Origin: a bacterium | GTDB taxonomy: Bacteria > J088 > JAWLBW01 | Assembly (NCBI GenBank): GCA_041690355.1 | Contig: JAWLHK010000010.1 | Coordinates: 62,001-126,000, forward strand | Length of the DNA: 64,000 nt | Reading direction: 5' to 3' | Part shown: positions 1 to 64,000 of the stretch, piece after piece | Position numbering within the stretch: position 1 is the first letter of the stretch | How the letters are laid out: every line of letters starts with the position of its first letter | Notes under the pieces: model-generated | Databases searched by the model: none | The model's input: the letters and a program-made list of their open reading frames with translations, nothing else | Told to the model about the DNA's origin: nothing | Program-made: the position numbers and the translations under genes

Positions 1-879
1 ATCATGCGCCCCGGCTATGCCATCGAGTACGATTTCGTAGACCCCACCGAGCTGCAGCCAACCCTCGAGGTGCGCGCGCTACCCGGCCTCTACCTCGCCG
101 GCCAGATCAACGGGACGACCGGATACGAAGAGGCCGCGGCCCAGGGCATCATGGCGGGCATCAACGCCGCCCTGGCCATCGCCGGCGACGAGCCGCTCGT
201 ACTGCGCCGCGACGAGGCCTACATCGGCGTGCTTATCGACGACCTGATCACGAAGGGAACCGACGAACCCTACCGCATGTTCACGAGCCGCGCCGAGCAT
301 CGTCTCATTCTGCGCGAAGACAACGCCGACGAGCGCCTGAACCACCACGGCCGCCGCGTCGGTCTGCTCCCCGAAGAGCGCTGGAAGTTGTGGGAAACCA
401 AAGCGGACAAAATCCGTCAGGTTTTCAAGGACCTGGAGAGCGCGCGAATCGCCCCCTCCGACACCGTGCACAAGTTATTCACAGCCGTGGGCGAACCGCC
501 CCTGCGCGAAACCGTGAACGGAAAACAGTTCCTGAAGCGTCCGCATGTACAGTTCAGCCACCTCGAGGCCCTGGGCGTACTCTCCGAACCCGTGCCAGCC
601 GCCGTGGCCGAGCAGGTCGAGATCCGCATCAAGTACGAAGGCTATCTCAAGCGCCAGGAAGCTGAAGTCGAGCGCATGGCCAGGGTCGAACTCACGCGCA
701 TCCCCGCAGAGTTCGACTACCGCCTGCCCGGCCTGAGCAACGAGGTGCAGGAAAAGTTGCGCCGCCACCAGCCGCAGACCCTCGGGCACGCCTCGCGTAT
801 CCCGGGCATCACGCCCGCCGCGCTCTCCATCCTCTCGGTCTTTCTGGACAAGGAACGCCGCGCCCGCGCAGCCACCTGA
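1..879 (+). CDS. mnmG: tRNA U34 carboxymethylaminomethyl modification enzyme MnmG/GidA, 3' part (truncated by the window start)
   Basis: [41 protein letters not shown] and [11 protein letters not shown] are MnmG motifs. Confidence 0.97.
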
Positions 880-933
880 GTCCGGCTCCCGCCGTGGTCT
901 CTCCCGCGGAACTCCGCCCGTATTGCTGTGCGA

Positions 934-1560
934 TTACTCGGCCTGCGGCGCGGCCACTTCCGCCTTGCGGGCACGCAGTTCCTCGACGGCCAGATCGATC
1001 CGGCTCCACAGCTCGTCTCTTCCCCGCCCCGTCTCCGAGGAGTAGATCGTGAACGCGTCGGTCGGGAGATCGAGCGTGTCGCTCATGACCTTGCGGCTCT
1101 TGGCGATCTGATTGTTCGAGAGCTTGTCTGCCTTCGTGAGCACGAGAATGGTCGGCTTCTCGAGCTCCTGCAGCCAGTCGAGCAGCGCGATGTCATCCTT
1201 CGTCGGCGGATGACGAATGTCGAGGATGTGCACGACCGCGGCCAGAGAGTCAGCCTCGGCGATGTAGCGGCCGATCATCGGGCCCCACTGCTTCTTGAGA
1301 CTCATCGGCACCTTGGCATATCCATAGCCGGGCAGGTCGACGACGTACATCTTCTTGTTCAGCAGGACGAAGTTGAGCAGCTGCGTGCGCCCCGGCGTGC
1401 GCGAGACGCGCATGACGTTTCTGCGGTTGAGCAGATTGTTGATCAGGCTCGACTTACCGACGTTGCTGCGCCCCGCAAAGGCGACGGCGGGGAGCGCGTC
1501 CTTCGGCCACTGCTCGGGCTTGATGGCCGATTTCACGAACTCGACCGAATTCACCTTCAT
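934..1560 (-). CDS. engB: Ribosome biogenesis GTPase YihA/YsxC (EngB)
   Basis: GRSNVGKSS, TPGRT, DLPGYG and TKADK G-motifs; start taken at MKVNSVEF, overlapping the upstream stop. Confidence 0.95.
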   Translation of the reverse strand: MKVNSVEFVKSAIKPEQWPKDALPAVAFAGRSNVGKSSLINNLLNRRNVMRVSRTPGRTQLLNFVLLNKKMYVVDLPGYGYAKVPMSLKKQWGPMIGRYIAEADSLAAVVHILDIRHPPTKDDIALLDWLQELEKPTILVLTKADKLSNNQIAKSRKVMSDTLDLPTDAFTIYSSETGRGRDELWSRIDLAVEELRARKAEVAAPQAE

Positions 1561-2690
1561 GCAAACCACCTTTCGAGGCGCTTCAGCCCCTCGCGGATGC
1601 GCTCCATGCCCGTCGCATAGGAGAAACGCAGAAAACCGGGCGCGCCGAAATCGTCGCCCGGCGTGACGGCCACGTGAGTCTCTTCAAGTATCCTGCGCGC
1701 AAAAGCAATCGTATCTTCCGTTCGCCCGCGCACATCGGCGAGCACATAGAACGCACCCAGCGGATCGACCGGAATTCCCAGTCCCACGCGGCGAAGACCC
1801 GCGAGCATGGCCTGCCGCCGCTCGTCATAGGCCGAGCGCATCCGCAAGGTCTCTTCGCGAACCCGCGAATCTTCGAGCGCCGCGAAGCCGCCGCGCTGGG
1901 CGAAGCTGTTGGCGGCGATCATGAGGTTCTGCTGCAGCACTTCCATGACGCGCGCATACCCGGGGGGAACGATGACGTAGCCGAGCCGCCAGCCGGTCAT
2001 GGCGAAACGCTTGCTGAAGCCGTTGATCACGATGCAATTCCCGGTGTACCGGAGCATCGACCGATCTTCGCCACCGTACTGCAGGCCGTGATAGATCTCG
2101 TCGCTGATCACCAGCGGTCCCAGCTCCCCCAGTCTCCGCAGGGCCTCTTCGTCGAGGACCGCCCCCGTCGGGTTGGCCGGCGAGTTGACGAGAATCGCCT
2201 TCGTGCGCGGCGTGATCTTCGCGCGCACCGCTTCGGCATCGATTCGGAAACCGTCTTCGGGGCGCACGTCGACGAACACCGGCACGCCGCCGGCCAGCCG
2301 CACGAAGTTCGGATAACACGGATAATACGGGCGCGCCATGACGACCTCGTCTCCCGGATCGATCACGGCGAGCACGGTCATGAGCAGCAGCGGACTCGTG
2401 CCCGAACTGACGACGATGCGCTCCGGCGAAACCTGGACGCCATGCGTTTCCACATAGAACCGTGCGATGGCCTCGACCAGCCCGTGCTCGCCTCGCGCCG
2501 GCGTGTAGTGCGTCAGGTCGGCCTCGAGCGCGGCGATGCCCGCTTCCTTGACGGGCACCGGCGTTGCGAAGTCAGGCTCACCCAGCTCAAAATGAACAAC
2601 GTCGTGGCCGGCACGTTCGAGCTCGCGCGCGCGCGCGAGCACATCCATGACGAGAAAGGGAGCCACGCTTTCGGCGCGCGAAGACGGCAT
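1557..2690 (-). CDS. PLP-dependent class I/II aminotransferase (aspartate aminotransferase-like)
   Basis: GEPDF, NSPANPTG, DEIY and GFSKRFAMTGWRLG motifs. Confidence 0.93.
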   Translation of the reverse strand: MPSSRAESVAPFLVMDVLARARELERAGHDVVHFELGEPDFATPVPVKEAGIAALEADLTHYTPARGEHGLVEAIARFYVETHGVQVSPERIVVSSGTSPLLLMTVLAVIDPGDEVVMARPYYPCYPNFVRLAGGVPVFVDVRPEDGFRIDAEAVRAKITPRTKAILVNSPANPTGAVLDEEALRRLGELGPLVISDEIYHGLQYGGEDRSMLRYTGNCIVINGFSKRFAMTGWRLGYVIVPPGYARVMEVLQQNLMIAANSFAQRGGFAALEDSRVREETLRMRSAYDERRQAMLAGLRRVGLGIPVDPLGAFYVLADVRGRTEDTIAFARRILEETHVAVTPGDDFGAPGFLRFSYATGMERIREGLKRLERWFA

Positions 2691-2703
2691 GTATAATCAT
2701 GCC

Positions 2704-3273
2704 ATGCCGCGAATCCTCAAGGCCACCGCGCTTCTGGCCGCTCTGCTTTTCACCGTCGCCTGCGCCGCGCCCCGCCAGACCCTGCGTCTCGGCCAGATTT
2801 CGCCAGGTCTCGAAGCGTTCGAAGGGAGTCACTATGACGCCCTCGCCACCGCACCCGTCGTGTACTCGGTCATCGGCGAACCGGAATACGACCGCTTCTT
2901 TCAGGAAGCGGCCGCCGTCCACGGATCGATGCTCTTCGCCCTGCGCGTCATCGACCGCGCCGAAACCATCGTCGCCGGCCGGGCCGCCCCCACGCCCGCC
3001 GACCTGCGGCTGATCGTCACCGTGATGACCGACACCCTGCCGCACACTCAGCAGCGCGCGGCCTACCTTATCGAAGAGGGAGAGCGCCTGCGCGGCGAGG
3101 CGGCATGGCACTTTGCCTGGCGCTTCTACAAGATTCCGCGCGCCCGATCGGCGGTCGATGAAGCGCGCGCGCATCTCGAGGAATCGCAGCGCCTGGCGCC
3201 CGTGCTCGTCGCGCGGCTCAGAGACATCCACGAGCGGATTCAGTACCAGAAGTTTTTTCGCTTCAGCTTCTGA
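2704..3273 (+). CDS. Hypothetical lipoprotein
   Basis: Signal peptide ending TVAC (lipobox-like); TATAAT ends 6 nt upstream of ATG 2704. Confidence 0.7.
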   Translation: MPRILKATALLAALLFTVACAAPRQTLRLGQISPGLEAFEGSHYDALATAPVVYSVIGEPEYDRFFQEAAAVHGSMLFALRVIDRAETIVAGRAAPTPADLRLIVTVMTDTLPHTQQRAAYLIEEGERLRGEAAWHFAWRFYKIPRARSAVDEARAHLEESQRLAPVLVARLRDIHERIQYQKFFRFSF

Positions 3274-3307
3274 GCGCTGCTTCCAGACCCGCGGCGCAAG
3301 ACCCCCT

Positions 3308-3787
3308 TCAGATGAGCGGGCCGCGCTCGACCGGCACCAGCGTCTCGCGCGGAAAAAGTCCCGCCCAGGCGAGCACCTGCGCCGCGATCCAGACGGGTCC
3401 CGTGAAAAGCTGCACCACGTTTTGCGTGAACGCAGGTCGGCGCCCCTCTACGGCGTGGCCGAGAAACTGCACGGCCCAACCGAGGGCGAATACGGCCATC
3501 CCGATCCACACCGACGGCGTTACCGAGGCCAGCAGATAGAGCGGCACGTACAGAATGCCGGCCATGAGCCCGAGCCGCACGCGCAGGAAGGAGTACCAGG
3601 CGATTCCCGAAACGAGCACGAAATCGGCGCCGAGCAACGGAGTCGCGCCGACATGAAGGCCGGTCTCAAACCAGAGCATCCGCAGCAGTCCGTATACGAT
3701 GAGCGGAATGCCGACGAAGTGAAGGATCTTGTTACGCGGATCCTTATGGTACCGATGGTAATCGGCAAAGAGGCGGGCAGTCGGCAT
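3308..3787 (-). CDS. Mpo1-like/DUF962 membrane protein
   Basis: YHRYHKDPRNKILHFVGIP and QFLGHAVEGRRPAF signatures. Confidence 0.85.
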   Translation of the reverse strand: MPTARLFADYHRYHKDPRNKILHFVGIPLIVYGLLRMLWFETGLHVGATPLLGADFVLVSGIAWYSFLRVRLGLMAGILYVPLYLLASVTPSVWIGMAVFALGWAVQFLGHAVEGRRPAFTQNVVQLFTGPVWIAAQVLAWAGLFPRETLVPVERGPLI

Positions 3788-3838
3788 GCGTACTGACTCC
3801 GGAGCGAGGCTTCCGAGTATTGTAACGCCCCGTTAAGC

Positions 3839-3873
3839 GAAACGCCCCTCCGGACGGGCCGGAGAGGCGCTTC
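3839..3873. terminator. Hairpin downstream of the acyl-CoA dehydrogenase gene, possible terminator
   Basis: gaaacgcccctccgg / ccggagaggcgcttc imperfect inverted repeat. Confidence 0.45.
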
Positions 3874-3896
3874 TTCATTTTCCCCGCAACCGAAGC

Positions 3897-5045
3897 TCAG
3901 AGTCCCATGAGCTTCGAGATGATCTCACGCATGATCTGGGTCGTGCCCCCGCCGATGGTGAGCAGACGGGTGTCGCGCCATGCGCGGGCCACGTCATATT
4001 CCTCGATGTAGCCGGCGCCGCCGTGCAGCTGCACGCACTCGTCGACATTGCGAACGGCCATCTCGCCGGCGAAGGCCTTGGCCATCGAAACCTCACGCGT
4101 GACGTCTTCGCCCTTGGCGAAACCGTCGCAGACCTTGTAGACGAAGGCGCGCGCCACGTCGATGTTCGTCTGCAGCTCGGCCAGCTTATGGCGCACGGTC
4201 TGGAACCCGGTGAGCGGCCGCCCGAAGGCATTGCGGTCCTTGCAGTACGCGATGGTCGAGTCGAGCGTAAGCTGTGCGCCATAGACGGCGCCCACAGCGC
4301 CGATGAGCCGCTCGCCCTGAAAGTTGGTCATGACATGAATGAAGCCGTGATTCTCTTCGCCAAGCAGGTAGCGGCGGGGCACGCGCACATCCTCGAAGTA
4401 GAGCAGCGCCGTATCCGAGGCGCGATTGCCGACCTTGTCGAGCTTCTTGCCGATCGTGATCCCCTTCAGGTTCGTGGGCACGGTCAGAAAGCTGATGCCC
4501 GCATAGCCGGGATCATCGAGGTTCGTGCGCACGGCCATCGTCAGAAAGTCGGCGCGCGTGCCGTTCGTGATGTACATCTTCGAGCCGTTGATGATGTAGT
4601 CATCGCCGTCGCGGCGCGCCGTGGTCTTGATGTGCGCGACATCGGATCCGGCTCCCGGTTCGGTCACGCAGATGGCGGCGATCTTTTCGCCGGCCAGGGC
4701 GGGTTTCAGAAACTCGTCGATCTGCTCCTGCGTGCCGACGTGGCTGATGATCGGGGTCGCCATGTCGGTCTGCACGAGCAGGCTCAGGGTCGTGCCCGCC
4801 GAACGGCTGCGCGTGAGCTCCTCGGCGCGTACGACGGCATACCAGTAGTCGCCCCCCGAGCCCCCATGTTCTTCCTTATAGTTGGCGCCGAGAAACCCGA
4901 GTTTCCCCATCTCTTCGAAGACCCAGCGGTCGAAAATACCGGCCTCTTCCCACCGATCGGCATTGGTGGCGAGCTTTTCTTCGACGAACTTCCGAATCTG
5001 CGACCGGAACATCTCGTGTTCGGCCGTGAAATAATCGTAACGCAT
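3897..5045 (-). CDS. Acyl-CoA dehydrogenase
   Basis: TEPGAGSDV, NGSKMYITNG, QLHGGAGY and IGGGTTQIMR motifs. Confidence 0.95.
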   Translation of the reverse strand: MRYDYFTAEHEMFRSQIRKFVEEKLATNADRWEEAGIFDRWVFEEMGKLGFLGANYKEEHGGSGGDYWYAVVRAEELTRSRSAGTTLSLLVQTDMATPIISHVGTQEQIDEFLKPALAGEKIAAICVTEPGAGSDVAHIKTTARRDGDDYIINGSKMYITNGTRADFLTMAVRTNLDDPGYAGISFLTVPTNLKGITIGKKLDKVGNRASDTALLYFEDVRVPRRYLLGEENHGFIHVMTNFQGERLIGAVGAVYGAQLTLDSTIAYCKDRNAFGRPLTGFQTVRHKLAELQTNIDVARAFVYKVCDGFAKGEDVTREVSMAKAFAGEMAVRNVDECVQLHGGAGYIEEYDVARAWRDTRLLTIGGGTTQIMREIISKLMGL

Positions 5046-5058
5046 GGGGGACCGCCTC

Positions 5059-5088
5059 CAATATTGATTGACAAATCAATCAATATTG
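5059..5088. promoter_or_regulatory. Perfect 13-4-13 palindrome, candidate TetR-type operator
   Basis: caatattgattga-caaa-tcaatcaatattg, 13 nt upstream of the acyl-CoA dehydrogenase start. Confidence 0.7.
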
Positions 5089-5224
5089 AAACAGAGGGGG
5101 GCGGGAGCGTCAAGGCCTCCGCCGGCCCGGCAATGATCAATGGCCGACGGTCAATGATCAACAGGACTGCGGCGATGAACCATGCCCTATGCTCAATGAC
5201 TGACTGGCCATCACCAAAACCTCT

Positions 5225-5515
5225 AGACCGTTCAGTCTACTCTGGGTGAGAAGTGCGTCTCCGACGGGCGTCGAGGGTCACTTCAGGGGCGGCACGCTTC
5301 TCCTTTCCCTACGAAGGAGGTGGTCTGTCGAGACGCGGCAACCTGCCAGATGCGGCCATGCCGGCCCTAACCCTTTCAGGGCACGCGCTTTTTCTAGGCG
5401 GCTGCCGCGTTGCACCTTCGTCGCCGATGCACCCCATCGACTCCTTGTCGCGCCTTCAAGCCGCCTGAAAACGCACCCTGCTCGTGCTCGCGGCAAGTCT
5501 TCAACACCCTGCCAG
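5225..5515. repeat. Structured intergenic element (MITE/REP-like or ncRNA) with long imperfect hairpins
   Basis: gcgtctccgacgggc pairs with gtctgtcgagacgc; ttttctaggcggct pairs with agccgcctgaaaa; no credible ORF. Confidence 0.45.
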
Positions 5516-5520
5516 GTCTC

Positions 5521-6624
5521 TCACCCCCTGAGAATCCCTTTTTCGCCAATCTGCCAGAGGGTGCGCTCGCGGCCCATGGCGGGGAGCAGGTCGGCCTCGG
5601 TGGCCGTGATAAAGGCCTGCACCGAAGCAGACTCCAGAAACCGGCTCAGGTAGCCCCGCCGCATCTCGTCGAGCTCACTGCCCACGTCGTCGAGAATGAA
5701 CAACGGGGCGCTGCCGAGCACCTCGGCCGCGTGCCGGATCTGGGCGACCCGCAAGGCCAGGGCGAGCGCCCGCGTCTGTCCCTGCGAGGCATAGGTGCGC
5801 GCGCTGCGACCGTCGATCTCCATCACGATATCATCGCGGTGCGGCCCGATACCCGTGAATCCCCGCTCGCGATCGTCCTCGAGGCGCGCTTCGAGCTCCT
5901 CGCGGAACACGCTGCTCCAAGCTTCTCCCTCACACGCGGCCAAGCGCGAAGGATTCGGCTCGTAGCGGATGGTGAGCGGAACATTCCCGAAGATCTCGGC
6001 GAATGCCTCCTGGGCGCGCGGCAACAGCTCCGCCAGAAACCGCCCCCGGCTCTGTGCCATGCGCGAACCGACCTGTACCAGCTCTTCGGTCCACGCCTCG
6101 AGCACATCACCGCGCGATCGCTCGCGCAGCAGCTGGTTACGCGACTGAAGCGCCCGCTGGTACCGCGTGTACTCGTCGAGATATTCGGGATGGAGCGTGA
6201 AGGCGGCCCGGTCCACGAAGTCCCGCCGCAGCTCGGGCCCGCCGCGGATCATGAGCAGGTCTTCGGGTTGAAACGCAACGACGCCGATGTGGCGGACGTA
6301 CTCCCGCAACAGCGACACTTCGTGGCCGTTCACGAACAGCCGCCGACCCACCCCAGTCGCCAGCCTGACCTGAAGGTCAGTGCGCAGACCGTCACGCTCC
6401 AGGCTACCGCGCACCGAGGCCTCAGGCTGCCCTGCCTGAATGAGCTCCCGGGTACTCGCGCTCCGACGAAAAGAGCGGCCGGTCCCCAGCACATACACGG
6501 CTTCGACGAGATTCGTCTTGCCGCGCGCATTGGGGCCGACAATCAGCTGTACGGGCGTATCGAACTGAAGAGAGGCGCCGGCGTGATTGCGAAATGCAAA
6601 CAGATCGAGCGATCGAAGATGCAC
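5521..6624 (-). CDS. recF: DNA replication and repair protein RecF
   Basis: GPNARGKTN, GGPELRRDF, GPHRDD, SQGQ and LDDVGSELD motifs; follows dnaN. Confidence 0.96.
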   Translation of the reverse strand: MHLRSLDLFAFRNHAGASLQFDTPVQLIVGPNARGKTNLVEAVYVLGTGRSFRRSASTRELIQAGQPEASVRGSLERDGLRTDLQVRLATGVGRRLFVNGHEVSLLREYVRHIGVVAFQPEDLLMIRGGPELRRDFVDRAAFTLHPEYLDEYTRYQRALQSRNQLLRERSRGDVLEAWTEELVQVGSRMAQSRGRFLAELLPRAQEAFAEIFGNVPLTIRYEPNPSRLAACEGEAWSSVFREELEARLEDDRERGFTGIGPHRDDIVMEIDGRSARTYASQGQTRALALALRVAQIRHAAEVLGSAPLFILDDVGSELDEMRRGYLSRFLESASVQAFITATEADLLPAMGRERTLWQIGEKGILRG

Positions 6625-6639
6625 GGCGCCTGATTGCCG

Positions 6640-7752
6640 TCAGATACGCATCGGCATGACGACGTTCGTGTACGTGAGGTCTTCTGCCCCGTCGACGACC
6701 GGCGCGACTACCCCCTGGCTCACATCGTCGTTGAGACCGATGAAGACCTTCTCGGTGCCGATTTCGGCCAGCACGTCGAGAATGTAGCGGGCGTTGAAAC
6801 CGATCTGCATCGACTCGCCTTGGTAGTCGGCATCGATTTCCTCTTGCGCGTCACCGACTTCGGGATTGCTCGAGCTGATCTTCAGCGTACCTGCCGACAG
6901 GCTCAGTTTGACCCCCTTGAACTTCTCGGGCGAGAGCAGGCTCACGCGGCGCAGCGAGTCGGCAAAGGCCACACGATCGACGAACACCTTGCGATCGCTC
7001 TTCTTGGGAATGACGACCTTGTAGTCCGGAAATTCCCCGTCGATGAGGCGCATCGAGATGACGAAGCCGTCCTTACGGCCCACGCAGTTGTTCCCGGCGA
7101 ACGCGAGCTGAAACTCGCCCCCTTCGAGGTGCTTCCGAAGTTCCGAAAAGCCCTTACGCGGAACGATGACACCCTTGGCAAGCGTCAGCGATTCGATGTT
7201 GTCGACCTTGCGCTCCACCAGGCTCAGCCGGTGGCCGTCGGTCGCCACGAGGCGCAGGCCACCTTCTGAACGCTCGATATAGATACCGTTGAGGTTGAAG
7301 CGCGTTTCGTCGGTCGAGACCGCAAAGATGGTCTTGGCGACCATGTCGCCGAGCACGGCCGCCGGGAGTCCGAAATAATTCGCGTCGGGAAACTCCTGCA
7401 CGAGCGGGAAGTCTTCGGGATCGAGGCCCATGACGTTGAAACGGCTCCGCCGCGACGAAATCTCGACGTTGAAGCCGTCGCCGCTGCGTACGAGCACCTC
7501 GCCCTCGGGGAGCTCCTTGACGATGTCATAGAGCTTCTTTGCATTCAGGCTGAGTGAGCCCCCCGTCGCCACCTCGGCGCTCACGCGGGCCGACACTCCC
7601 ACTTCCAGGTCGGTCGCCACCAGCTGCAGCTGGCCCCCCGATCCCCGGATGAGAATGTTGCTGAGGATCGGCATCGTGTTGCGCTTTTCGACCACGCTCT
7701 GCGTAACCGAGAGCCCCTTGAGGAACTCGTCCTTGGCAATCCGAAATTCCAC
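6640..7752 (-). CDS. dnaN: DNA polymerase III beta clamp
   Basis: ATDLE, VATDGHRL, GFNARY and C-terminal VMPMRI; GTG start. Confidence 0.98.
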   Translation of the reverse strand: MEFRIAKDEFLKGLSVTQSVVEKRNTMPILSNILIRGSGGQLQLVATDLEVGVSARVSAEVATGGSLSLNAKKLYDIVKELPEGEVLVRSGDGFNVEISSRRSRFNVMGLDPEDFPLVQEFPDANYFGLPAAVLGDMVAKTIFAVSTDETRFNLNGIYIERSEGGLRLVATDGHRLSLVERKVDNIESLTLAKGVIVPRKGFSELRKHLEGGEFQLAFAGNNCVGRKDGFVISMRLIDGEFPDYKVVIPKKSDRKVFVDRVAFADSLRRVSLLSPEKFKGVKLSLSAGTLKISSSNPEVGDAQEEIDADYQGESMQIGFNARYILDVLAEIGTEKVFIGLNDDVSQGVVAPVVDGAEDLTYTNVVMPMRI

Positions 7753-7764
7753 CGTTCGACCTCA

Positions 7765-8030
7765 CGCCTTCTTTTTCTTAATAGATTGAATAGAGAACTA
7801 CTAAGAAAAGAAGAAGAAGAATGGGTTGTTGAAAACCTGCGGGGATGAAATAAATCCCCTATTCTACACGAAAAATTCTACTCTGTCACCTGTCAATAAC
7901 CCGGCGCTCAACCTGTCGAAGCATTCCTGAAAACTCCTCGCTCGAACCGATGCGCCAGGTTACCATCCAGCCCTCCACACCCTGCTCCGGCACTGTACAC
8001 AGCCTTGTCCGCAGGGTTATCCACAAGCTC
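7765..8030. other. Probable replication origin oriC (dnaA-dnaN intergenic)
   Basis: Perfect TTATCCACA at 8017-8025 plus degenerate boxes; minus-strand TTTTCAACA (7827-7835) followed by CTT trio-like repeats and an AT-rich tract. Confidence 0.8.
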
Positions 8031-8079
8031 GCTTCGGTTCGCATCCCCTACTCCCCCTCCCGCTCGCGTCAAGGCAGGC

Positions 8080-8125
8080 AAAAAAAGAACCCGCCGTTCC
8101 CGGACGAACCGGCGAACGACGGGTT
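8080..8125 (-). terminator. Intrinsic terminator after dnaA
   Basis: Minus strand aacccgtcgttc...gaacggcgggtt followed by c and T7. Confidence 0.75.
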
Positions 8126-8145
8126 ACAGGAGGAGAATCGTGTCG

Positions 8146-9537
8146 TCAGCGCAGGGACCGCTTGAGAGCGTTCAGCACCGCCGCAAACTGCGGATCCGCG
8201 TGCATGCGGTTGCGCACATTGTCGCAGCCGTGCATGACCGTCGCGTGGTTCTTGCCACCGAAGCGCTGCCCGATGTCGGGAAAACTCAGGCTCGTAAGTT
8301 CGCGTGTCAGGTACATCGCCACGTGGCGCGGCTGCGTCAGCGAGGCCTTGCGTGACGAAGATTTCAGGTCCACCGGCCGTACGTTGTAGTAATCGGCCAC
8401 CTTCTTGATGATCTCTTCGCAGCTCGCCTCGCGCGCCTGGCCCATGTGAATGGCCAGCCACTCCTGCACGTTCTCGAGCGTCACCGGCTTGCCCTGAAAT
8501 TCGCTGTAGGCGCGGATGCGCTGGAGGTATCCCTCCAGGTCGCGCACGTTCGCGGTCGGCAGGCTGGCCAGAAAAATACGCACGGCTTCGGGGAGCGTCA
8601 GGCCGAGCGGCTCAGCCTTGCGCCCGATGATCGCCATCTTCGTTTCCAGGTCGGGCGGCTGAATGTCGGCGATGAGCCCCCACTCGAAGCGCGATCGCAG
8701 ACGCTCTTCGAGGTTCGGCATGTCTTTCGGGTACTTGTCGCTCGTAAGCACGATCTGGCGGCCGCTGTCGTGCAGCGAGTTGAAGATGTGAAAGAACTCT
8801 TCCTGCGTCGCCTCGCGGCCGGCCAGGGTGTGAACGTCGTCGATGAGCAGCACGTCGACCCGGCGGTACTTCTCCTTGAAGGCAATGGAGGTACCCTGCT
8901 GGATGGCGCTCACGAACTCGTTCATGAACCGCTCGGCGGGAATGCACTGAATGCTCTTTCTGCGATCGGCGCGAAAGACGGCGTGCCCGATGGCGTTCAG
9001 CAGATGCGTCTTGCCGAGCCCCGCGCCGCCGGCGATGAACAGGGGATTGAATGTGCGCCCGGGATTCTGCGCGACGGCGATGGCGCTGGCGTGCGCGACC
9101 TGATTGCTCGAGCCGACGACGAAACTCTCGAACGTATAGCGGGGATCGAGGTTCGGATGGTACTGGGCGCGCGCGAGTGCCTGCGCGGGGGCCGGCTCCG
9201 GTATGGACTCGGTTTCAAGTGCGCTCTGTACGGCACTGCCGTCAGGTGCCTCGCCGCCGCCGCCGGGGGTCCGCACGACGATCTCGAAGCGCGTTCCCGG
9301 CCAGACGTGCTCGACGGCCTGTGTGAGTTCAGGGCCGTATTTCTCGAGAACCCACTTGCGGTGGTACGCGTCGGGCGCCGTCACGGTCAACACCCCGTCG
9401 GCGAACGACAACTCCTGCAGCGGCCGGATCCAGAGCGCGACGGTCTGCGGATTCAGACGCTCGAGCAGCAGCCCTGTCACGGCGGCCCAATGGCCCTGGC
9501 GTATGTCCTGCAACTCGTGAAGCACGTCGAAATCCAC
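8146..9537 (-). CDS. dnaA: Chromosomal replication initiator DnaA
   Basis: YTFESFVVGSSN, GGAGLGKTHL, LLIDD, RLRSRFEWGL and FGGKNHATV. Confidence 0.98.
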   Translation of the reverse strand: MDFDVLHELQDIRQGHWAAVTGLLLERLNPQTVALWIRPLQELSFADGVLTVTAPDAYHRKWVLEKYGPELTQAVEHVWPGTRFEIVVRTPGGGGEAPDGSAVQSALETESIPEPAPAQALARAQYHPNLDPRYTFESFVVGSSNQVAHASAIAVAQNPGRTFNPLFIAGGAGLGKTHLLNAIGHAVFRADRRKSIQCIPAERFMNEFVSAIQQGTSIAFKEKYRRVDVLLIDDVHTLAGREATQEEFFHIFNSLHDSGRQIVLTSDKYPKDMPNLEERLRSRFEWGLIADIQPPDLETKMAIIGRKAEPLGLTLPEAVRIFLASLPTANVRDLEGYLQRIRAYSEFQGKPVTLENVQEWLAIHMGQAREASCEEIIKKVADYYNVRPVDLKSSSRKASLTQPRHVAMYLTRELTSLSFPDIGQRFGGKNHATVMHGCDNVRNRMHADPQFAAVLNALKRSLR

Positions 9538-9560
9538 AACTTATCCACACCTGTGGATAA
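9530..9560. promoter_or_regulatory. Cluster of DnaA boxes at the dnaA start codon
   Basis: TTATCCACA 9541-9549, TGTGGATAA 9552-9560, degenerate AAATCCACA 9530-9538; a further ATATCCACA at 9821-9829. Confidence 0.85.
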
Positions 9561-10070
9561 CTCCCAGTGTCCGAAGAACGAAAAAAACCGGCCTGTCGGC
9601 GGTCCGTCGAGCGAACCGCAACCGCAATCTGCACCAACCCTCACGGGAAAGAATCCGGAGACCGAAACGGCCTCCTTCGTTCGCTTGGAACGGAACACAG
9701 CTTATTCAAGCCGACCGGTCGTGTCAAGCCAGATCGGCCCCCGTCCGCCGAGATCCGAGCGGGACGCAGGTTTCCGGCGCACGCTTCCGATTTATCGCGG
9801 AATTCCAGCTACTTAAGAAGATATCCACAGGGGCGATCCGGCGACAGCCTTTGTCGAAATGCCCGTAGCCAAGCGATCCGGCTGGTCGCAAAAAAAAACG
9901 TGATTATAGCTGGGGCAAGCTGTGCCTGGCAATGCGGGAAACCTCCTCCGGGGCGCACGCCAGGAGGGGGGCTACCGACCGAGCCCCGCAGTTCGGTGCA
10001 TCGTCCTCTGGTGAGCCCCAGATTGCCAGATTTGAGCGTACCTTCCTTGTAATTATGGTATCATGACTCC

Positions 10071-11258
10071 ATGATTACAAGGATGATAACTCGCCGCCTG
10101 GCCTCCACGCTGCACCAGCGACTGGACGAAGCGCCGGCGGTCGTCCTGGTCGGGCCGCGACAGGTCGGCAAGACTACACTCGCACTTGCCGAAGGCGATG
10201 CGCGCGATGCCGAGTACCTCGATCTCGAGTCTGAGCGTGATCGGGCACGGCTCAGCGAACCCGAACTCTATCTGCCGGAATTCTTCGGGCGCCTGGTGAT
10301 CCTTGACGAGATTCACCGCACGCCAGGGCTTTTCCCCGTACTTCGCGGTCTGATTGATCGCGCCCGACGGCAGGGTTTCCGAACTGGACAGTACCTGCTT
10401 CTCGGTTCCGCTTCGCTCGACCTGATGCGCCAATCGGGCGAATCCCTGGCCGGGCGCGTGAGCTACCTGGAACTGTCTCCCCTCGATGCCCTCGAAGTCT
10501 CAGCGTCTGCTTCATCAGACACCCTGTGGCTGCGCGGAGGTTTCCCCGAAAGCCTGCGGGCGGCCGATGACGTTGCGAGCCTGCGCTGGCGCAAGGATTT
10601 CATCCGGACCTGTCTCGAGCGCGATGTTCCCCAGTTCGGACCGCGCATCGCAACCGAAACCCTGCGGCGCTTCTGGGGCCTCGTCGCGCATCACCACGCC
10701 ACTCTGCTCAATGCCGCACAGCTCGCACGTGGTGTCGGCATCGATGCGAAAACGGCGGCCTCCTACCTGGACCTGCTAGTCGACCTCTTTTTGTTGCGCC
10801 GTCTGCCGGCCTGGCACGCCAACGTCGGTAAGCGGCTCGTCAAATCGCCGAAGATCTACGTTCGTGACAGCGGGCTTCTTCACGTCTTGCTCGGCATCGC
10901 CGACCGCCCGGAGCTGCTCGGTCACCCGATTGTCGAAGCAAGCTGGGAAGGGTTTGTCATCGAGAACCTCCTGGCCGCCGCGGGCGACAGGGCCACGGGC
11001 TACTTCTACCGTACCACCGGCGGCGCAGAGATCGATCTGCTGCTAGTACGTTCCGATGGTAAGCAATGGGCCATCGAGATCAAGCGTTCTCTGAATCCGC
11101 GCCCGCGACGCGGATTCCATGCCGCCTGCGCCGACCTGATGCCCGACGGCCGATTCGTCGTGTATCCCGGCGATAGCGCCTTTCCACTCGGCGACGGCAT
11201 CGAAGCGCTTCCTTTGCCCGCGCTCATGCGGCGAATTGACGCCGGCATGCCCGCCTGA
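10071..11258 (+). CDS. AAA+ ATPase (AAA_14/DUF4143 type) with C-terminal PD-(D/E)XK-like segment
   Basis: GPRQVGKTT, LDEIH, LLGSAS, RGGFP, KRLVKSPK and EIDLL..AIEIK. Confidence 0.88.
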   Translation: MITRMITRRLASTLHQRLDEAPAVVLVGPRQVGKTTLALAEGDARDAEYLDLESERDRARLSEPELYLPEFFGRLVILDEIHRTPGLFPVLRGLIDRARRQGFRTGQYLLLGSASLDLMRQSGESLAGRVSYLELSPLDALEVSASASSDTLWLRGGFPESLRAADDVASLRWRKDFIRTCLERDVPQFGPRIATETLRRFWGLVAHHHATLLNAAQLARGVGIDAKTAASYLDLLVDLFLLRRLPAWHANVGKRLVKSPKIYVRDSGLLHVLLGIADRPELLGHPIVEASWEGFVIENLLAAAGDRATGYFYRTTGGAEIDLLLVRSDGKQWAIEIKRSLNPRPRRGFHAACADLMPDGRFVVYPGDSAFPLGDGIEALPLPALMRRIDAGMPA

Positions 11259-11486
11259 CCGGTCGAAGCCCAGGTGGCAAGGCCTCCTTCGGGCGATGCC
11301 CCGATTCCGCCGCCGCCGGTTTGCAGGCACGCGCCCGCATTGAGTAGAATGGCAGTAGGACAAGCCGGAAGCTCCGCTGACAGTCCGTACGCGGCGACAC
11401 CGTCCCAAAGGACGTCGCGACGGGCGTCTTTTTTTTCGGAGTTCCGCCGTCGGGGTGGATTCTTCAGGGGGAAATGGGGACCCAGT

Positions 11487-13316
<1,830 letters not shown>

Positions 13317-13362
13317 ACCGCAGAGCCGCCCTGTCCGGCAGCGCCCATGGCGGGGCGCCCTC

Positions 13363-15165
13363 GTGAAGTTGCGCATCCCCTCCCGGTTTCTCGAGCGGAT
13401 GAAGCTGCATCAGCAGACCCGCCTGCTCATCATTGCCATCGCCGTCGGTCTCGTTTCCGGCCTGCTCAATGTCGCCTTCCGCTATTCCGTCGAAGGGGTC
13501 GAGCACCTCATGCGGTCTGCGTGGGGCCGGCTGTGGGGCATCGACGCGCTGCGCCTTGACGAGATTCTCGCGGGGGGGAGCGTGCTGGTCGCGCGCTTCG
13601 ACACGGCCTATCTGCTGCTGCCCCTGCTCCCGATCAGCGGCGCCCTGCTCGTCTATCTGATCATGCGCGTCGCCCCCGGGTTTGAAGGGGGCTACACCTT
13701 CCCCAACTTTCTCGTCGCCGTCAATCTGCGCGGGGGGATCATCCGCCTGCGCGAAACCTTCACGAAGGTGCTCGCCGCGGCCGTCACGATCGGCAGCGGG
13801 GCGAGCGCCGGGCTCGAAGGCCCCGTGGCGACGCTCGGGGGGGCGGCCGGTTCGAGCATCGGCCGCTTCATCCAGGCGAGCGGCGCGCGCATGCGGCTTC
13901 TCGTCGCCTGCGGGGTTGCGGCCGCCATCGCCAGCAACTTCAACGCGCCGATCACGGGCGTCCTCTTTGCCTTCGAAATCGTCCTGCTCGCCAACTACGA
14001 GCTGACCAGCTTCGGCGCCATCGTCATCGCCTCGGGCGTCGGCACGGTCGTCTCGCGCTGGGCGTTCGGCGATGCCTCGGCCTTTCATCCGCCCGTTTTT
14101 ACCCTGCAGCATTATTGGGAACTGGGGCTCTACGCGGCGCTCGGCGTGCTTTGCGGCGTGTTCGGCGGTCTTTTCATCCGCTTCTTCTACTGGGTCAAGG
14201 GCCGCTTCGAGGCCGTGCCCGGCCGCCGCTTCACGAAGCTGATGATCGGAGCGGTTTCGGTCGGCATCATCGCCATCGCTTTTCCCCAGGTCATGGGGGC
14301 CGGATACAACGTCATTCAGGCCTCGCTCACCGCAGCCTATCCGCCCACGTTCGTGCTCGGCGTCTTCCTCGCCAAAGCCGCGGCCACGGCGCTCACGCTC
14401 GGATCGGGGATGGTCGGCGGAATGTTCGGCCCGCCGCTCGTGCTCGGCACGATGCTCGGCAGCGGTTTCGCGGGCCTGCTCCAGATGCTCTTCGCACTCC
14501 CCATCAAAGGGGCCGGATTCGCGGTCGTGGGCATGGGCGGCTTTCTCACCGCCGTGACCCGCGCCCCGCTCACGAGCCTCTTTCTGCTCTTCGAGCTGAC
14601 GGGGAGTTACGAGGTGGTCGTACCGGCGATGTTCACGTCAATCATGGCCCTGGTCGTGAGCGGGCGCGTCAGCCGGCGCAGCATCGACGGCGTGCAGCTG
14701 CACAACATGGGGGTCGAGTTCGAAGAGGGGCACGACACCTCGGTGCTCGGATCGATTCTCGTGCGCGACGTCATGCAGCCGGGCTTCACGGTCATCAACC
14801 ACCGCACCCCATTCCGCGAGCTCATCAAGCTCTTCACGCGCACGCAGGAAACCTACTTCCCCGTCGTCGACGATGACGGGCGCATGCAGGGGATCCTCAG
14901 CTTCCAGGACGTGCGCGGGGTTCTCTTCGAAGAGTCGCTGGCGAACCTGCTCGTCGCCGGCGAACTGGCGACCAAGGACGTCATCACCCTGGCGCCCCAG
15001 GACACGCTGCAGCTGGCCATGCGCCGGTTCAACCTCAAGGACATCACGTCCATCCCCGTCGTCGATCCCCTCGATTCCCGCAAGGTCCTCGGCATGCTGC
15101 GCCGCAAGGACGTACTCGACGCCTACAACCGCGAGCTGCTGCGGCGGGATGTGACGGCGGCCTGA
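13363..15165 (+). CDS. CLC family chloride channel/transporter with C-terminal CBS pair
   Basis: GLEGP, FNAPITGVLFAFE and GGMFGP motifs, many TM helices, CBS domains; start uncertain (13363 GTG or 13399 ATG). Confidence 0.92.
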   Translation: MKLRIPSRFLERMKLHQQTRLLIIAIAVGLVSGLLNVAFRYSVEGVEHLMRSAWGRLWGIDALRLDEILAGGSVLVARFDTAYLLLPLLPISGALLVYLIMRVAPGFEGGYTFPNFLVAVNLRGGIIRLRETFTKVLAAAVTIGSGASAGLEGPVATLGGAAGSSIGRFIQASGARMRLLVACGVAAAIASNFNAPITGVLFAFEIVLLANYELTSFGAIVIASGVGTVVSRWAFGDASAFHPPVFTLQHYWELGLYAALGVLCGVFGGLFIRFFYWVKGRFEAVPGRRFTKLMIGAVSVGIIAIAFPQVMGAGYNVIQASLTAAYPPTFVLGVFLAKAAATALTLGSGMVGGMFGPPLVLGTMLGSGFAGLLQMLFALPIKGAGFAVVGMGGFLTAVTRAPLTSLFLLFELTGSYEVVVPAMFTSIMALVVSGRVSRRSIDGVQLHNMGVEFEEGHDTSVLGSILVRDVMQPGFTVINHRTPFRELIKLFTRTQETYFPVVDDDGRMQGILSFQDVRGVLFEESLANLLVAGELATKDVITLAPQDTLQLAMRRFNLKDITSIPVVDPLDSRKVLGMLRRKDVLDAYNRELLRRDVTAA

Positions 15166-15169
15166 GTCG

Positions 15170-15205
15170 GACCCCCCTGTCGTCCCCCGAGGGGGACCCG
15201 AAACG
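15170..15205. repeat. Dispersed REP-like element, copy 1
   Basis: Reverse complement is nearly identical to 60064-60100. Confidence 0.75.
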
Positions 15206-15399
15206 AATGCTTCTCTTGCGAACCGGCTAATGCCTTGTGCTCAAGCAGCCTGGCCTGCATGCTGCGGACACATCGAGTGAGACTGCCCTCGAACCGGTAC
15301 ACCCTGAACTGGGTATTGCCCGCGGATATCACTTCGGGGTAGAGTGGTTGATCTGTGAAAAACAGGCTCGCCGCTCGTGGGCCAGACCGGGAGGCTTCC

Positions 15400-18300
15400 A
15401 TGCGCCATGCGTTCGCTCGACTACTCCTGCCTCTGGCACTTCTTGCCGGATGCGATACCGAAGAGCCGGCGCCCGCCGGTACGGCCACTGAGGGAGAGGC
15501 AAACCAGCCGCCGACGGTGGTGGCGGTAAGCCTCGGGGAGGGACCCTGGTACACGGACGACCGGTTGACGGCAGTTCCTCAGGGTGCAGAAGATCCGGAC
15601 GGTGACCCGGTCTCGTTCTCCTACCAGTGGTATGTGAACGACATTCCGGTGGTCGGCGCCGTAGACGATAGCCTTTCTGGCGCCTCGTTCAACGCTTTCG
15701 ATTCCGTCTTCGTGCAGGTGACCCCCTCCGACGGCGCCGCCGAGGGCGACCCGGTCAATTCGGGCCCCATCGTCATTGCGAACACGCCTCCTTCCTTCTC
15801 CAAACTCATGATCGGCGCCGGCCCATACCGGTCTGACCTTCCCCTGACCGTTTATCCAGGTGGCTGGCAGGATCCTGATGGCGACGGGGAAGAATACCGC
15901 TTCGCCTGGTATGTGAACGGCACGCGAATCACCGGCGCCGTCATGCCTTTTCTCGAACCATCGGCATTCGAGCGCGGCGATACGGTGCGGGTCGAAGCGG
16001 TCGCGCATGACGGATACGACGCGGGTGAGCTTCGAACGCTCACGGTGACGATCGCGAATGCACCCCCGCGTCTTGCTGCGGCCACGCTTGAGCCCGGCCC
16101 CTGGTTCACCGGCGACAGCATCACGGTCACGCCGATGGGCGCGTCGGATCCGGACGGCGACGAAGTGCACTTCGCATACCGGTGGTGGGTCGACGATTCC
16201 GAAGCAGAAGTCACGGCAGCGACGCTCCCGTCTGCCTACTTCGCCAAAGGACAGACCGTTCGCGCCGAGGTGATTCCGTGGGACGGTGCCGAAGCCGGCG
16301 CCTCTCTTTTCTCCAACACAGTCACGATTCAGAACAGCGCGCCCACCCCGCCGACCATCACGCTCGAGCCGCAATCGCTCGTGGGGTCGGCGGGCTTCTG
16401 GGTTCAAATTTCCGCGGCGGCAGCCGACCGGGATGGCGACGTGGTCTCCCTTTCCTTCACCTGGTTCAGAAACGGCGTTCCCATGGGCTATCCCGTCGAC
16501 ACGACGTTCGTTGCTTCGACGGAGTACGCCGAAGGTGACGAGTGGGTGGTTACCGTGAACGCGAGCGACGGAATGACCTCGGCAATGGCAACGGCCGTCC
16601 GGGAGATTCAGCTTCAGGGTGCTGCCGCGGTCTTTGCAGGCAGCGGTCACAGCTGTCTGATCACCAGCCTCGGGCGCCTGCGCTGCTGGGGTTCGAACAC
16701 CTTCGCCGAGTTGGGATTCGGCGTCGGGTCGTTCGATCAGCTCACCCCGGCCGACGTTATCGGGATAGACTCGCCGGTGGTATCGGCGGCGCTCGGCGCG
16801 GCCCATACATGCGCTCTCGATGCGAACGGTTACGTATATTGCTGGGGACTGAACAGCAGCGCGGCTGTGGGCATCGGGTCGAATACAAGTTATGTCGCTT
16901 ACCCTACCCTTGTGACCGGCCTCCCGGGCCCAGCACGCTTCGTCGCCAGCCAGGGAAACCATACCTGCACGGTTCTGCAGACCGGCGGTGTGATGTGCTG
17001 GGGATTGAACGATTACGGCCAAATCGGCAACGGTGCCTCCGGCGCTCGCGTGACCGAACCGGCAGACGTGGTCGGGCTCGCTGCAGAAGCGGTCACCATC
17101 GCGACCGGAATCTATCACAGCTGTGCGATTCTCAGGGATGGCCGGATCCAATGCTGGGGCGACAACACTTTCGGCCAATTGGCAACCGGGGCCGCGGCCG
17201 GCTTCGAGACGGCACCGACCGCGCCGATGAGCCTGACCGAACCCGCCGTTTCTCTTCTGGCAGGCTGGATGCATACCTGCGCCTTGTTGAAGGGGGGTAC
17301 GGTGCAGTGCTGGGGCGGAAACTCAGTCGGCCAGCTTGGTAACGGCACGTTCGCCACCAGCCAGCCGTATCCCAGCGAGGTCGAAGGACTGACAGGCGTT
17401 CGCTCCATCAGCGGCGGGCCCCGCCACAACTGTGCCGTGCTTGCGGCCGGCGACGTCTGGTGCTGGGGCTATGACGCAGAGGTAATACCCGGCGCCGAGA
17501 CCGTTCACCATGCTCCGACGCCGGTTCGGGTCGAGCTGCTGACCGAACCGGTTGCCCACGCAGCGGTAGGAATCACCCATACCTGTGCCCTGACTTCGGC
17601 GCAGGGGGTTCGGTGCTGGGGCATCAACGCCTACGGCCAGCTCGGTACGGGGCAACAGGGGCGCAACGTGACGTCGCCTGTAGAAGTGGGTACGTTCCAG
17701 GCGTCAAGGATAACGGCAGGCCATGAACATACCTGCTTTGTGGGAGAGAGCGGATCGGTCCTGTGCGCCGGCCGAAACGAGGCCGGCCAAACCTTCGCCC
17801 CGGTGCCGAAAGAGACCGTATGGGTGTGGGTGATCGCCAGCGACATGGACGACGAGTACCTCGAGGTCGCTGCGGGCGAGAAGCACACGTGCGGAATCCT
17901 CTCTACCGGTGCAGTACGATGCTGGGGTGACAACTCGCTCGGCCAACTGGGCAGTACGTTTGGTTCCGTCGATCTTTCGGGTGATTCTGCGCGCAAGGTC
18001 GCGGCTGGTCGTGACCATACCTGTGTCGTTCTCGAGGAATCTGGCACCGTGCGTTGCTGGGGCTCCAATCACAGCATGCAGATCGGCGACATGGCTACGG
18101 TCGGGTCCGAGGCCTGGCTCCCCACCGAAATCAGCGGACTTGCCGGCGTCACAGAAATCGCCGCAGGCTCCTACCACACCTGCGCCCTCGCCGGCGGCAA
18201 CGTATTCTGCTGGGGAGAGAATATGGGATGGCAGAGCGGCGTAGCATACGAAGACTATGTGACCGAGCCGACCAACGTGCCGCTTGCCGGTCCTGCGGTT

Positions 18301-18750
18301 GCTGTCGCGGCAGGCGAGTATCATTCCTGCGCGGTACTGGCCGACGGCAACGCGTACTGTTGGGGCAGCAACCTGTACGGCCAGTTGGGCGACGGCGTCA
18401 CACGGGGCACGACAGTTTCGCCGGTCCCTGTTGCCGGGGTGACCAATCTGACCGGTGTTGAAGCAGGCGAACACCACTCCTGTGCCGTGAATGTCTCTGG
18501 TGCGGTTTTCTGCTGGGGACAGAATGACGACGGCCGCGTCGGCGACGGTTTTTACGGATTCATGCGAAACCAGCTGACAGCCCGCCAGGTCGACATCCCT
18601 GAGCCCGTAATGTCGCTGTCTCTTGGCGGGAGGCACTCGTGCGCGGTCACGGCCGATGATCGGGCCTTCTGCTGGGGCGACAACAGCCGAGGGCAGGTGA
18701 GGGGGAGCCTCATGGTCATGCAGGGCCCTTCAGCCGTTGTCGGGTACTGA
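15400..18750 (+). CDS. Large lipoprotein with ~4 N-terminal Ig-like repeats and RCC1/BLIP-II-type beta-propeller repeats
   Basis: Lipobox LLAGC; repeated DPDGD..F.Y.W units; many HTC...CWG.N..GQLG repeats. Confidence 0.9.
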   Translation: MRHAFARLLLPLALLAGCDTEEPAPAGTATEGEANQPPTVVAVSLGEGPWYTDDRLTAVPQGAEDPDGDPVSFSYQWYVNDIPVVGAVDDSLSGASFNAFDSVFVQVTPSDGAAEGDPVNSGPIVIANTPPSFSKLMIGAGPYRSDLPLTVYPGGWQDPDGDGEEYRFAWYVNGTRITGAVMPFLEPSAFERGDTVRVEAVAHDGYDAGELRTLTVTIANAPPRLAAATLEPGPWFTGDSITVTPMGASDPDGDEVHFAYRWWVDDSEAEVTAATLPSAYFAKGQTVRAEVIPWDGAEAGASLFSNTVTIQNSAPTPPTITLEPQSLVGSAGFWVQISAAAADRDGDVVSLSFTWFRNGVPMGYPVDTTFVASTEYAEGDEWVVTVNASDGMTSAMATAVREIQLQGAAAVFAGSGHSCLITSLGRLRCWGSNTFAELGFGVGSFDQLTPADVIGIDSPVVSAALGAAHTCALDANGYVYCWGLNSSAAVGIGSNTSYVAYPTLVTGLPGPARFVASQGNHTCTVLQTGGVMCWGLNDYGQIGNGASGARVTEPADVVGLAAEAVTIATGIYHSCAILRDGRIQCWGDNTFGQLATGAAAGFETAPTAPMSLTEPAVSLLAGWMHTCALLKGGTVQCWGGNSVGQLGNGTFATSQPYPSEVEGLTGVRSISGGPRHNCAVLAAGDVWCWGYDAEVIPGAETVHHAPTPVRVELLTEPVAHAAVGITHTCALTSAQGVRCWGINAYGQLGTGQQGRNVTSPVEVGTFQASRITAGHEHTCFVGESGSVLCAGRNEAGQTFAPVPKETVWVWVIASDMDDEYLEVAAGEKHTCGILSTGAVRCWGDNSLGQLGSTFGSVDLSGDSARKVAAGRDHTCVVLEESGTVRCWGSNHSMQIGDMATVGSEAWLPTEISGLAGVTEIAAGSYHTCALAGGNVFCWGENMGWQSGVAYEDYVTEPTNVPLAGPAVAVAAGEYHSCAVLADGNAYCWGSNLYGQLGDGVTRGTTVSPVPVAGVTNLTGVEAGEHHSCAVNVSGAVFCWGQNDDGRVGDGFYGFMRNQLTARQVDIPEPVMSLSLGGRHSCAVTADDRAFCWGDNSRGQVRGSLMVMQGPSAVVGY

Positions 18751-18997
18751 ACCTCCTGACAACCGATTCCCCACTGCCGAAAAAGCGCCGCCCAGGCTGC
18801 ATGCCTCGTCGTCAGCGCATCCGCAGCGAAGCACCGGAGATGTACGGCCTGAGTGGTATCCGTATGGCTCCCGCAGCTCGTCAAATCAGCACCAATCTGG
18901 TACGATATCCAGTTCACCCACGGTTCGGAGCCGCCTGCCATGCCGCTGTGCACGCGGGGGGCCGGACGCCCGGGGGAATCTGTTGCGTGAAGGAATC

Positions 18998-20038
18998 ATG
19001 ACGAAGAAGGTCAAAGCGGTCGGATTGCTCTCCGGCGGACTCGACAGCACGCTCGCGGCCGCCATGCTGCAGAAGCAGGGGATCGAGGTGCTCGGGCTGA
19101 ACCTGTACACCGGGTTCTGCGTCACCGAGACCAAGCGGCGCACGGGCGCCTACAAGCCCGAGGAGTACAAGCCGAACGAGGCCCTGAAGTCGGGCGGCGA
19201 TCTGGAGATTCCGGTCGAGATCGTCGACATTGCGGAAGAGGGCTACTTCAACGTCATCAAGAATCCGCGCTACGGGCGGGGTAAGAACATCAACCCCTGC
19301 ATCGACTGCCGCATCTTCATGTTCCAGCGCGCGAAGAAGTACATGGAAGAGGTCGGCGCCGACTTCATCTTCACCGGCGAGGTGCTCGGGCAGCGCCCCA
19401 TGAGCCAGCACCGCCAGGCCATGCAGATCATCGAAGAGCGCGCCGGGCTCAAAGGACTGCTGCTGCGTCCGCTCAGCGCGAAGCTGCTCGATCCGACGCT
19501 TCCCGAGCAGGACGGCCGCGTCGACCGCGAGCGCCTGGGCGATCTCAACGGCCGTTCGCGCAAGCCGCAGCTGCAGATGGCCGTCGACTTCGGCCTGACC
19601 GACTGGGCCCAGCCGGCCGGCGGCTGCTGCTATCTGACGGATGAAAACTTCGCGCGCAAGTTCACCGATCTCTTCCATCACGATCCCGAGCGCGACCTGA
19701 CCAAGCGCGAGGCGAATCTGCTCGCCATCGGCCGCCACTTCCGCCTGAGCCCGCGGGTGAAGTTCATCGTCGGGCGCAACGAGGGGGAGAACCGGGCCCT
19801 GCTGGCCGAGCAGCAGAACGATCTGTGCGTCGCGCCCGAAGAAGAGGTCAACGGGCCGACCTCGCTGATTCAGGGGCCCGCCTCGGCCGAAGACATCCGT
19901 CTCGTGGCGGCGGCGACGGCGCGCTACAGCGACGTGAAGGACGGACCCGTACGTATCCGCCTCTTCGGCCCCGGCCGGGAGGAATGGCTCGAAGTCGAGC
20001 CGCTGGCCGCCGAAACGCTCGAGCCGCTGCGGATCTGA
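18998..20038 (+). CDS. PP-loop tRNA thiolation-like protein (ThiI/MnmA-related, DUF814-associated family)
   Basis: SGGLDS PP-loop, NPCIDC, TGEVLGQRPMSQ, PAGGCC and GRHFR. Confidence 0.85.
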   Translation: MTKKVKAVGLLSGGLDSTLAAAMLQKQGIEVLGLNLYTGFCVTETKRRTGAYKPEEYKPNEALKSGGDLEIPVEIVDIAEEGYFNVIKNPRYGRGKNINPCIDCRIFMFQRAKKYMEEVGADFIFTGEVLGQRPMSQHRQAMQIIEERAGLKGLLLRPLSAKLLDPTLPEQDGRVDRERLGDLNGRSRKPQLQMAVDFGLTDWAQPAGGCCYLTDENFARKFTDLFHHDPERDLTKREANLLAIGRHFRLSPRVKFIVGRNEGENRALLAEQQNDLCVAPEEEVNGPTSLIQGPASAEDIRLVAAATARYSDVKDGPVRIRLFGPGREEWLEVEPLAAETLEPLRI

Positions 20039-20128
20039 GGCGCCGGGCCGCAGAACCGGCGCCGCGCAACGGGGCCCGCCCGCGCCTCACATTCGTTACA
20101 ATGAAATTTACCTCGTGGGAACTTGAAC

Positions 20129-21241
20129 ATGGCCAACATCGAACAGATCCGTGACGCTCTGAAGCACGTCGTCTATCCCGGTATGACCCGCGACATCGTT
20201 TCCTTCGGCATGGTGCAGGACATCGCCATCGCGCTGGATACGGGCAAGGTCACCGTCACGCTCGACTGGAAGAATTCGAGCCCGCAGGTGCAGGATCAGA
20301 TCGCCGCCGCCGTGCGCATCGCCGTCGCCCAGAAGGTCGAGGGTATCTCTTCGGTCGAGGTGCCGACCGGCGCCGATCACACGCCGCGCCAGGGGGGCGC
20401 CAACGGCGGGCTCGATCCCTGGGCGGGCCGCAAGCCGATTACCGGGGTCGAGACCGTGGTCGCCGTCGCGTCGGGCAAAGGGGGCGTGGGCAAATCGACG
20501 GTGGCGACGAACCTGGCCGTCGGGCTGGCGAAACTCGGGAAGAAGGTCGGCCTCGTCGACGCCGACATCTACGGTCCCAGCGTGCATCTGATGTTCGGCG
20601 CGCGCGATCTGCGCCCGGCCAGCCACGACGGCAAGACCCTCGAGCCGTTCATCATGCACGGCGTGAAGTTCATGAGCGTGGGTCTGCTCGTCGGCGAGAA
20701 CACGCCGGTCATCTGGCGCGGGCCGATGGTCATGAAGATGATCGACCAGTTCCTGCGCGAAGTGAACTGGGGCCAGCTCGACGTGCTCGTCGTCGACCTG
20801 CCGCCGGGCACCGGCGACGCGCAGCTTTCGCTCGTCCAGAAGGTTCCGCTCACGGGCGCGGTCATCGTGACCACCCCGCAGAACGTGGCCCTGGCCGACG
20901 CCGTGCGCGGCCTCGAGATGTTCAAGCGGGTCGAGGTGCCGGTGATCGGCCTGGTCGAGAACATGAGCACCTTTCACTGCCCGCAGTGCGGCCATGAGGA
21001 GCACATCTTTCGCCAGGGGGGCGGCGCGCGCACGGCCGAAGATCTGAAAATTCCCTTCCTGGGCGACATTCCCCTGAACGCCAACGTGTGTCAGGCTGGA
21101 GATCAGGGGACGCCGGTCATCGTGGCCGATCCGGAATCGCCTTCGGCGAAAGCGCTGCAGGGCGTGGCCGAGAAGGTCGCCGCCTACCTCGACGCCGTCC
21201 CCAGGCAGAAGGCCGTGCCCAAGCTGAACATCGTCAGCTGA
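20129..21241 (+). CDS. apbC: Mrp/NBP35 (ApbC) Fe-S cluster carrier ATPase
   Basis: SGKGGVGKST, DADIYGPS, WRGPM, DLPPGTGD and ENMS..CPQC. Confidence 0.93.
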   Translation: MANIEQIRDALKHVVYPGMTRDIVSFGMVQDIAIALDTGKVTVTLDWKNSSPQVQDQIAAAVRIAVAQKVEGISSVEVPTGADHTPRQGGANGGLDPWAGRKPITGVETVVAVASGKGGVGKSTVATNLAVGLAKLGKKVGLVDADIYGPSVHLMFGARDLRPASHDGKTLEPFIMHGVKFMSVGLLVGENTPVIWRGPMVMKMIDQFLREVNWGQLDVLVVDLPPGTGDAQLSLVQKVPLTGAVIVTTPQNVALADAVRGLEMFKRVEVPVIGLVENMSTFHCPQCGHEEHIFRQGGGARTAEDLKIPFLGDIPLNANVCQAGDQGTPVIVADPESPSAKALQGVAEKVAAYLDAVPRQKAVPKLNIVS

Positions 21242-21302
21242 CGCACAGCGATTGGCGATTGGCGTCGCGGCGCCGTACCGCCGTGACGCGAGGAGTTCCC
21301 GG

Positions 21303-21581
21303 GTGTTTCAGAAGGCCAAACGGATCACGCTGGGAATCCTCTTTCTTGCGCTCGCCGCGTCGGGGGCCGTCATCCCCATCATGCCGGGCTGGCCGTTTCT
21401 CGTGCTCGCGCTCGTCATCCTGAGCCGCGACCTTCCGTTTCTGCGACCGCTGCGCCATCGGCTCGAAGCCCGTTTTCCCCGTCTGCGCGAGCCCATCGCC
21501 CGGTGGGAGGCGCGTCTGGGGCTCATCGATCCCCTTGCCGAGCGCGACGAGAATCCACAGGCGGACGGCGGCCACCCGTAG
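21303..21581 (+). CDS. Small membrane protein (PGPGW/DUF454-like)
   Basis: GAVIPIMPGWPFL hydrophobic hairpin; GGAG upstream of GTG 21303. Confidence 0.6.
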   Translation: MFQKAKRITLGILFLALAASGAVIPIMPGWPFLVLALVILSRDLPFLRPLRHRLEARFPRLREPIARWEARLGLIDPLAERDENPQADGGHP

Positions 21582-21608
21582 GCGCCGGCCCGCCTCGCCG
21601 GCCGCCGA

Positions 21609-23231
21609 TCAGGCCTCGGGCTCGGCCCGCATCTTTCCCCAGTAACCGACCGCCCGCGTCAGATGATAGACGACACGGTGCAGGAGCGTCACGAGGTTCG
21701 CGAGTTCGAACCCGTCAGTGCTGCTGAGCGTACCGTCCGAAACGGCGCGGAACAGGGCCTGGCGCACCGCCTCGCGCCGGGCGTCGGCCTCGGAAAGCAG
21801 CGTGGCGAGACGCGCCCGGTTCTCTTCGGCGAGAAATTCGGGGCCGGCGTAGGCGTCGAGCACGGCCGTGACCAGATCGAGCATGGGGGCCAGATCGGCC
21901 GCGTGCACGTCGGGCGGGACGCGAATCTGCCGGCGCCTCGTCATCGCCTCGGCGCCGTCCTTCATGGCGTGCGTCAGGTGCTCGAGCACGCGCACCTGGG
22001 CGAAGAGCGGGTCTGCCGTCGCCGCCTGGCGGCGCACGCGCTCGAGAAAGTCGGCCATCTGCGCCGAGAGGTTCGCAATCGCTTCCCGGTAGCGCTCGGC
22101 TTCATCGCTCCACCGCGCGACGTGCGGTTCGCGCACGGTGTGTACGGCGGCCGTGAGTCCGTGCACGACCAGCCCGGCCAGGTGCCGCATTTCCCGATCC
22201 ATCGCTTCGACGGCCGAGCCCGGCAGGTGCAGGACGCTCGCATCGAGAAAGCGCGGTTGCCCCAGGTCTTCGAACGGCGTGCGGAAGAAGCGCTGCAGAA
22301 AACGGGCGGTGCGCGGCGCGAGCGGCGCGAGCATCAGGACGCCGAGCACGTTGAAGACGGTGTGAAAGGCGGCCAGTTCGGCAATCGGATCCCCCAGCCC
22401 CCCGCGCGTCATCCAGAACTGAACGGTCTCAAGCAGCGGAATCAGCAAGACGAACGCCACGCTGCCCGTCCACAGGTTGAACAGCAGGTGCGCCAGCGCC
22501 GCCCGCTTCGCGTTCGGGGTCGCGCCCAGGGTGGCGATGACGGCCGTGGCCGTCGTGCCCACGTTGTGCCCGATGGCCAGGGCGGCGCCGTCGAGCAGCG
22601 AGATCGTGTTCGTGGCCACCGCCGTGAGCGTGAGCGCAAAGGACGCGCTCGACGACTGGGTGACGATGGTCATGATCGTGCCGAGTCCGACGAGCACGAA
22701 CCGGCCGCCCAGGTCGTAAGCGGTGAACGACTCGAACAGCTCCCAGCGGCCCGTTCCGCTCATGCCCGCCTGCATGGTATCGATGCCGGTGAAGAGAAGT
22801 CCGAAGCCGGCCATGGCCAGGCCGGCGCTGCGCACGCGATCGCGGCCGAGCAGGCGCATGGCCGCGCCGAGGCCGACCATGGGCAGCGAGAAGACCGAAG
22901 CGCTGATCTTGAGCCCGAGCAGACTGACCAGCCAGCCCGTGAGCGTCGTGCCGAGATTCGCCCCGTAGAGAATGCCGAGCACCTGCTCGAGTGTGAGCAG
23001 GCCCGCATTCACGAAACCGATGGCGGCCATCGTCGTCGCCGTCGACGACTGCACGGCGGCGGTGAACAGCGTGCCCGTCGCCAGCGCCGAGGGCATGCCG
23101 CGCGTCAGGCTCGACAGCAGCCTTCGCAACGAGGCCCCCGCCATGGCGGTCAGGCCGTCGGTCATGAAAGTCATGCCGAGCAGAAAGAGGCCGATGCCGC
23201 CGAAGATGAGCGTGAACGCTTGCCAGGTCAT
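21609..23231 (-). CDS. Na/Pi cotransporter family protein
   Basis: Repeated QSS(T/S)A and GANLGTT/GHNVGTT motifs; PhoU-like helical C-terminus. Confidence 0.9.
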   Translation of the reverse strand: MTWQAFTLIFGGIGLFLLGMTFMTDGLTAMAGASLRRLLSSLTRGMPSALATGTLFTAAVQSSTATTMAAIGFVNAGLLTLEQVLGILYGANLGTTLTGWLVSLLGLKISASVFSLPMVGLGAAMRLLGRDRVRSAGLAMAGFGLLFTGIDTMQAGMSGTGRWELFESFTAYDLGGRFVLVGLGTIMTIVTQSSSASFALTLTAVATNTISLLDGAALAIGHNVGTTATAVIATLGATPNAKRAALAHLLFNLWTGSVAFVLLIPLLETVQFWMTRGGLGDPIAELAAFHTVFNVLGVLMLAPLAPRTARFLQRFFRTPFEDLGQPRFLDASVLHLPGSAVEAMDREMRHLAGLVVHGLTAAVHTVREPHVARWSDEAERYREAIANLSAQMADFLERVRRQAATADPLFAQVRVLEHLTHAMKDGAEAMTRRRQIRVPPDVHAADLAPMLDLVTAVLDAYAGPEFLAEENRARLATLLSEADARREAVRQALFRAVSDGTLSSTDGFELANLVTLLHRVVYHLTRAVGYWGKMRAEPEA

Positions 23232-23247
23232 GCGGTCTGAGCGTGAC

Positions 23248-23276
23248 AAAAAAAAGGGCCGACGCGAAGTCGGCCC
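23248..23276 (-). terminator. Intrinsic terminator
   Basis: Minus strand gggccgac-ttcgc-gtcggccc followed by T8. Confidence 0.85.
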
Positions 23277-23299
23277 GGGAGCTTGCGCCGGAGCGCAGC

Positions 23300-24268
23300 T
23301 CAGAAATCGACGCGCACGCCTGCCGTCACCGTGCCGTCCGAAAGCACGTCGAGCTCGGCCTGCGGTTCGGGCTGGGGCTGCTGTTCGGCCTGGCGGTCGA
23401 CGCGCACCTGCGAGGCCGAGGTGCCGTTGATGACGGCGTCGATGGCGTTGAAGGCCCAGAAGGCGCCCAGCGTGATGAGGGCGACGTTGCGCTGGGTGGC
23501 CGCAGACTGGGCCGAGTCGTACAGTTCGTTCGATTCTTCGGTCGACGCGGCGTTCAGGTAGGCATCATACTTGTTGTCGCTGACGACATGCTGGGCCACC
23601 GCGAAACCGGCGATACCGAGGGTCAGGCCCGTAAACGTCCACCCCTTGACCGTCTGATCGTTGTACTGCTGTCCCCAGCCGGGGATGAGCAGCGAGCGGA
23701 AGAATGCGTCGCCGCGCGACTTCGTGACGATGTACTGCGAAGACAGGGCGATGGTGTTGGCCTGCGGCACGCGCACCTCGCGGGCGAAGATCACCTTGCC
23801 GCTCCCCACGTCGACGTGCCGCGCCGTGATCGCGAACTGGTCGCCGACCTCGGAGACCGAGCCGACGATCATCGCTTCGGCGCCGAGCAGCTTGCCCACC
23901 TGTTCGGCATTGGAACCTTCGGTGAGGCCGAGCATCGAGAGCTTCAGCTCGTCGAGCACCTGATTGAGCTGGGCGCGCTCGATGATCGTGATGTTCTCCT
24001 TGCCCGTGAGCCGCGTGACGAGGAGCTCGCTGGCGATATCGCCGAGCTTCTTTTCGTGGGCCGTGGGTCCGAGATTCGTGAAGGGCGCGATGGCGACCTT
24101 GACCGGCTTGCCGGCGGGAATCGCCTTCTCAATGAGCGCCGCCAGGTGATCGAGCGCCACGGGCATCTCGGGGGCCACCCGGACGTCGGTCTTGGCCTGC
24201 TGCGCGTGCGCCGCGACCGGAGCGATCAGAAGGGCGAGCATCCCCAACGCGAGAATCTTGTTTTTCAC
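23300..24268 (-). CDS. Secreted CsgG/FlgO-like domain protein with C-terminal DUF5683-like region
   Basis: Signal peptide; IIERAQLNQVLDEL..GKLLGA..IVGSV; RSLLIPGWGQQYN. Confidence 0.75.
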   Translation of the reverse strand: MKNKILALGMLALLIAPVAAHAQQAKTDVRVAPEMPVALDHLAALIEKAIPAGKPVKVAIAPFTNLGPTAHEKKLGDIASELLVTRLTGKENITIIERAQLNQVLDELKLSMLGLTEGSNAEQVGKLLGAEAMIVGSVSEVGDQFAITARHVDVGSGKVIFAREVRVPQANTIALSSQYIVTKSRGDAFFRSLLIPGWGQQYNDQTVKGWTFTGLTLGIAGFAVAQHVVSDNKYDAYLNAASTEESNELYDSAQSAATQRNVALITLGAFWAFNAIDAVINGTSASQVRVDRQAEQQPQPEPQAELDVLSDGTVTAGVRVDF

Positions 24269-24441
24269 GGTCCTCTCCAGACAAAAAGACACGAAAACCC
24301 GCAACTTGCCGGGCGGTTTCTTGGAAATCGTACTATAGACGATCCGGCCCGCCCGCCGCAAGGATCCAGATCACACTTATGGAAAAGGCCTTTCCCCCGG
24401 AGGAGAAAGGCCTGTACTTTCCGTGTGTTACCGAATATCTG

Positions 24442-25938
24442 TCAGGGCTTCTGCAGCGCGACGAAGTACTGATTGTCTTCGCGTTTGACGAGCAGCCGGA
24501 TGATTTCTCCCGACTTCGTCTTGCGCACCCGATCGATGAACGAGCGCACGGTCTGAATCGGCTCGCCGTTCATCTGCAGGATGATGTCGCCGCTCTGCAT
24601 CCCCTTCTGCTCGGCCAGGCTCCCCGGCTCGACGCCGGCCACCAGCGCTCCCTTGTCGACACCGAACTGGCGTGCGAGCTCGGGCGTAAGCTCCTGAAGC
24701 TGGAGCCCGAGCCTCCCTTCTTCGCTCTCGGCGTCGGGGGGGCCGGGTCGCTTGGCTTCGCCGTCGTCGAGCTGCTCGATCCGGATCTCGACGTTGCGGC
24801 GCTTACCGTCGCGCAGCACGACGAGCTCGACCTCGGTTCCCGGCGTCGTGTTGGCCACCAGGGCCGGCAGATCGCTGTGGTGCCGAATCGGGCGGTCGCC
24901 GTACTGGAGGATGATGTCTCCCTGCTTCAGGCCCGCCTTGGATGCCGGGCTCTTCGGCAGGACCTTCGAAACCAGCGCTCCTTCGGCGCGCTGCAGGCCG
25001 TAGCTCTTCTGCAGGTCGGGATCGATGTGCTGGATGAGCACGCCGATCCAGCCGCGCGTGACCTTGCCGCTTTCCTGCAGCTGCCGGGCCACGTTTCTGG
25101 CGATGTTGATGGGAATCGCGAACCCGATGCCCGCGCTCTCGCCCGTCTGCGAGAAGATGGCCGTGTTGATGCCGATGACCTTGCCGCTCGTGTTGATGAG
25201 CGGCCCGCCCGAATTTCCGGGATTGATGCTGGCGTCGGTCTGGATGAAGTCGTCGTACGGGCCGGCGCCGATGACGCGCCCCTTGGCGCTGATGATGCCG
25301 GCCGTGACCGTGTGCTGCAGGCCGAAGGGATTACCGATGGCGAGCACCCAGTCGCCAATCTCCATGTCGCCGCTGTCGCCGAGCGGCAGGACGTAGAGAT
25401 CTTCTTTCGGCTCAATCTTGATGAGCGCGAGGTCGGTCTTGTCGTCCTTGCCCACGACCTTGGCCGTGTACTCGGTTTCGTTGGCGAGCGTCACGATGAT
25501 CTCGTCGGCCGCCCCCACGACGTGGTTGTTCGTGAGGATGTAGCCGCGCTTGTCGATGACGAAGCCCGAACCGAGGGAGTGCTGCTTGAACTCGCGCGGC
25601 TGCCCCTGGAAGAACCGGTTGAAGAAGTCTTCGAACGGATCCTGGCCGCGCGGGCCCCCCCGGGGTCCCCGGGCGAAGGGCGAGCGAACGACTTTCGTGG
25701 TGCTGATGTTCACGACCCCCGGCATGAGATCCCTGGCCAGACGACGGAAGTCGGGCAGCCGCACCATGGGGGCCTCGGCGGGCTCTTCCTGGGCAGAACC
25801 CTTGCCGGCCCGCTCGTTCTTCGTCGACTGGGCCGTGCTGTGCGGCGTCAGGTCGAGGCAGCTGGCGATGATGAGGCCGCCCATGAGAAAGAGCACGGCC
25901 GTGAGCACAAGAGTCGGCAACGAATAGGACTTGCGCAT
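24442..25938 (-). CDS. HtrA/DegP/DegQ serine protease with two PDZ domains
   Basis: GSGF, TNNHVV, DLAL and QTDASINPGNSGGPL. Confidence 0.96.
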   Translation of the reverse strand: MRKSYSLPTLVLTAVLFLMGGLIIASCLDLTPHSTAQSTKNERAGKGSAQEEPAEAPMVRLPDFRRLARDLMPGVVNISTTKVVRSPFARGPRGGPRGQDPFEDFFNRFFQGQPREFKQHSLGSGFVIDKRGYILTNNHVVGAADEIIVTLANETEYTAKVVGKDDKTDLALIKIEPKEDLYVLPLGDSGDMEIGDWVLAIGNPFGLQHTVTAGIISAKGRVIGAGPYDDFIQTDASINPGNSGGPLINTSGKVIGINTAIFSQTGESAGIGFAIPINIARNVARQLQESGKVTRGWIGVLIQHIDPDLQKSYGLQRAEGALVSKVLPKSPASKAGLKQGDIILQYGDRPIRHHSDLPALVANTTPGTEVELVVLRDGKRRNVEIRIEQLDDGEAKRPGPPDAESEEGRLGLQLQELTPELARQFGVDKGALVAGVEPGSLAEQKGMQSGDIILQMNGEPIQTVRSFIDRVRKTKSGEIIRLLVKREDNQYFVALQKP

Positions 25939-25963
25939 GGAACCTCCGAAAGACGCGCCGCGC

Positions 25964-26521
25964 TTACCGACGTCGCTGGACGTAGTGGATGCGCAGCGTA
26001 TAGAGCAGCTGGTCGAGAATCTGCGATTCTTCGAGCGACAGGTTGCCCTTGGTTTTCTCCTGCAGGGTACCGAGCAGATCGATGAAGAGGCCCGCCAGCG
26101 GATAGTTGGGCTGCATGGCCCGGCCGGTCGGATCCGGTTCCCCCAGATACATCGAGACCTGCTGGGCGAGAAACTCGATGAGGGTCGTGATGTCGGCCGG
26201 CGGCAGCCCCGCGGCGGCCTGCTCGGCCCGCCGCTGCGCCGCCTCTTTGCGGCTCTGCTCGGTGTCTGCCTTCGGGGGTTCCGATGCAGGTTGCGTGCCA
26301 GCCTGCGTACCGGCCTGGGGGCCCGGCGGGGGCGCCGTGGGGCCCGCCTGGGCGGCGGCAGCGGCCTCGGGCTGGGGGGGCGGCGGTTCGACGGGGGGCG
26401 CGCCCGCCGGCTTCACTTCAGAGGGGGCGGCGTCGAGGTTTTCGCGGATCTCGTCCCCTTCCTGCACGAAACGACGGCGATCGACCACCTTGATGACCGG
26501 TTCATTCTCTTCGGCACTCAT
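25964..26521 (-). CDS. DUF1844-like protein
   Basis: KVVDRRRF N-terminus; IDLLGTLQEKTKGNLS.EE C-terminus. Confidence 0.8.
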   Translation of the reverse strand: MSAEENEPVIKVVDRRRFVQEGDEIRENLDAAPSEVKPAGAPPVEPPPPQPEAAAAAQAGPTAPPPGPQAGTQAGTQPASEPPKADTEQSRKEAAQRRAEQAAAGLPPADITTLIEFLAQQVSMYLGEPDPTGRAMQPNYPLAGLFIDLLGTLQEKTKGNLSLEESQILDQLLYTLRIHYVQRRR

Positions 26522-26693
26522 GCACTGCCTCCACAGAGGAACAAAAGAAAAACGGGGTAGCCGCAGGGGCGCCCCCGTACAAACATAAGACCGAAGGCCG
26601 GGTTTGTCAAATGGTCGTCCGGTCGGCAAGTCCCCGGACTACGGGCGGCATCGGGGGTGAAACTCCGGCGCCGGCCCGCGCCCGGCCTGTTGC

Positions 26694-28964
26694 TTAAACC
26701 GTCACCCGATTGCGTTTTTCAACAACCAGCTCGCCCCCCTTGACGTCGAGGTAGAAGCCGTCGGTCTCGTTCCAGACGAGCGTCATGGGAATCTTGACCA
26801 GCTCGTCCATGCGCCGCTTGAGAAAGCGTGCGCCGTACTTGAAGCTGAAGCCCGCCTCGGCCAGATGGCGCAGGGCCTCGTCGGTATACTCGAAGTCCTT
26901 GCCCTGCTCGCGCACGGTCTCCTGGATACGTCCGAGGTGCAGCCGCGTGATTTCGAGCACCTGCTCTTCGGTCAGCGGGTCGAAGACGACCACTTCGTCG
27001 ATGCGGTTGATGAACTCGGGGGTGAAGTGGTTCTCGACCTCGCGCATGATTGCCTTGTGCAGCTCGTCGAGCGCCCGCCCCTCGTTGAGAAACCCCATCG
27101 GCTTGGCGTACTTCTTGAACTCGTCGGCCCCCAGGTTGCTCGTGAGGATGATGATCGAGTCGCTGAAGTAGACCTTCTTGCCGCGCCCGTCGGTGACCCA
27201 GCCTTCGTCGAAGACCTGGAGAAACAGGTTGATGACGTTCGAGTTGGCCTTTTCGATTTCGTCGAGCAAAACCACCGTGCTCGGGTTCTCGCGGATGGCG
27301 TTCGTCAGGATACCCCCGCGCTCGCTCCCCACGATGCCGCGCGGCATGCCGATGAGCTTGTCGATGCCCACCGTCGAGTCCTTGTACTCGGACATGTCGA
27401 TGCGCACCATCTTCTTCTCGTCGCCGTAGAGAAACTGGGCGGCCGCCTTGGCGAGCTCGGTCTTGCCGACCCCCGTGGGTCCCAGGAAGAGCAGGACGCC
27501 GTCGGGCCGGTCGAAGTTCTCCTTGAGCGGACCCTTGTTCAGGCGCAGGCGGCGCGAGACGGCCTCGATGGCCCGCCGCTGCCCGATGACCCGCTCGGCC
27601 AGCACCTTCTCGATGTCGGCGAAGCGCTCGTTCGTGTCGCGGAAGACCATGTCGAGCGGGATCTTGCTCTCTTCGCTGATGACCTGCAGCACCTCGCGGG
27701 CCGACACGTTGCCCATCGGGTTGGCGATCTCGACCTTGACCGAAGCCGTGTCGAGCCAGCCGATGGCCTTGTCGGGCAGACGCAGGCCGCGGTTGTAGCG
27801 CTTGCTCATCTCGAGCGCCGTTTCGATGGCCTCGTCGCTGAGCGTGATCGAATAGTTCCGCTCCAGGCGTGGGCGTACCCCCAAGAGGATGTGGCGCGTC
27901 TGCTCGATCGACGGCTCGTCGGCCACGACCGTGCGGAAGCGCCGGGCGAGGGCCTCGTCTTCGGCGATGAACTGTTTGTATTCGGTGTTCGTCGTCGCGC
28001 CGATCATCTGGATCTCGCCGCGGGCCAGCGAGCTCTTGAAGATGTTGGCCGCGTCGGAGGGCACCCCCATGGCGCTGCCGGCGCCGATGAGCGAGTGGGC
28101 CTCGTCGACGAAGACGATCAGGTTCTTGCGCTCCTTGAGCTCCTTGATAATCTTCTCGACGCGGTCTTCGAACATGCCGCGGAACATCGTGCCGGCGACG
28201 AGGGCGTTCATCTGCAGATTGATGATCTGGCACTCGCGCAGGCGGTACGGCAGCGACTCGGGCTTGTACTCGATGCGCCGGGCGAGCCCTTCGACCAGGG
28301 CCGTCTTGCCGACCCCGGGCTCACCGATGATCATGACGGAGTTCGAGCGTTCGCGGTGCGAGAGAATCTCGACCATCCGGTCAAGCTCGGTCTCGCGCCC
28401 GAAGATCTCGGGGACCTTGTCTTCGGCCGCCAGCTTGTTCAGGTTGACGGCGAACTGATTGATGTACGGCGGCAGCTCGTACCGCTTCTTGAGCTCGCGC
28501 TCGCGTTCTTCGCGGCGGCGGGCCAGAATCGTGATTTCGTCGAGCGTCGTCTGCGGGTCGACCCCGAGCTCGCGCATGATTTCGACGGGGATGCTGTCGT
28601 CGACCATGAAGATGGCGGCGAAGACGTCGATGGTCGAGATCAGCTGCCGCCCGCTGTTCTGCGCCCGGCCCCACGAGGCCTGCAGCAGATTACGGGTGGC
28701 GGTCGGGATCTTCATCCCCCCGCCGAGATACTGTTTGGAAACGCTCAGCCGCTCCTTGAGCAGCGAGAGCACGGCGTTCGGATCGACGCCGAGCTCGAAC
28801 ATGACCTCTTTGTAGAACTGGTTCTCGGTCTTGATGACCGAAAGAAACAGATGCTCGACCCCGAGGTAGTAATGTTGCCGGCGTTGACTTTCTTCGATGG
28901 CGTAAGCGACAAGCTCCTGTGCCTTTTCGCTCAAGCGATCCCGGTAATGCGCTAAATCAATCAT
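26694..28964 (-). CDS. Hsp100/Clp AAA+ ATPase (ClpA/ClpC-like, two NBDs, no M domain)
   Basis: Clp N domain, GEPGVGKT, GPTGVGKT, DEIEKA and PEFINRID; MGF loop. Confidence 0.93.
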   Translation of the reverse strand: MIDLAHYRDRLSEKAQELVAYAIEESQRRQHYYLGVEHLFLSVIKTENQFYKEVMFELGVDPNAVLSLLKERLSVSKQYLGGGMKIPTATRNLLQASWGRAQNSGRQLISTIDVFAAIFMVDDSIPVEIMRELGVDPQTTLDEITILARRREERERELKKRYELPPYINQFAVNLNKLAAEDKVPEIFGRETELDRMVEILSHRERSNSVMIIGEPGVGKTALVEGLARRIEYKPESLPYRLRECQIINLQMNALVAGTMFRGMFEDRVEKIIKELKERKNLIVFVDEAHSLIGAGSAMGVPSDAANIFKSSLARGEIQMIGATTNTEYKQFIAEDEALARRFRTVVADEPSIEQTRHILLGVRPRLERNYSITLSDEAIETALEMSKRYNRGLRLPDKAIGWLDTASVKVEIANPMGNVSAREVLQVISEESKIPLDMVFRDTNERFADIEKVLAERVIGQRRAIEAVSRRLRLNKGPLKENFDRPDGVLLFLGPTGVGKTELAKAAAQFLYGDEKKMVRIDMSEYKDSTVGIDKLIGMPRGIVGSERGGILTNAIRENPSTVVLLDEIEKANSNVINLFLQVFDEGWVTDGRGKKVYFSDSIIILTSNLGADEFKKYAKPMGFLNEGRALDELHKAIMREVENHFTPEFINRIDEVVVFDPLTEEQVLEITRLHLGRIQETVREQGKDFEYTDEALRHLAEAGFSFKYGARFLKRRMDELVKIPMTLVWNETDGFYLDVKGGELVVEKRNRVTV

Positions 28965-29405
28965 GGCTGACCCCGCTACCCTGTGTCACTTCCTGGATTC
29001 CGCTTCGAAACCTGTCGCAAAGCTGGATTCTGTGCGGCTTTCCGGCATCGCGACCGACGCTCGAGCCCGTCGACTACGACACCTAAAGTATAGCACACGC
29101 TCCTGACTTGCTGACCCGATTCCGCCCTCGATCAGATAGGCACCCTCGGCCCGCGAGGATGCAAACCGTGTTTCATGTTCGATGTTCCGCTCACCCCGAG
29201 GATGACGCAGCTATGACGCGGCCTGGCATCCCCCGCTCTGGAAGCCCCTTGCCTATGGTTTCCATCGTAGCACCCTTCTCTCTCCCGGTGGAGGATGGGT
29301 GGCCTGCGAGCGAGCGACGTGGGTAGACGGACTTGTATACCGGTTGGTGACCCGTGTTTGATCCGCGTTCTTGCGCTTCTGCAGAGCGAGCGCTACCGTA
29401 TTCCG

Positions 29406-31172
29406 ATGGCCGTACGATCTCTTCGCCTGGCCCTCGTGCAGATGAACAGCACGGTGGGCGCGCTTGCCGAGAATGCCGAACGTATCGGCGATGCGCTCGC
29501 CTTCGCCCGCGCGCGCAAGGCCGAGGTCGTGGTCTTTCCCGAGCTCGCGCTCTGCGGGTATCCGCCCGAAGATCTGCTCCTCGCCCCCCGGTTCCTTCGC
29601 GACTGCCGGCGCGCGCTCGAACGGCTGGTTCCGCAGACGCGCGGCCTGACGGCCATCATCGGCTTCCCCGAATGGGACGAAGATCCTTATAATGCCGCGG
29701 CCGTTCTCCATGACGGGAGTCTGGTCGCCACGGTGCGCAAGCGCCTTCTGCCGACCTACGGCGTCTTCGACGAAGATCGCTACTTCCGCCCCGGCGACCG
29801 GGCGACCGTGATCGACCGCCGCGGCATCCGCCTGGGAATTTCCATCTGCGAAGACATCTGGTTCCCCGAGGGACCGCCGGCGCTGCAGGCGCTGCACGGC
29901 GACGCCGAGATCCTCGTCAATCTCTCGGCGAGTCCCTACGAACACGGCAAGCGGTCGCGCCGGCGGCACATGCTCGAGACGCGCGCGGCCGATTCCGCCG
30001 CCATGGTCGCCTACGTCAACGCCGTGGGGGGCCAGGACGAGCTCGTCTTTGACGGGGGGAGCCTCGTCTGCGATGCGCACGGCCGGACGCTGGTCGAAGC
30101 GGCGGCCTTCGAAGAGGGAATTCTCGTGCACGACTGCGTCGTCGACGGTGTGCAGGGGACGCGCCTGCGCGATACCCGCCGCCGCAAGGCCCGCGACCTC
30201 GAGCGCCCCGGCGAGGGGAGCGCGCTCGATCTGCACCAGTACATGCTGAACGAACCGGGACGTTCCCCGGCCCGGGGCGGCAAGAGCGCGTGGCACGAAG
30301 TTCCGCCGGCCGCGCCGCAGAGCGACGAAGCCGAGATCTATGCGGCCCTCGTCACCGGCCTGCGCGACTACGTGAACAAGAACGGATTCGAGAGCGTGCT
30401 CATCGGCCTGAGCGGCGGCATCGACTCGGCCCTCACGGCGGTCGTCGCCGTCGACGCGCTGGGGGCTAAGCGGGTGCACGGCATGACGCTCCCCAGCCGC
30501 TTCTCAAGCACGGGAACGCGATCGGACGCCCTCGCCCTGGCGGCGAACCTGGGCATCCCCTGCCCCGAGGTGGCCATCGAGCCGGTGTTCGAGACGGCGC
30601 TCGATTCGCTGAAGCCGATCTTCCGGCGCAAGGCGTGGAACGAGGCCGAAGAGAATCTGCAGGCGCGCATCCGCGGACTGCTGCTCATGGCGGCGTCGAA
30701 CAAATTCGGTCATCTCGTGCTCACCACCGGCAACAAGAGCGAGCTCAGCGTGGGCTACGCGACGCTGTACGGCGACATGGCCGGCGGCTTCAACGTGCTC
30801 AAGGACGTCTTCAAGACGACCGTGTTCCGCCTGTGCGCATGGCGCAATTCCGTCTCGCCGGTCATTCCCGCGTCGATCCTCACGCGCCCCCCGTCGGCGG
30901 AACTGCGCGCCAACCAGACCGACCAGGATTCGCTACCCCCCTACGACGTGCTCGACGGCATCCTCAAGGCCTACATTGAAGAGGACGTGGGGCTCGACGA
31001 AATTCTCCTGCGCGGATACGACCGGGCCACCGTCGAGCGCGTGCTGCGCCTCGTCGATCGCATGGAGTACAAGCGCCGCCAGGCCGCACCGGGGATCAAG
31101 ATCACGAACCGCGCCTTCGGCCGCGACCGCCGGCTCCCCATCACGAACCGTTATCGCCCGGGTGGGGAATGA
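29406..31172 (+). CDS. nadE: Glutamine-dependent NAD+ synthetase
   Basis: Nitrilase-like domain (FPEL, ICEDIW) plus SGGIDS, ENLQARIRG, TGNKSE and YKRRQ. Confidence 0.97.
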   Translation: MAVRSLRLALVQMNSTVGALAENAERIGDALAFARARKAEVVVFPELALCGYPPEDLLLAPRFLRDCRRALERLVPQTRGLTAIIGFPEWDEDPYNAAAVLHDGSLVATVRKRLLPTYGVFDEDRYFRPGDRATVIDRRGIRLGISICEDIWFPEGPPALQALHGDAEILVNLSASPYEHGKRSRRRHMLETRAADSAAMVAYVNAVGGQDELVFDGGSLVCDAHGRTLVEAAAFEEGILVHDCVVDGVQGTRLRDTRRRKARDLERPGEGSALDLHQYMLNEPGRSPARGGKSAWHEVPPAAPQSDEAEIYAALVTGLRDYVNKNGFESVLIGLSGGIDSALTAVVAVDALGAKRVHGMTLPSRFSSTGTRSDALALAANLGIPCPEVAIEPVFETALDSLKPIFRRKAWNEAEENLQARIRGLLLMAASNKFGHLVLTTGNKSELSVGYATLYGDMAGGFNVLKDVFKTTVFRLCAWRNSVSPVIPASILTRPPSAELRANQTDQDSLPPYDVLDGILKAYIEEDVGLDEILLRGYDRATVERVLRLVDRMEYKRRQAAPGIKITNRAFGRDRRLPITNRYRPGGE

Positions 31173-31807
31173 CGCGCGCTTCGCTGCTGGCGCTGCTTCT
31201 GTTTTCCGCCTGCGACTATGCGACGCAGGAGAACGTCGAGCGGCTGGCGCGCGACGTCGACGGCGTGAAGTCGACCCAGCGCGTGCTCGAGACGAAGGTC
31301 GACTCGGCCGTCCAGCAGAACCAGGCGCTGCAGACGAGTGTTTCGGCGATGGGGAGCGGCTTCAACGTGCTCACGCAGTCGATGGTCGACCAGGGCGGCC
31401 GCGTCGAAACCCTCGAAGCGCGCAGCGTGGCGCTCACCCGCGATCTGAGCCAGGTGCGCAAGGCGGTCGACCGCAGCGGCGGTTCCCCCAGCCGCGGCGC
31501 CGAGCCCGATCGCGTCGGGACTTATCTCGGATCCCGCGTCGACGTCATGACGCTCACCGAAGAGCCGGTGCGCATGCAGTGGTGCGAAGCCGCCGAGGGG
31601 ACGCAGGGTTATCTCGTGCCGGTCGGCGTGGAGCCGGATTACCGCACGTTGCGCTGCTGGCGCTTCGGCAGCGTGGCCATCTTCCGTGAAGAATCGCCCC
31701 AGGGGCCCATCGTGCGCTGCCTGCGCGACATCACGGTCACCGACGGCGCCCTCGAAGCGCTGGACTGCAAGGACTCGGGCGTCTACTACCGCATGGGGCT
31801 GCGGTGA
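31169..31807 (+). CDS. Hypothetical lipoprotein with coiled-coil N-terminus
   Basis: Lipobox FSAC; ATGA overlap with nadE. Confidence 0.7.
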   Translation: MTRASLLALLLFSACDYATQENVERLARDVDGVKSTQRVLETKVDSAVQQNQALQTSVSAMGSGFNVLTQSMVDQGGRVETLEARSVALTRDLSQVRKAVDRSGGSPSRGAEPDRVGTYLGSRVDVMTLTEEPVRMQWCEAAEGTQGYLVPVGVEPDYRTLRCWRFGSVAIFREESPQGPIVRCLRDITVTDGALEALDCKDSGVYYRMGLR

Positions 31808-31822
31808 CCGGGCGCCGCGGGC

Positions 31823-31853
31823 GCCATTCCTGATTCCTGATTCTTGATTCTTG
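31823..31853 (+). repeat. ATTC(C/T)TG heptamer array
   Basis: gcc attcctg attcctg attcttg attcttg. Confidence 0.9.
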
Positions 31854-31884
31854 AGGAGGAACGGACCGGAAAGGGCCAGGCAGG

Positions 31885-32457
31885 AAGGACTATGACCCCG
31901 AGACGGGTCGATATCTGTCGCTGGATCCCATGCGGGAAGAAGACTACGGATATGCAGCAAGCAATCCTCTGACTAAATTCGACCCGTTAGGGGAGGATAT
32001 TTGGATCGAAGGTCCTTCTGGTTGGGAACCCGGTTTCCATAGAAGTGTAAATGTTGGCGATCCAAATGGTGACTATACCGGGTTCAGCTTCGCTCTCATT
32101 CCTACGGTTGGGAACTTTCCATACACTGGCTCAGCCTATGAGGACAAATCCAAGGGCGGGCAAATAGTTGCTTATCTTAAAACTACAAAGCAGCAAGATA
32201 TCGAAGCCTTCCTTCTGATTAGCGAATACATAGGCAAGCATGGTAAAGGCTACTATTCGCCTTGGAACAATTGCATCACGTTTTCAAATGACCTGTTTGA
32301 TGTTCTAAAAAATCACTTCGGCGTACAGGAGACTACCCCACCCACGAGAATCGTTGCGGAGGCTAAGCACCCTGTTGAGAAAGCTTACAGAGCAATTAAA
32401 AGGAAGGTAAATGAGTTCAGGGATTGGGCGAACAAACGCAATGAGGCCGAAAAATGA
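31885..32457 (+). pseudogene. Orphan Rhs C-terminal toxin tip (Rhs core end plus toxin domain)
   Basis: In-frame DYDPETGRYLSLDP(M)REEDYGYAASNPLTKFDPLG; in-frame TGA at 31852-31854 upstream; AT-rich after DPLG; may be translated from ATG 31930. Confidence 0.85.
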
Positions 32458-32909
32458 AGAAGTCTCGGAGCGTAATCCAAGTTCGGGCTGTTGCATTTTT
32501 GGCAGCGATTTCCGTTGTTCTCACGTCGCCAAAAATATTCGTCCTTGATGCTGGTCCAGATCCCAGGGTGATTTCAACTGAATGGGTACCTGTTCTGTTG
32601 CTTTTCTTTGCATTGCTCGTTTATTTGGTTTCTCGTTTTCAGCTAGCCGCAAATGAAGGCGCGATTTCGCTAAAGACTTTTGTGACGTCCGTTGCGGAGC
32701 TGCTCTTGTCACTTTCAGGTTTGTTTGTATTATTTGCCGCGTTTACCTTGCTAACTGCAGGTGTTCAAGCGCTGAAGGGTAGTCCGGCAGTGGAGAGAAC
32801 TGACTTTGGGTATTTTGTTTTTTTAGCGATAGTTTACATAGTATTCGCTATTGCACTTTTCTTGTTTTGGAAGCGCTTTGGGATTCGTCACGAAACAGAT
32901 GGAAAGTGA
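32454..32909 (+). CDS. Putative immunity protein, ~4 TM helices
   Basis: ATGA overlap with the Rhs tip; AT-rich; hydrophobic. Confidence 0.65.
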   Translation: MKKSRSVIQVRAVAFLAAISVVLTSPKIFVLDAGPDPRVISTEWVPVLLLFFALLVYLVSRFQLAANEGAISLKTFVTSVAELLLSLSGLFVLFAAFTLLTAGVQALKGSPAVERTDFGYFVFLAIVYIVFAIALFLFWKRFGIRHETDGK

Positions 32910-32971
32910 CGTTGGAACAGAACACAGACAAGACCCACCCCGAAGCATTCCCCCTCGTAAATAGGCGCAGT

Positions 32972-33267
32972 GCCCGCGCGCGCCGGCGGCGGAGCCGCGA
33001 GCGAGTTTACATAACCTTTCCGGTTATGTAAAAGCGGGAGTGAGGGCAGCCTGCCGCTGCGCGGCGAAGGCTGATGGTCGATTGTCGATGGTCAACCCAA
33101 CCAACGCGCCCAAACCCATGCGCGTAGTGGCGGGCCACGGCGCATAAGAGCGCTCTTATGCGCTGTGCCGAATCCCTCCTTTGTCGGGACAGGCTCCGCG
33201 GCTCGCTCGCGGCCCTGCTCTCCCATCCTCCAACCTGAAAACACCCCGCCGCCGGCAGTGCGCGGGC
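32972..33267. other. Self-complementary element with XerD-arm-like and XerC-arm-like palindromes
   Basis: Outer stems 32972-32992/33246-33267 and 32994-33005/33202-33213; tttacataa-N9-ttatgtaaa; gcgcataa-N8-ttatgcgc. Confidence 0.65.
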
Positions 33268-33336
33268 GCGCGCCGTCGTGGAGGAACCGGTCGTCACCTT
33301 TCGCCTGGCGAGTGACTGCAGGGGATTGTGTCATAG

Positions 33337-33350
33337 TGCCATTTATGGCA
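33337..33350. promoter_or_regulatory. Palindromic operator candidate for the TA operon
   Basis: TGCCAT-TT-ATGGCA just upstream of the toxin GTG. Confidence 0.6.
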
Positions 33351-33360
33351 TTCTGCTCGG

Positions 33361-33660
33361 GTGCGGATTGAAAAAGCCCCTGAGTTCACGGATTGGATGG
33401 ACTCCCTGACCAGGAAAGAACAGGGGCAGATTCTGGCCCGCCTGCAACGCCTGGAGCTCTACGACTTTTTCGGAGACGCAAAGAGCTTGGGCGACGGGCT
33501 CGCAGAGCTTCGCTGGCAGAATGGATGGCGGGTCTACTTCGCCAAGGCCATGCGCAGTGATGGGTCAGTTGTCGTTTTGTTACTCGGGGGAATGAAGAAT
33601 GCCCAGAAAAAAGACATCGAAAGAGCGCGGCTTCTCCTTCGACGATATGCCGGCGGTTAA
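33361..33660 (+). CDS. Type II TA toxin, RelE/HigB-like (addiction module killer)
   Basis: GDAKSLGDGLAELR..GWRVYF..LLLGG.K..QKKDI pattern. Confidence 0.9.
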   Translation: MRIEKAPEFTDWMDSLTRKEQGQILARLQRLELYDFFGDAKSLGDGLAELRWQNGWRVYFAKAMRSDGSVVVLLLGGMKNAQKKDIERARLLLRRYAGG

Positions 33661-33931
33661 GATACGGAAGGGAGCCCCGGTTCGCCCTTACTCTCCCTCG
33701 GCCAAGATGCGGGAGAAGAGGTTCATCGCCGATGCGCTCATGGAATGTCTCAGAGACGGTGACGCGGAGGCGTTCAAGGAAATCCTCGGGGCGCATTTGG
33801 AAGCCATCAACAAAGCCGAATTCGCAGAGCGGACGCAGATCCCCAAGCGAACGCTTTACCGCATGGTATCGAAGCGGGGCAATCCCACGCTGGAGAACAT
33901 CGCCAAGGTCGTTCACGCCCTCTGCGCCTAA
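33599..33931 (+). CDS. HTH antitoxin (addiction module antidote, HigA-like)
   Basis: KAEFAERTQIPKRTLYRMVS..GNPTLENI; downstream of and overlapping the toxin. Confidence 0.88.
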   Translation: MPRKKTSKERGFSFDDMPAVKIRKGAPVRPYSPSAKMREKRFIADALMECLRDGDAEAFKEILGAHLEAINKAEFAERTQIPKRTLYRMVSKRGNPTLENIAKVVHALCA

Positions 33932-33962
33932 CTCTCGGCGTTCGCCTGGGCCTCCCCCCGTT

Positions 33963-34011
33963 CAGGAATCAGGCATCAGGAATCAGGAATCAATCACGCA
34001 TCAGGAATGGC
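33963..34011 (-). repeat. CAGGAAT heptamer array (inverse of the 31823 array)
   Basis: caggaat caggcat caggaat caggaat caat cacgcat caggaat ggc. Confidence 0.9.
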
Positions 34012-34025
34012 GCGGGCGCCCAGAT

Positions 34026-34829
34026 TCACTCGCCTTCACCTTCTGCGCCCTCGCCCGCGCCCGCCCCGTGCCGTCCGGCCCCCTTCACGAACCGCCCGAC
34101 ACCGTCCCGGATTTCCGGTGAGGCGAGCGAACGGAGACCGTGGCGGAACTCGTTCGCCAACGCGTCTTCCAGCGACATGCCGAACTGCTCGTACGCCGAC
34201 ACGCGATCGTTCCGCATGCACTCCTGGGGAAGCGTGGCGATCTGACGCGCGAGCAGTTCCGCCTCCTGGCGGGCCGTGCCCGGCGCGACCACGCGGTTCG
34301 CGAGGCCGATGGTGAGCGCCTCGTCGGCGTGCACCGCACGGCCCGTGAGGATCAGATCGAGCGCGCGCGACAGGCCGATCAGGCGCGGCAGGCGCACCGT
34401 GCCGCCATCGATGAGCGGAACCCCCCAGCGCCGGCAGAAGACGCCGAAGACCGCGTCCTCCTCCACCACACGAAGATCGCACCAGACGGCCAGCTCGAGT
34501 CCGCCGGCGACCGCGTGGCCGGCCACGGCGGCGATAACCGGCTTCGAGAGCAGCATGCGGCTCGGGCCCATCGGACCGTCCCCTTCGGGATCGATCCGGT
34601 TGGACCTCTCGGAACCGAACGCCTTCAGGTCCGCGCCGGCGCAGAAAACGCCGCCGGCCCCCCACAACACGGCCACGCGGGCTTCGGCATCCGCCTCGAA
34701 GGCGCGGAAGGCGTCGGCCAGCGCGTGCGCCGTGGGGCCGTCGACGGCATTGCGAACGTCGGGCCGGTCGAGGATCACCGTCGTGACCGGCCCGTTCTTC
34801 TCCACGCGAACCATGGCGGCAGCGCTCAC
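34026..34829 (-). CDS. Enoyl-CoA hydratase/isomerase (crotonase) family
   Basis: FCAGADLK, AVAGGLELA and GVPLIDGGTVRLPRLIG. Confidence 0.93.
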   Translation of the reverse strand: MSAAAMVRVEKNGPVTTVILDRPDVRNAVDGPTAHALADAFRAFEADAEARVAVLWGAGGVFCAGADLKAFGSERSNRIDPEGDGPMGPSRMLLSKPVIAAVAGHAVAGGLELAVWCDLRVVEEDAVFGVFCRRWGVPLIDGGTVRLPRLIGLSRALDLILTGRAVHADEALTIGLANRVVAPGTARQEAELLARQIATLPQECMRNDRVSAYEQFGMSLEDALANEFRHGLRSLASPEIRDGVGRFVKGAGRHGAGAGEGAEGEGE

Positions 34830-35596
34830 TTCGGCGGCATGCGCAGGGCGCCGTCGATACGGATGGTTTCGCCGTTGACGTACTTGTTGCTGATGATGAA
34901 GGCGACCAGGTCCGCATAGTCCTTCGGGTCCCCGAGCTTGCTGGGGAACGGGATCTGCGCTTCGAGCTGCTTCTTGTAGTCGTCGCTCACCATCTGCATC
35001 ATCGGCGTGTTGAAGGTGCCGGGCGCGACGGTGTTGCAGCGGATGCCGACGCGGGCCAGATCGCGCGCCACGGGGAGCGTCATGCCGACGATGCCGCCCT
35101 TGGAAGCGGAGTAGGCGACCTGCCCGATCTGCCCGTCGAAGGCCGCAATGGAGGCGGTGTTGACGATCACGCCGCGCTCGCCGTTGGCGTCGGGCTCGTT
35201 GCGGGCCATGCGCGAGGCGGCCAGGCGCATGACGTTGAAGGTGCCGATCAGGTTGACCTGGATCGTCATGGCGAACAGGTCGAGATCGTGCGGCGAGCCG
35301 TCCTTGTTCAGCACCCGGCCGGCGGTGCCGACCCCCGCGCAGTTGACGGCAGCGGTCAGGCGGCCGAACTTCGCGACGGCGTCATCGCAGGCCTTTTCGA
35401 CCGCCGCGCCATCGGTGACGTCGGCGGGGGTGAAGAGCGCCGCGGCGCCCAGTTCGGCGGCCAGGTCGGCTCCCTTGGAGTTCGGGCGGTCAAGGATGGC
35501 CGCCTTGCCCCCTTCGGCAATGATGCGGCGCACGGTGGCTTCGCCGAGCCCCGAGGCTCCGCCGGTCACAATCGCTACGGTTTCGTTCAGCTGCAT
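34826..35596 (-). CDS. SDR 3-hydroxyacyl-CoA dehydrogenase type 2 (HSD17B10-like)
   Basis: TGGASGLG, NCAG, YSASK and GETIRIDGALRM. Confidence 0.93.
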   Translation of the reverse strand: MQLNETVAIVTGGASGLGEATVRRIIAEGGKAAILDRPNSKGADLAAELGAAALFTPADVTDGAAVEKACDDAVAKFGRLTAAVNCAGVGTAGRVLNKDGSPHDLDLFAMTIQVNLIGTFNVMRLAASRMARNEPDANGERGVIVNTASIAAFDGQIGQVAYSASKGGIVGMTLPVARDLARVGIRCNTVAPGTFNTPMMQMVSDDYKKQLEAQIPFPSKLGDPKDYADLVAFIISNKYVNGETIRIDGALRMPPK

Positions 35597-35607
35597 GGTC
35601 GTCCTCG

Positions 35608-36486
35608 TTACGGAAGAGTGAATGGAAGGTCGAGTGCGCAGTCGCCGTCGAGCCACTGGCGCAGGATGGAGGCCACCGCTTCGGGCTGCTCCATCGGAAG
35701 AAAGTGTCCGGCCCCCTGCATTTCGATCAGGCGCGCCTTCGGCAGCCGCTTTTCGAGCGCGGCGGCCGCATTCCGCAGAAAGGTGTCGCTGCGGGCGCCG
35801 CGCAGGATCAGCACCGGACAGCGCACGCGGCGCACGCGCGTCCAGAAGCTGACGGGCCAGGTCGTGAAGATGCGGGCTTCGATGTGCCGGTCGCAGGCGA
35901 GCCGCACGCCGTTGTCGGTCGGCACCGTTCCCCAGTGCACGTAGGCTTCGAGAAATTCGCGCTTCCACGTGCGGAAGGCCGGCTTGCTCTCATAGGACGC
36001 GAGGATGCTCTCGCGGTCGGGGAACTCCATGCGCCGCCCCATGGTCGCGCGCACGAGCGGGTGGCCGTTGCGGATACCGGGGAGCTGGGCGAAGGCGAGC
36101 GGGGCCATGTAGTGCGGCGCGAAGATGACCGGATCGAGCAGCGCGATGGCCCGAAAGGTGCCCGGCCGCGCCGCCTCGGTCAGCAGCGCGAGCACGCCGC
36201 CGAGGGAGTGGCCGATGGCGACGGGGTTCGCGAAGAGCCCGGTGGCTTCCCATCCGCGGATATCGTCGAGAAAGTCGTTCCAGTTACGGATGGTCTCGGG
36301 CTGGAACGAGCCGCCGTGCCCGCGGAAGTCGGGGGCCACCCAGCGGCGCGAAAGCTGCTTCAGCAGCGGTCCGTAGGTACCGCCGTTGAACCCGTTGGCG
36401 TGCAGCATGACGAGTTCCGCCGGCGGTTCGCCTTCGCGCACGGCGTGGTAAAGCCTGCCGTCGATGTCCCAGGTGAACGACTCCAT
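35608..36486 (-). CDS. Alpha/beta hydrolase
   Basis: HANGF, GHSLGG nucleophile elbow and GHFLPMEQP. Confidence 0.9.
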   Translation of the reverse strand: MESFTWDIDGRLYHAVREGEPPAELVMLHANGFNGGTYGPLLKQLSRRWVAPDFRGHGGSFQPETIRNWNDFLDDIRGWEATGLFANPVAIGHSLGGVLALLTEAARPGTFRAIALLDPVIFAPHYMAPLAFAQLPGIRNGHPLVRATMGRRMEFPDRESILASYESKPAFRTWKREFLEAYVHWGTVPTDNGVRLACDRHIEARIFTTWPVSFWTRVRRVRCPVLILRGARSDTFLRNAAAALEKRLPKARLIEMQGAGHFLPMEQPEAVASILRQWLDGDCALDLPFTLP

Positions 36487-36506
36487 CAACCGGTCAGGGT
36501 AGCACT

Positions 36507-36820
36507 TGCCATCCCGGCAGTCACCTGCCGGGATGGCATTCCTGATGCCTGATTCCGAATACCTGAGAAGCAAGAACCTTCAGACAAAGCGCCAAGCGCC
36601 GAGCACCGAGCGCCAACCAGCAAGTACCAGCCGCCGGTCATCCCGGCAGCCACCGCAGGGATGGCATTCCTGATTCCTGATTCCGAATTCCTGAGAAGCA
36701 AGAACCTGCAGACCAAGCGCCAAGCGCCGAGCGCTGAGCGCCAACCAGCAAGCACCAGACTCCGGCCGCCGGTCTCTGCCCGTTCCGCTCAAGAATTAAG
36801 AATCAGGAATCAGGAATGGC
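36507..36820. repeat. Composite repeat: ~129-bp tandem duplication with hairpins and heptamer arrays, closed by an inverted heptamer array
   Basis: Units start at 36510 and 36639; 14-bp perfect IR at 36507-36538; caagaat/caggaat array at 36790-36820. Confidence 0.85.
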
Positions 36821-36823
36821 CGC

Positions 36824-37462
36824 TCACGCACCCAGGTGCGCGAGGATGTCCTGCGGTTCCTGCAGCCACAGGGTGGCGAACGGGTCGAGTTCGGCGCGGC
36901 TGCCGTAGCCCCAGGCCGCCGCCCAGAAGGGGAACCCGCAGGCCCGGCCGAGGCGGCCGTCGGGTTCGCCGTCGCCGACGATGACAAGGTCCGAGACCTG
37001 CACGCCGACGGCTTCGGCGATGTGCACGGCCACGCCGGGATCGGGCTTGCGCACCGGAAGCGTGTCGCCGCCGATGAGCACCTCGAAGCGGCTGCGGATC
37101 CCGAGGCCCTCCAGAATCTTGGCGGCGAACCGCTCGGGCTTGTTCGTCGCGCAGACCAGACGGACGTCGGCGCGCAGCACGGCATCCCAGCCGGCGAAGA
37201 GGCGGCTGTGGTCGAGCAGGTGCTCGTCGTAATGCGCGAAGAACCAGTTGCGCGCCGCATCGATCCTGGCCGGATCGTCGGTTCCCAGGGCCTTGAGCAG
37301 GAGCACCGTGGCCCCCTGACCGACGAAGGAGCGGATCTCCTCTTCGGGGCGTGTCGGGCAATCCATCGCGGCCAGGGTGGCGTTGACCGAGAGGGCGAGA
37401 TCCTTCGTCGTGTCGACGAGGGTCCCGTCCATGTCGACGAGCAGAACGGGCGTGCGCTTCAT
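36824..37462 (-). CDS. HAD hydrolase, phosphoglycolate phosphatase-like
   Basis: DMDGTLVDT, TNKP, KPDP and VGDGEPD. Confidence 0.88.
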   Translation of the reverse strand: MKRTPVLLVDMDGTLVDTTKDLALSVNATLAAMDCPTRPEEEIRSFVGQGATVLLLKALGTDDPARIDAARNWFFAHYDEHLLDHSRLFAGWDAVLRADVRLVCATNKPERFAAKILEGLGIRSRFEVLIGGDTLPVRKPDPGVAVHIAEAVGVQVSDLVIVGDGEPDGRLGRACGFPFWAAAWGYGSRAELDPFATLWLQEPQDILAHLGA

Positions 37463-37478
37463 GCTACCGGAGTTCCGC

Positions 37479-38975
37479 TCAGAGCAGGTTTTCGATCTCG
37501 AACTTCTCGCGGTGCAGATCCTTCTTGCGCACGACGATCCGCTTCTTGAAGCGCTTCTCGAGTGCCTCGATGGCCGGGCGCTCCTCATCGTAGAGGCGCT
37601 CGGCGATGGCCGGGTGCACGTTGAGGTGGATCTTGCGGTCACGCAGGTTCGGAAGCTCCTTCTGCAGCGTGCGGTAGATCTCGGCGCAGACCGTCTTCTC
37701 GCTGCGGATGTACCCCTTGCCGTCGCAGTAGGGGCAGCTTTCGGCGAGGATGCGCATCAGGCTTTCGCGCGTGCGCTTGCGGGTCATTTCGACCAGCCCG
37801 AGCTCGCTGATCTTGAGGATGTTGCTCTTGGCCTTGTCGCGCCGCAGGGCGTCGCGCAGCGCCCCGTAGACCTTGTCGCGGTTCGCGGCCTTGTTCATGT
37901 CGATGAAATCGAGAATGATCAGGCCGCCGATGTTGCGCAGGCGCAGCTGGTAAACGATCTCCTTGGCCGCCTCGAGATTCGTCTTGAGGATCGTCTCTTC
38001 GAGGTCGCGCTTGCCGACGAACTTGCCGGTGTTCACGTCGACCGCCACGAGCGCCTCGGCCTGCTCGATGACCAGATATCCGCCGCTCTTGAGCCAGACC
38101 TTGGTGCCGAGCGCTTCGTCGAGGGCCGGTTCGATCTGGAAGTGGTCGAAGATCGGCTCCTTCCCCTCATACAGGATGATGTCGTCACGCCGGTGGGGGA
38201 GGAGGTTGTCGACGAAATTCTTCACCTTCTCGTATTCCGCCGGGTCATCGATGACGACGCGCGCGACATCGGGGCCGAAGAAGTCGCGCACCGACCGCAG
38301 CGAGAGATCCATTTCGCTGTAGGCGGCGCAGGGGGCCTTCATGCGGCTGAAGCGCTGCTGAATCGAGTTCCACGTCTTGGCGAGGTAGTCAATGTCGCTC
38401 TTCAAATCCTCTTCGCTGCGCCCTTCGGCGGCCGTGCGTACGATGAAGCCGATCCCCTCGGGGCGCAGGCGGTTCACGATGCTCTTCAGGCGTCCCCGTT
38501 CGGCAGACTCCTCGATGCGGCGGCTGACGCCGACATGGTTCACCGTGGGCATGAGCACGACATAGCGGCCGGGTATCGACACGTAACTCGTGATGCGCGC
38601 GCCCTTCGTGCTGATCGGATCCTTGGCGACCTGGACGAGAATCTCCTGCCCCTCTTTGAGCAGATCCTGAATGCGCTCCTTCTCGCGATCGCGCTCGCGC
38701 TTGACCGCTTCGGCGTCCTCGTCGTCGCCGTAGTGTTCGATCTCTTCGAGGATGTCGCTGACATAGAGAAAGGCGGCGCGCTCGAGGCCGATGTCGACGA
38801 AGGCGGCCTGCATGCCGGGGAGCACGCGGGAGACGCGCCCCTTGTAGATGTTGCCGATGACCGAACCGCCCGCTTCGCCGGGCCGTTCCACATAGAGTTC
38901 GACGACGGCGCCCCCTTCCATGAGGGCGACCCGCGTTTCGATCGGGGTGGCGTTGATGATGAGTTCGCTGCGCAT
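37479..38975 (-). CDS. rng: Ribonuclease G (Rne/Rng family)
   Basis: GNIYKGRV, AAFVDIG, DVNTG, LRNIGGLIILDFIDM and CPYC; ~500 aa. Confidence 0.95.
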   Translation of the reverse strand: MRSELIINATPIETRVALMEGGAVVELYVERPGEAGGSVIGNIYKGRVSRVLPGMQAAFVDIGLERAAFLYVSDILEEIEHYGDDEDAEAVKRERDREKERIQDLLKEGQEILVQVAKDPISTKGARITSYVSIPGRYVVLMPTVNHVGVSRRIEESAERGRLKSIVNRLRPEGIGFIVRTAAEGRSEEDLKSDIDYLAKTWNSIQQRFSRMKAPCAAYSEMDLSLRSVRDFFGPDVARVVIDDPAEYEKVKNFVDNLLPHRRDDIILYEGKEPIFDHFQIEPALDEALGTKVWLKSGGYLVIEQAEALVAVDVNTGKFVGKRDLEETILKTNLEAAKEIVYQLRLRNIGGLIILDFIDMNKAANRDKVYGALRDALRRDKAKSNILKISELGLVEMTRKRTRESLMRILAESCPYCDGKGYIRSEKTVCAEIYRTLQKELPNLRDRKIHLNVHPAIAERLYDEERPAIEALEKRFKKRIVVRKKDLHREKFEIENLL

Positions 38976-39197
38976 GAAACCTCGCGGGCGGCCGGCCTGA
39001 GCCGCAACAGGCAGGAGGACGCGAGGCGCCTCTCCCCGGGAAAAAGGGGGGGGAAAGGTCCCGCTTCGACGTGGCCTGCCTGGATGGGAACGCGCTCGGC
39101 AGGCCATATACCGAAGCGGCGGAAAAATCGTGGGGGCCCCCGAAGGAACCCGAAAGAGGGATTATACCATCCCCGGAGGCTGCTACAATAACCGCGC

Positions 39198-39905
39198 ATG
39201 GCCCGAGTCGCCGTCATACTGATCGGAAACGAACTGCTGAGCGGAAAGATCGAGGATCAGAACGCCCGCTATGCCGTGCGGCTGCTGCGCGAGCGGGGGG
39301 CCGATCTTGAGCGCATCGCCGTCATTCCCGACGCCATCGGCGAGATCGCGGCCGAGGTGCGCCGGTGCGTCGCCGACTACGACTGGGTCATCACCTCGGG
39401 CGGGGTGGGCCCCACGCACGACGACATGACCTACGAGGGGGTGGCCGCCGGCCTTGAGGTGCCGCTCGTCGAGCACGCCGAGGTCGCCGCCATGCTGCGC
39501 ACCTATTTCGGCACGCGTCTGACCGACGACCACCTGCGCATGGCCCGCTTTCCCGAGGGGGCCCTCGTGCACACGGGGTTGAACCTGCCGATCCCCGTCG
39601 TGACCGTGGGCAGGGTCGCCGTGCTCCCCGGCATCCCTTCCCTTTTCCGCATGGCGCTCGATTTTCTGGCGCCGATGTTCCAGGGGCTCCCGTTCTTTCT
39701 CGAAGAGGTTGTCTGCCATCACGACGAAGGCGAAATCGCGGCGTTTCTGCGTGACGTCCAGCAGCGCTTCGCCGACGTCAGCATCGGGTCCTACCCGGGG
39801 CGCACGGCCGACGGCGTCGAGATGGTGCGCATTACCGTCGAGGGGCGCAGCGAGCGATCGGTGGCCGCGGCGGCAGCGGAAATCCGCGGGCGGCTGCTCG
39901 CCTGA
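39198..39905 (+). CDS. CinA-like molybdopterin-binding domain protein
   Basis: IGNELLSG, SGGVGPTHDD, LPGIP and IGSYP. Confidence 0.88.
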   Translation: MARVAVILIGNELLSGKIEDQNARYAVRLLRERGADLERIAVIPDAIGEIAAEVRRCVADYDWVITSGGVGPTHDDMTYEGVAAGLEVPLVEHAEVAAMLRTYFGTRLTDDHLRMARFPEGALVHTGLNLPIPVVTVGRVAVLPGIPSLFRMALDFLAPMFQGLPFFLEEVVCHHDEGEIAAFLRDVQQRFADVSIGSYPGRTADGVEMVRITVEGRSERSVAAAAAEIRGRLLA

Positions 39906-39952
39906 GCCCTCCGGCGTTTGTCCGGCCCCTTGTCGGGATGGTAAGATCCAGC

Positions 39953-40972
39953 ATGGCGGGCGAGTACACCACAGCCTTGAAACCGGCGCGGCCGCAGGCC
40001 GACCTGCTCCCGCAGGAGCTCGACGTGCGTGTGCTCTGCATGCACGAGGGGCGCCAGGAAGACATTCCGCTGCGCCGCCGCCGCACGACCTTCGGCCGCG
40101 GCGATGCCGATGTCGTCATTGACGATCCGACCGTGAGCCGCAAGCACTTCCAGATCGAGGTCGTGCGCGGCAACGTCGTGCTGCACGATCTCGCCAGCGC
40201 CAACGGCACGATTTACCGCGGCCGCTGGATCACCTCGGTGAACCTGCGCGACGGCGATCACTTTCAGGCCGGCAACTCCCGCTTTCACATCGTCATCCGC
40301 ACGACGAACCTCATGCCCGCCCGGCTGCTGGCCCTCGTCGCCCTGGCGGGGGAAGAGGGCTCGGCGCTCGCGGGGCTTCTCGATACCGAGGTCTTCGCCG
40401 TGCGCACGGTCGATCCCGATGCGCTGCTCGACACCTGCCGCTTCGAGCTGCCCGATCTCGTCGTCGTCGATGCGTCGGCGCGCGCGCTCGCGGCCGTCGA
40501 GAACCTCAAGCGGCTCCCCCGCCTGCGCAACATCCACATCGTCACCCTGCTGGGTCCCGAAGAGTCGGGGCAGGAGGCCAAGTGGCGCAGCGCAGGGGCG
40601 AATGAAGTGCTCGAACGCCCCGTGCCGGCCGAGCTTCTGCAGGGGATCGCCGAGCAGGTCGCCCGGCGCCCGGTCTCGCGGGAACTCAACTTTCCGGTGA
40701 CCGTGCGCACTGAAGAGGGGCGTGACGGCCACGGCCGGCTGCTCAACCTGCACGTGCGCGGCGCGCGGGTGCGCTTCGATGGCCGTCAACGCCCCAAGCC
40801 AGGGAGCACGGTGTCGCTCAAAATCCTGCTCCCCAACGAATACGGGGTCGTACAGGTGCGCGGCATCTGGCACGACGACGACGGCAACGAGGCCTCGGTC
40901 GCCTTCTCGCATTACGAGGGAAACGGCCAGCTTCAGGTGCGCCGCATCGTCAACGACGCCCCGATGCGCTGA
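39953..40972 (+). CDS. FHA + receiver-like + PilZ-like signalling protein
   Basis: GR..VSRKH..DLASANGT (FHA); PDLVVVD (REC-like); RRPVSR..NLHVRG (degenerate PilZ). Confidence 0.75.
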   Translation: MAGEYTTALKPARPQADLLPQELDVRVLCMHEGRQEDIPLRRRRTTFGRGDADVVIDDPTVSRKHFQIEVVRGNVVLHDLASANGTIYRGRWITSVNLRDGDHFQAGNSRFHIVIRTTNLMPARLLALVALAGEEGSALAGLLDTEVFAVRTVDPDALLDTCRFELPDLVVVDASARALAAVENLKRLPRLRNIHIVTLLGPEESGQEAKWRSAGANEVLERPVPAELLQGIAEQVARRPVSRELNFPVTVRTEEGRDGHGRLLNLHVRGARVRFDGRQRPKPGSTVSLKILLPNEYGVVQVRGIWHDDDGNEASVAFSHYEGNGQLQVRRIVNDAPMR

Positions 40973-40990
40973 GGGCGCCTTTCCCTTTCC

Positions 40991-41650
40991 CTAGAAATAA
41001 TGGGACAGCCCCTGGCGCAGCTCGAGGCGCGCCCGGTGCAGCCGGCTTTTCACCGTTCCTTCGGGCAGCCCCGTACGCCCCGCGATTTCGGCGTAGCTGA
41101 GCCCCTCGATTTCGCGCAGGATCAGCAGTGCGCGGGTGGCGGCCGGGAGCCGGGCGATGCGCGCCTGCACGAGGTCGCGCAGCTCACGCTCTTCACACTG
41201 GCCATAGGCGTCTTTCGCTTCGTCGGCGATCGCGAGCGGCTCGCGCCGGTCTCCGGCATTCTGTTCGAGACTCTGGTTCGAGAAGAACCGCCGCCGGCGC
41301 AGGTATTTCAGCTTGTTCAGCGACTGGTTACGGGCGATCTGGAAGAGCCAGGTGCTGAAGAGGGCGTCGCCGCGGAATCGATCGAGATTCCCATGCAGGG
41401 TTACGAAGACGTCCTGCGTGAGTTCTTCGGCTTCATGCGCGTCGCCGAGCAGGCGCAGGCAGAACGAATAAATGCGGCGGTGGTATCTGCGGAGGAGCCG
41501 GTTGAACGCGGCATTGTCTCCGTCGGCGGCCAGAAGCAGAAGCAGACGATCATCGGGATCTTCCGCCTCATTCCGTTCCGCTCGTACGAAGGCCAGCACC
41601 AACCCCGACAGCGCAAGCGCCGTCCATGCCCCCAGGAGGCCTTCCATCAT
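40991..41650 (-). CDS. ECF sigma-70 factor
   Basis: AEELTQDVF, FSTWLFQIARN and GLSYAEIA..GTVKSRLHRAR. Confidence 0.93.
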   Translation of the reverse strand: MMEGLLGAWTALALSGLVLAFVRAERNEAEDPDDRLLLLLAADGDNAAFNRLLRRYHRRIYSFCLRLLGDAHEAEELTQDVFVTLHGNLDRFRGDALFSTWLFQIARNQSLNKLKYLRRRRFFSNQSLEQNAGDRREPLAIADEAKDAYGQCEERELRDLVQARIARLPAATRALLILREIEGLSYAEIAGRTGLPEGTVKSRLHRARLELRQGLSHYF

Positions 41651-41685
41651 GTTTCATCTCAGGTGTCAGGTTTGCACTCGGACCT

Positions 41686-42234
41686 CTACCGGAGTGCGAC
41701 GCGGGGCGTTTCCCGGTCGCGCTCGGCCGCTTCGAAATAGGCGGCCGGCTCGAAGTTGAACAGCGAAGCGATGAAAGCCGACGGCACGGTTTCGCGCAGG
41801 TTCGTGTAGTCGCGCACCGAGCCGTTGTAGACGGCGCGGGACCCGGCGATGGCGTTCTCGGTGGCCGTGAGATCGGCCATCAACTGGCGCACCTGGGCGT
41901 TGCTCTGCAGCTCGGGATACTTCTCGACGAGCGCGAAGATCTGCCCCAGGGCCGCCGTGACGGCCGAGTCGGCCCTGGCCGCCTCTTCAGGGGTGCGCGC
42001 GTTGACGGCGTGACTGCGCGCCTCGATGACGTCGGTGAGCGTATCCTTCTCCCACTGCATGGCGTCGCGCACGGCGTTGACCAGGTTGGGGATGAGATCG
42101 TAACGCCGTTTCAACTGGACGTCGATCTGCCGCCACAGGTTGCGCACCTGGTTGCGGGCGACGACCAGCCGGTTGTACAGCGTGACGACGATCAACACGG
42201 CCGCAACGATGAAACCCAGCGCTATCCACAGCAT
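41686..42234 (-). CDS. lemA: LemA family protein
   Basis: YNRLV..IDVQLKRRYDLIPNLV and EKYPEL. Confidence 0.93.
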   Translation of the reverse strand: MLWIALGFIVAAVLIVVTLYNRLVVARNQVRNLWRQIDVQLKRRYDLIPNLVNAVRDAMQWEKDTLTDVIEARSHAVNARTPEEAARADSAVTAALGQIFALVEKYPELQSNAQVRQLMADLTATENAIAGSRAVYNGSVRDYTNLRETVPSAFIASLFNFEPAAYFEAAERDRETPRVALR

Positions 42235-42363
42235 GGCTACTCCATCGGCCCGCTGAGCGAGCCCTGACTTCATTATAGGTTGGCAGGCAGCCGGAAAATC
42301 GCCGCGGGAACCGGCTGCGACCCCTGTACTTTACAGCGCCGCCCCGGCCGGTGCAACCGTGTT

Positions 42364-43026
42364 TCAGCGGGAGGATCGGGTGAGCACGGCCAGCGCCCGC
42401 TCGTCTCCGGCGGGCAGCCGGTAGGCGTGTACGGACGGCGGCTCGAATCCGGGATAGCGGGCCGCGGCGATGGCGTCGGCCTCGGCAGGCCCCTTGTAGA
42501 GCACGAGGCGCCCGCCCGGCTTCAGATACGGTTCGCCCAGGCGCACGAGCTCGTCGGCCTTGGCGACGGCGCGGGCGGTGACGGCGTCGAGGGATTCGCG
42601 CAGTCCCATGCGGAAGGCGGGATCCTCGGCGCGCTGCTGCATGGCCGCGATGCGCTCGAGCCCCAGCTCGCGGATGACCGCCTGCACGTAGGTGATCTTC
42701 TTGCCCGTGCCGTCGATGAGCAGCAGGCGCCGATCCGGTCCGGCAATTTTGAGGACCAGTCCGGGAAAGCCGGCGCCGGTGCCGACGTCGAGAATGAAAT
42801 CCTGCGCGCCGAAGTGGCGATGGCCGCCCAGGCTGTCGAGGATGTGCTTGTCGAGAATCTCGTCGACGGTGCGGATGGCGGTCAGGTTGAAGCGCGCATT
42901 CCACTCCATCAGCAGGGCGGTCATGCGGGCGAGAAGCGCCACCTGGCGGTCGTCGAGCGGGGCGCCGAATTCCGCCGCCGTCGTGCGCAGGCGCTCTTCC
43001 TGCGCAGGTGTGAAGCCGGCGCTCAC
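42364..43026 (-). CDS. rsmG: 16S rRNA m7G527 methyltransferase
   Basis: WNARFNLTAI, HILDS, DVGTGAGFPG and TARAV. Confidence 0.96.
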   Translation of the reverse strand: MSAGFTPAQEERLRTTAAEFGAPLDDRQVALLARMTALLMEWNARFNLTAIRTVDEILDKHILDSLGGHRHFGAQDFILDVGTGAGFPGLVLKIAGPDRRLLLIDGTGKKITYVQAVIRELGLERIAAMQQRAEDPAFRMGLRESLDAVTARAVAKADELVRLGEPYLKPGGRLVLYKGPAEADAIAAARYPGFEPPSVHAYRLPAGDERALAVLTRSSR

Positions 43027-43979
43027 GTGAGGGGAATCTCCCGGCCGACTCCCTGCTTCACGGCCGCGTGGTAGACGAAGGCCGCCGTGGCCGTGTCCCA
43101 GAGAGCCATGCCGAGCGAGTGGAAAAGCGTGATCTCGGCGGCGTCCTTGCGGCCGGGAATGCGCCCGGCGGCGACGTCGGCCAGCTCGTGGATCCGCTCC
43201 CAGTGCAGAAAGCCGGCGTCCATGGCCTGCAGAAGCGCCCCCGACTCGAGGGCCGCCTGCTCGCGGGTGTCGACCACGATGCGCCCCGAGCGGCGCAGGA
43301 CCTTGCCGTCGATCTCGCGCTTGATGAGCAGATTGGCGCCGACCGCGTTCACGTGGGCGCCGGGGGCCAGGTCGTTTCCGTCGAAGACCGGCTCCTTGCT
43401 CGTCGTCGCGGTCGTCACGAGCAGCAGGTCGCGCACGGCGTCTTCGGGGCGGGCCACGGGCAGCACGTCGAGGCCGTACCTCTCGCTCATGGCCCCGCAG
43501 AACTCGGCCCGCCGCTGTTCATTGCGCGCGTAGACGCGAATCTTCCTGAGAGGCAGGACTTCGCGCAGCGCCTCGATCTGCCCCTCGGCCTGGAAGCCGG
43601 TGCCGAACAGGCCGCACTCCTCGATGGCCGCCTGCGCCATCCAGCGGGTGGCCACGGCCGTGGCCGCCCCGGTGCGCAGCTGTCCGAGACGGTCGGCTTC
43701 GAGCACGGCCAGCATGTCGCCGGTCTTCGCGTCATAGAGGAAGATGCGGAAGCGGATGCGCCCCCCGAAAGCCGTGTAGGCCTTGAGCGCGAACATCTTC
43801 TGCGCGGGCTGGGCGGCCGCCATCATGTGCAGCATGCCCGCGGGCAGACGCAGGCGGCGGCGCGGCAGGTTGACCGTCTCGCCGGCGCCGGCTTCACGCA
43901 TCGCCTCGTCGACCACGCGGATGCCGTCGGCCATGGTGATCAGAGAAGAGACTTCGGCCTCGGTAAGAAACAGCGCCAT
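43023..43979 (-). CDS. Ornithine cyclodeaminase/mu-crystallin family
   Basis: LRTGAA, GTGFQA, GAHVNAVG and FHSLGMALWD. Confidence 0.92.
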   Translation of the reverse strand: MALFLTEAEVSSLITMADGIRVVDEAMREAGAGETVNLPRRRLRLPAGMLHMMAAAQPAQKMFALKAYTAFGGRIRFRIFLYDAKTGDMLAVLEADRLGQLRTGAATAVATRWMAQAAIEECGLFGTGFQAEGQIEALREVLPLRKIRVYARNEQRRAEFCGAMSERYGLDVLPVARPEDAVRDLLLVTTATTSKEPVFDGNDLAPGAHVNAVGANLLIKREIDGKVLRRSGRIVVDTREQAALESGALLQAMDAGFLHWERIHELADVAAGRIPGRKDAAEITLFHSLGMALWDTATAAFVYHAAVKQGVGREIPLT

Positions 43980-44033
43980 CGTTTTTACGCCCTTGTCGGT
44001 GGAACAGGTCTGGTTTATGGTACAAAAATACCC

Positions 44034-44669
44034 ATGCGCGCACCATTGCGATTCCAGGAACTGCAGCGTGAAGTCGAGGACTGGTGCCGGAACCACGACG
44101 CCGACTGCACGAGCGAATTCACCGTCGACGACGACGAAGTCCCGGCCTTCAGCGTCCGGCTCCACAAAGACGCCCGGCAGATGCACTTCCGCCTCGTGAA
44201 GGGATGGCCGCCGATCATCGAAGCGCGCCGCGACGACTACCCCGACGACGAGCAGAACCTGCGCCTCATCAAGGTCAACAACGACAATTCGTGGAACCCG
44301 CCGATTCACGAAATTCTCGATCCGTGGATCAGCGGCACGCCGTTCACGAACGTGCGTCCGCCGCTGCGCTTTCAGGAGCTGCAGCGCGAACTGGAGCACT
44401 GGTGCCGCGAGCACGGCTGCGTCTGCAATTTCGATTTCACGAAGACCGAAGACCCGGTGCCCACGCTGACCGTGCAGCTGAACCGGGACAGGCGCTGGAT
44501 CAGTTTTCACCTCGTCAAGGCATGGCCCGCGGTGGTCGAAGTGCACCGCAGCGACACCGATGGCGACGGGGCGCGCCGGCTGAAGATTGATCCGAAGACC
44601 AACACGTGGACACCCCCTGTCTATCAGCTGCTCGACCCGTGGATCGCGGGGCGCCCGTTCGAAGGATGA
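44034..44669 (+). CDS. Hypothetical protein made of two tandem ~105-aa repeats
   Basis: PLRFQELQRE..WC, HLVK/RLVK.WP and WxPP...LDPWI.G.PF each occur twice. Confidence 0.8.
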   Translation: MRAPLRFQELQREVEDWCRNHDADCTSEFTVDDDEVPAFSVRLHKDARQMHFRLVKGWPPIIEARRDDYPDDEQNLRLIKVNNDNSWNPPIHEILDPWISGTPFTNVRPPLRFQELQRELEHWCREHGCVCNFDFTKTEDPVPTLTVQLNRDRRWISFHLVKAWPAVVEVHRSDTDGDGARRLKIDPKTNTWTPPVYQLLDPWIAGRPFEG

Positions 44670-44776
44670 GCAGACGGCTCCCCCCGCCCCGGCGCTTTGC
44701 CCCCGGAATCCTGACGATGGGGACGAAACGCCGACTTTTTTCATGTTTCCCCTCCGGGCCCGGCAGCCGGCGCGCA

Positions 44777-44892
44777 CCTACCGGTCGTTAGGAGGCCTGG
44801 GGGAAACGTAACTTCATCAAATCCCAAGTCTTTTCGCGTCCCGCAACGGCAGGGAAACCGCCCGCCGAACGATTTGCCTACCGATTGGTAGG
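44777..44892. promoter_or_regulatory. Two related 16-bp palindromes 100 bp apart upstream of the mevalonate operon
   Basis: cctaccggtcgttagg at 44777 and cctaccgattggtagg at 44877; TATAAT at 44970. Confidence 0.6.
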
Positions 44893-45015
44893 TCGATTTA
44901 TTGAGCGTTATCAGTAGGTTACGGGCGATCTTTCCAATTTTTCGCTTTCTTTTGGCGCGGGCCGGCCGGTATAATGTGCGGGTATTTCTCAGGGGATCCC
45001 CGGGGGCGAGGCTTC

Positions 45016-46083
45016 GTGCTCTCTGAAACCGACATCGGCCGCCGCAAACGCGACCACATCGACATCTGTCTGAACGAGGACGTCCAGTTCCACGAACGGG
45101 GGACGCTGCTCGGCAACGTGCGCCTGCTGCACGAAGCGCTCCCCGAACTGCACGCCGACGAGATCGACCTTTCGGTGCGCATCGCGGGCCGCACCCTGCG
45201 TGCGCCGCTGTACGTCAGCGGCATGACCGGCGGAACCCCTGAGGCTGAGACCATCAACCGCGATCTGGCCGCCGTGGCCGGCGAGCTCGGTATCGCCTTC
45301 GGTCTGGGCAGTCAGCGCCCGCTGCTCGTCGACCCCGGCACGCTCTCGAGCTACCAGGTGCGCGAGGCGGCGCCCGACGTCGTGCTTTTCGGCAACCTCG
45401 GGCTCGTGCAGGCGGCGCAGACCTCGACCGACAAGATCCGTGAGCTGGCGCGCGCCACCGGAATCGACGCCCTGTGCATCCACCTGAACCCTGCGCAGGA
45501 ACTCATGCAGGCCGACGGCGACCGCGACTTCCGCGGCGGCCTCGACACCCTGCGCCGCCTGCAGGGGGAACTTGGCATTCCGCTCATCGTCAAGGAGACC
45601 GGCTGCGGACTCTCGCCGCGCGCGCTGGCGAGCATCCGCTCGACCGGCGTCACCACGGTTGACGTGGCCGGCGCCGGCGGCACGAGCTGGGTGGCGGTCG
45701 AAACGCGCCGCGCAGCGGCAGAACGGCGCCCCGTGGGCGAAAGCATGTGGGACTGGGGCATCCCGACCGCCGCCTCGCTGCTCGCGGCGGGCCAGACCGG
45801 CGGGCTCACCGTGCTCGCCAGCGGAGGGGTGCGCAGCGGAACCGATGTCGTCAACGCGCTGGCCCTCGGCGCCACGGCGGTCGGCATGGCGCAGCCGTAC
45901 CTGAAGGCGCGCCACGAAGGGGGCCGTGACGGCGTGCGCCGCCTGGCGCAACAACTGATTGAACAGATCCGCATGGTCCTGCTGCTGACCGGCTCGCGCA
46001 CGGTCGCCGACCTGCACAAGGCGCCGCGGATTCTCGTCGGCGAACTCGAAACCTGGTCGCGCCAGCTCGCGGCCCTGCGTTGA
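45016..46083 (+). CDS. fni: Type 2 isopentenyl-diphosphate isomerase
   Basis: RKRDHI, GMTGG, GSQR, HLNPAQE, KETGCG, GAGGTSW and WGIPT. Confidence 0.96.
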   Translation: MLSETDIGRRKRDHIDICLNEDVQFHERGTLLGNVRLLHEALPELHADEIDLSVRIAGRTLRAPLYVSGMTGGTPEAETINRDLAAVAGELGIAFGLGSQRPLLVDPGTLSSYQVREAAPDVVLFGNLGLVQAAQTSTDKIRELARATGIDALCIHLNPAQELMQADGDRDFRGGLDTLRRLQGELGIPLIVKETGCGLSPRALASIRSTGVTTVDVAGAGGTSWVAVETRRAAAERRPVGESMWDWGIPTAASLLAAGQTGGLTVLASGGVRSGTDVVNALALGATAVGMAQPYLKARHEGGRDGVRRLAQQLIEQIRMVLLLTGSRTVADLHKAPRILVGELETWSRQLAALR

Positions 46084-46096
46084 GGTGAGGTCCATC

Positions 46097-47104
46097 ATGC
46101 ACGCGGTAGCACGCAGTCACGCCAACATCGCGCTCGTGAAGTACTGGGGCAAACGGGATGCGAAGCTCAACCTGCCCATTGTCGGCAGCATTTCACTGAC
46201 CCTCGCAGAGCTGGCGACCGAGACCTCGGTGACCTTCGACGAGAGCCTCGAACACGATACGCTCGAACTCAACGGTGCTCCGGGCGATCCCGCCGCCACG
46301 GCGAAGGTCGCGAAGTTTCTCGATCTCGTGCGCGAGAAGGCCCGCATCCGCGCGCATGCGCGGGTCCTCTCGAAGAACAACTTTCCCACCGCGAGCGGCC
46401 TCGCTTCCAGCAGCTCCGCCTTCTCGGCCCTGGCGCTCGCGTCGACGACCGCCGCGGGGCTTCTGCTTCCGCCGCCGCTCTTGAGCGAGCTGGCGCGCCG
46501 CGGTTCCGGAAGCGCCGCCCGATCGCACTACGGCGGATTTGCGGAGATGAAGCCGGGGATCCGCAGCGACGGCAGCGACGCCATCGCCGTTCCGCTTGCG
46601 CCCCAGGATCATTGGAACGTGCGCATCGTCGTCGGCGTCACGACGCGCGACCAGAAAGCGGTCAGCTCGACCGACGGCATGGAAACGACGACACGCACCT
46701 CTCCCTACTTCCCCGTCTGGGTCCAGACGCAGGAGGCTGACCTGGACGCGATGCGCGATGCGATCGCCCGCCGCGATCTTTCCCTGGTCGGCGAACTCAT
46801 GGAGCACAACACGCTCAAGATGCACGCGGCGGGGCTCGCCGCGCGGCCTGGGGTGCTCTACTGGAACGGGCGCACGGTCGACCTGATCCACACCGTGTAC
46901 CAGCTGCGCCGCGAAGGGGTCGGCGCCTGGTTCACGATCGATGCCGGTCCCCACGTCAAGGTGCTCTGCCTGACCGAAGACGCCGACCGGGTCGCGCGCG
47001 CCCTCGCATCCGTCCCGGGCGTCCGCGATACGATCGTCTGCTCCCCCGGGCCGGGCGCCCACCTGATCGAGGAGCGCGAAAGCGTCTTCGCCCGCCGCGC
47101 ATGA
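46097..47104 (+). CDS. mvaD: Diphosphomevalonate decarboxylase
   Basis: NIALVKYWGK, PTASGLASSSS, RRGSGSAARS and DAGPHV. Confidence 0.96.
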   Translation: MHAVARSHANIALVKYWGKRDAKLNLPIVGSISLTLAELATETSVTFDESLEHDTLELNGAPGDPAATAKVAKFLDLVREKARIRAHARVLSKNNFPTASGLASSSSAFSALALASTTAAGLLLPPPLLSELARRGSGSAARSHYGGFAEMKPGIRSDGSDAIAVPLAPQDHWNVRIVVGVTTRDQKAVSSTDGMETTTRTSPYFPVWVQTQEADLDAMRDAIARRDLSLVGELMEHNTLKMHAAGLAARPGVLYWNGRTVDLIHTVYQLRREGVGAWFTIDAGPHVKVLCLTEDADRVARALASVPGVRDTIVCSPGPGAHLIEERESVFARRA

Positions 47105-48117
47105 CGTTGATGGCGACCATGGCCGCGACTGCACGCGCACCCGGAAAGCTCGTCCTCCTCGGCGAGTACGCCGTTCTCGAGGGAGGCCCGGCCTGGGTGG
47201 CGGCGGTCGACCGCATGGTAACCGCCGAGGCCCTCCCGCGCGAAGCGGGACGCGGTTCCATCCTGCATGCCCTGGGCGATCGCGAGCGTGTGCTGGAGGC
47301 GGCGTGGAGCGACAACCGGTGGGCATTCGCGGAACCGGGATGGGCGCTGGCCGCCGAAGCCATGACCGCGGCATTCGGCGCGGAGGCGCCGTCCCTGCGG
47401 ATCGACTCGCGATCCTTCTTCCTCACCGATTCCACCGCGACCGCCAAGGCCGGCTTCGGATCCTCGGCGGCCGTGGTCGCTTCGATTCTGCGCCTGGGGG
47501 ATCCGGACGCCTCGGCCGACGACCTGTTCGCACGGGCGCGCGCCGTGCACCATGCCGCACAGGGTAATCTCGGGAGCGGCATCGACATTGCCGCCTCGGT
47601 CTACGGCGGCGTCCTGGCCTATCGCCTCGAGAATGGCGTTCCGCTTGCGGAGTCTCTGCCGATTCCGCCCGGGCTGGCCCTGCGGGCCGTCTGGATGGGG
47701 GCCCCTGCGAGCACTCCGGAGCTCGTCGGACGCGTGTTAGAATGGAAAACTTCGAGCCCGCTGGCCTTCGACGTCTGCATGGGTGCGCTCGTCGACACGG
47801 CGGCCGACGCGCAGCTTGCGGTACGCGCGGGCGACGCCTCGGCGATCGTGGAACTGGCGGGCGAATACGGCCGCCGCCTTGAAGAATTGGGTGTTGCGTC
47901 GCAGGCGCCGATCGTGACCGCCGCCATGCGTGAACTGGCCGCGGCTGTCGGTCGGCATGCGCGCGTGAAGCCGAGCGGCGCGGGGGGCGGCGACGTGGCG
48001 CTCGTGTTCGCCACGACGGATCGGATGGACGATCTCGACCGTCGACTGGCGGCCCATGGTGCTTGCGTCATTCCGTTGGGCTGGGGTGCACCTGGAGCCA
48101 CAGGAATTGACGATTGA
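47101..48117 (+). CDS. Phosphomevalonate kinase (GHMP)
   Basis: APGKLVLLGEYAVL, KAGFGSSAA, GSGIDIAAS and KPSGAGGGD; operon context. Confidence 0.88.
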   Translation: MTLMATMAATARAPGKLVLLGEYAVLEGGPAWVAAVDRMVTAEALPREAGRGSILHALGDRERVLEAAWSDNRWAFAEPGWALAAEAMTAAFGAEAPSLRIDSRSFFLTDSTATAKAGFGSSAAVVASILRLGDPDASADDLFARARAVHHAAQGNLGSGIDIAASVYGGVLAYRLENGVPLAESLPIPPGLALRAVWMGAPASTPELVGRVLEWKTSSPLAFDVCMGALVDTAADAQLAVRAGDASAIVELAGEYGRRLEELGVASQAPIVTAAMRELAAAVGRHARVKPSGAGGGDVALVFATTDRMDDLDRRLAAHGACVIPLGWGAPGATGIDD

Positions 48118-48288
48118 CGATTTACGATTGACGATTTATCGGCAAGTACCGGTGAGAACCCTTGGCCGTTCGTCCCGAGCTGACGGCGCGAAATGGAATG
48201 GAGCGCGACAGCGAGGGGGCGTCTCCCAGCGCCCGTGGCGACCGACGACTTTCGACAGAAGACTGACGACTGAAGACTGAAGACTGAC
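48106..48288 (+). repeat. ACGATT(G/T) and GACTGA(A/C) heptamer arrays
   Basis: Array 48106-48138 overlaps the PMK stop; array 48261-48288 abuts the HMGR ATG. Confidence 0.85.
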
Positions 48289-48289
48289 T

Positions 48290-49588
48290 ATGGACTGGTC
48301 CTCTTTTCCCCGCCTCGGCCTCGACGCCCGCATCGCCATGCTGGTGCGCGAAGGCAAATTGACCGCCGAAGAAGGCCGCGTGCTGCGATCGAGCGGCGGC
48401 GCCATGACGGCGGAACGGGCCGACACGCTGATCGAGAACGTCATCGGCGTGCTCGAGATTCCTGTCGGCCTCGGCATCAACTTTCTCATCAACGGTGAAG
48501 AGCGCCTGGTTCCCATGGCGGTCGAGGAGCCGAGCATCGTCGCCGCGGCCAGCCACATTGCGCGCATCGTGCGCGACGCCGGGGGCTACGAAGCCTCGAT
48601 GTCCGAGCCGATCATGATCGCGCAGCTCCAGGTGCTCGGCGCAGCCGAACCGGAGAACGCCCGCCGGCTCCTTCTCGAGCAGAAGGGAGACCTGCTCGCC
48701 GCCGCCAACGCCCTGCAGCCGAACCTCGTGAACCGCGGCGGCGGCGCGCGCGATATCGAAGTGCGCGTCCTCGAAGACGACCGCCCCGACCTGAGCGCGC
48801 GCTACAAGGCGCAACTCGTCGTGCACCTGCTCGTCGACGTGCGCGACGCCATGGGTGCGAACCTGCTCAACACGATGGCCGAAGGGATCGCGCCGCTCGT
48901 GGAGTCGATCACCGGCGGGCGCGTCCTGCTGCGCATCCTCTCGAATCTCGCGGATCGGCGCCTGGCCACCGCGCGCGTGCGCATACCGTCCGACCTGCTC
49001 GCCTTCAAGCAGTACGACGGCGCGACCGTCGTGCATAACGTCGTCGAAGCGGCGCGCCTGGCTGAACTGGACCCCTACCGAGCGGCCACGCACAACAAGG
49101 GGATCATGAACGCCGTCGACGCGGTCTGCCTCGCCACGGGCAACGACTGGCGCGCGCAGGAAGCCGGCGCCCACGCCTTCGCCGCCCGCGAAGGGCGCTA
49201 CCGTTCCCTCACGTCGTGGCGCGAAGACGGCGGCGCCCTCGTCGGCGAGATTACCCTCCCCGTCCAGGTCGGCACGGTCGGCGCGCAGATCCAGGGGCAT
49301 CCGGTCGTGCGTATCCTGCACCGCCTGCTCGCCGTGAAGGATGCCCGCGATCTCGGGCAGGTCATGGCCTGCGCGGGGCTCGGGCAGAACCTGGCCGCCC
49401 TCAAGGCGCTCGCCACCGAGGGGATTCAGGCCGGGCACATGTCGCGCCACGCGCGCGCCGTCGCCGCCTCGGCCGGCGTCCCCGCCGACCGCATCGACGA
49501 GGTCGCGCAGCTGCTCATGGACAGCGGCGAAATCAAAATCTGGAAGGCGCGGGAGATCCTCGCCGTCCTGCAACAGGAAAAGGTCTGA
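48290..49588 (+). CDS. mvaA: Class II HMG-CoA reductase
   Basis: ENVIG, EEPSIVAA, DAMGAN, THNKGIMN, GNDWRA and GIQAGHM. Confidence 0.97.
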   Translation: MDWSSFPRLGLDARIAMLVREGKLTAEEGRVLRSSGGAMTAERADTLIENVIGVLEIPVGLGINFLINGEERLVPMAVEEPSIVAAASHIARIVRDAGGYEASMSEPIMIAQLQVLGAAEPENARRLLLEQKGDLLAAANALQPNLVNRGGGARDIEVRVLEDDRPDLSARYKAQLVVHLLVDVRDAMGANLLNTMAEGIAPLVESITGGRVLLRILSNLADRRLATARVRIPSDLLAFKQYDGATVVHNVVEAARLAELDPYRAATHNKGIMNAVDAVCLATGNDWRAQEAGAHAFAAREGRYRSLTSWREDGGALVGEITLPVQVGTVGAQIQGHPVVRILHRLLAVKDARDLGQVMACAGLGQNLAALKALATEGIQAGHMSRHARAVAASAGVPADRIDEVAQLLMDSGEIKIWKAREILAVLQQEKV

Positions 49589-49590
49589 AC

Positions 49591-50535
49591 ATGGCGCAGG
49601 CATTCGGCAAAACCATTCTCTTCGGCGAGCACTCGGTGGTTCACGGCCGGCGGGCCATCGCGGCAAGCCTCCCCATCCCGATCGACACGCGGGTTCTCCG
49701 TGCCGAATCGGGCGGCGTGCGTCTGCGCGTCCCGGCCTGGGAACTGGATCATCCGCTGAGCAAGCTGCCCGACATCAGCCGCACGCTCGACGAGGCCGTC
49801 GCGCGCCTTCTCGAGCTGACCGGACTGCGCGGCGAATCGATGGTCATCGAAGTGACCCCCCATCTGACCAGCGGGGCCGGCCTCGGCAGCAGCGCGGCCA
49901 TCAGCGTGGCGATCCTGCGCGCGCTCAGCGAAACGTACGAGCTCGGCCTCGACAACGAGCGGGTCTGCGCGCACGCCTTCGAAGCCGAGAAGGTGTTCCA
50001 CGGCACGCCGTCGGGGCTCGACAACACGATCAGCACCTACGGCGGCATGCTCCTTTTCCGCAAAGGAACGCCGGCGCTTATCGAGCAGATCCCCGTGCGG
50101 CGCGCGATTCCCCTCGTCGTCGCGCTCTCGGGCAAGACGGGCGACACCAAGACCACGGTCGCGGCCGTTCGCACCGCCCACGCGCGGAACCCTTCCGCCT
50201 ATGAGTTCCTCTTCGACAGCATCGACGCCATCGTCGAACGCGCGCTGCCCGCCATCCGCGAGCAGGATCTCGAGACCCTCGGGCTGCTCATGAGCCACAA
50301 CCACGGCATTCTGCGCACGATGGGCGTTTCCACGCGGGAACTCGACTTTCTCACCGACATCGCCGAGAAGCAGGGGGCCTTCGGGGCCAAACTCACGGGC
50401 GGCGGCGGCGGCGGCGCCATCATCGCCGTCTGCGCCCCCGAGAATGGCGACCGCATCGTCCAGGCCATCCGCGGCGAGGGCTTCCAGGCCTTCTTCACTT
50501 CAGTCGGCGTGGCGAGCGCGGCGGTAGCCGCCTAG
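49591..50535 (+). CDS. mvk: Mevalonate kinase
   Basis: GKTILFGEHSVVHG, GLGSSAA, HGTPSGLD and KLTGGGGGG. Confidence 0.95.
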   Translation: MAQAFGKTILFGEHSVVHGRRAIAASLPIPIDTRVLRAESGGVRLRVPAWELDHPLSKLPDISRTLDEAVARLLELTGLRGESMVIEVTPHLTSGAGLGSSAAISVAILRALSETYELGLDNERVCAHAFEAEKVFHGTPSGLDNTISTYGGMLLFRKGTPALIEQIPVRRAIPLVVALSGKTGDTKTTVAAVRTAHARNPSAYEFLFDSIDAIVERALPAIREQDLETLGLLMSHNHGILRTMGVSTRELDFLTDIAEKQGAFGAKLTGGGGGGAIIAVCAPENGDRIVQAIRGEGFQAFFTSVGVASAAVAA

Positions 50536-50602
50536 GTCGCTGCGGGTCGGCGCGCACGGTTAGTCCGGACAGCGGAGCGGGGAGGCGGGTACAATGATCC
50601 CC

Positions 50603-51298
50603 ATGCAGGAATTTCTCGCCCCCACCTGGTACCTCGACGCCGACCACCCCGCCGTGCGCGCCTATGCGCAGAAGGTGATCGCCGGAATCGATCCGCAGGA
50701 CAAGCGCAGACAGGCCGTTGCCCTCTTCTACGCCGTGCGCGACGACATCCGCTACAACCCCTACACCTTCACGGCCGTGCGCGAAACCCTGCGCGCCAGC
50801 AGCGCGCTGGAGGCCGGCGAGGCGTTCTGCATCCCGAAAGCCGTGCTGCTCGCGGCGGCCGGGCGGGCCGTGGGGATCCCGACGCGGCTCGGGTTCGCCG
50901 ACGTGACCAACCACCTGGCCTCCCCCCGCCTGCTCGAAGCGCTCCAGACAGACGTGTTCGCCTTTCACGGCTACATGGAATTCCTGCTCGACGGCGAATG
51001 GGTCAAGGCCACGCCGGCCTTCAATCGCCAGCTGTGCGAGAAATTCGGCCTGCCGCCACTCGAGTGGGACGGCGTGCACGACGCGATCTTCCAGCCCGCC
51101 GACGCCGAGGGGCGCCTCTTCATGAGCTACCTGCGCGACCGGGGGACCTTTGCCGACATGCCGTACGATGCTATGGTGACAGCATTCCGCGAGACGTATC
51201 CGCACTGGTTCGAACAGCCCGACGCTGTCGAACGTCTGCGCGGCGGAAACCTCGAAAGCGAAGCGCCGGCCCGCCCCGGCGCGGGAGGAAACAAATGA
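50603..51298 (+). CDS. Transglutaminase-like family protein
   Basis: VRDDIRYNPY, FCIPKA and HGY..DGEWVKATPAFN. Confidence 0.85.
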   Translation: MQEFLAPTWYLDADHPAVRAYAQKVIAGIDPQDKRRQAVALFYAVRDDIRYNPYTFTAVRETLRASSALEAGEAFCIPKAVLLAAAGRAVGIPTRLGFADVTNHLASPRLLEALQTDVFAFHGYMEFLLDGEWVKATPAFNRQLCEKFGLPPLEWDGVHDAIFQPADAEGRLFMSYLRDRGTFADMPYDAMVTAFRETYPHWFEQPDAVERLRGGNLESEAPARPGAGGNK

Positions 51299-51876
51299 TG
51301 CCCGCTCTGCTTCGGTATTCCCTCACGGCATTCGCGTTCGCAACCATGGCCTGCGCATCGTCGCCGCAGCCCGCCCCCGAGGCGTCCGCCGAACCGGTGA
51401 CCGAAGCCGAGATCGCGCGCGCCCGCGAAGCGCTGAACCCCCTGAAGACCGGTCTCCCCAAGGCTTTGCAAGCGGCCATCGCCAGCGACGGTCACGCCGG
51501 CGCCGTGACGGCTTGCAGCACGATCGCCCCGAGCCTCGCCGAAAGCGGCTCCACCGAGACCGTCAAGGTCGGCCGCACGTCGACGAAGCTGCGCAATCCG
51601 AAGAACGCGCCCGCCGACTGGATGCAGCCGATTCTGAACGAGTGGACACAGCGCCCGCCGGCCGAGGGCTCCCACGCGGCCGTGCGCCTGGCCGACGGCA
51701 CAGTCGGCTACGCGGAACCGATCTTCGTCAAGCCGCTCTGCACGAGCTGCCATGGGGAGTCGATTCCCGTTGACGTGCGCGCGGTGCTCAAAGAGCGGTA
51801 CCCGCAGGATCAGGCGACCGGCTACCAGGCGGGCGATTTCCGGGGGATGTTCTGGGTGACTCTGCGGCTCGAGTGA
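51295..51876 (+). CDS. DUF3365/Tll0287-like c-type heme lipoprotein
   Basis: Lipobox TMAC, LRNPKNAP, CTSCH heme motif and YPQDQATGY..GDFRG. Confidence 0.85.
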   Translation: MMPALLRYSLTAFAFATMACASSPQPAPEASAEPVTEAEIARAREALNPLKTGLPKALQAAIASDGHAGAVTACSTIAPSLAESGSTETVKVGRTSTKLRNPKNAPADWMQPILNEWTQRPPAEGSHAAVRLADGTVGYAEPIFVKPLCTSCHGESIPVDVRAVLKERYPQDQATGYQAGDFRGMFWVTLRLE

Positions 51877-51969
51877 CGGGCGCAAGTTCTGCACGCCGCT
51901 CGAACAGAAAGCTCTCTACCACATTGTGATCGAGCGCCGAATTCCGTAGGATGATCGGTGGAGCCCCGC

Positions 51970-52443
51970 ATGCCGAAATCATCTGAGGACATCATCATCA
52001 AGCCTCGCGGCGAACGCGTCACCCTCGACGACTTTCCGCGACTGTCGACCGTGCAACGGCTCTGGCTTACGGTTTTCCGGCAGCGCTGTCCGCACTGCGG
52101 GGGCGGGAAACTCTACGCGCACGGGTTCGAATTGAACCCCAAATGCTCCGTCTGCGGCTCGCGGTTCGAGCGTGAGGCAGGCTCGTGGACGGGGGCCGTC
52201 GTCATCGCCTACACCATCGGCTCGCTGGTCGGCTTCGGCCTCTGGTTGTATCTGTGGTGGATCGGAAGAGACTTCCACGGCGTCGAGTGGCTGGTCACGG
52301 CCGTAGCCGTCGCCGCCATCCTGGCCACGTATCGCCCGGCGAAGGCCTGGTGGGTGTGGATGCTTTACTCTGCCGGATGGGTTTACCCCGACACCGACGA
52401 AGCCTACATCACCTCGCATATCCCCCCGCCGACACGGCGCTGA
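51970..52443 (+). CDS. DUF983-like membrane protein with Zn ribbon
   Basis: RCPHCGGGKL..CSVCG..EREAG.WTGA plus two TM helices. Confidence 0.75.
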   Translation: MPKSSEDIIIKPRGERVTLDDFPRLSTVQRLWLTVFRQRCPHCGGGKLYAHGFELNPKCSVCGSRFEREAGSWTGAVVIAYTIGSLVGFGLWLYLWWIGRDFHGVEWLVTAVAVAAILATYRPAKAWWVWMLYSAGWVYPDTDEAYITSHIPPPTRR

Positions 52444-52586
52444 CGGGCGGCGCAGCCGGCAGTCGTCGGTCAGAAGTCATTTCCGTTCGTGACGAGCCGA
52501 CCGCCGGAGCAGCGCGATCGGCGACGGCGAGACAGGCACCCGTGGGTACGCAGGTGCGGGCCGTATCTCCCACCCACTTCCCCCGT

Positions 52587-52641
52587 CCCCTTCTCCCTCC
52601 ATACGCAGTCCGGCGGGCGAACCGGTTGGAGGGAGAAGGGG
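52587..52641. repeat. REP-like inverted repeat between convergent genes
   Basis: ccccttctccctcca / tggagggagaagggg, perfect 15 bp. Confidence 0.7.
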
Positions 52642-52814
52642 CGATTCCGACAGAAACAATCTGTCCCCCTCCGCCTCTCAACCCGCGCGTGGCCTGCGTC
52701 CGTCCGATTCCGTGGTGCTCATGCGCGCGTGGTATGGAGGAGGAGGGGGAGATCCGTTAGTACGGATTCACGTGCGGAGGGGGCGGTGGCGGTTGTTGAG
52801 CACGTGAGCTCACG

Positions 52815-54875
52815 CTATGGGCACACCGTGCCGAGCGCCGTCGGCTCGGGAACCGTGGCGATCCCCGTCTCAACGAAGCTCTTGAAGAAGCACCCGTACT
52901 GGTACTTCACTTCGTCGAGCTGCCCATAGATTGCGTGCGGATCGTAGATGCCGTCCCCTTCGTACTGCACGACGACGCCCGTGTAGGGACGGCCGTCGCG
53001 AGAGACGCGGTTCTGCGTCACGGGATACGGCAGAATGCCGTCGAGCCCCGCCGCGGCGAGTGCCTCCTGCATCGAACCCCAGACGTTCTCCCCCGCCTGC
53101 TCGTGCCGGTACGCGAGCGCCATGGCATCGTACAGGACTGTGGGGAAGTAAGAGTCGTCCTTGCCCGCCGGCTGGTAGATCGGCCGCACCGGATGCTCCG
53201 GCAGCGGATCAAAAGCGAGCCGCGGCGTGTAGATGAGCGGCTCGGCCGGTTCCCATGCGTTCGTCAACAGATGCATGGCCGGATGCATGAACGTCAGATC
53301 GACGTTGGTCGCGAGCACGACCTTGAGCAGCTGGTCGGCGCCGGGGATCAGCGAGGTCTGGAGGATGAAGTACGCCCAGTAGCCGCCCGCCCCCGTCGGC
53401 GTCACCGCTTCGATGCGCGGCTCGACGGCCCCGATCATGTTCGTGTACATGCCGCCCATCGACTGCCCCATGGCGACAACCCGTTCCGCGCGGAAGCGGT
53501 AGGCCGTCTCGCCCGCGGGGAGCGTCGGCACGTCCGTGCACCCCGCAAGCGCCGACGGCGGAATGCGCAGGTCGAGGAGAGCCGAGAGAAACAGTCGCTG
53601 CTCGATGGCCCCCTGCCGGTAGGTGTCGGGAAAGGCGGCGACGTTCTCGAGGTTGAGGTATTCGTAATCCGACGCGCCGGGGAGCCGCTCCGGATTGATC
53701 GGCATGGCCGAGCCCGCCATGGCGAATCCGTGTTCCGCGAGCACGTAGCCGGGGCCTTCGCCCTTCGTCGGTTCCCCGTCGGGCGTGAGCACCTTGCCGC
53801 GATCGACGAGCTGCGTGCTCACGCCGCCCGAACCATGGAAGTAGAGGGCCAGCGGATAGCCGCCCGCCGGCATGGAGATCTTCGGGATCGTGATGGCGAT
53901 GGGCGCGGTCTCGGTGCGCTGCACGATGGGGTTACCCTCGGCGTCGTAGCGGAACCAGCCGGCGTCTCCTTCCGGATCGGAGTCCTTGTTGAACGGCGGC
54001 AGACCGCGTTGGAACTGGGGAAAATCCACGGTTCCGTGCAGCTCGCAGAAGCGGCCGTGGGCGCCACCGTCGTCGGGGTCGACGTGCAGGTTCTCGATCG
54101 TCACCTTGTGCCGGGAGAGCGCCTTCTCGGTGTCCTCGAACACGCGCGCCACCGTGTCTCCGGTCGTGAAGACGGTCGCCGCGGCCACCGCTTCGATGTC
54201 GACGCCCGCCTTGCGCAGCGCCTTCCACAGCGGCCTGTACTGCGCATACAGCGTCTTCTCCCGCGCATCGGCGGGCGCTTCGTCGGCCTTCAGGCGATCG
54301 AGAGCGGCAGGCACGCCGAGCGGCTTGCCGGCGGCATCGTTCAGCGAGCGCAGCACGACGAATGCGTACGTGGTGCCGCCGTAGAGCACGAAGCCGGGGC
54401 GGGCCGCCACCGTGAGCAGATTCTCGGGAATGTACTTGTCGGTTCCCGGCGTCCAGGCGACCGTGGGGATGAGCGCGCCGAATTCCCCGGAATCCTCGTC
54501 GACGTTCACGAGCAGTACGGGGCTCTTCGCATCCGCCGGAATTACAGCATCGCTCTCCTGTTCCGCCAGCGGTCCCGAGAAGCGGAAATACGCGACCGGG
54601 AGCACGGGAAATCCGGAGCGCTCCATGCCGCGCTTGCGCAGGTCCTCGACGAGCACGACCTTGCCGCCGTTGGGAAAGCCGCGCAGATCGGGCGCGCCGC
54701 CTTCGGTCAGCCGCAGGTCTGAGGGAAACGGGAAATCATAGAAGAGTTCCGGGTCCGTCAGGTCGGCGGCGGCATCAAAGCGCACCGCCGTGCCGGCGAT
54801 GCCGGTGCGTTCGCGGGCGGCTTCAGAGCAGGCGGCAGACAGGAAAAGGACGAAGAGGAGTACCGTGCGTTTCAT
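52815..54875 (-). CDS. Large lipoprotein with alpha/beta-hydrolase-like domain
   Basis: Lipobox SAAC, FPFPSD, YFHGSGG and GQSMGG. Confidence 0.75.
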   Translation of the reverse strand: MKRTVLLFVLFLSAACSEAARERTGIAGTAVRFDAAADLTDPELFYDFPFPSDLRLTEGGAPDLRGFPNGGKVVLVEDLRKRGMERSGFPVLPVAYFRFSGPLAEQESDAVIPADAKSPVLLVNVDEDSGEFGALIPTVAWTPGTDKYIPENLLTVAARPGFVLYGGTTYAFVVLRSLNDAAGKPLGVPAALDRLKADEAPADAREKTLYAQYRPLWKALRKAGVDIEAVAAATVFTTGDTVARVFEDTEKALSRHKVTIENLHVDPDDGGAHGRFCELHGTVDFPQFQRGLPPFNKDSDPEGDAGWFRYDAEGNPIVQRTETAPIAITIPKISMPAGGYPLALYFHGSGGVSTQLVDRGKVLTPDGEPTKGEGPGYVLAEHGFAMAGSAMPINPERLPGASDYEYLNLENVAAFPDTYRQGAIEQRLFLSALLDLRIPPSALAGCTDVPTLPAGETAYRFRAERVVAMGQSMGGMYTNMIGAVEPRIEAVTPTGAGGYWAYFILQTSLIPGADQLLKVVLATNVDLTFMHPAMHLLTNAWEPAEPLIYTPRLAFDPLPEHPVRPIYQPAGKDDSYFPTVLYDAMALAYRHEQAGENVWGSMQEALAAAGLDGILPYPVTQNRVSRDGRPYTGVVVQYEGDGIYDPHAIYGQLDEVKYQYGCFFKSFVETGIATVPEPTALGTVCP

Positions 54876-54915
54876 GGCCGTCACGGTACCATGCCGGCGC
54901 CCCGGCGACCAAGAT

Positions 54916-55425
54916 TCAGACGGCGGCGCTGCTGCGGGTCGCGCCGTCGAGCTTCAGGTACTTCTTGCCCTGCAGGTAGAGCACCACGCCGATGACGCCG
55001 AGGGGAAAATCGGTCGTGAAGACGATCAGGCTTGAAAAGTAGGGAATGCCGTCGAGGCCGCCGTCGAGCAGGCAGACGGCGCTCTTGCAGCGCACCGTGA
55101 AGTAGAAGACGAGCCCCGTCAGCGAGCTCGTGAACTTCGAGAGGATGATCACCGGCAGGTAGTTGAAGTACCGCTCGGGCTTCCACGCGATGGCCGCGCT
55201 CATGTAGGTGATCATGATCATCATGCTGTTCGTGAGCGCCAGCCAGAGCCAGAAATTGCCATCCGATTCGGGCGTCGGGGGATGGCCGACGAGCTTCGCG
55301 ATGGCGTTCATGAGCCGGAACAGTTCCTCGCGAAGGAAGAGAAACTGGAGGGTGGTCACAAAGAATCCGATGGCAAATGCGATCATCCACCCGCGAAGCG
55401 ACTTCCGGTAAAACTGGGGGCTCAT
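54916..55425 (-). CDS. Hypothetical membrane protein (~4 TM)
   Basis: Hydrophobic segments; GGAG upstream of MSPQF. Confidence 0.65.
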   Translation of the reverse strand: MSPQFYRKSLRGWMIAFAIGFFVTTLQFLFLREELFRLMNAIAKLVGHPPTPESDGNFWLWLALTNSMMIMITYMSAAIAWKPERYFNYLPVIILSKFTSSLTGLVFYFTVRCKSAVCLLDGGLDGIPYFSSLIVFTTDFPLGVIGVVLYLQGKKYLKLDGATRSSAAV

Positions 55426-55553
55426 GATAAAACTCCGTAACTCCGACGGTGGAACCGCGAATCCGCCTGGCCAGTATGCGCTGCGCCTTGGCCCGCGGGA
55501 GCTCATTGTGATTGAATGACTAGTTAACCACTCGTTTTCACGACCTGTCAAAC

Positions 55554-58064
55554 GTGCTACCGGCCGAAGATCTGCTGGCGCCCGACGCAGCCCGCGCCAT
55601 GGCCGAAGAAATCCGGCTGGGCGGGGGAAATGAAGTCTTCTTCGTCGGCCGCGTCGAAAGCGGCCGGGTCGTCGAAGCCAAGGTCGTCGCGCGCGGCAAC
55701 GCGCACATGGTGCCGGCCATTCTCCAGGTGCCCGCGCCCGGCGACGTCGTCCTGCACAACCACCCGTCGGGCGAGCTGCTCCCCTCCGATGCCGACGGGA
55801 GCATCGCGTCGCGTCTCGGCGAAAACTCCGTCGGCTTCTACATCGTCGACAACGAGGTTCGCCGCGTCTATCCGGTCGTGTACGCCTTTCAGGTGCGCGA
55901 CGTGCGCCCCGTGGCCGAAGACGCGCTCGTGGCCGCCCTGCAGCCCGGCGGAAAGCTCGCCGCCGCCCTTGGAACGGTGGAGGATCGCCCCTCGCAGCGG
56001 GCCATGCTGCACGCCGTCGCCGAATCCTTCGAACAGAACCGCGTGGCTGTCCTCGAAGCCGGCACCGGCACCGGAAAAACGTTCGCCTACCTGCTCCCCG
56101 CGCTCGACTGGGCGCTGGCCAACCGTGAGAAAGTGGTCGTGGCGACCCATACGATCAATCTCCAGGAGCAGATCATCAAGAAGGACGTGCAGGCGCTGCG
56201 GGCCGTCTTCGGCGACCAGTTCCACGTCGCGCTCATGAAGGGGCGCTCGAACTACGTGTCGCTGCGCCGCGCCCGCGAACTCGAAGAGAGTCTGACGGCG
56301 CTCACCGATGCCGAAGAGAAGGACGAGGCGAAGGCGCTCGTCGCCTGGGCGCACCGGACGGAAGACGGCAGCCGCAGCGACCTCACGTTTCAGCCGCGCC
56401 ATGAACTCTGGGAGCGCGTCCAGAGCGAATCGGACAACTGCCTGCGCCACCGCTGCCCCACCTTCCACCAGTGCTTCTTCTACCGCGCCCGGCGGAATGC
56501 GGTCGAAGCCGACCTGCTCGTCGCCAACCATCATCTGCTCTTCGTGGATCTGGCCATGCGCGCCCGCATGCAGGATGACGACGCGGGTATCCTCCCCTCC
56601 TATCAGCGCGTCATTCTGGACGAGGCGCATCATGTGGAAGAGGTGGCTACGGACTATTTCGGTCAGCAGGTCACCCGCCTCGGCGTGCAGCGCGCGTTGC
56701 ACCGCATCTGGCGCGATGCCGGGCGGGGAGCGAAGGGGGCCGTCGTGGCCCTGCTCGAGCGCATCCGCATGACCGAGGATCTGCCCAAGTTCGCGGTGGA
56801 GACGTGGCTGTACCTGATCAACGCCGAGATCCTCCCGGCGCGGCATCAGGTCGACAGCTCGTTCCGCGAGCTCTTCGACGATCTCCACCGGCTTGCCCGT
56901 GCGGGAGAAGTCGAGGCGGGCGGGAGCGGCGAGGTACGTACGCTGCGCATCACCGCCGACCTCCGCGGGAATCCCGCCTTCGTCCGCGTGCAGGAGACCG
57001 CGCGCGCCACGCTGGCCGACCTGCAGGGGCTGCTCAAGCCCGGGCGCCAGTTTCTCAGCAAGACCGAAACCTTCGCCGAAGAAGCGCGCATGCTTGGCTA
57101 CCTGTCGGAGTTCGAGTCGGCTTTGAACCGCCTCGAGGCCGCCGGCGATGCGGTCGAGAGTGTCCTCCTTGCCGACTCGGTCGACCAGGTGCGGTGGATC
57201 GAAGTGAAGGCCGACAATCCGCGTGTCGTGCGCCTGCAATCGGCCCCGATCGACGTTGGCGCGCTCCTGGCGGAACATCTGTTTGCGAATCACAAGACGG
57301 TGACGCTCACGTCGGCGACCCTGGCCGTCGCCGGAAAAACCGATTTCCTGCGGAAGCGGACCGGTCTCGACCGCGTGCGCGACGAGCGGATCCGGGAGGA
57401 GACCTTCCCCTCCCCGTTCGACTTCATGGAACAGGCGCGGCTCTTCATCACCGACGACCTGCCGTCTCCGGACCAGTCTACCTACGAAGCCGCGCTCGAA
57501 CAGGCGCTGCCGGCCCTGCTCGCCGCCGCGGGGGGACGGGCGTTCGTGCTCTTCACCAGTTTCCGCAGCCTGCAGCGCCAGTATCGTGTCGCGAAGCCGT
57601 GGCTCGAATCGATGGGCATCCGCGCCCTGCGCCAGGGAGAAGCGCCGCGCGACAAGCTCCTCCAGACCTTCCGCGAAGACACCCGCTCGGTGCTCTTCGG
57701 CACCGACAGTTTCTGGGAAGGGGTCGACGTTGAAGGAGAAGCGCTCTCCACCGTCATTCTCACACGCCTGCCGTTCCGCGTCCCCACGCACCCCGTGCTT
57801 GTCGCGCGCGCCGAGGCCATTGACGCGGCCGGGGGAAGATCGTTCACGGAGTATACCGTGCCGATGGCCGTCATCAAGTTCCGCCAGGGGTTCGGGCGCC
57901 TGATCCGCAGCCGCAGCGACCGCGGCGTGGTCATCGTCACCGACGGGCGCATCGTCTCCAAGCCGTACGGGCGGTCGTTTCTCAAGTCGCTGCCGCCCAT
58001 TCAGACCGTCACCGCATCCACCCGCGAGGTCGAAGAACATGTCCGCAACTTCTTTGCCGCTTGA
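55554..58064 (+). CDS. DinG/YoaA-family helicase with N-terminal JAB/RadC-like domain
   Basis: HNHPSG..PSDAD; EAGTGTGKT, DEAHH, FWEGVD and QGFGRLIR. Confidence 0.92.
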   Translation: MLPAEDLLAPDAARAMAEEIRLGGGNEVFFVGRVESGRVVEAKVVARGNAHMVPAILQVPAPGDVVLHNHPSGELLPSDADGSIASRLGENSVGFYIVDNEVRRVYPVVYAFQVRDVRPVAEDALVAALQPGGKLAAALGTVEDRPSQRAMLHAVAESFEQNRVAVLEAGTGTGKTFAYLLPALDWALANREKVVVATHTINLQEQIIKKDVQALRAVFGDQFHVALMKGRSNYVSLRRARELEESLTALTDAEEKDEAKALVAWAHRTEDGSRSDLTFQPRHELWERVQSESDNCLRHRCPTFHQCFFYRARRNAVEADLLVANHHLLFVDLAMRARMQDDDAGILPSYQRVILDEAHHVEEVATDYFGQQVTRLGVQRALHRIWRDAGRGAKGAVVALLERIRMTEDLPKFAVETWLYLINAEILPARHQVDSSFRELFDDLHRLARAGEVEAGGSGEVRTLRITADLRGNPAFVRVQETARATLADLQGLLKPGRQFLSKTETFAEEARMLGYLSEFESALNRLEAAGDAVESVLLADSVDQVRWIEVKADNPRVVRLQSAPIDVGALLAEHLFANHKTVTLTSATLAVAGKTDFLRKRTGLDRVRDERIREETFPSPFDFMEQARLFITDDLPSPDQSTYEAALEQALPALLAAAGGRAFVLFTSFRSLQRQYRVAKPWLESMGIRALRQGEAPRDKLLQTFREDTRSVLFGTDSFWEGVDVEGEALSTVILTRLPFRVPTHPVLVARAEAIDAAGGRSFTEYTVPMAVIKFRQGFGRLIRSRSDRGVVIVTDGRIVSKPYGRSFLKSLPPIQTVTASTREVEEHVRNFFAA

Positions 58065-58845
58065 AGACTGGCTGGCGGCCGCCGTCCGCTGGGCGCACGC
58101 CGCCGGCGAGATCCAGCGGCGCTATTTTCACCACCCGGAGCGCAAGGACATCCAACACAAGGGGGCCATCGACCTGGTCACCGCCGCCGACAAGGAATGC
58201 GAGGCGTTTCTCATCGAGCGCATCGAAGCCGAATGCCCCGATCACGGCTACGTGGCCGAAGAAGGGCACCGCAAATCGACCCCCGGCGGTCTGGCATGGT
58301 ACATTGATCCCCTCGACGGGACGACCAACTTCGCGCACGGCTATCCGGTCTTCTGCGTTTCGATCGCGCTGCTCGACGGCCGGCGTCCGGTGCTCGGCGT
58401 CGTCTACGATCCGATGCGCGGCGAGACCTTCACGGCGGTCTTGGGCCGGGGCGCGCGGTTGAACGGCGAGGCGATTGCAGTTACTCGGGAGGCAGAGCTG
58501 GGAAAATCGCTGCTCGTGACCGGATTCCCCTACGCCTTTGCGGAGAATCCCCTGAACCTCAGACTGTTCGATGCCTTTCTGCACCGCAGCCTCTCGGTGC
58601 GCCGCGACGGCTCGGCCGCCCTGGACCTCTGCTATGTCGCGTGCGGCCGCTTCGACGGGTTCTGGGAGCTGGGCCTGAACAGCTGGGACATCGCGGCCGG
58701 CGCGCTGATCCTCGAAGAGGCGGGCGGCCGTGCAACGCAGTTCGACGGCGGCGAACTTGACGTCGACGCGCGCAACATTCTGGCGACCAACGACCTGCTC
58801 CACGCACCGATGCAGCAGGTTCTCAAAGAATACGGAGCATACTGA
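58039..58845 (+). CDS. suhB: Inositol monophosphatase family protein SuhB
   Basis: DLVTAAD, IDPLDGTTNF, GSAALD and WDIAAG. Confidence 0.93.
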   Translation: MSATSLPLEDWLAAAVRWAHAAGEIQRRYFHHPERKDIQHKGAIDLVTAADKECEAFLIERIEAECPDHGYVAEEGHRKSTPGGLAWYIDPLDGTTNFAHGYPVFCVSIALLDGRRPVLGVVYDPMRGETFTAVLGRGARLNGEAIAVTREAELGKSLLVTGFPYAFAENPLNLRLFDAFLHRSLSVRRDGSAALDLCYVACGRFDGFWELGLNSWDIAAGALILEEAGGRATQFDGGELDVDARNILATNDLLHAPMQQVLKEYGAY

Positions 58846-59147
58846 TGGCTGACGAAAAGCAGACGCGCGAAGTCCAACTCAAGATCACGCTCGACGACAA
58901 GACCGCCGAGGGGGTCTATTCGAACCTGGCGATGATCAACCACAACGACATGGAGTTCACGCTCGACTTCCTCTACGTGCAGCCGCAGGGGCCGAAGGCC
59001 ACCGTGCGCTCGCGCATCATTACGAGCCCCGTGCACCTGAAGCGCTTCATGGCGGCCCTGCAGGAGAATATCCGCCGCTACGAGCAGCGCTTCGGCGAGA
59101 TCAACACCGGTCCCACCGTCCAGGCCCCCAAGGGGGATTACAACTGA
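58845..59147 (+). CDS. DUF3467-like protein
   Basis: GVYSNLAMINH..EFTLDF..YEQRFGEI. Confidence 0.85.
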   Translation: MADEKQTREVQLKITLDDKTAEGVYSNLAMINHNDMEFTLDFLYVQPQGPKATVRSRIITSPVHLKRFMAALQENIRRYEQRFGEINTGPTVQAPKGDYN

Positions 59148-60053
59148 ATGCCCATGCGCGTCGCGCCTCCCGTCGTTCCCGGTGACCGGGTCGCCGTCAT
59201 TGCCCCGGCGACGCCGTTCGACCGCGCGATCTTCGATGCCGGCGTGCGCTGGCTCGAGGCGCAGGGGTTCGTCGTCGACGTCGACCCCGCGGTCTTCGAG
59301 CGGACGCGCTACACGAGCGGAACGGTGAAGCAGCGCGCTGGAACGATCTCGCGTGCGCTGGCGAATCCGGAGATCAAAGCGCTCATCGCGGTCCGCGGCG
59401 GCTACGGCTCGGTGCACCTGCTCCCGTCGCTCGATGTCGGCGCGCTCGGGGATCAGCCGAAACGCATCGTCGGTTGCAGCGATCTGACGACGCTGCTCAA
59501 TTTCGTGTGGGAGCGCACGGGCGTGGTTACCTATCACGGCCCGATGGTCGCGGGCGATCTCGGACGCGGTCCGGACGCCGAGACGGCCTCCGATTTTCTC
59601 GCGACGTTTGCGGGGAAGCCGGCGCCCGAAAAAGAGCGGGACCTCGACGTCCTCGTTTCAGGGGATGCAGACGGAACCCTGGTGGGCGGCTGCCTGTCAC
59701 TGCTCGCAGCATCGATGGGAACGCCCTACGAATTTTCCGCCGACGACTGCATTCTCTTTCTCGAGGACGTGAAGGAGCATCCGTACCGCATCGACCGCAT
59801 GCTTATGCAGCTTCTCCTTGGCGGAAAATTCGATAGGGTGCGCGGTATCGTCTTCGGCACGATGGATCAGTGCGCGGCGCCGCAAGGTTCCGACTACCGG
59901 CTCGAGGATGTGCTTACGGACCTGCTCGCGCCGTTGGGGATTCCCATCTACTTTGGATTCCCCTCCGGTCACTCCACGCCGAACTTGACGCTCCCGCTCG
60001 GCGCACGGGCGCGCATGCAGGGTGGACGGTTGATGATCGAGGGGCCATTCTAG
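59148..60053 (+). CDS. LD-carboxypeptidase (peptidase S66)
   Basis: RGGYGS, GCSDLT, HGPM, GGCLS, EDVKE.PYRIDRML and GH. Confidence 0.92.
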   Translation: MPMRVAPPVVPGDRVAVIAPATPFDRAIFDAGVRWLEAQGFVVDVDPAVFERTRYTSGTVKQRAGTISRALANPEIKALIAVRGGYGSVHLLPSLDVGALGDQPKRIVGCSDLTTLLNFVWERTGVVTYHGPMVAGDLGRGPDAETASDFLATFAGKPAPEKERDLDVLVSGDADGTLVGGCLSLLAASMGTPYEFSADDCILFLEDVKEHPYRIDRMLMQLLLGGKFDRVRGIVFGTMDQCAAPQGSDYRLEDVLTDLLAPLGIPIYFGFPSGHSTPNLTLPLGARARMQGGRLMIEGPF

Positions 60054-60063
60054 GCCCAACCTC

Positions 60064-60100
60064 CGTTTCGGGTCCCCCTTCGGAAGACGACAGGGGGGTC
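60064..60100. repeat. Dispersed REP-like element, copy 2
   Basis: cgtttcgggtcccccttcggaagacgacaggggggtc matches the reverse complement of 15170-15205. Confidence 0.75.
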
Positions 60101-60122
60101 TTCAACCCCGTATAATATGTTG

Positions 60123-60803
60123 ATGAACCGCGCCGTTGTTCTGCTCTCCGGGGGACTCGATTCCGCCACCGTGGTCGCCATCGCGCAGGCCGAGGGATTT
60201 CTCGTGAACGCGCTGAGCTTCGACTATGGCCAGCGCCATCGGATCGAGCTTGAAGCCGCGACCCGCGTGGCCCGGAAGGCTGGGGTGGAGAATCATCTGA
60301 TTCTTCCGCTCGACCTGCGCCCCATCGGCGGCTCGGCGCTCACGAGCGACATCGCCGTCCCCAAGGACGCCCTCGGCGCGGAGGGGATTCCGGTCACCTA
60401 CGTCCCCGCGCGGAACACGGTGTTTCTCTCGCTCGCGCTCGGCTGGGCCGAGACCCTCGGCGCCCACGATATCTTTCTCGGCGTGAACGCGCTCGACTAC
60501 AGCGGCTATCCCGATTGCCGCCCGGCGTTTGTGGACGCGTTCGAGCGCCTCGCGCAGGTGGCGACCCGCGATGGCGTCGAGGGACGCCCGTTCCGCATCC
60601 ACGCGCCGCTGATGGAGCTGGGGAAGAAGGAGATCATTCAGCGCGGCCTCGCGCTCGGCGTCGATTATGCGCTGACCCGCAGCTGCTACGACCCGCAGGG
60701 GGATCTCGCCTGCGGCCACTGCGACAGCTGCCTGCTGCGCCTGCGCGCCTTTGCCGAAGCAGGCGTGCCCGATCCGATCGCCTATGTGCCGGGAGCGACA
60801 TGA
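60123..60803 (+). CDS. queC: 7-cyano-7-deazaguanine synthase
   Basis: SGGLDS, YGQRH, TYVPARN, YPDCR and SCY..CGHCDSC. Confidence 0.97.
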
Positions 60804-61477
60804 GCCGCCTCCCCCCGATGCCGCGCGACCCCGAGGTGCTGCTCGTCAACGAATTCTTCCACTCCATTCAGGGGGAATCGACGCAGGCGGGGCGGCCGTG
60901 TCTGTTCATCCGGCTCACCGGATGCCATCTGCGCTGCGGCTACTGCGACACCGAGTACGCCTTCCACGAGGGGACCGAGCTTCCCCTCGACCAGGTGCTG
61001 GCGCGCGTGCGCGATACCGGGGAGAAGCTCGTGGAGATCACCGGCGGCGAGCCGCTGCTGCAACGCGGGGTCTATCCGCTCATGCAGCGCCTGCTCGACG
61101 AGGGGTTCGAGGTCATGCTCGAGACCTCGGGAAGCCTCGACGCTTCGCGCGTGCCACCGGGCGTGCGGCGGATCTTCGACATCAAGACGCCCGGGAGCGG
61201 TGAAGCGGACGCGAACCGGTGGGAGAACTTCGCCCCCGCGGCGCTGCGCGAGGGGGACGAAGTCAAGTTCGTGATCTGCTCGCGCGCGGATTACGAGTGG
61301 GCCGCCGGCGTCATACGCACGCGGCTCGCTGACGCGAAGGTTCCGCTGTTGTTCTCGCCCATGTGGGGCGCCGTGAAGCCCGCCGATCTGGCGGAATGGA
61401 TCGTGGAAGACCGTCTTCCCGTCCGCTTCCAGCTCCAACTCCATAAAGTGCTCTGGGGGGAGAAGAGAGGCGTCTGA
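60800..61477 (+). CDS. queE: 7-carboxy-7-deazaguanine synthase (radical SAM)
   Basis: [20 protein letters not shown] and QLHK. Confidence 0.95.
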
Positions 61478-61478
61478 G

Positions 61479-61590
61479 AATTGACGATTTACAAATTACG
61501 ATTTACGATTTGCGGTCCACGGGCAGGGCGCTTCACGGCCTTGCTTCGCCCTCGTTGAAATCGTAAATCGTCAATCGTCATTCGTAAATT
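61479..61590. repeat. Inverted pair of ACGATTT-type heptamer arrays
   Basis: Left arm 61479-61511, complementary right arm 61558-61590. Confidence 0.85.
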
Positions 61591-62739
61591 ATGTTGGCGC
61601 ATTTCGACCTCGATTGCTTCTTTGTCGCCGTCGAGCGCATCTACGATCCGCAGCTCCTCGGGAAACCGGTGGCCGTGGGCGGGAGCGCCGAAGGGCGCGG
61701 TGTCATCGCGTCGGCCAGTTACGAGGCGCGGAAACTCGGGGTCCGTTCGGCCATGCCGACGGCGCGCGCGCTCAAGCTATGCCCGCAGCTGATTCTGGTT
61801 CCCGGCCACCATGGCGTCTATCGGAAACACTCGCGCCTCTTCCAGCAGGTCCTGATGGAGTACTCGCCACTCGTCGAGATGGCCTCCATCGACGAAGCGT
61901 ATGTGGACTTCACGGGAACGGAGAAGCTCTTCGGACCCGCGCCGCACGTGGCCGCGACCATCGTCGACCGGGTGCGCAGCGAGCTGAACCTCGACGTGTC
62001 GCTGGGACTCAGCACGTCGCGCATCGTCAGCAAGATTGCCGGCGCCCTCGGCAAGCCGCAGGGGTTCGTCGTCGTCGAGCCGGGCAAGGAGGCCGAGTTC
62101 CTCGCGCCGCTGTCCATCGACGACATGCCGGGCATCGGTCCGCGCACGGCCGAGGCGATGCGCGCCGACGGCATTCTGACGCTCGGTGACCTGGGCAAGG
62201 TTCCCCCCTCGAGCCGCTGGGCAGAATGGGCCCCCTACGCGCGCGGCGAGGTGCGTGGCGTCGTGGGAATCGAGGAGGAGCGGAAGGGACTGTCGGTGGA
62301 GACCACCTTCCGCCATGACCTGGCCGCCGGAGAGAATCTCTGGCATCTCCTGCGCGAAGTGGCCGAAGAGGCGGGGAGGCGCATGCGGCGCGAAGGCCTG
62401 CTCGCCCGCACCGTGGGCGTCAAGCTCAAGTATGCGGACTTCACGCAGCAGACGGCGGCGCGCACGCTGGATCGGCCGACCGACATCGACCGCGAGATTT
62501 ACGACATTGCCCTCGAGCTGGCGCAGGCGCGCGTGGGGATCCGCAAGCTGCGTCTGATCGGCGTGCAGCTGAGCCACCTGACGGAATCGGAGTCGACCGA
62601 GCCGCAGCTGACTCTCTTCCAGGCGCCGGACGACGGCGCGCGCAAGAAGCTGCGGAATCTTGACCGCACGCTCGACAAGCTGCGCGGCCGGTACGGCGAC
62701 AACGTGGCGTGGGGGTACAAGAAGCGGGAGGAGGAATGA
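61591..62739 (+). CDS. dinB: DNA polymerase IV (Y family)
   Basis: HFDLDCFF, SYEAR, SIDEAY, KPQG and PGIG. Confidence 0.95.
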   Translation: MLAHFDLDCFFVAVERIYDPQLLGKPVAVGGSAEGRGVIASASYEARKLGVRSAMPTARALKLCPQLILVPGHHGVYRKHSRLFQQVLMEYSPLVEMASIDEAYVDFTGTEKLFGPAPHVAATIVDRVRSELNLDVSLGLSTSRIVSKIAGALGKPQGFVVVEPGKEAEFLAPLSIDDMPGIGPRTAEAMRADGILTLGDLGKVPPSSRWAEWAPYARGEVRGVVGIEEERKGLSVETTFRHDLAAGENLWHLLREVAEEAGRRMRREGLLARTVGVKLKYADFTQQTAARTLDRPTDIDREIYDIALELAQARVGIRKLRLIGVQLSHLTESESTEPQLTLFQAPDDGARKKLRNLDRTLDKLRGRYGDNVAWGYKKREEE

Positions 62740-62770
62740 CCACCTCCCCCGCGGCGCTATGGCGCCGTCG

Positions 62771-62861
62771 CCCCTCCTCCTCCAGCGAGGAGGAGGGGTT
62801 TCGTGCAACGAGGCCTGCGTACTTGTCGCTAAGGAATCAGGAATCAGGCATCAGGAATGGC
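62771..62861. repeat. REP-like hairpin plus CAGGAAT heptamer array between convergent genes
   Basis: cccctcctcct-ccagcg-aggaggagggg (62771-62798); aaggaat caggaat caggcat caggaat ggc (62831-62861). Confidence 0.8.
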
Positions 62862-62878
62862 GCAGTAACGCTGTCGCG

Positions 62879-63766
62879 TTACTGCGCCTTCGGCAGCTTT
62901 TCGGGCTGCGCCAAGGCGCGGATGACCTCTTCGATCTGCTGGGTCATCTGCTCCTTGTACTCCGGTGGCGTGACTTCGAGGAGCTTCGCCCACGTGGCCT
63001 TGGCCCCTTCGATCTCGCCGCGGTGAATCTGCAGCATGCCCGTGAACCAGAGGGCGTCGGGATTGACCGGGTCATCCTTGAGAATGCCGTCAAAGATCTT
63101 TGTCGCATTCTCGACCTGGTTCAGGCGGAGGGTCGAGACGCCGAGGCCGACCCGTGCATCCATGTTCGACGGGTCGAGTTCCAGTGCCTTCTTGTAGGCC
63201 TTGACCGCATCGTCAAAGCGCTCCATGACCATGTACGAACGGCCGAGCATGGCCTGGCCGCGCGGATCGTCGGGGTTTTCGCGCAGGCGCTCTTCCAGAC
63301 GGGCGACCATCTTCGCCGGGTCGGGCTGGCCGTCGGCGCCCATGACGGGGGCCTGGCCGCCTTCGCCGTGACCCGCCGCACTCTGCGGTCCCGCATGCAT
63401 CCAGCCGCCCTTGTAGAGATAGACCCCTGCGGCGACGTTCGCCGTGAGCAGCAGGAGAAAGGCGGCAACGGCCACGCGCAGGCGCTTCCGATCCGCGCTG
63501 TCGTTCTCGGGAAGCGCCTTCAACTTCTTCTCTTCTTCGAGCAGCGCGAGGGCGTCGGTTTCGAGGGACTTGTGCTGCGCCAGATACTCCTCTTCTCCGA
63601 TTTCGCCGTCCTTGCGCAGCTGTGCGAGGGCGGCGAGCTGATCGGCCACTTCGGACTTGCGCGCCTGCACCGCGCGAAGCACCGAGGGGGTGCCCCGGCC
63701 GAAGAGGGGAAGGAAGACCATCAACAGAACGGCTGCGACCAGCGCGGCGCCGGCAATCCAAATCAT
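62879..63766 (-). CDS. ccmI: Cytochrome c biogenesis TPR protein CcmI/CycH-like
   Basis: Two TM helices, MVARLEERLRENPDD..LGRSY and TPR repeats; follows a ccmH-like ORF. Confidence 0.8.
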   Translation of the reverse strand: MIWIAGAALVAAVLLMVFLPLFGRGTPSVLRAVQARKSEVADQLAALAQLRKDGEIGEEEYLAQHKSLETDALALLEEEKKLKALPENDSADRKRLRVAVAAFLLLLTANVAAGVYLYKGGWMHAGPQSAAGHGEGGQAPVMGADGQPDPAKMVARLEERLRENPDDPRGQAMLGRSYMVMERFDDAVKAYKKALELDPSNMDARVGLGVSTLRLNQVENATKIFDGILKDDPVNPDALWFTGMLQIHRGEIEGAKATWAKLLEVTPPEYKEQMTQQIEEVIRALAQPEKLPKAQ

Positions 63767-64000
63767 GACTTCTCCTGCGATGAGGCGGCCGGCGAGCGCA
63801 GCGCCTCGATAAGACGATCGGTTTCTTCAAAAGGAACGTCGATGACGTCGTCCTCCGGAGCCTGGCGGGCCGCCGCCGGGGACGCGCCGCGGCGCATGCG
63901 CAGCACGAGGGCGACGAGCCCGGCGACGAGGAGCACGAACGGAAGCATCCAGAGCACCCAGTTCCACCCCTGCTTGCGCGGTTCCATCAGAATGTAATCT
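63763..64000 (-). CDS. ccmH: CcmH/CycL C-terminal part (truncated by the window end)
   Basis: DYILMEPRKQGWNWVLWMLP resembles the CcmH P...N..LW..P motif. Confidence 0.7.
   Translation of the reverse strand, partial: DYILMEPRKQGWNWVLWMLPFVLLVAGLVALVLRMRRGASPAAARQAPEDDVIDVPFEETDRLIEALRSPAASSQEKS

Follow-up and report, generated by a model that had tools for sequence, protein, structure and literature searches.

Xer recombinases are nearly universal, and some mobile elements, few in number, are known to exploit them by way of ordinary dif-like sites. IMEX of the CTX-phi type exploit host XerC/XerD with a folded single-stranded attP (PMC3442271). Integron attC sites are folded single strands recognised by an Xer-related tyrosine recombinase (PMC4792948). 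The pdif sites of Acinetobacter alternate in orientation, with D or C arms facing inward in the modules that they bound (PMC6449649, PMC13141974). In Neisseria subflava, dif sites adjoin vgrG effector-immunity clusters (PMC10210955), and Bacteroidales rAID-1 are defined, in the part of the description used here, by a 5' recombinase gene with more than 44% identity to that of B. fragilis and, after it, two or more low-GC co-oriented genes (10.1101/471110).

The locus described here lies in the window, the whole 64,000-nt stretch of DNA that was analysed. It is a fold-back element of about 310 bases, immediately downstream of an orphan toxin/immunity gene pair, and it sits within a 2.2-kb island rather than at the island edge. 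The features of island and element are as follows.

31827..31854, + strand: array of a 7-nt repeat (TTCCTGA/TTCTTGA), left edge of the 2.2-kb island
31855..32457, + strand: orphan Rhs C-terminal toxin frame, open from 31855, starting within an Rhs core-end motif, with an ATG at 31930
32454..32909, + strand: candidate immunity protein, a hydrophobic membrane protein of 151 aa, directly 5' of the element and co-oriented with it
32941..33274, + strand: whole fold-back element (folded core 32964-33274; homology with the second genomic copy from 32941)
32964..32992, + strand: outer stem P1, 5' strand, pairing with 33246-33274 (minimum-energy folds and repeat pairs)
32994..33005, + strand: stem P2, 5' strand, pairing with 33202-33213 and continuous with hairpin 1
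33004..33034, no strand: hairpin 1, two inverted XerD-arm-like arms, AGTTTACATAA (33004-33014), cctttccgg (33015-33023) and TTATGTAAAAG (33024-33034)
33137..33166, no strand: palindrome 2, two inverted XerC-arm-like arms, ACGGCGCATAA-gagcgctc-TTATGCGCTGT
33202..33213, + strand: stem P2, 3' strand (repeat finder and minimum-energy folds)
33246..33274, + strand: outer stem P1, 3' strand (minimum-energy folds and repeat finder)
33361..33660, + strand: RelE/ParE-family (Gp49/HI1419-type) toxin (PF05973, 27.3 bits; TIGR02683, 72.3 bits, cut-off 62.85)
33599..33931, + strand: HI1420-type HTH antidote (PF21716, 32.7 bits; TIGR02684, 45.8 bits, under the cut-off of 53.7)
33976..33989, - strand: the 7-nt repeat again, arrayed in inverted orientation at the right island edge (about 33960-34008 when judged by eye)

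The first-pass annotation had placed the element between a toxin/immunity pair and a toxin-antitoxin module, and its neighbours are indeed the Rhs frame with the membrane protein on one side and the RelE/ParE toxin with the HI1420-type antidote on the other. A 39-residue stretch of the Rhs frame aligns at 46% identity (E 2e-7) with the core end of a PF03527-matching protein from a genome of another phylum (G064). No Pfam family exceeds its cut-off in the candidate immunity protein. GC content is 0.47 at window positions 32001-33000. At the syntenic site of genome G001 there is no island, no element and no dif-like site. The dnaA gene lies at 8668-9150, about 24 kb from the element. No tyrosine recombinase gene was found on the window contig, all six places matching PF00589 in the genome (hereafter G000) being on other contigs.

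Both arm palindromes that had been reported, a D-D pair with a 9-nt spacer and a C-C pair with an 8-nt spacer, are present at the positions given for them. The repeat finder detects perfect pairing of 11 nt per arm in hairpin 1 (33006-33016 with 33022-33032). Palindrome 2 has a perfect 24-bp core at 33140-33163 (GCGCATAA-gagcgctc-TTATGCGC) and reaches 33136-33167 if one mismatch is allowed (19-nt arms, 95% complementary). The nested outer stems also exist, the inner one with the limits first proposed (32994-33005/33202-33213); the limits proposed for the outer one shift slightly, to 32964-32992/33246-33274 in our folds. The repeat finder gives 32982-32992/33246-33256 at 100% and 32972-32992/33249-33269 at 76% for the outer stem, and 32989-33005/33202-33218 at 88% for the region of P2. 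Folded as DNA, the element reaches -109.2 kcal/mol against -74.7 ± 3.6 (z -9.5; none of 100 dinucleotide shuffles was as good), and folded as RNA it gives z -8.5 on the + strand and z -6.2 on the - strand, these being the two kinds of folding that the first-pass annotation had asked for. Between 32910 and 33360 there is no + strand intrinsic terminator, that is, no GC-rich hairpin followed by a T run.

G000 has one dif site, TTGGCGCATAA-tgtata-TTATGTCAACT, at C14:46965-46992, which from its sequence is a candidate for the chromosomal dif. Scans of G001, G003 and G004 each returned the same motif once, as their only dif-like hit, and G002 holds two matches to the dif pattern, just one of them dif-like; the XerC (contig C8) and XerD (contig C13) genes exceed the NCBIfam equivalog cut-offs. 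The candidate dif lies on contig C14 and the element on the dnaA contig. The arms of this dif resemble both palindromes. In reverse complement (TTATGTAAACT), the 5' arm of hairpin 1 agrees with the host XerD arm TTATGTCAACT at 10/11 positions. In the left arm of palindrome 2, nine inner bases, GGCGCATAA, are identical to the inner nine of the XerC arm (9/11 overall). Within one mismatch of the XerD arm there are only six places in 9.28 million positions, namely dif, the two copies of the element and three others. The XerC-arm match in G000 is weak when taken alone, being one of 420 places within two mismatches. The 9-mer TTATGTAAA occurs genome-wide (4.64 Mb) only in the window element and its second copy. 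Other CATAA/TTATG palindromes of G000 (C25:69061, C18:54531, C1:143668) are not element-like.

The element belongs to a family, and the first-pass suggestion to look for further copies proved fruitful: more copies exist and adjoin variable conflict cargo. Homologous elements occur at a second locus of G000, in two genomes of another phylum, on seven metagenome contigs and on one short contig from a public run. The second genomic copy (C2:376031-376125) shares 84% identity with window positions 32941-33034. Past a 15-nt gap beyond hairpin 1, the two copies align for about 22 nt more at 17/22 positions, which weakens the idea that their homology ends exactly at hairpin 1; the C2 contig stops 109 nt past the hairpin. 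A search of G000 by nhmmer with the family profile returned two places only, and a high-copy repeat was rejected on this count; by the same method, 2 of its 5 Rhs-type modules have the element after them. G064 holds three copies and G061 two, and arrays do not exceed three copies. Public data comprised one DNA run, which yielded a single 191-nt contig, with no RNA run listed; in that contig both hairpin modules are nearly identical and the middle is replaced.

Broader searches indicate rarity. A hairpin pattern, which did not demand the outer AG of hairpin 1, matched 8 of 401 sampled genomes, with the element in just 2 of those, and gave no hits in the viral contigs searched. No match to the window element was found by blastn among 72,556 plasmids, and the element of locus L018 gave one 43-nt match there; a 371-nt query matched none of 60 genomes, only 4 of them of the same phylum. 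The AT-rich matches to the pattern that were inspected (L010, L013/L017, L015, L019 and L020; G059, G110 and G200) are without the AG, the flanks and palindrome 2 and were discounted as unrelated; the AT-rich match L048 (G377) was put with this group. Rfam returned three matches in the window at E 1.7-9.7, none within the element, and one among eight related loci, at 23.8 bits against a gathering score of 83. A match to a known non-coding RNA, which the first-pass annotation had named as a ground for refutation, thus finds no Rfam family behind it, in the window or at the eight loci.

Structure is shared by the family members that were folded. All nine of them beat 60 dinucleotide shuffles each (z -2.6 to -10.3), with XerD-type and XerC-type arms in separate hairpins 79-102 nt apart and many G-U/G-T pairs, which would suit RNA too. 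The covariation that had been asked for is present: among the three other-phylum copies, 114 pairs are predicted and 9 of them are changed on both sides yet still paired, four of them in the stem abutting hairpin 1 and two at the centre of palindrome 2, and in a group of four metagenome sequences the same holds for 6 of 126 pairs. The Xer-like arms of both hairpins are fixed, whereas the other stems covary freely. The 5' arm of hairpin 1 is AGTTTACATAA in 11 of 13 family copies, its unpaired outer AG included, and the two exceptions are single, uncompensated changes. The fixed AG and the uncompensated exceptions show that these arms are conserved as sequence, beyond mere pairing. Palindrome 2 has six different kinds of spacer in ten copies, all self-complementary, as one would expect of a hairpin more than of a duplex core; hairpin 1 spacers measure 7-10 nt, a misfit with a fixed duplex core of 6-8 bp. 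We conclude that these are a previously undescribed, rare, cross-phylum family of fold-back DNA elements of 310-560 nt, with a long outer stem and two sequence-conserved hairpins.

The arms of palindrome 2 differ between phyla in the same way as dif. In the window, palindrome 2 reads GGGCCACGGC-GC-ATAAGAGCGCTCTTAT-GC-GCTGTGCCGAA and in copy 2 of G064 GGGCCACGGC-CG-ATAAGAGCGCTCTTAT-CG-GCCGTGCCGAA; four of the five differences form a paired GC/CG swap. The flanks are the same in the other phylum as in the window, as is the spacer in one copy. In the dif of the hosts, the XerC arm reads ..GGCGCATAA in G000, ACGTCCGATAA in G061, G063, G064 and G066, and ATGTCCGATAA in G062. The XerC arm of the element matches host dif at 10/11 positions in G064 and in G061, and in the latter so do both hairpin 1 arms. 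To judge by these sequences, palindrome 2 tracks the dif XerC arm of two phyla through compensatory changes, a covariation that comprises two independent lineages only. Hairpin 1 does not track the host at position 7 of the XerD arm, which is C in the dif of G000, T in that of G064 and A in the elements.

The context of the copies is also consistent. A co-oriented gene immediately precedes the element in the window, at L002, in copies 1 and 3 of G064, and at L039, L011, L012 and L022, and Rhs toxin/immunity modules make up four of these eight 5' cargo contexts. Toxin-antitoxin genes follow it in the window, at L011 and in G064. An island encoding a primase-helicase and an Xer-like integrase adjoins it in G061 and G064. 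Copy 3 of G064 and the L039 copy are truncated.

Set against the systems outlined above, the arm arrangement stands apart. A chromosomal dif is a single-copy site, conserved among relatives, in which 6 bp separate an XerC arm from an XerD arm; the arms of the element are instead arranged as D-9 nt-D and C-8 nt-C. It shares with the attP of IMEX the exploitation of host XerC/XerD and, as proposed here, a functional folded single strand whose stems recreate Xer arms. Whereas two inverted whole dif-like sites pair into a single C-centre-D stem in attP, here the D arms pair among themselves and so do the C arms. The resulting hairpins are separate and are closed on the side of the central region, and no predicted fold contains a stem with both an XerC and an XerD arm around a partly unpaired centre. 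Unlike IMEX, which sit at the host dif between dif-like sites, the element has no phage genes nearby, and it is not integrated at host dif, given that its contig is that of dnaA. Like integron attC, it lies 3' of promoterless cargo genes in fixed orientation, as an imperfect single-strand fold-back whose structure is conserved more than its sequence, and its cargo is rich in toxins. Unlike attC, whose R and L boxes form at either end of one stem that has extrahelical bases, its conserved boxes are local hairpins, its arms are dif arms and its arrays are short; neither an IntI integrase nor an attI platform is adjacent.

Acinetobacter pdif modules are likewise discrete and bounded by Xer sites, often with toxin-antitoxin genes, but those sites are ordinary C-6 bp-D sites on plasmids, whereas the elements combine D-D and C-C arms, self-complementary spacers of 7-10 nt and a 300-nt fold on chromosomes of other phyla. 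The CATAA-N6-TTATG sites of G000 are only dif and the one at C18:54531, which straddles a gene end, and neither flanks the island. The features of rAID-1 (orphan immunity or toxin fragments, skewed GC, repetitive intergenic sequences and an XerD-family recombinase) recall this locus; low-GC co-oriented genes are present here, no such recombinase gene lies near the element or elsewhere on its contig, and it is by gene content that we set the element apart from rAID-1. As in N. subflava, Xer-type sites adjoin toxin/immunity clusters; the sites there are ordinary 28-bp C-D sites, and the portion of that account available to us describes no fold-back or arm palindromes. The elements also resemble REP/BIME and MITEs in being intergenic, palindromic, sharply bounded and 3' of genes, with terminal inverted repeats, but they differ in their 2-3 copies per genome, as opposed to tens to hundreds, in their presence across phyla and in the match of their arms to dif. 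Their termini are inverted, and no target duplication is visible at five related copies, whose exact ends are uncertain by a few bases.

Building on the observed fold, family, match to dif, covariation with host dif and cargo context, we propose that the element is a single-strand-folded, attC-like site for Xer-family recombinases, a reading to which we give a probability of roughly 0.45. Hairpin 1 would correspond to the XerD-binding arm of dif, present twice in inverted orientation, and palindrome 2 to an inverted pair of XerC-binding arms matching the dif of the host lineage. When the strand becomes single during replication, transfer or uptake, the element would fold, and its hairpins would offer hairpin-capped half-sites to XerD and XerC or to the Xer-like integrases of neighbouring islands. 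As an attC-like site it would travel with the toxin/immunity or toxin-antitoxin genes 5' of it, and if hairpin 1 and palindrome 2 crossed over within their spacers, the D-D and C-C pairs would become ordinary C-spacer-D sites. Xer binding, a single-stranded substrate and any recombination are thus predictions of this reading. Xer recombinases are not known to us to act on D-D or C-C palindromes, nor on half-sites capped by a hairpin, and a search of the published literature found no such reaction. The first-pass annotation had already suggested a folded Xer target for conflict cassettes. Because the arms are dif-like, further copies lie beside such cargo and no Rfam family matches, that idea survives the grounds for refutation named with it; the part concerning cassettes in motion fared less well, as no recombination product through either palindrome was seen, be it an empty site, a circle junction, an inversion or an excision, and the function of the element is for this reason one that we infer. 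Possible but doubtful is the more specific idea that the family forms a new class of Xer-dependent site made of 'split dif' half-sites, in which a folded strand with one XerD and one XerC hairpin would exchange at the stem-loop borders into dif-like sites, inserting, excising or flipping toxin/immunity, toxin-antitoxin or island cargo much as an integron does, with no integrase of its own and with XerC arms retuned to each host phylum.

The islands suggest a different role, in which an integrative island with primase-helicase and Xer-like integrase genes would use the element as its end, as its attachment site or as a priming signal, read by island proteins and not by host XerC/XerD, the window being a decayed remnant that keeps the element and a toxin-antitoxin pair. 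Two full inverted copies in G064 enclose a 6.2-kb segment encoding ParE/HTH, a CHC2 primase and a broken tyrosine recombinase; contig C67 of G061 shows the same order with an intact Xer-like integrase of 329 aa (34-37% identity with XerC/XerD of G000), and a CHC2 primase lies 1.3 kb from the L018 copy. In plasmids, branched single-strand initiation signals are recognised by primases. Yet an island with its own recombinase gives palindrome 2 no reason to follow host dif, no integrase or primase lies near the window and L002 copies, and the cargo genes that precede copy 3 of G064 and the copy at L039 lie apart from the island. Integrase-made ends should moreover be direct repeats, whereas these copies are inverted and 350 bp long. 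We regard this explanation as unlikely. The element may instead act as structured RNA, either as a small RNA or within a 3' untranslated region, and would then stabilise, terminate or regulate the toxin/immunity transcript, with an incidental likeness to dif. Its constant placement and orientation immediately downstream of a gene on the same strand, its covarying stems with many one-sided G-C to G-U changes, and a sense strand that folds better by 9-44 kcal/mol in 5/9 members would all fit, but both strands fold equally in the other 4/9, no Rfam family matches at the loci searched and the element contains no + strand T-run terminator. The hairpin arms and the unpaired outer AG are also fixed amid covarying stems, and an RNA role does not predict the match of palindrome 2 to the dif XerC arm of each phylum; we consider it quite unlikely.

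Very unlikely is a scar, in which earlier Xer events, such as the misaligned integration of a small dif-carrying circle, would have left an inert element kept only by hitch-hiking. Formally, D'-s-D ... C-s'-C' is what an antiparallel crossover of two C-s-D sites would leave, and truncated copies do exist. The first-pass annotation had offered the scar as another possibility, which we doubt because the architecture is constant over two phyla and seven metagenome contigs, with covarying stems; compensatory changes preserve the pairing of stems and spacers, signs of purifying selection speak against a scar, and in the 191-nt public-run contig it is the middle, not the hairpin modules, that was replaced. 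A highly improbable reading is that the palindromes bind XerD and XerC with no recombination, as a roadblock, regulator or protein sink. Homodimer-type sites would be poor recombination substrates, and XerD sites that work with no recombination are cited in published papers. Such sites are reported from the terminus region, whereas the element lies 24 kb from dnaA, and binding alone leaves the fold-back, the self-complementary spacers, the tie to mobile cargo and the rarity of the family unexplained.

Taken as attC-like sites, the family hints that Xer recombinases may dock beside bacterial conflict genes at sites of a new kind. If this is true, tyrosine recombinases would have a new substrate geometry in two arm palindromes within a conserved fold, made notable by its sharing between phyla with XerC arms retuned to the host. 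It would also provide orphan toxin/immunity and toxin-antitoxin pairs with a route to move without an integrase of their own, and host-matched arms would serve as a simple genomic signature by which more such cassettes may be found.

The element at window 32941-33274 is built around two palindromes described in the first-pass annotation, both of which were read in the sequence and confirmed by a repeat finder that also recovered the long-range complementary arms. Hairpin 1, with two inverted XerD-arm-like arms (D-D), is AGTTTACATAA-cctttccgg-TTATGTAAAAG at 33004-33034; palindrome 2, with two inverted XerC-arm-like arms (C-C), is a perfect 24-bp GCGCATAA-gagcgctc-TTATGCGC at 33140-33163. Minimum-energy folds, as DNA and as RNA, returned the nested outer stems previously noted, with slightly different limits: an outer closure pairs 32964-32992 with 33246-33274, and a second stem (32994-33005/33202-33213) continues straight into hairpin 1. 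Folding is well above chance, with z = -9.5 as DNA and, as RNA, -8.5 for the + strand and -6.2 for the - strand (none of 100 shuffles did as well in any of the three). The alternative of a known ncRNA found no match, as an Rfam search of the window returned no family corresponding to the element even with E up to 10.

The element sits in a 2.2-kb low-GC island (GC 0.47 at window 32001-33000), with dnaA at window 8668-9150. Its placement between a toxin/immunity pair and a toxin-antitoxin module was borne out, both having been identified in the island:

31827-31854, + strand: 7-nt repeat array (TTCCTGA/TTCTTGA), left flank
Open from 31855: orphan Rhs C-terminal toxin frame, whose start aligns at 46% identity over 39 residues (E 2e-7) with the Rhs core end in a protein positive for PF03527
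Between this frame and the element: 151-aa hydrophobic protein in the immunity position
After the element: RelE/ParE-family toxin and HI1420-type antidote
About 33960-34008, - strand: 7-nt repeat array, complement, right flank

Just ahead of the RelE/ParE-family toxin gene is a small separate palindrome, CATAGTGCCAT..ATGGCATTCTG at 33332-33355, which may serve the toxin-antitoxin pair as an operator. Arrays of the 7-nt repeat that flanks the island in inverted orientation occur at 86 places in the genome, counting arrays of at least two units, and the repeat is therefore a dispersed intergenic one. A second inverted pair of arrays, at 36667-36680 (+) and 36803-36816 (-), is 136 nt apart, which suggests that the island may lie within one such inverted unit. 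In G001, the only genome of the same family, the syntenic bordering genes (a lipoprotein-like gene and an enoyl-CoA hydratase gene) are 167 bp apart (L059, G001:C1, 1334-1501, versus window 31791-34185), and island, element and dif-like site are all absent there. The whole island was therefore either gained in the host genome, G000, or lost in G001.

Further copies were found at a second G000 locus, in another phylum and in metagenomes, and we consider it very probable that they form a conserved family of fold-back elements with Xer-arm hairpins. The second G000 copy (C2:376031-376125, 84% identity to window 32941-33034) lies directly 3' of an Rhs C-terminal toxin and a membrane protein, on a contig that ends 109 nt beyond; nhmmer with the family profile found no other places in G000. 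An exact hairpin scan (11-nt arms, 3-7-nt loop) was applied to the genome collection and to metagenomes. It gave two loci in the former, of which the homologous one (L009) is in a Candidatus Rokuibacteriota MAG and the other, an AT-rich intergenic palindrome, was set aside as unrelated. Among 12 metagenome loci, seven are GC-rich with common flanks and architecture (L011, L012, L014, L016, L018, L021 and L022); five were rejected as not element-like. The hairpin pattern is present in two of six genomes of the phylum of L009, and BLAST with the G064 element against five of them (G061-G065) found it in two, G064 (three copies) and G061 (two copies). A looser pattern matched eight genomes in a broad sample of 401, including G000 with its element and G096, counted as the same genome as G061 given its identical contig number and coordinates. 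Four of the eight were matches in AT-rich DNA (three of these four were inspected), and two, G170 and G323, have extra XerD-arm repeats beside a canonical dif-like site. The pattern had no matches in viral contigs; plasmids gave no match to the window element and one 43-nt match to that of L018.

A 191-nt contig from a public metagenome run matches window 32978-33051 with 2 differences and 33126-33214 with 1 difference and gaps, and in place of the 74 nt between them it has 37 other letters; both hairpin modules are thus retained and the middle is exchanged. Shortened copies retain the left, gene-proximal part: that of L039 stops three bases into hairpin 1 and G064 copy 3 about 15 nt past it. 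A 56-nt GC-rich hairpin-like segment forms a direct repeat on either side of G064 copy 2 (L038, 11349-11404 and 11786-11841). It also stands ahead of G064 copy 3 and of the copy in G061, and the repeated unit may therefore reach left beyond the fold-back.

All nine family members that were folded did better than their own shuffles (z -2.6 to -10.3, DNA parameters). Covariation was found as well: in three G061/G064 copies, 9 of 114 predicted pairs are altered on both sides yet still paired, four of them in the stem abutting hairpin 1 and two at the centre of palindrome 2, and in a group of four metagenome sequences 6 of 126 pairs are compensated, mostly in a long extra hairpin. Palindrome 2 is present in 10 of 13 copies, with six different spacers, every one self-complementary; it is absent from L002 (the second G000 copy, at a contig end), the truncated G064 copy 3 and L022, which has a different hairpin there. 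In 11 of the 13, hairpin 1 has AGTTTACATAA as its 5' arm, an invariance that is partly by construction since most of the family was recovered with a pattern fixing this hairpin, and the other two carry single uncompensated changes. Free of this search bias are palindrome 2, the BLAST-found copies and the outer AG of the arm, which is conserved though unpaired and outside the pattern. Stems compensate and arms stay fixed, unpaired AG included, so the stems look like those of a fold under selection and the arms like sequences recognised by a protein. The spacers of hairpin 1 range from 7 to 10 nt, which speaks against a fixed duplex core and for the hairpin form. The strands compare differently from member to member: in five of nine the sense strand folds 9-44 kcal/mol better, and in four the two are about equal.

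A single CATAA-N6-TTATG site with full arms is present in G000, TTGGCGCATAA-tgtata-TTATGTCAACT (C14:46965-46992), along with XerC and XerD genes above the NCBIfam equivalog cut-offs. The same kind of site occurs in G001-G004 (G002 has two pattern matches, one of them dif-like). Motif, uniqueness and conservation make it the candidate dif; its position at the terminus was not confirmed, GC skew on contig C14 being too weak. The arms of the element resemble those of this site, as had been proposed. Read in reverse complement as TTATGTAAACT, the 5' arm of hairpin 1 agrees with the XerD arm at 10 of 11 positions, and only six places in G000 come within one mismatch of that XerD arm, namely dif, both copies of the element and three more. 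In palindrome 2, the left arm ACGGCGCATAA agrees with the XerC arm at 9 of 11, a match that is weak alone (420 G000 places lie within two mismatches).

Dif candidates in the phylum of G061 and G064 read ACGTCCGATAA-gatata-TTATGT... in four genomes and ATGTCCGATAA in one, the sixth having no match to the pattern used, and the elements of G061 and G064 carry ACGGCCGATAA on both palindrome 2 arms. The window and G064 copy 2 share GGGCCACGGC..ATAAGAGCGCTCTTAT..GC.GTGCCGAA and differ at five positions over this stretch, four of which make up the paired GC/CG swap by which the XerC arms of the two hosts differ. An arbitrary hairpin would not be expected to coincide with the XerC arms of both hosts; the comparison covers two lineages and candidate dif sites called from sequence. 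The XerD-like arms of hairpin 1 do not track the hosts at arm position 7. The G061 dif candidate is on two contigs (C108 and C237; L023, L024) with near-identical flanks and one XerC-arm base different, which suggests a strain mixture or a duplicated contig in the assembly. The genomes G170 and G323 belong to another family; in both, the canonical dif-like site (..CCGATAA-gggata-TTATGTAAAC..) is immediately followed by further XerD-arm copies in both orientations:

L041 (G170:C96), about 1440-1650: dif-like site and extra XerD-arm copies
L042 (G323:C100), about 100-260: the same

One inverted pair of these copies, about 22 nt, encloses about 85 nt and is possibly a small Xer-linked insert at dif.

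The association with variable cargo was also found, the element lying 3' of differing co-oriented genes in eight copies:

Window: immunity candidate
L002: immunity candidate
G064 copy 1: Rhs core end, DUF6765 toxin and membrane protein
G064 copy 3: orphan fragment of an Rhs core end (82% identity with the main one) and two frames
L039: PsiE-family membrane protein
L011: 103-aa frame
L012: DUF7768 protein
L022: 550-aa lipoprotein-like frame

Toxin-antitoxin genes follow the element in the window, L011 (ParE plus HTH) and G064, Fic and Sel1 genes adjoin it in G061, and two metagenome copies have IS66 and IS110 genes as neighbours. A 6.2-kb segment of G064, carrying ParE/HTH, a CHC2 primase and a split tyrosine recombinase, lies between two full copies that are inverted relative to each other; the colinear island of G061 has an intact 329-aa Xer-like integrase scoring below the XerC/XerD equivalog cut-offs. 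Both islands encode a CHC2/Toprim primase-helicase and an Xer-like tyrosine recombinase and differ in cargo:

L040 (G061:C67), 207-4125: Sel1 plus Fic
L038 (G064:C11), 7139-11320: ParE plus HTH

After the G061 integrase, a frame starting at the contig end resembles the N-terminus of a second recombinase. The element follows two of five Rhs-type modules in G000. Two tandem short Rhs-type modules, with PF03527 matches below cut-off, lie at each of C2:372330-375959 and C5:68670-71131, and only the last on C2 has the element after it.

The systems that the element would work most like are the folded attP of IMEX, which uses host Xer and a single strand (PMC3442271), as proposed here, and integron attC, which like the element lies 3' of cargo and keeps structure more than sequence (PMC4792948). 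Unlike IMEX attP, the arms are in separate hairpins away from dif, and unlike attC there is no IntI/attI with the element. The first-pass analogies held in part: toxin-antitoxin cargo and alternating orientation are shared with pdif modules (PMC6449649, PMC13141974) without their ordinary sites, and the theme of orphan immunity genes and an Xer-like recombinase with rAID-1 (10.1101/471110) without its recombinase gene. In Neisseria subflava, ordinary dif sites are reported to lie beside effector-immunity clusters (PMC10210955). A search of open-access papers and preprints turned up no fold-back described as combining D-D with C-C arm palindromes.

The conserved fold, the arms as dif half-sites, the host-matched XerC-type arms and the fixed place 3' of mobile-looking cargo are shown by the sequences. 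That the element is a folded single-strand site for Xer-type recombination beside cargo is a tentative reading, to which we give a probability of roughly 45%; no recombination product was seen at the element among the loci compared. In single-stranded form, each palindrome would make a hairpin with one Xer arm as its stem and a loop in place of the dif centre, and on the + strand the 5' arm of each would, if the known polarity of tyrosine recombinases applies, be the strand cut by its recombinase at the arm/centre border. Joining the two cuts crosswise would give C-spacer-D on one product and the complement on the other, so that ordinary Xer sites would arise from a single exchange, whether between the hairpins or involving a dif-like partner. 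With host XerC/XerD, Xer-like integrases of the islands or both as actors, such an exchange could insert, release or flip the neighbouring DNA.
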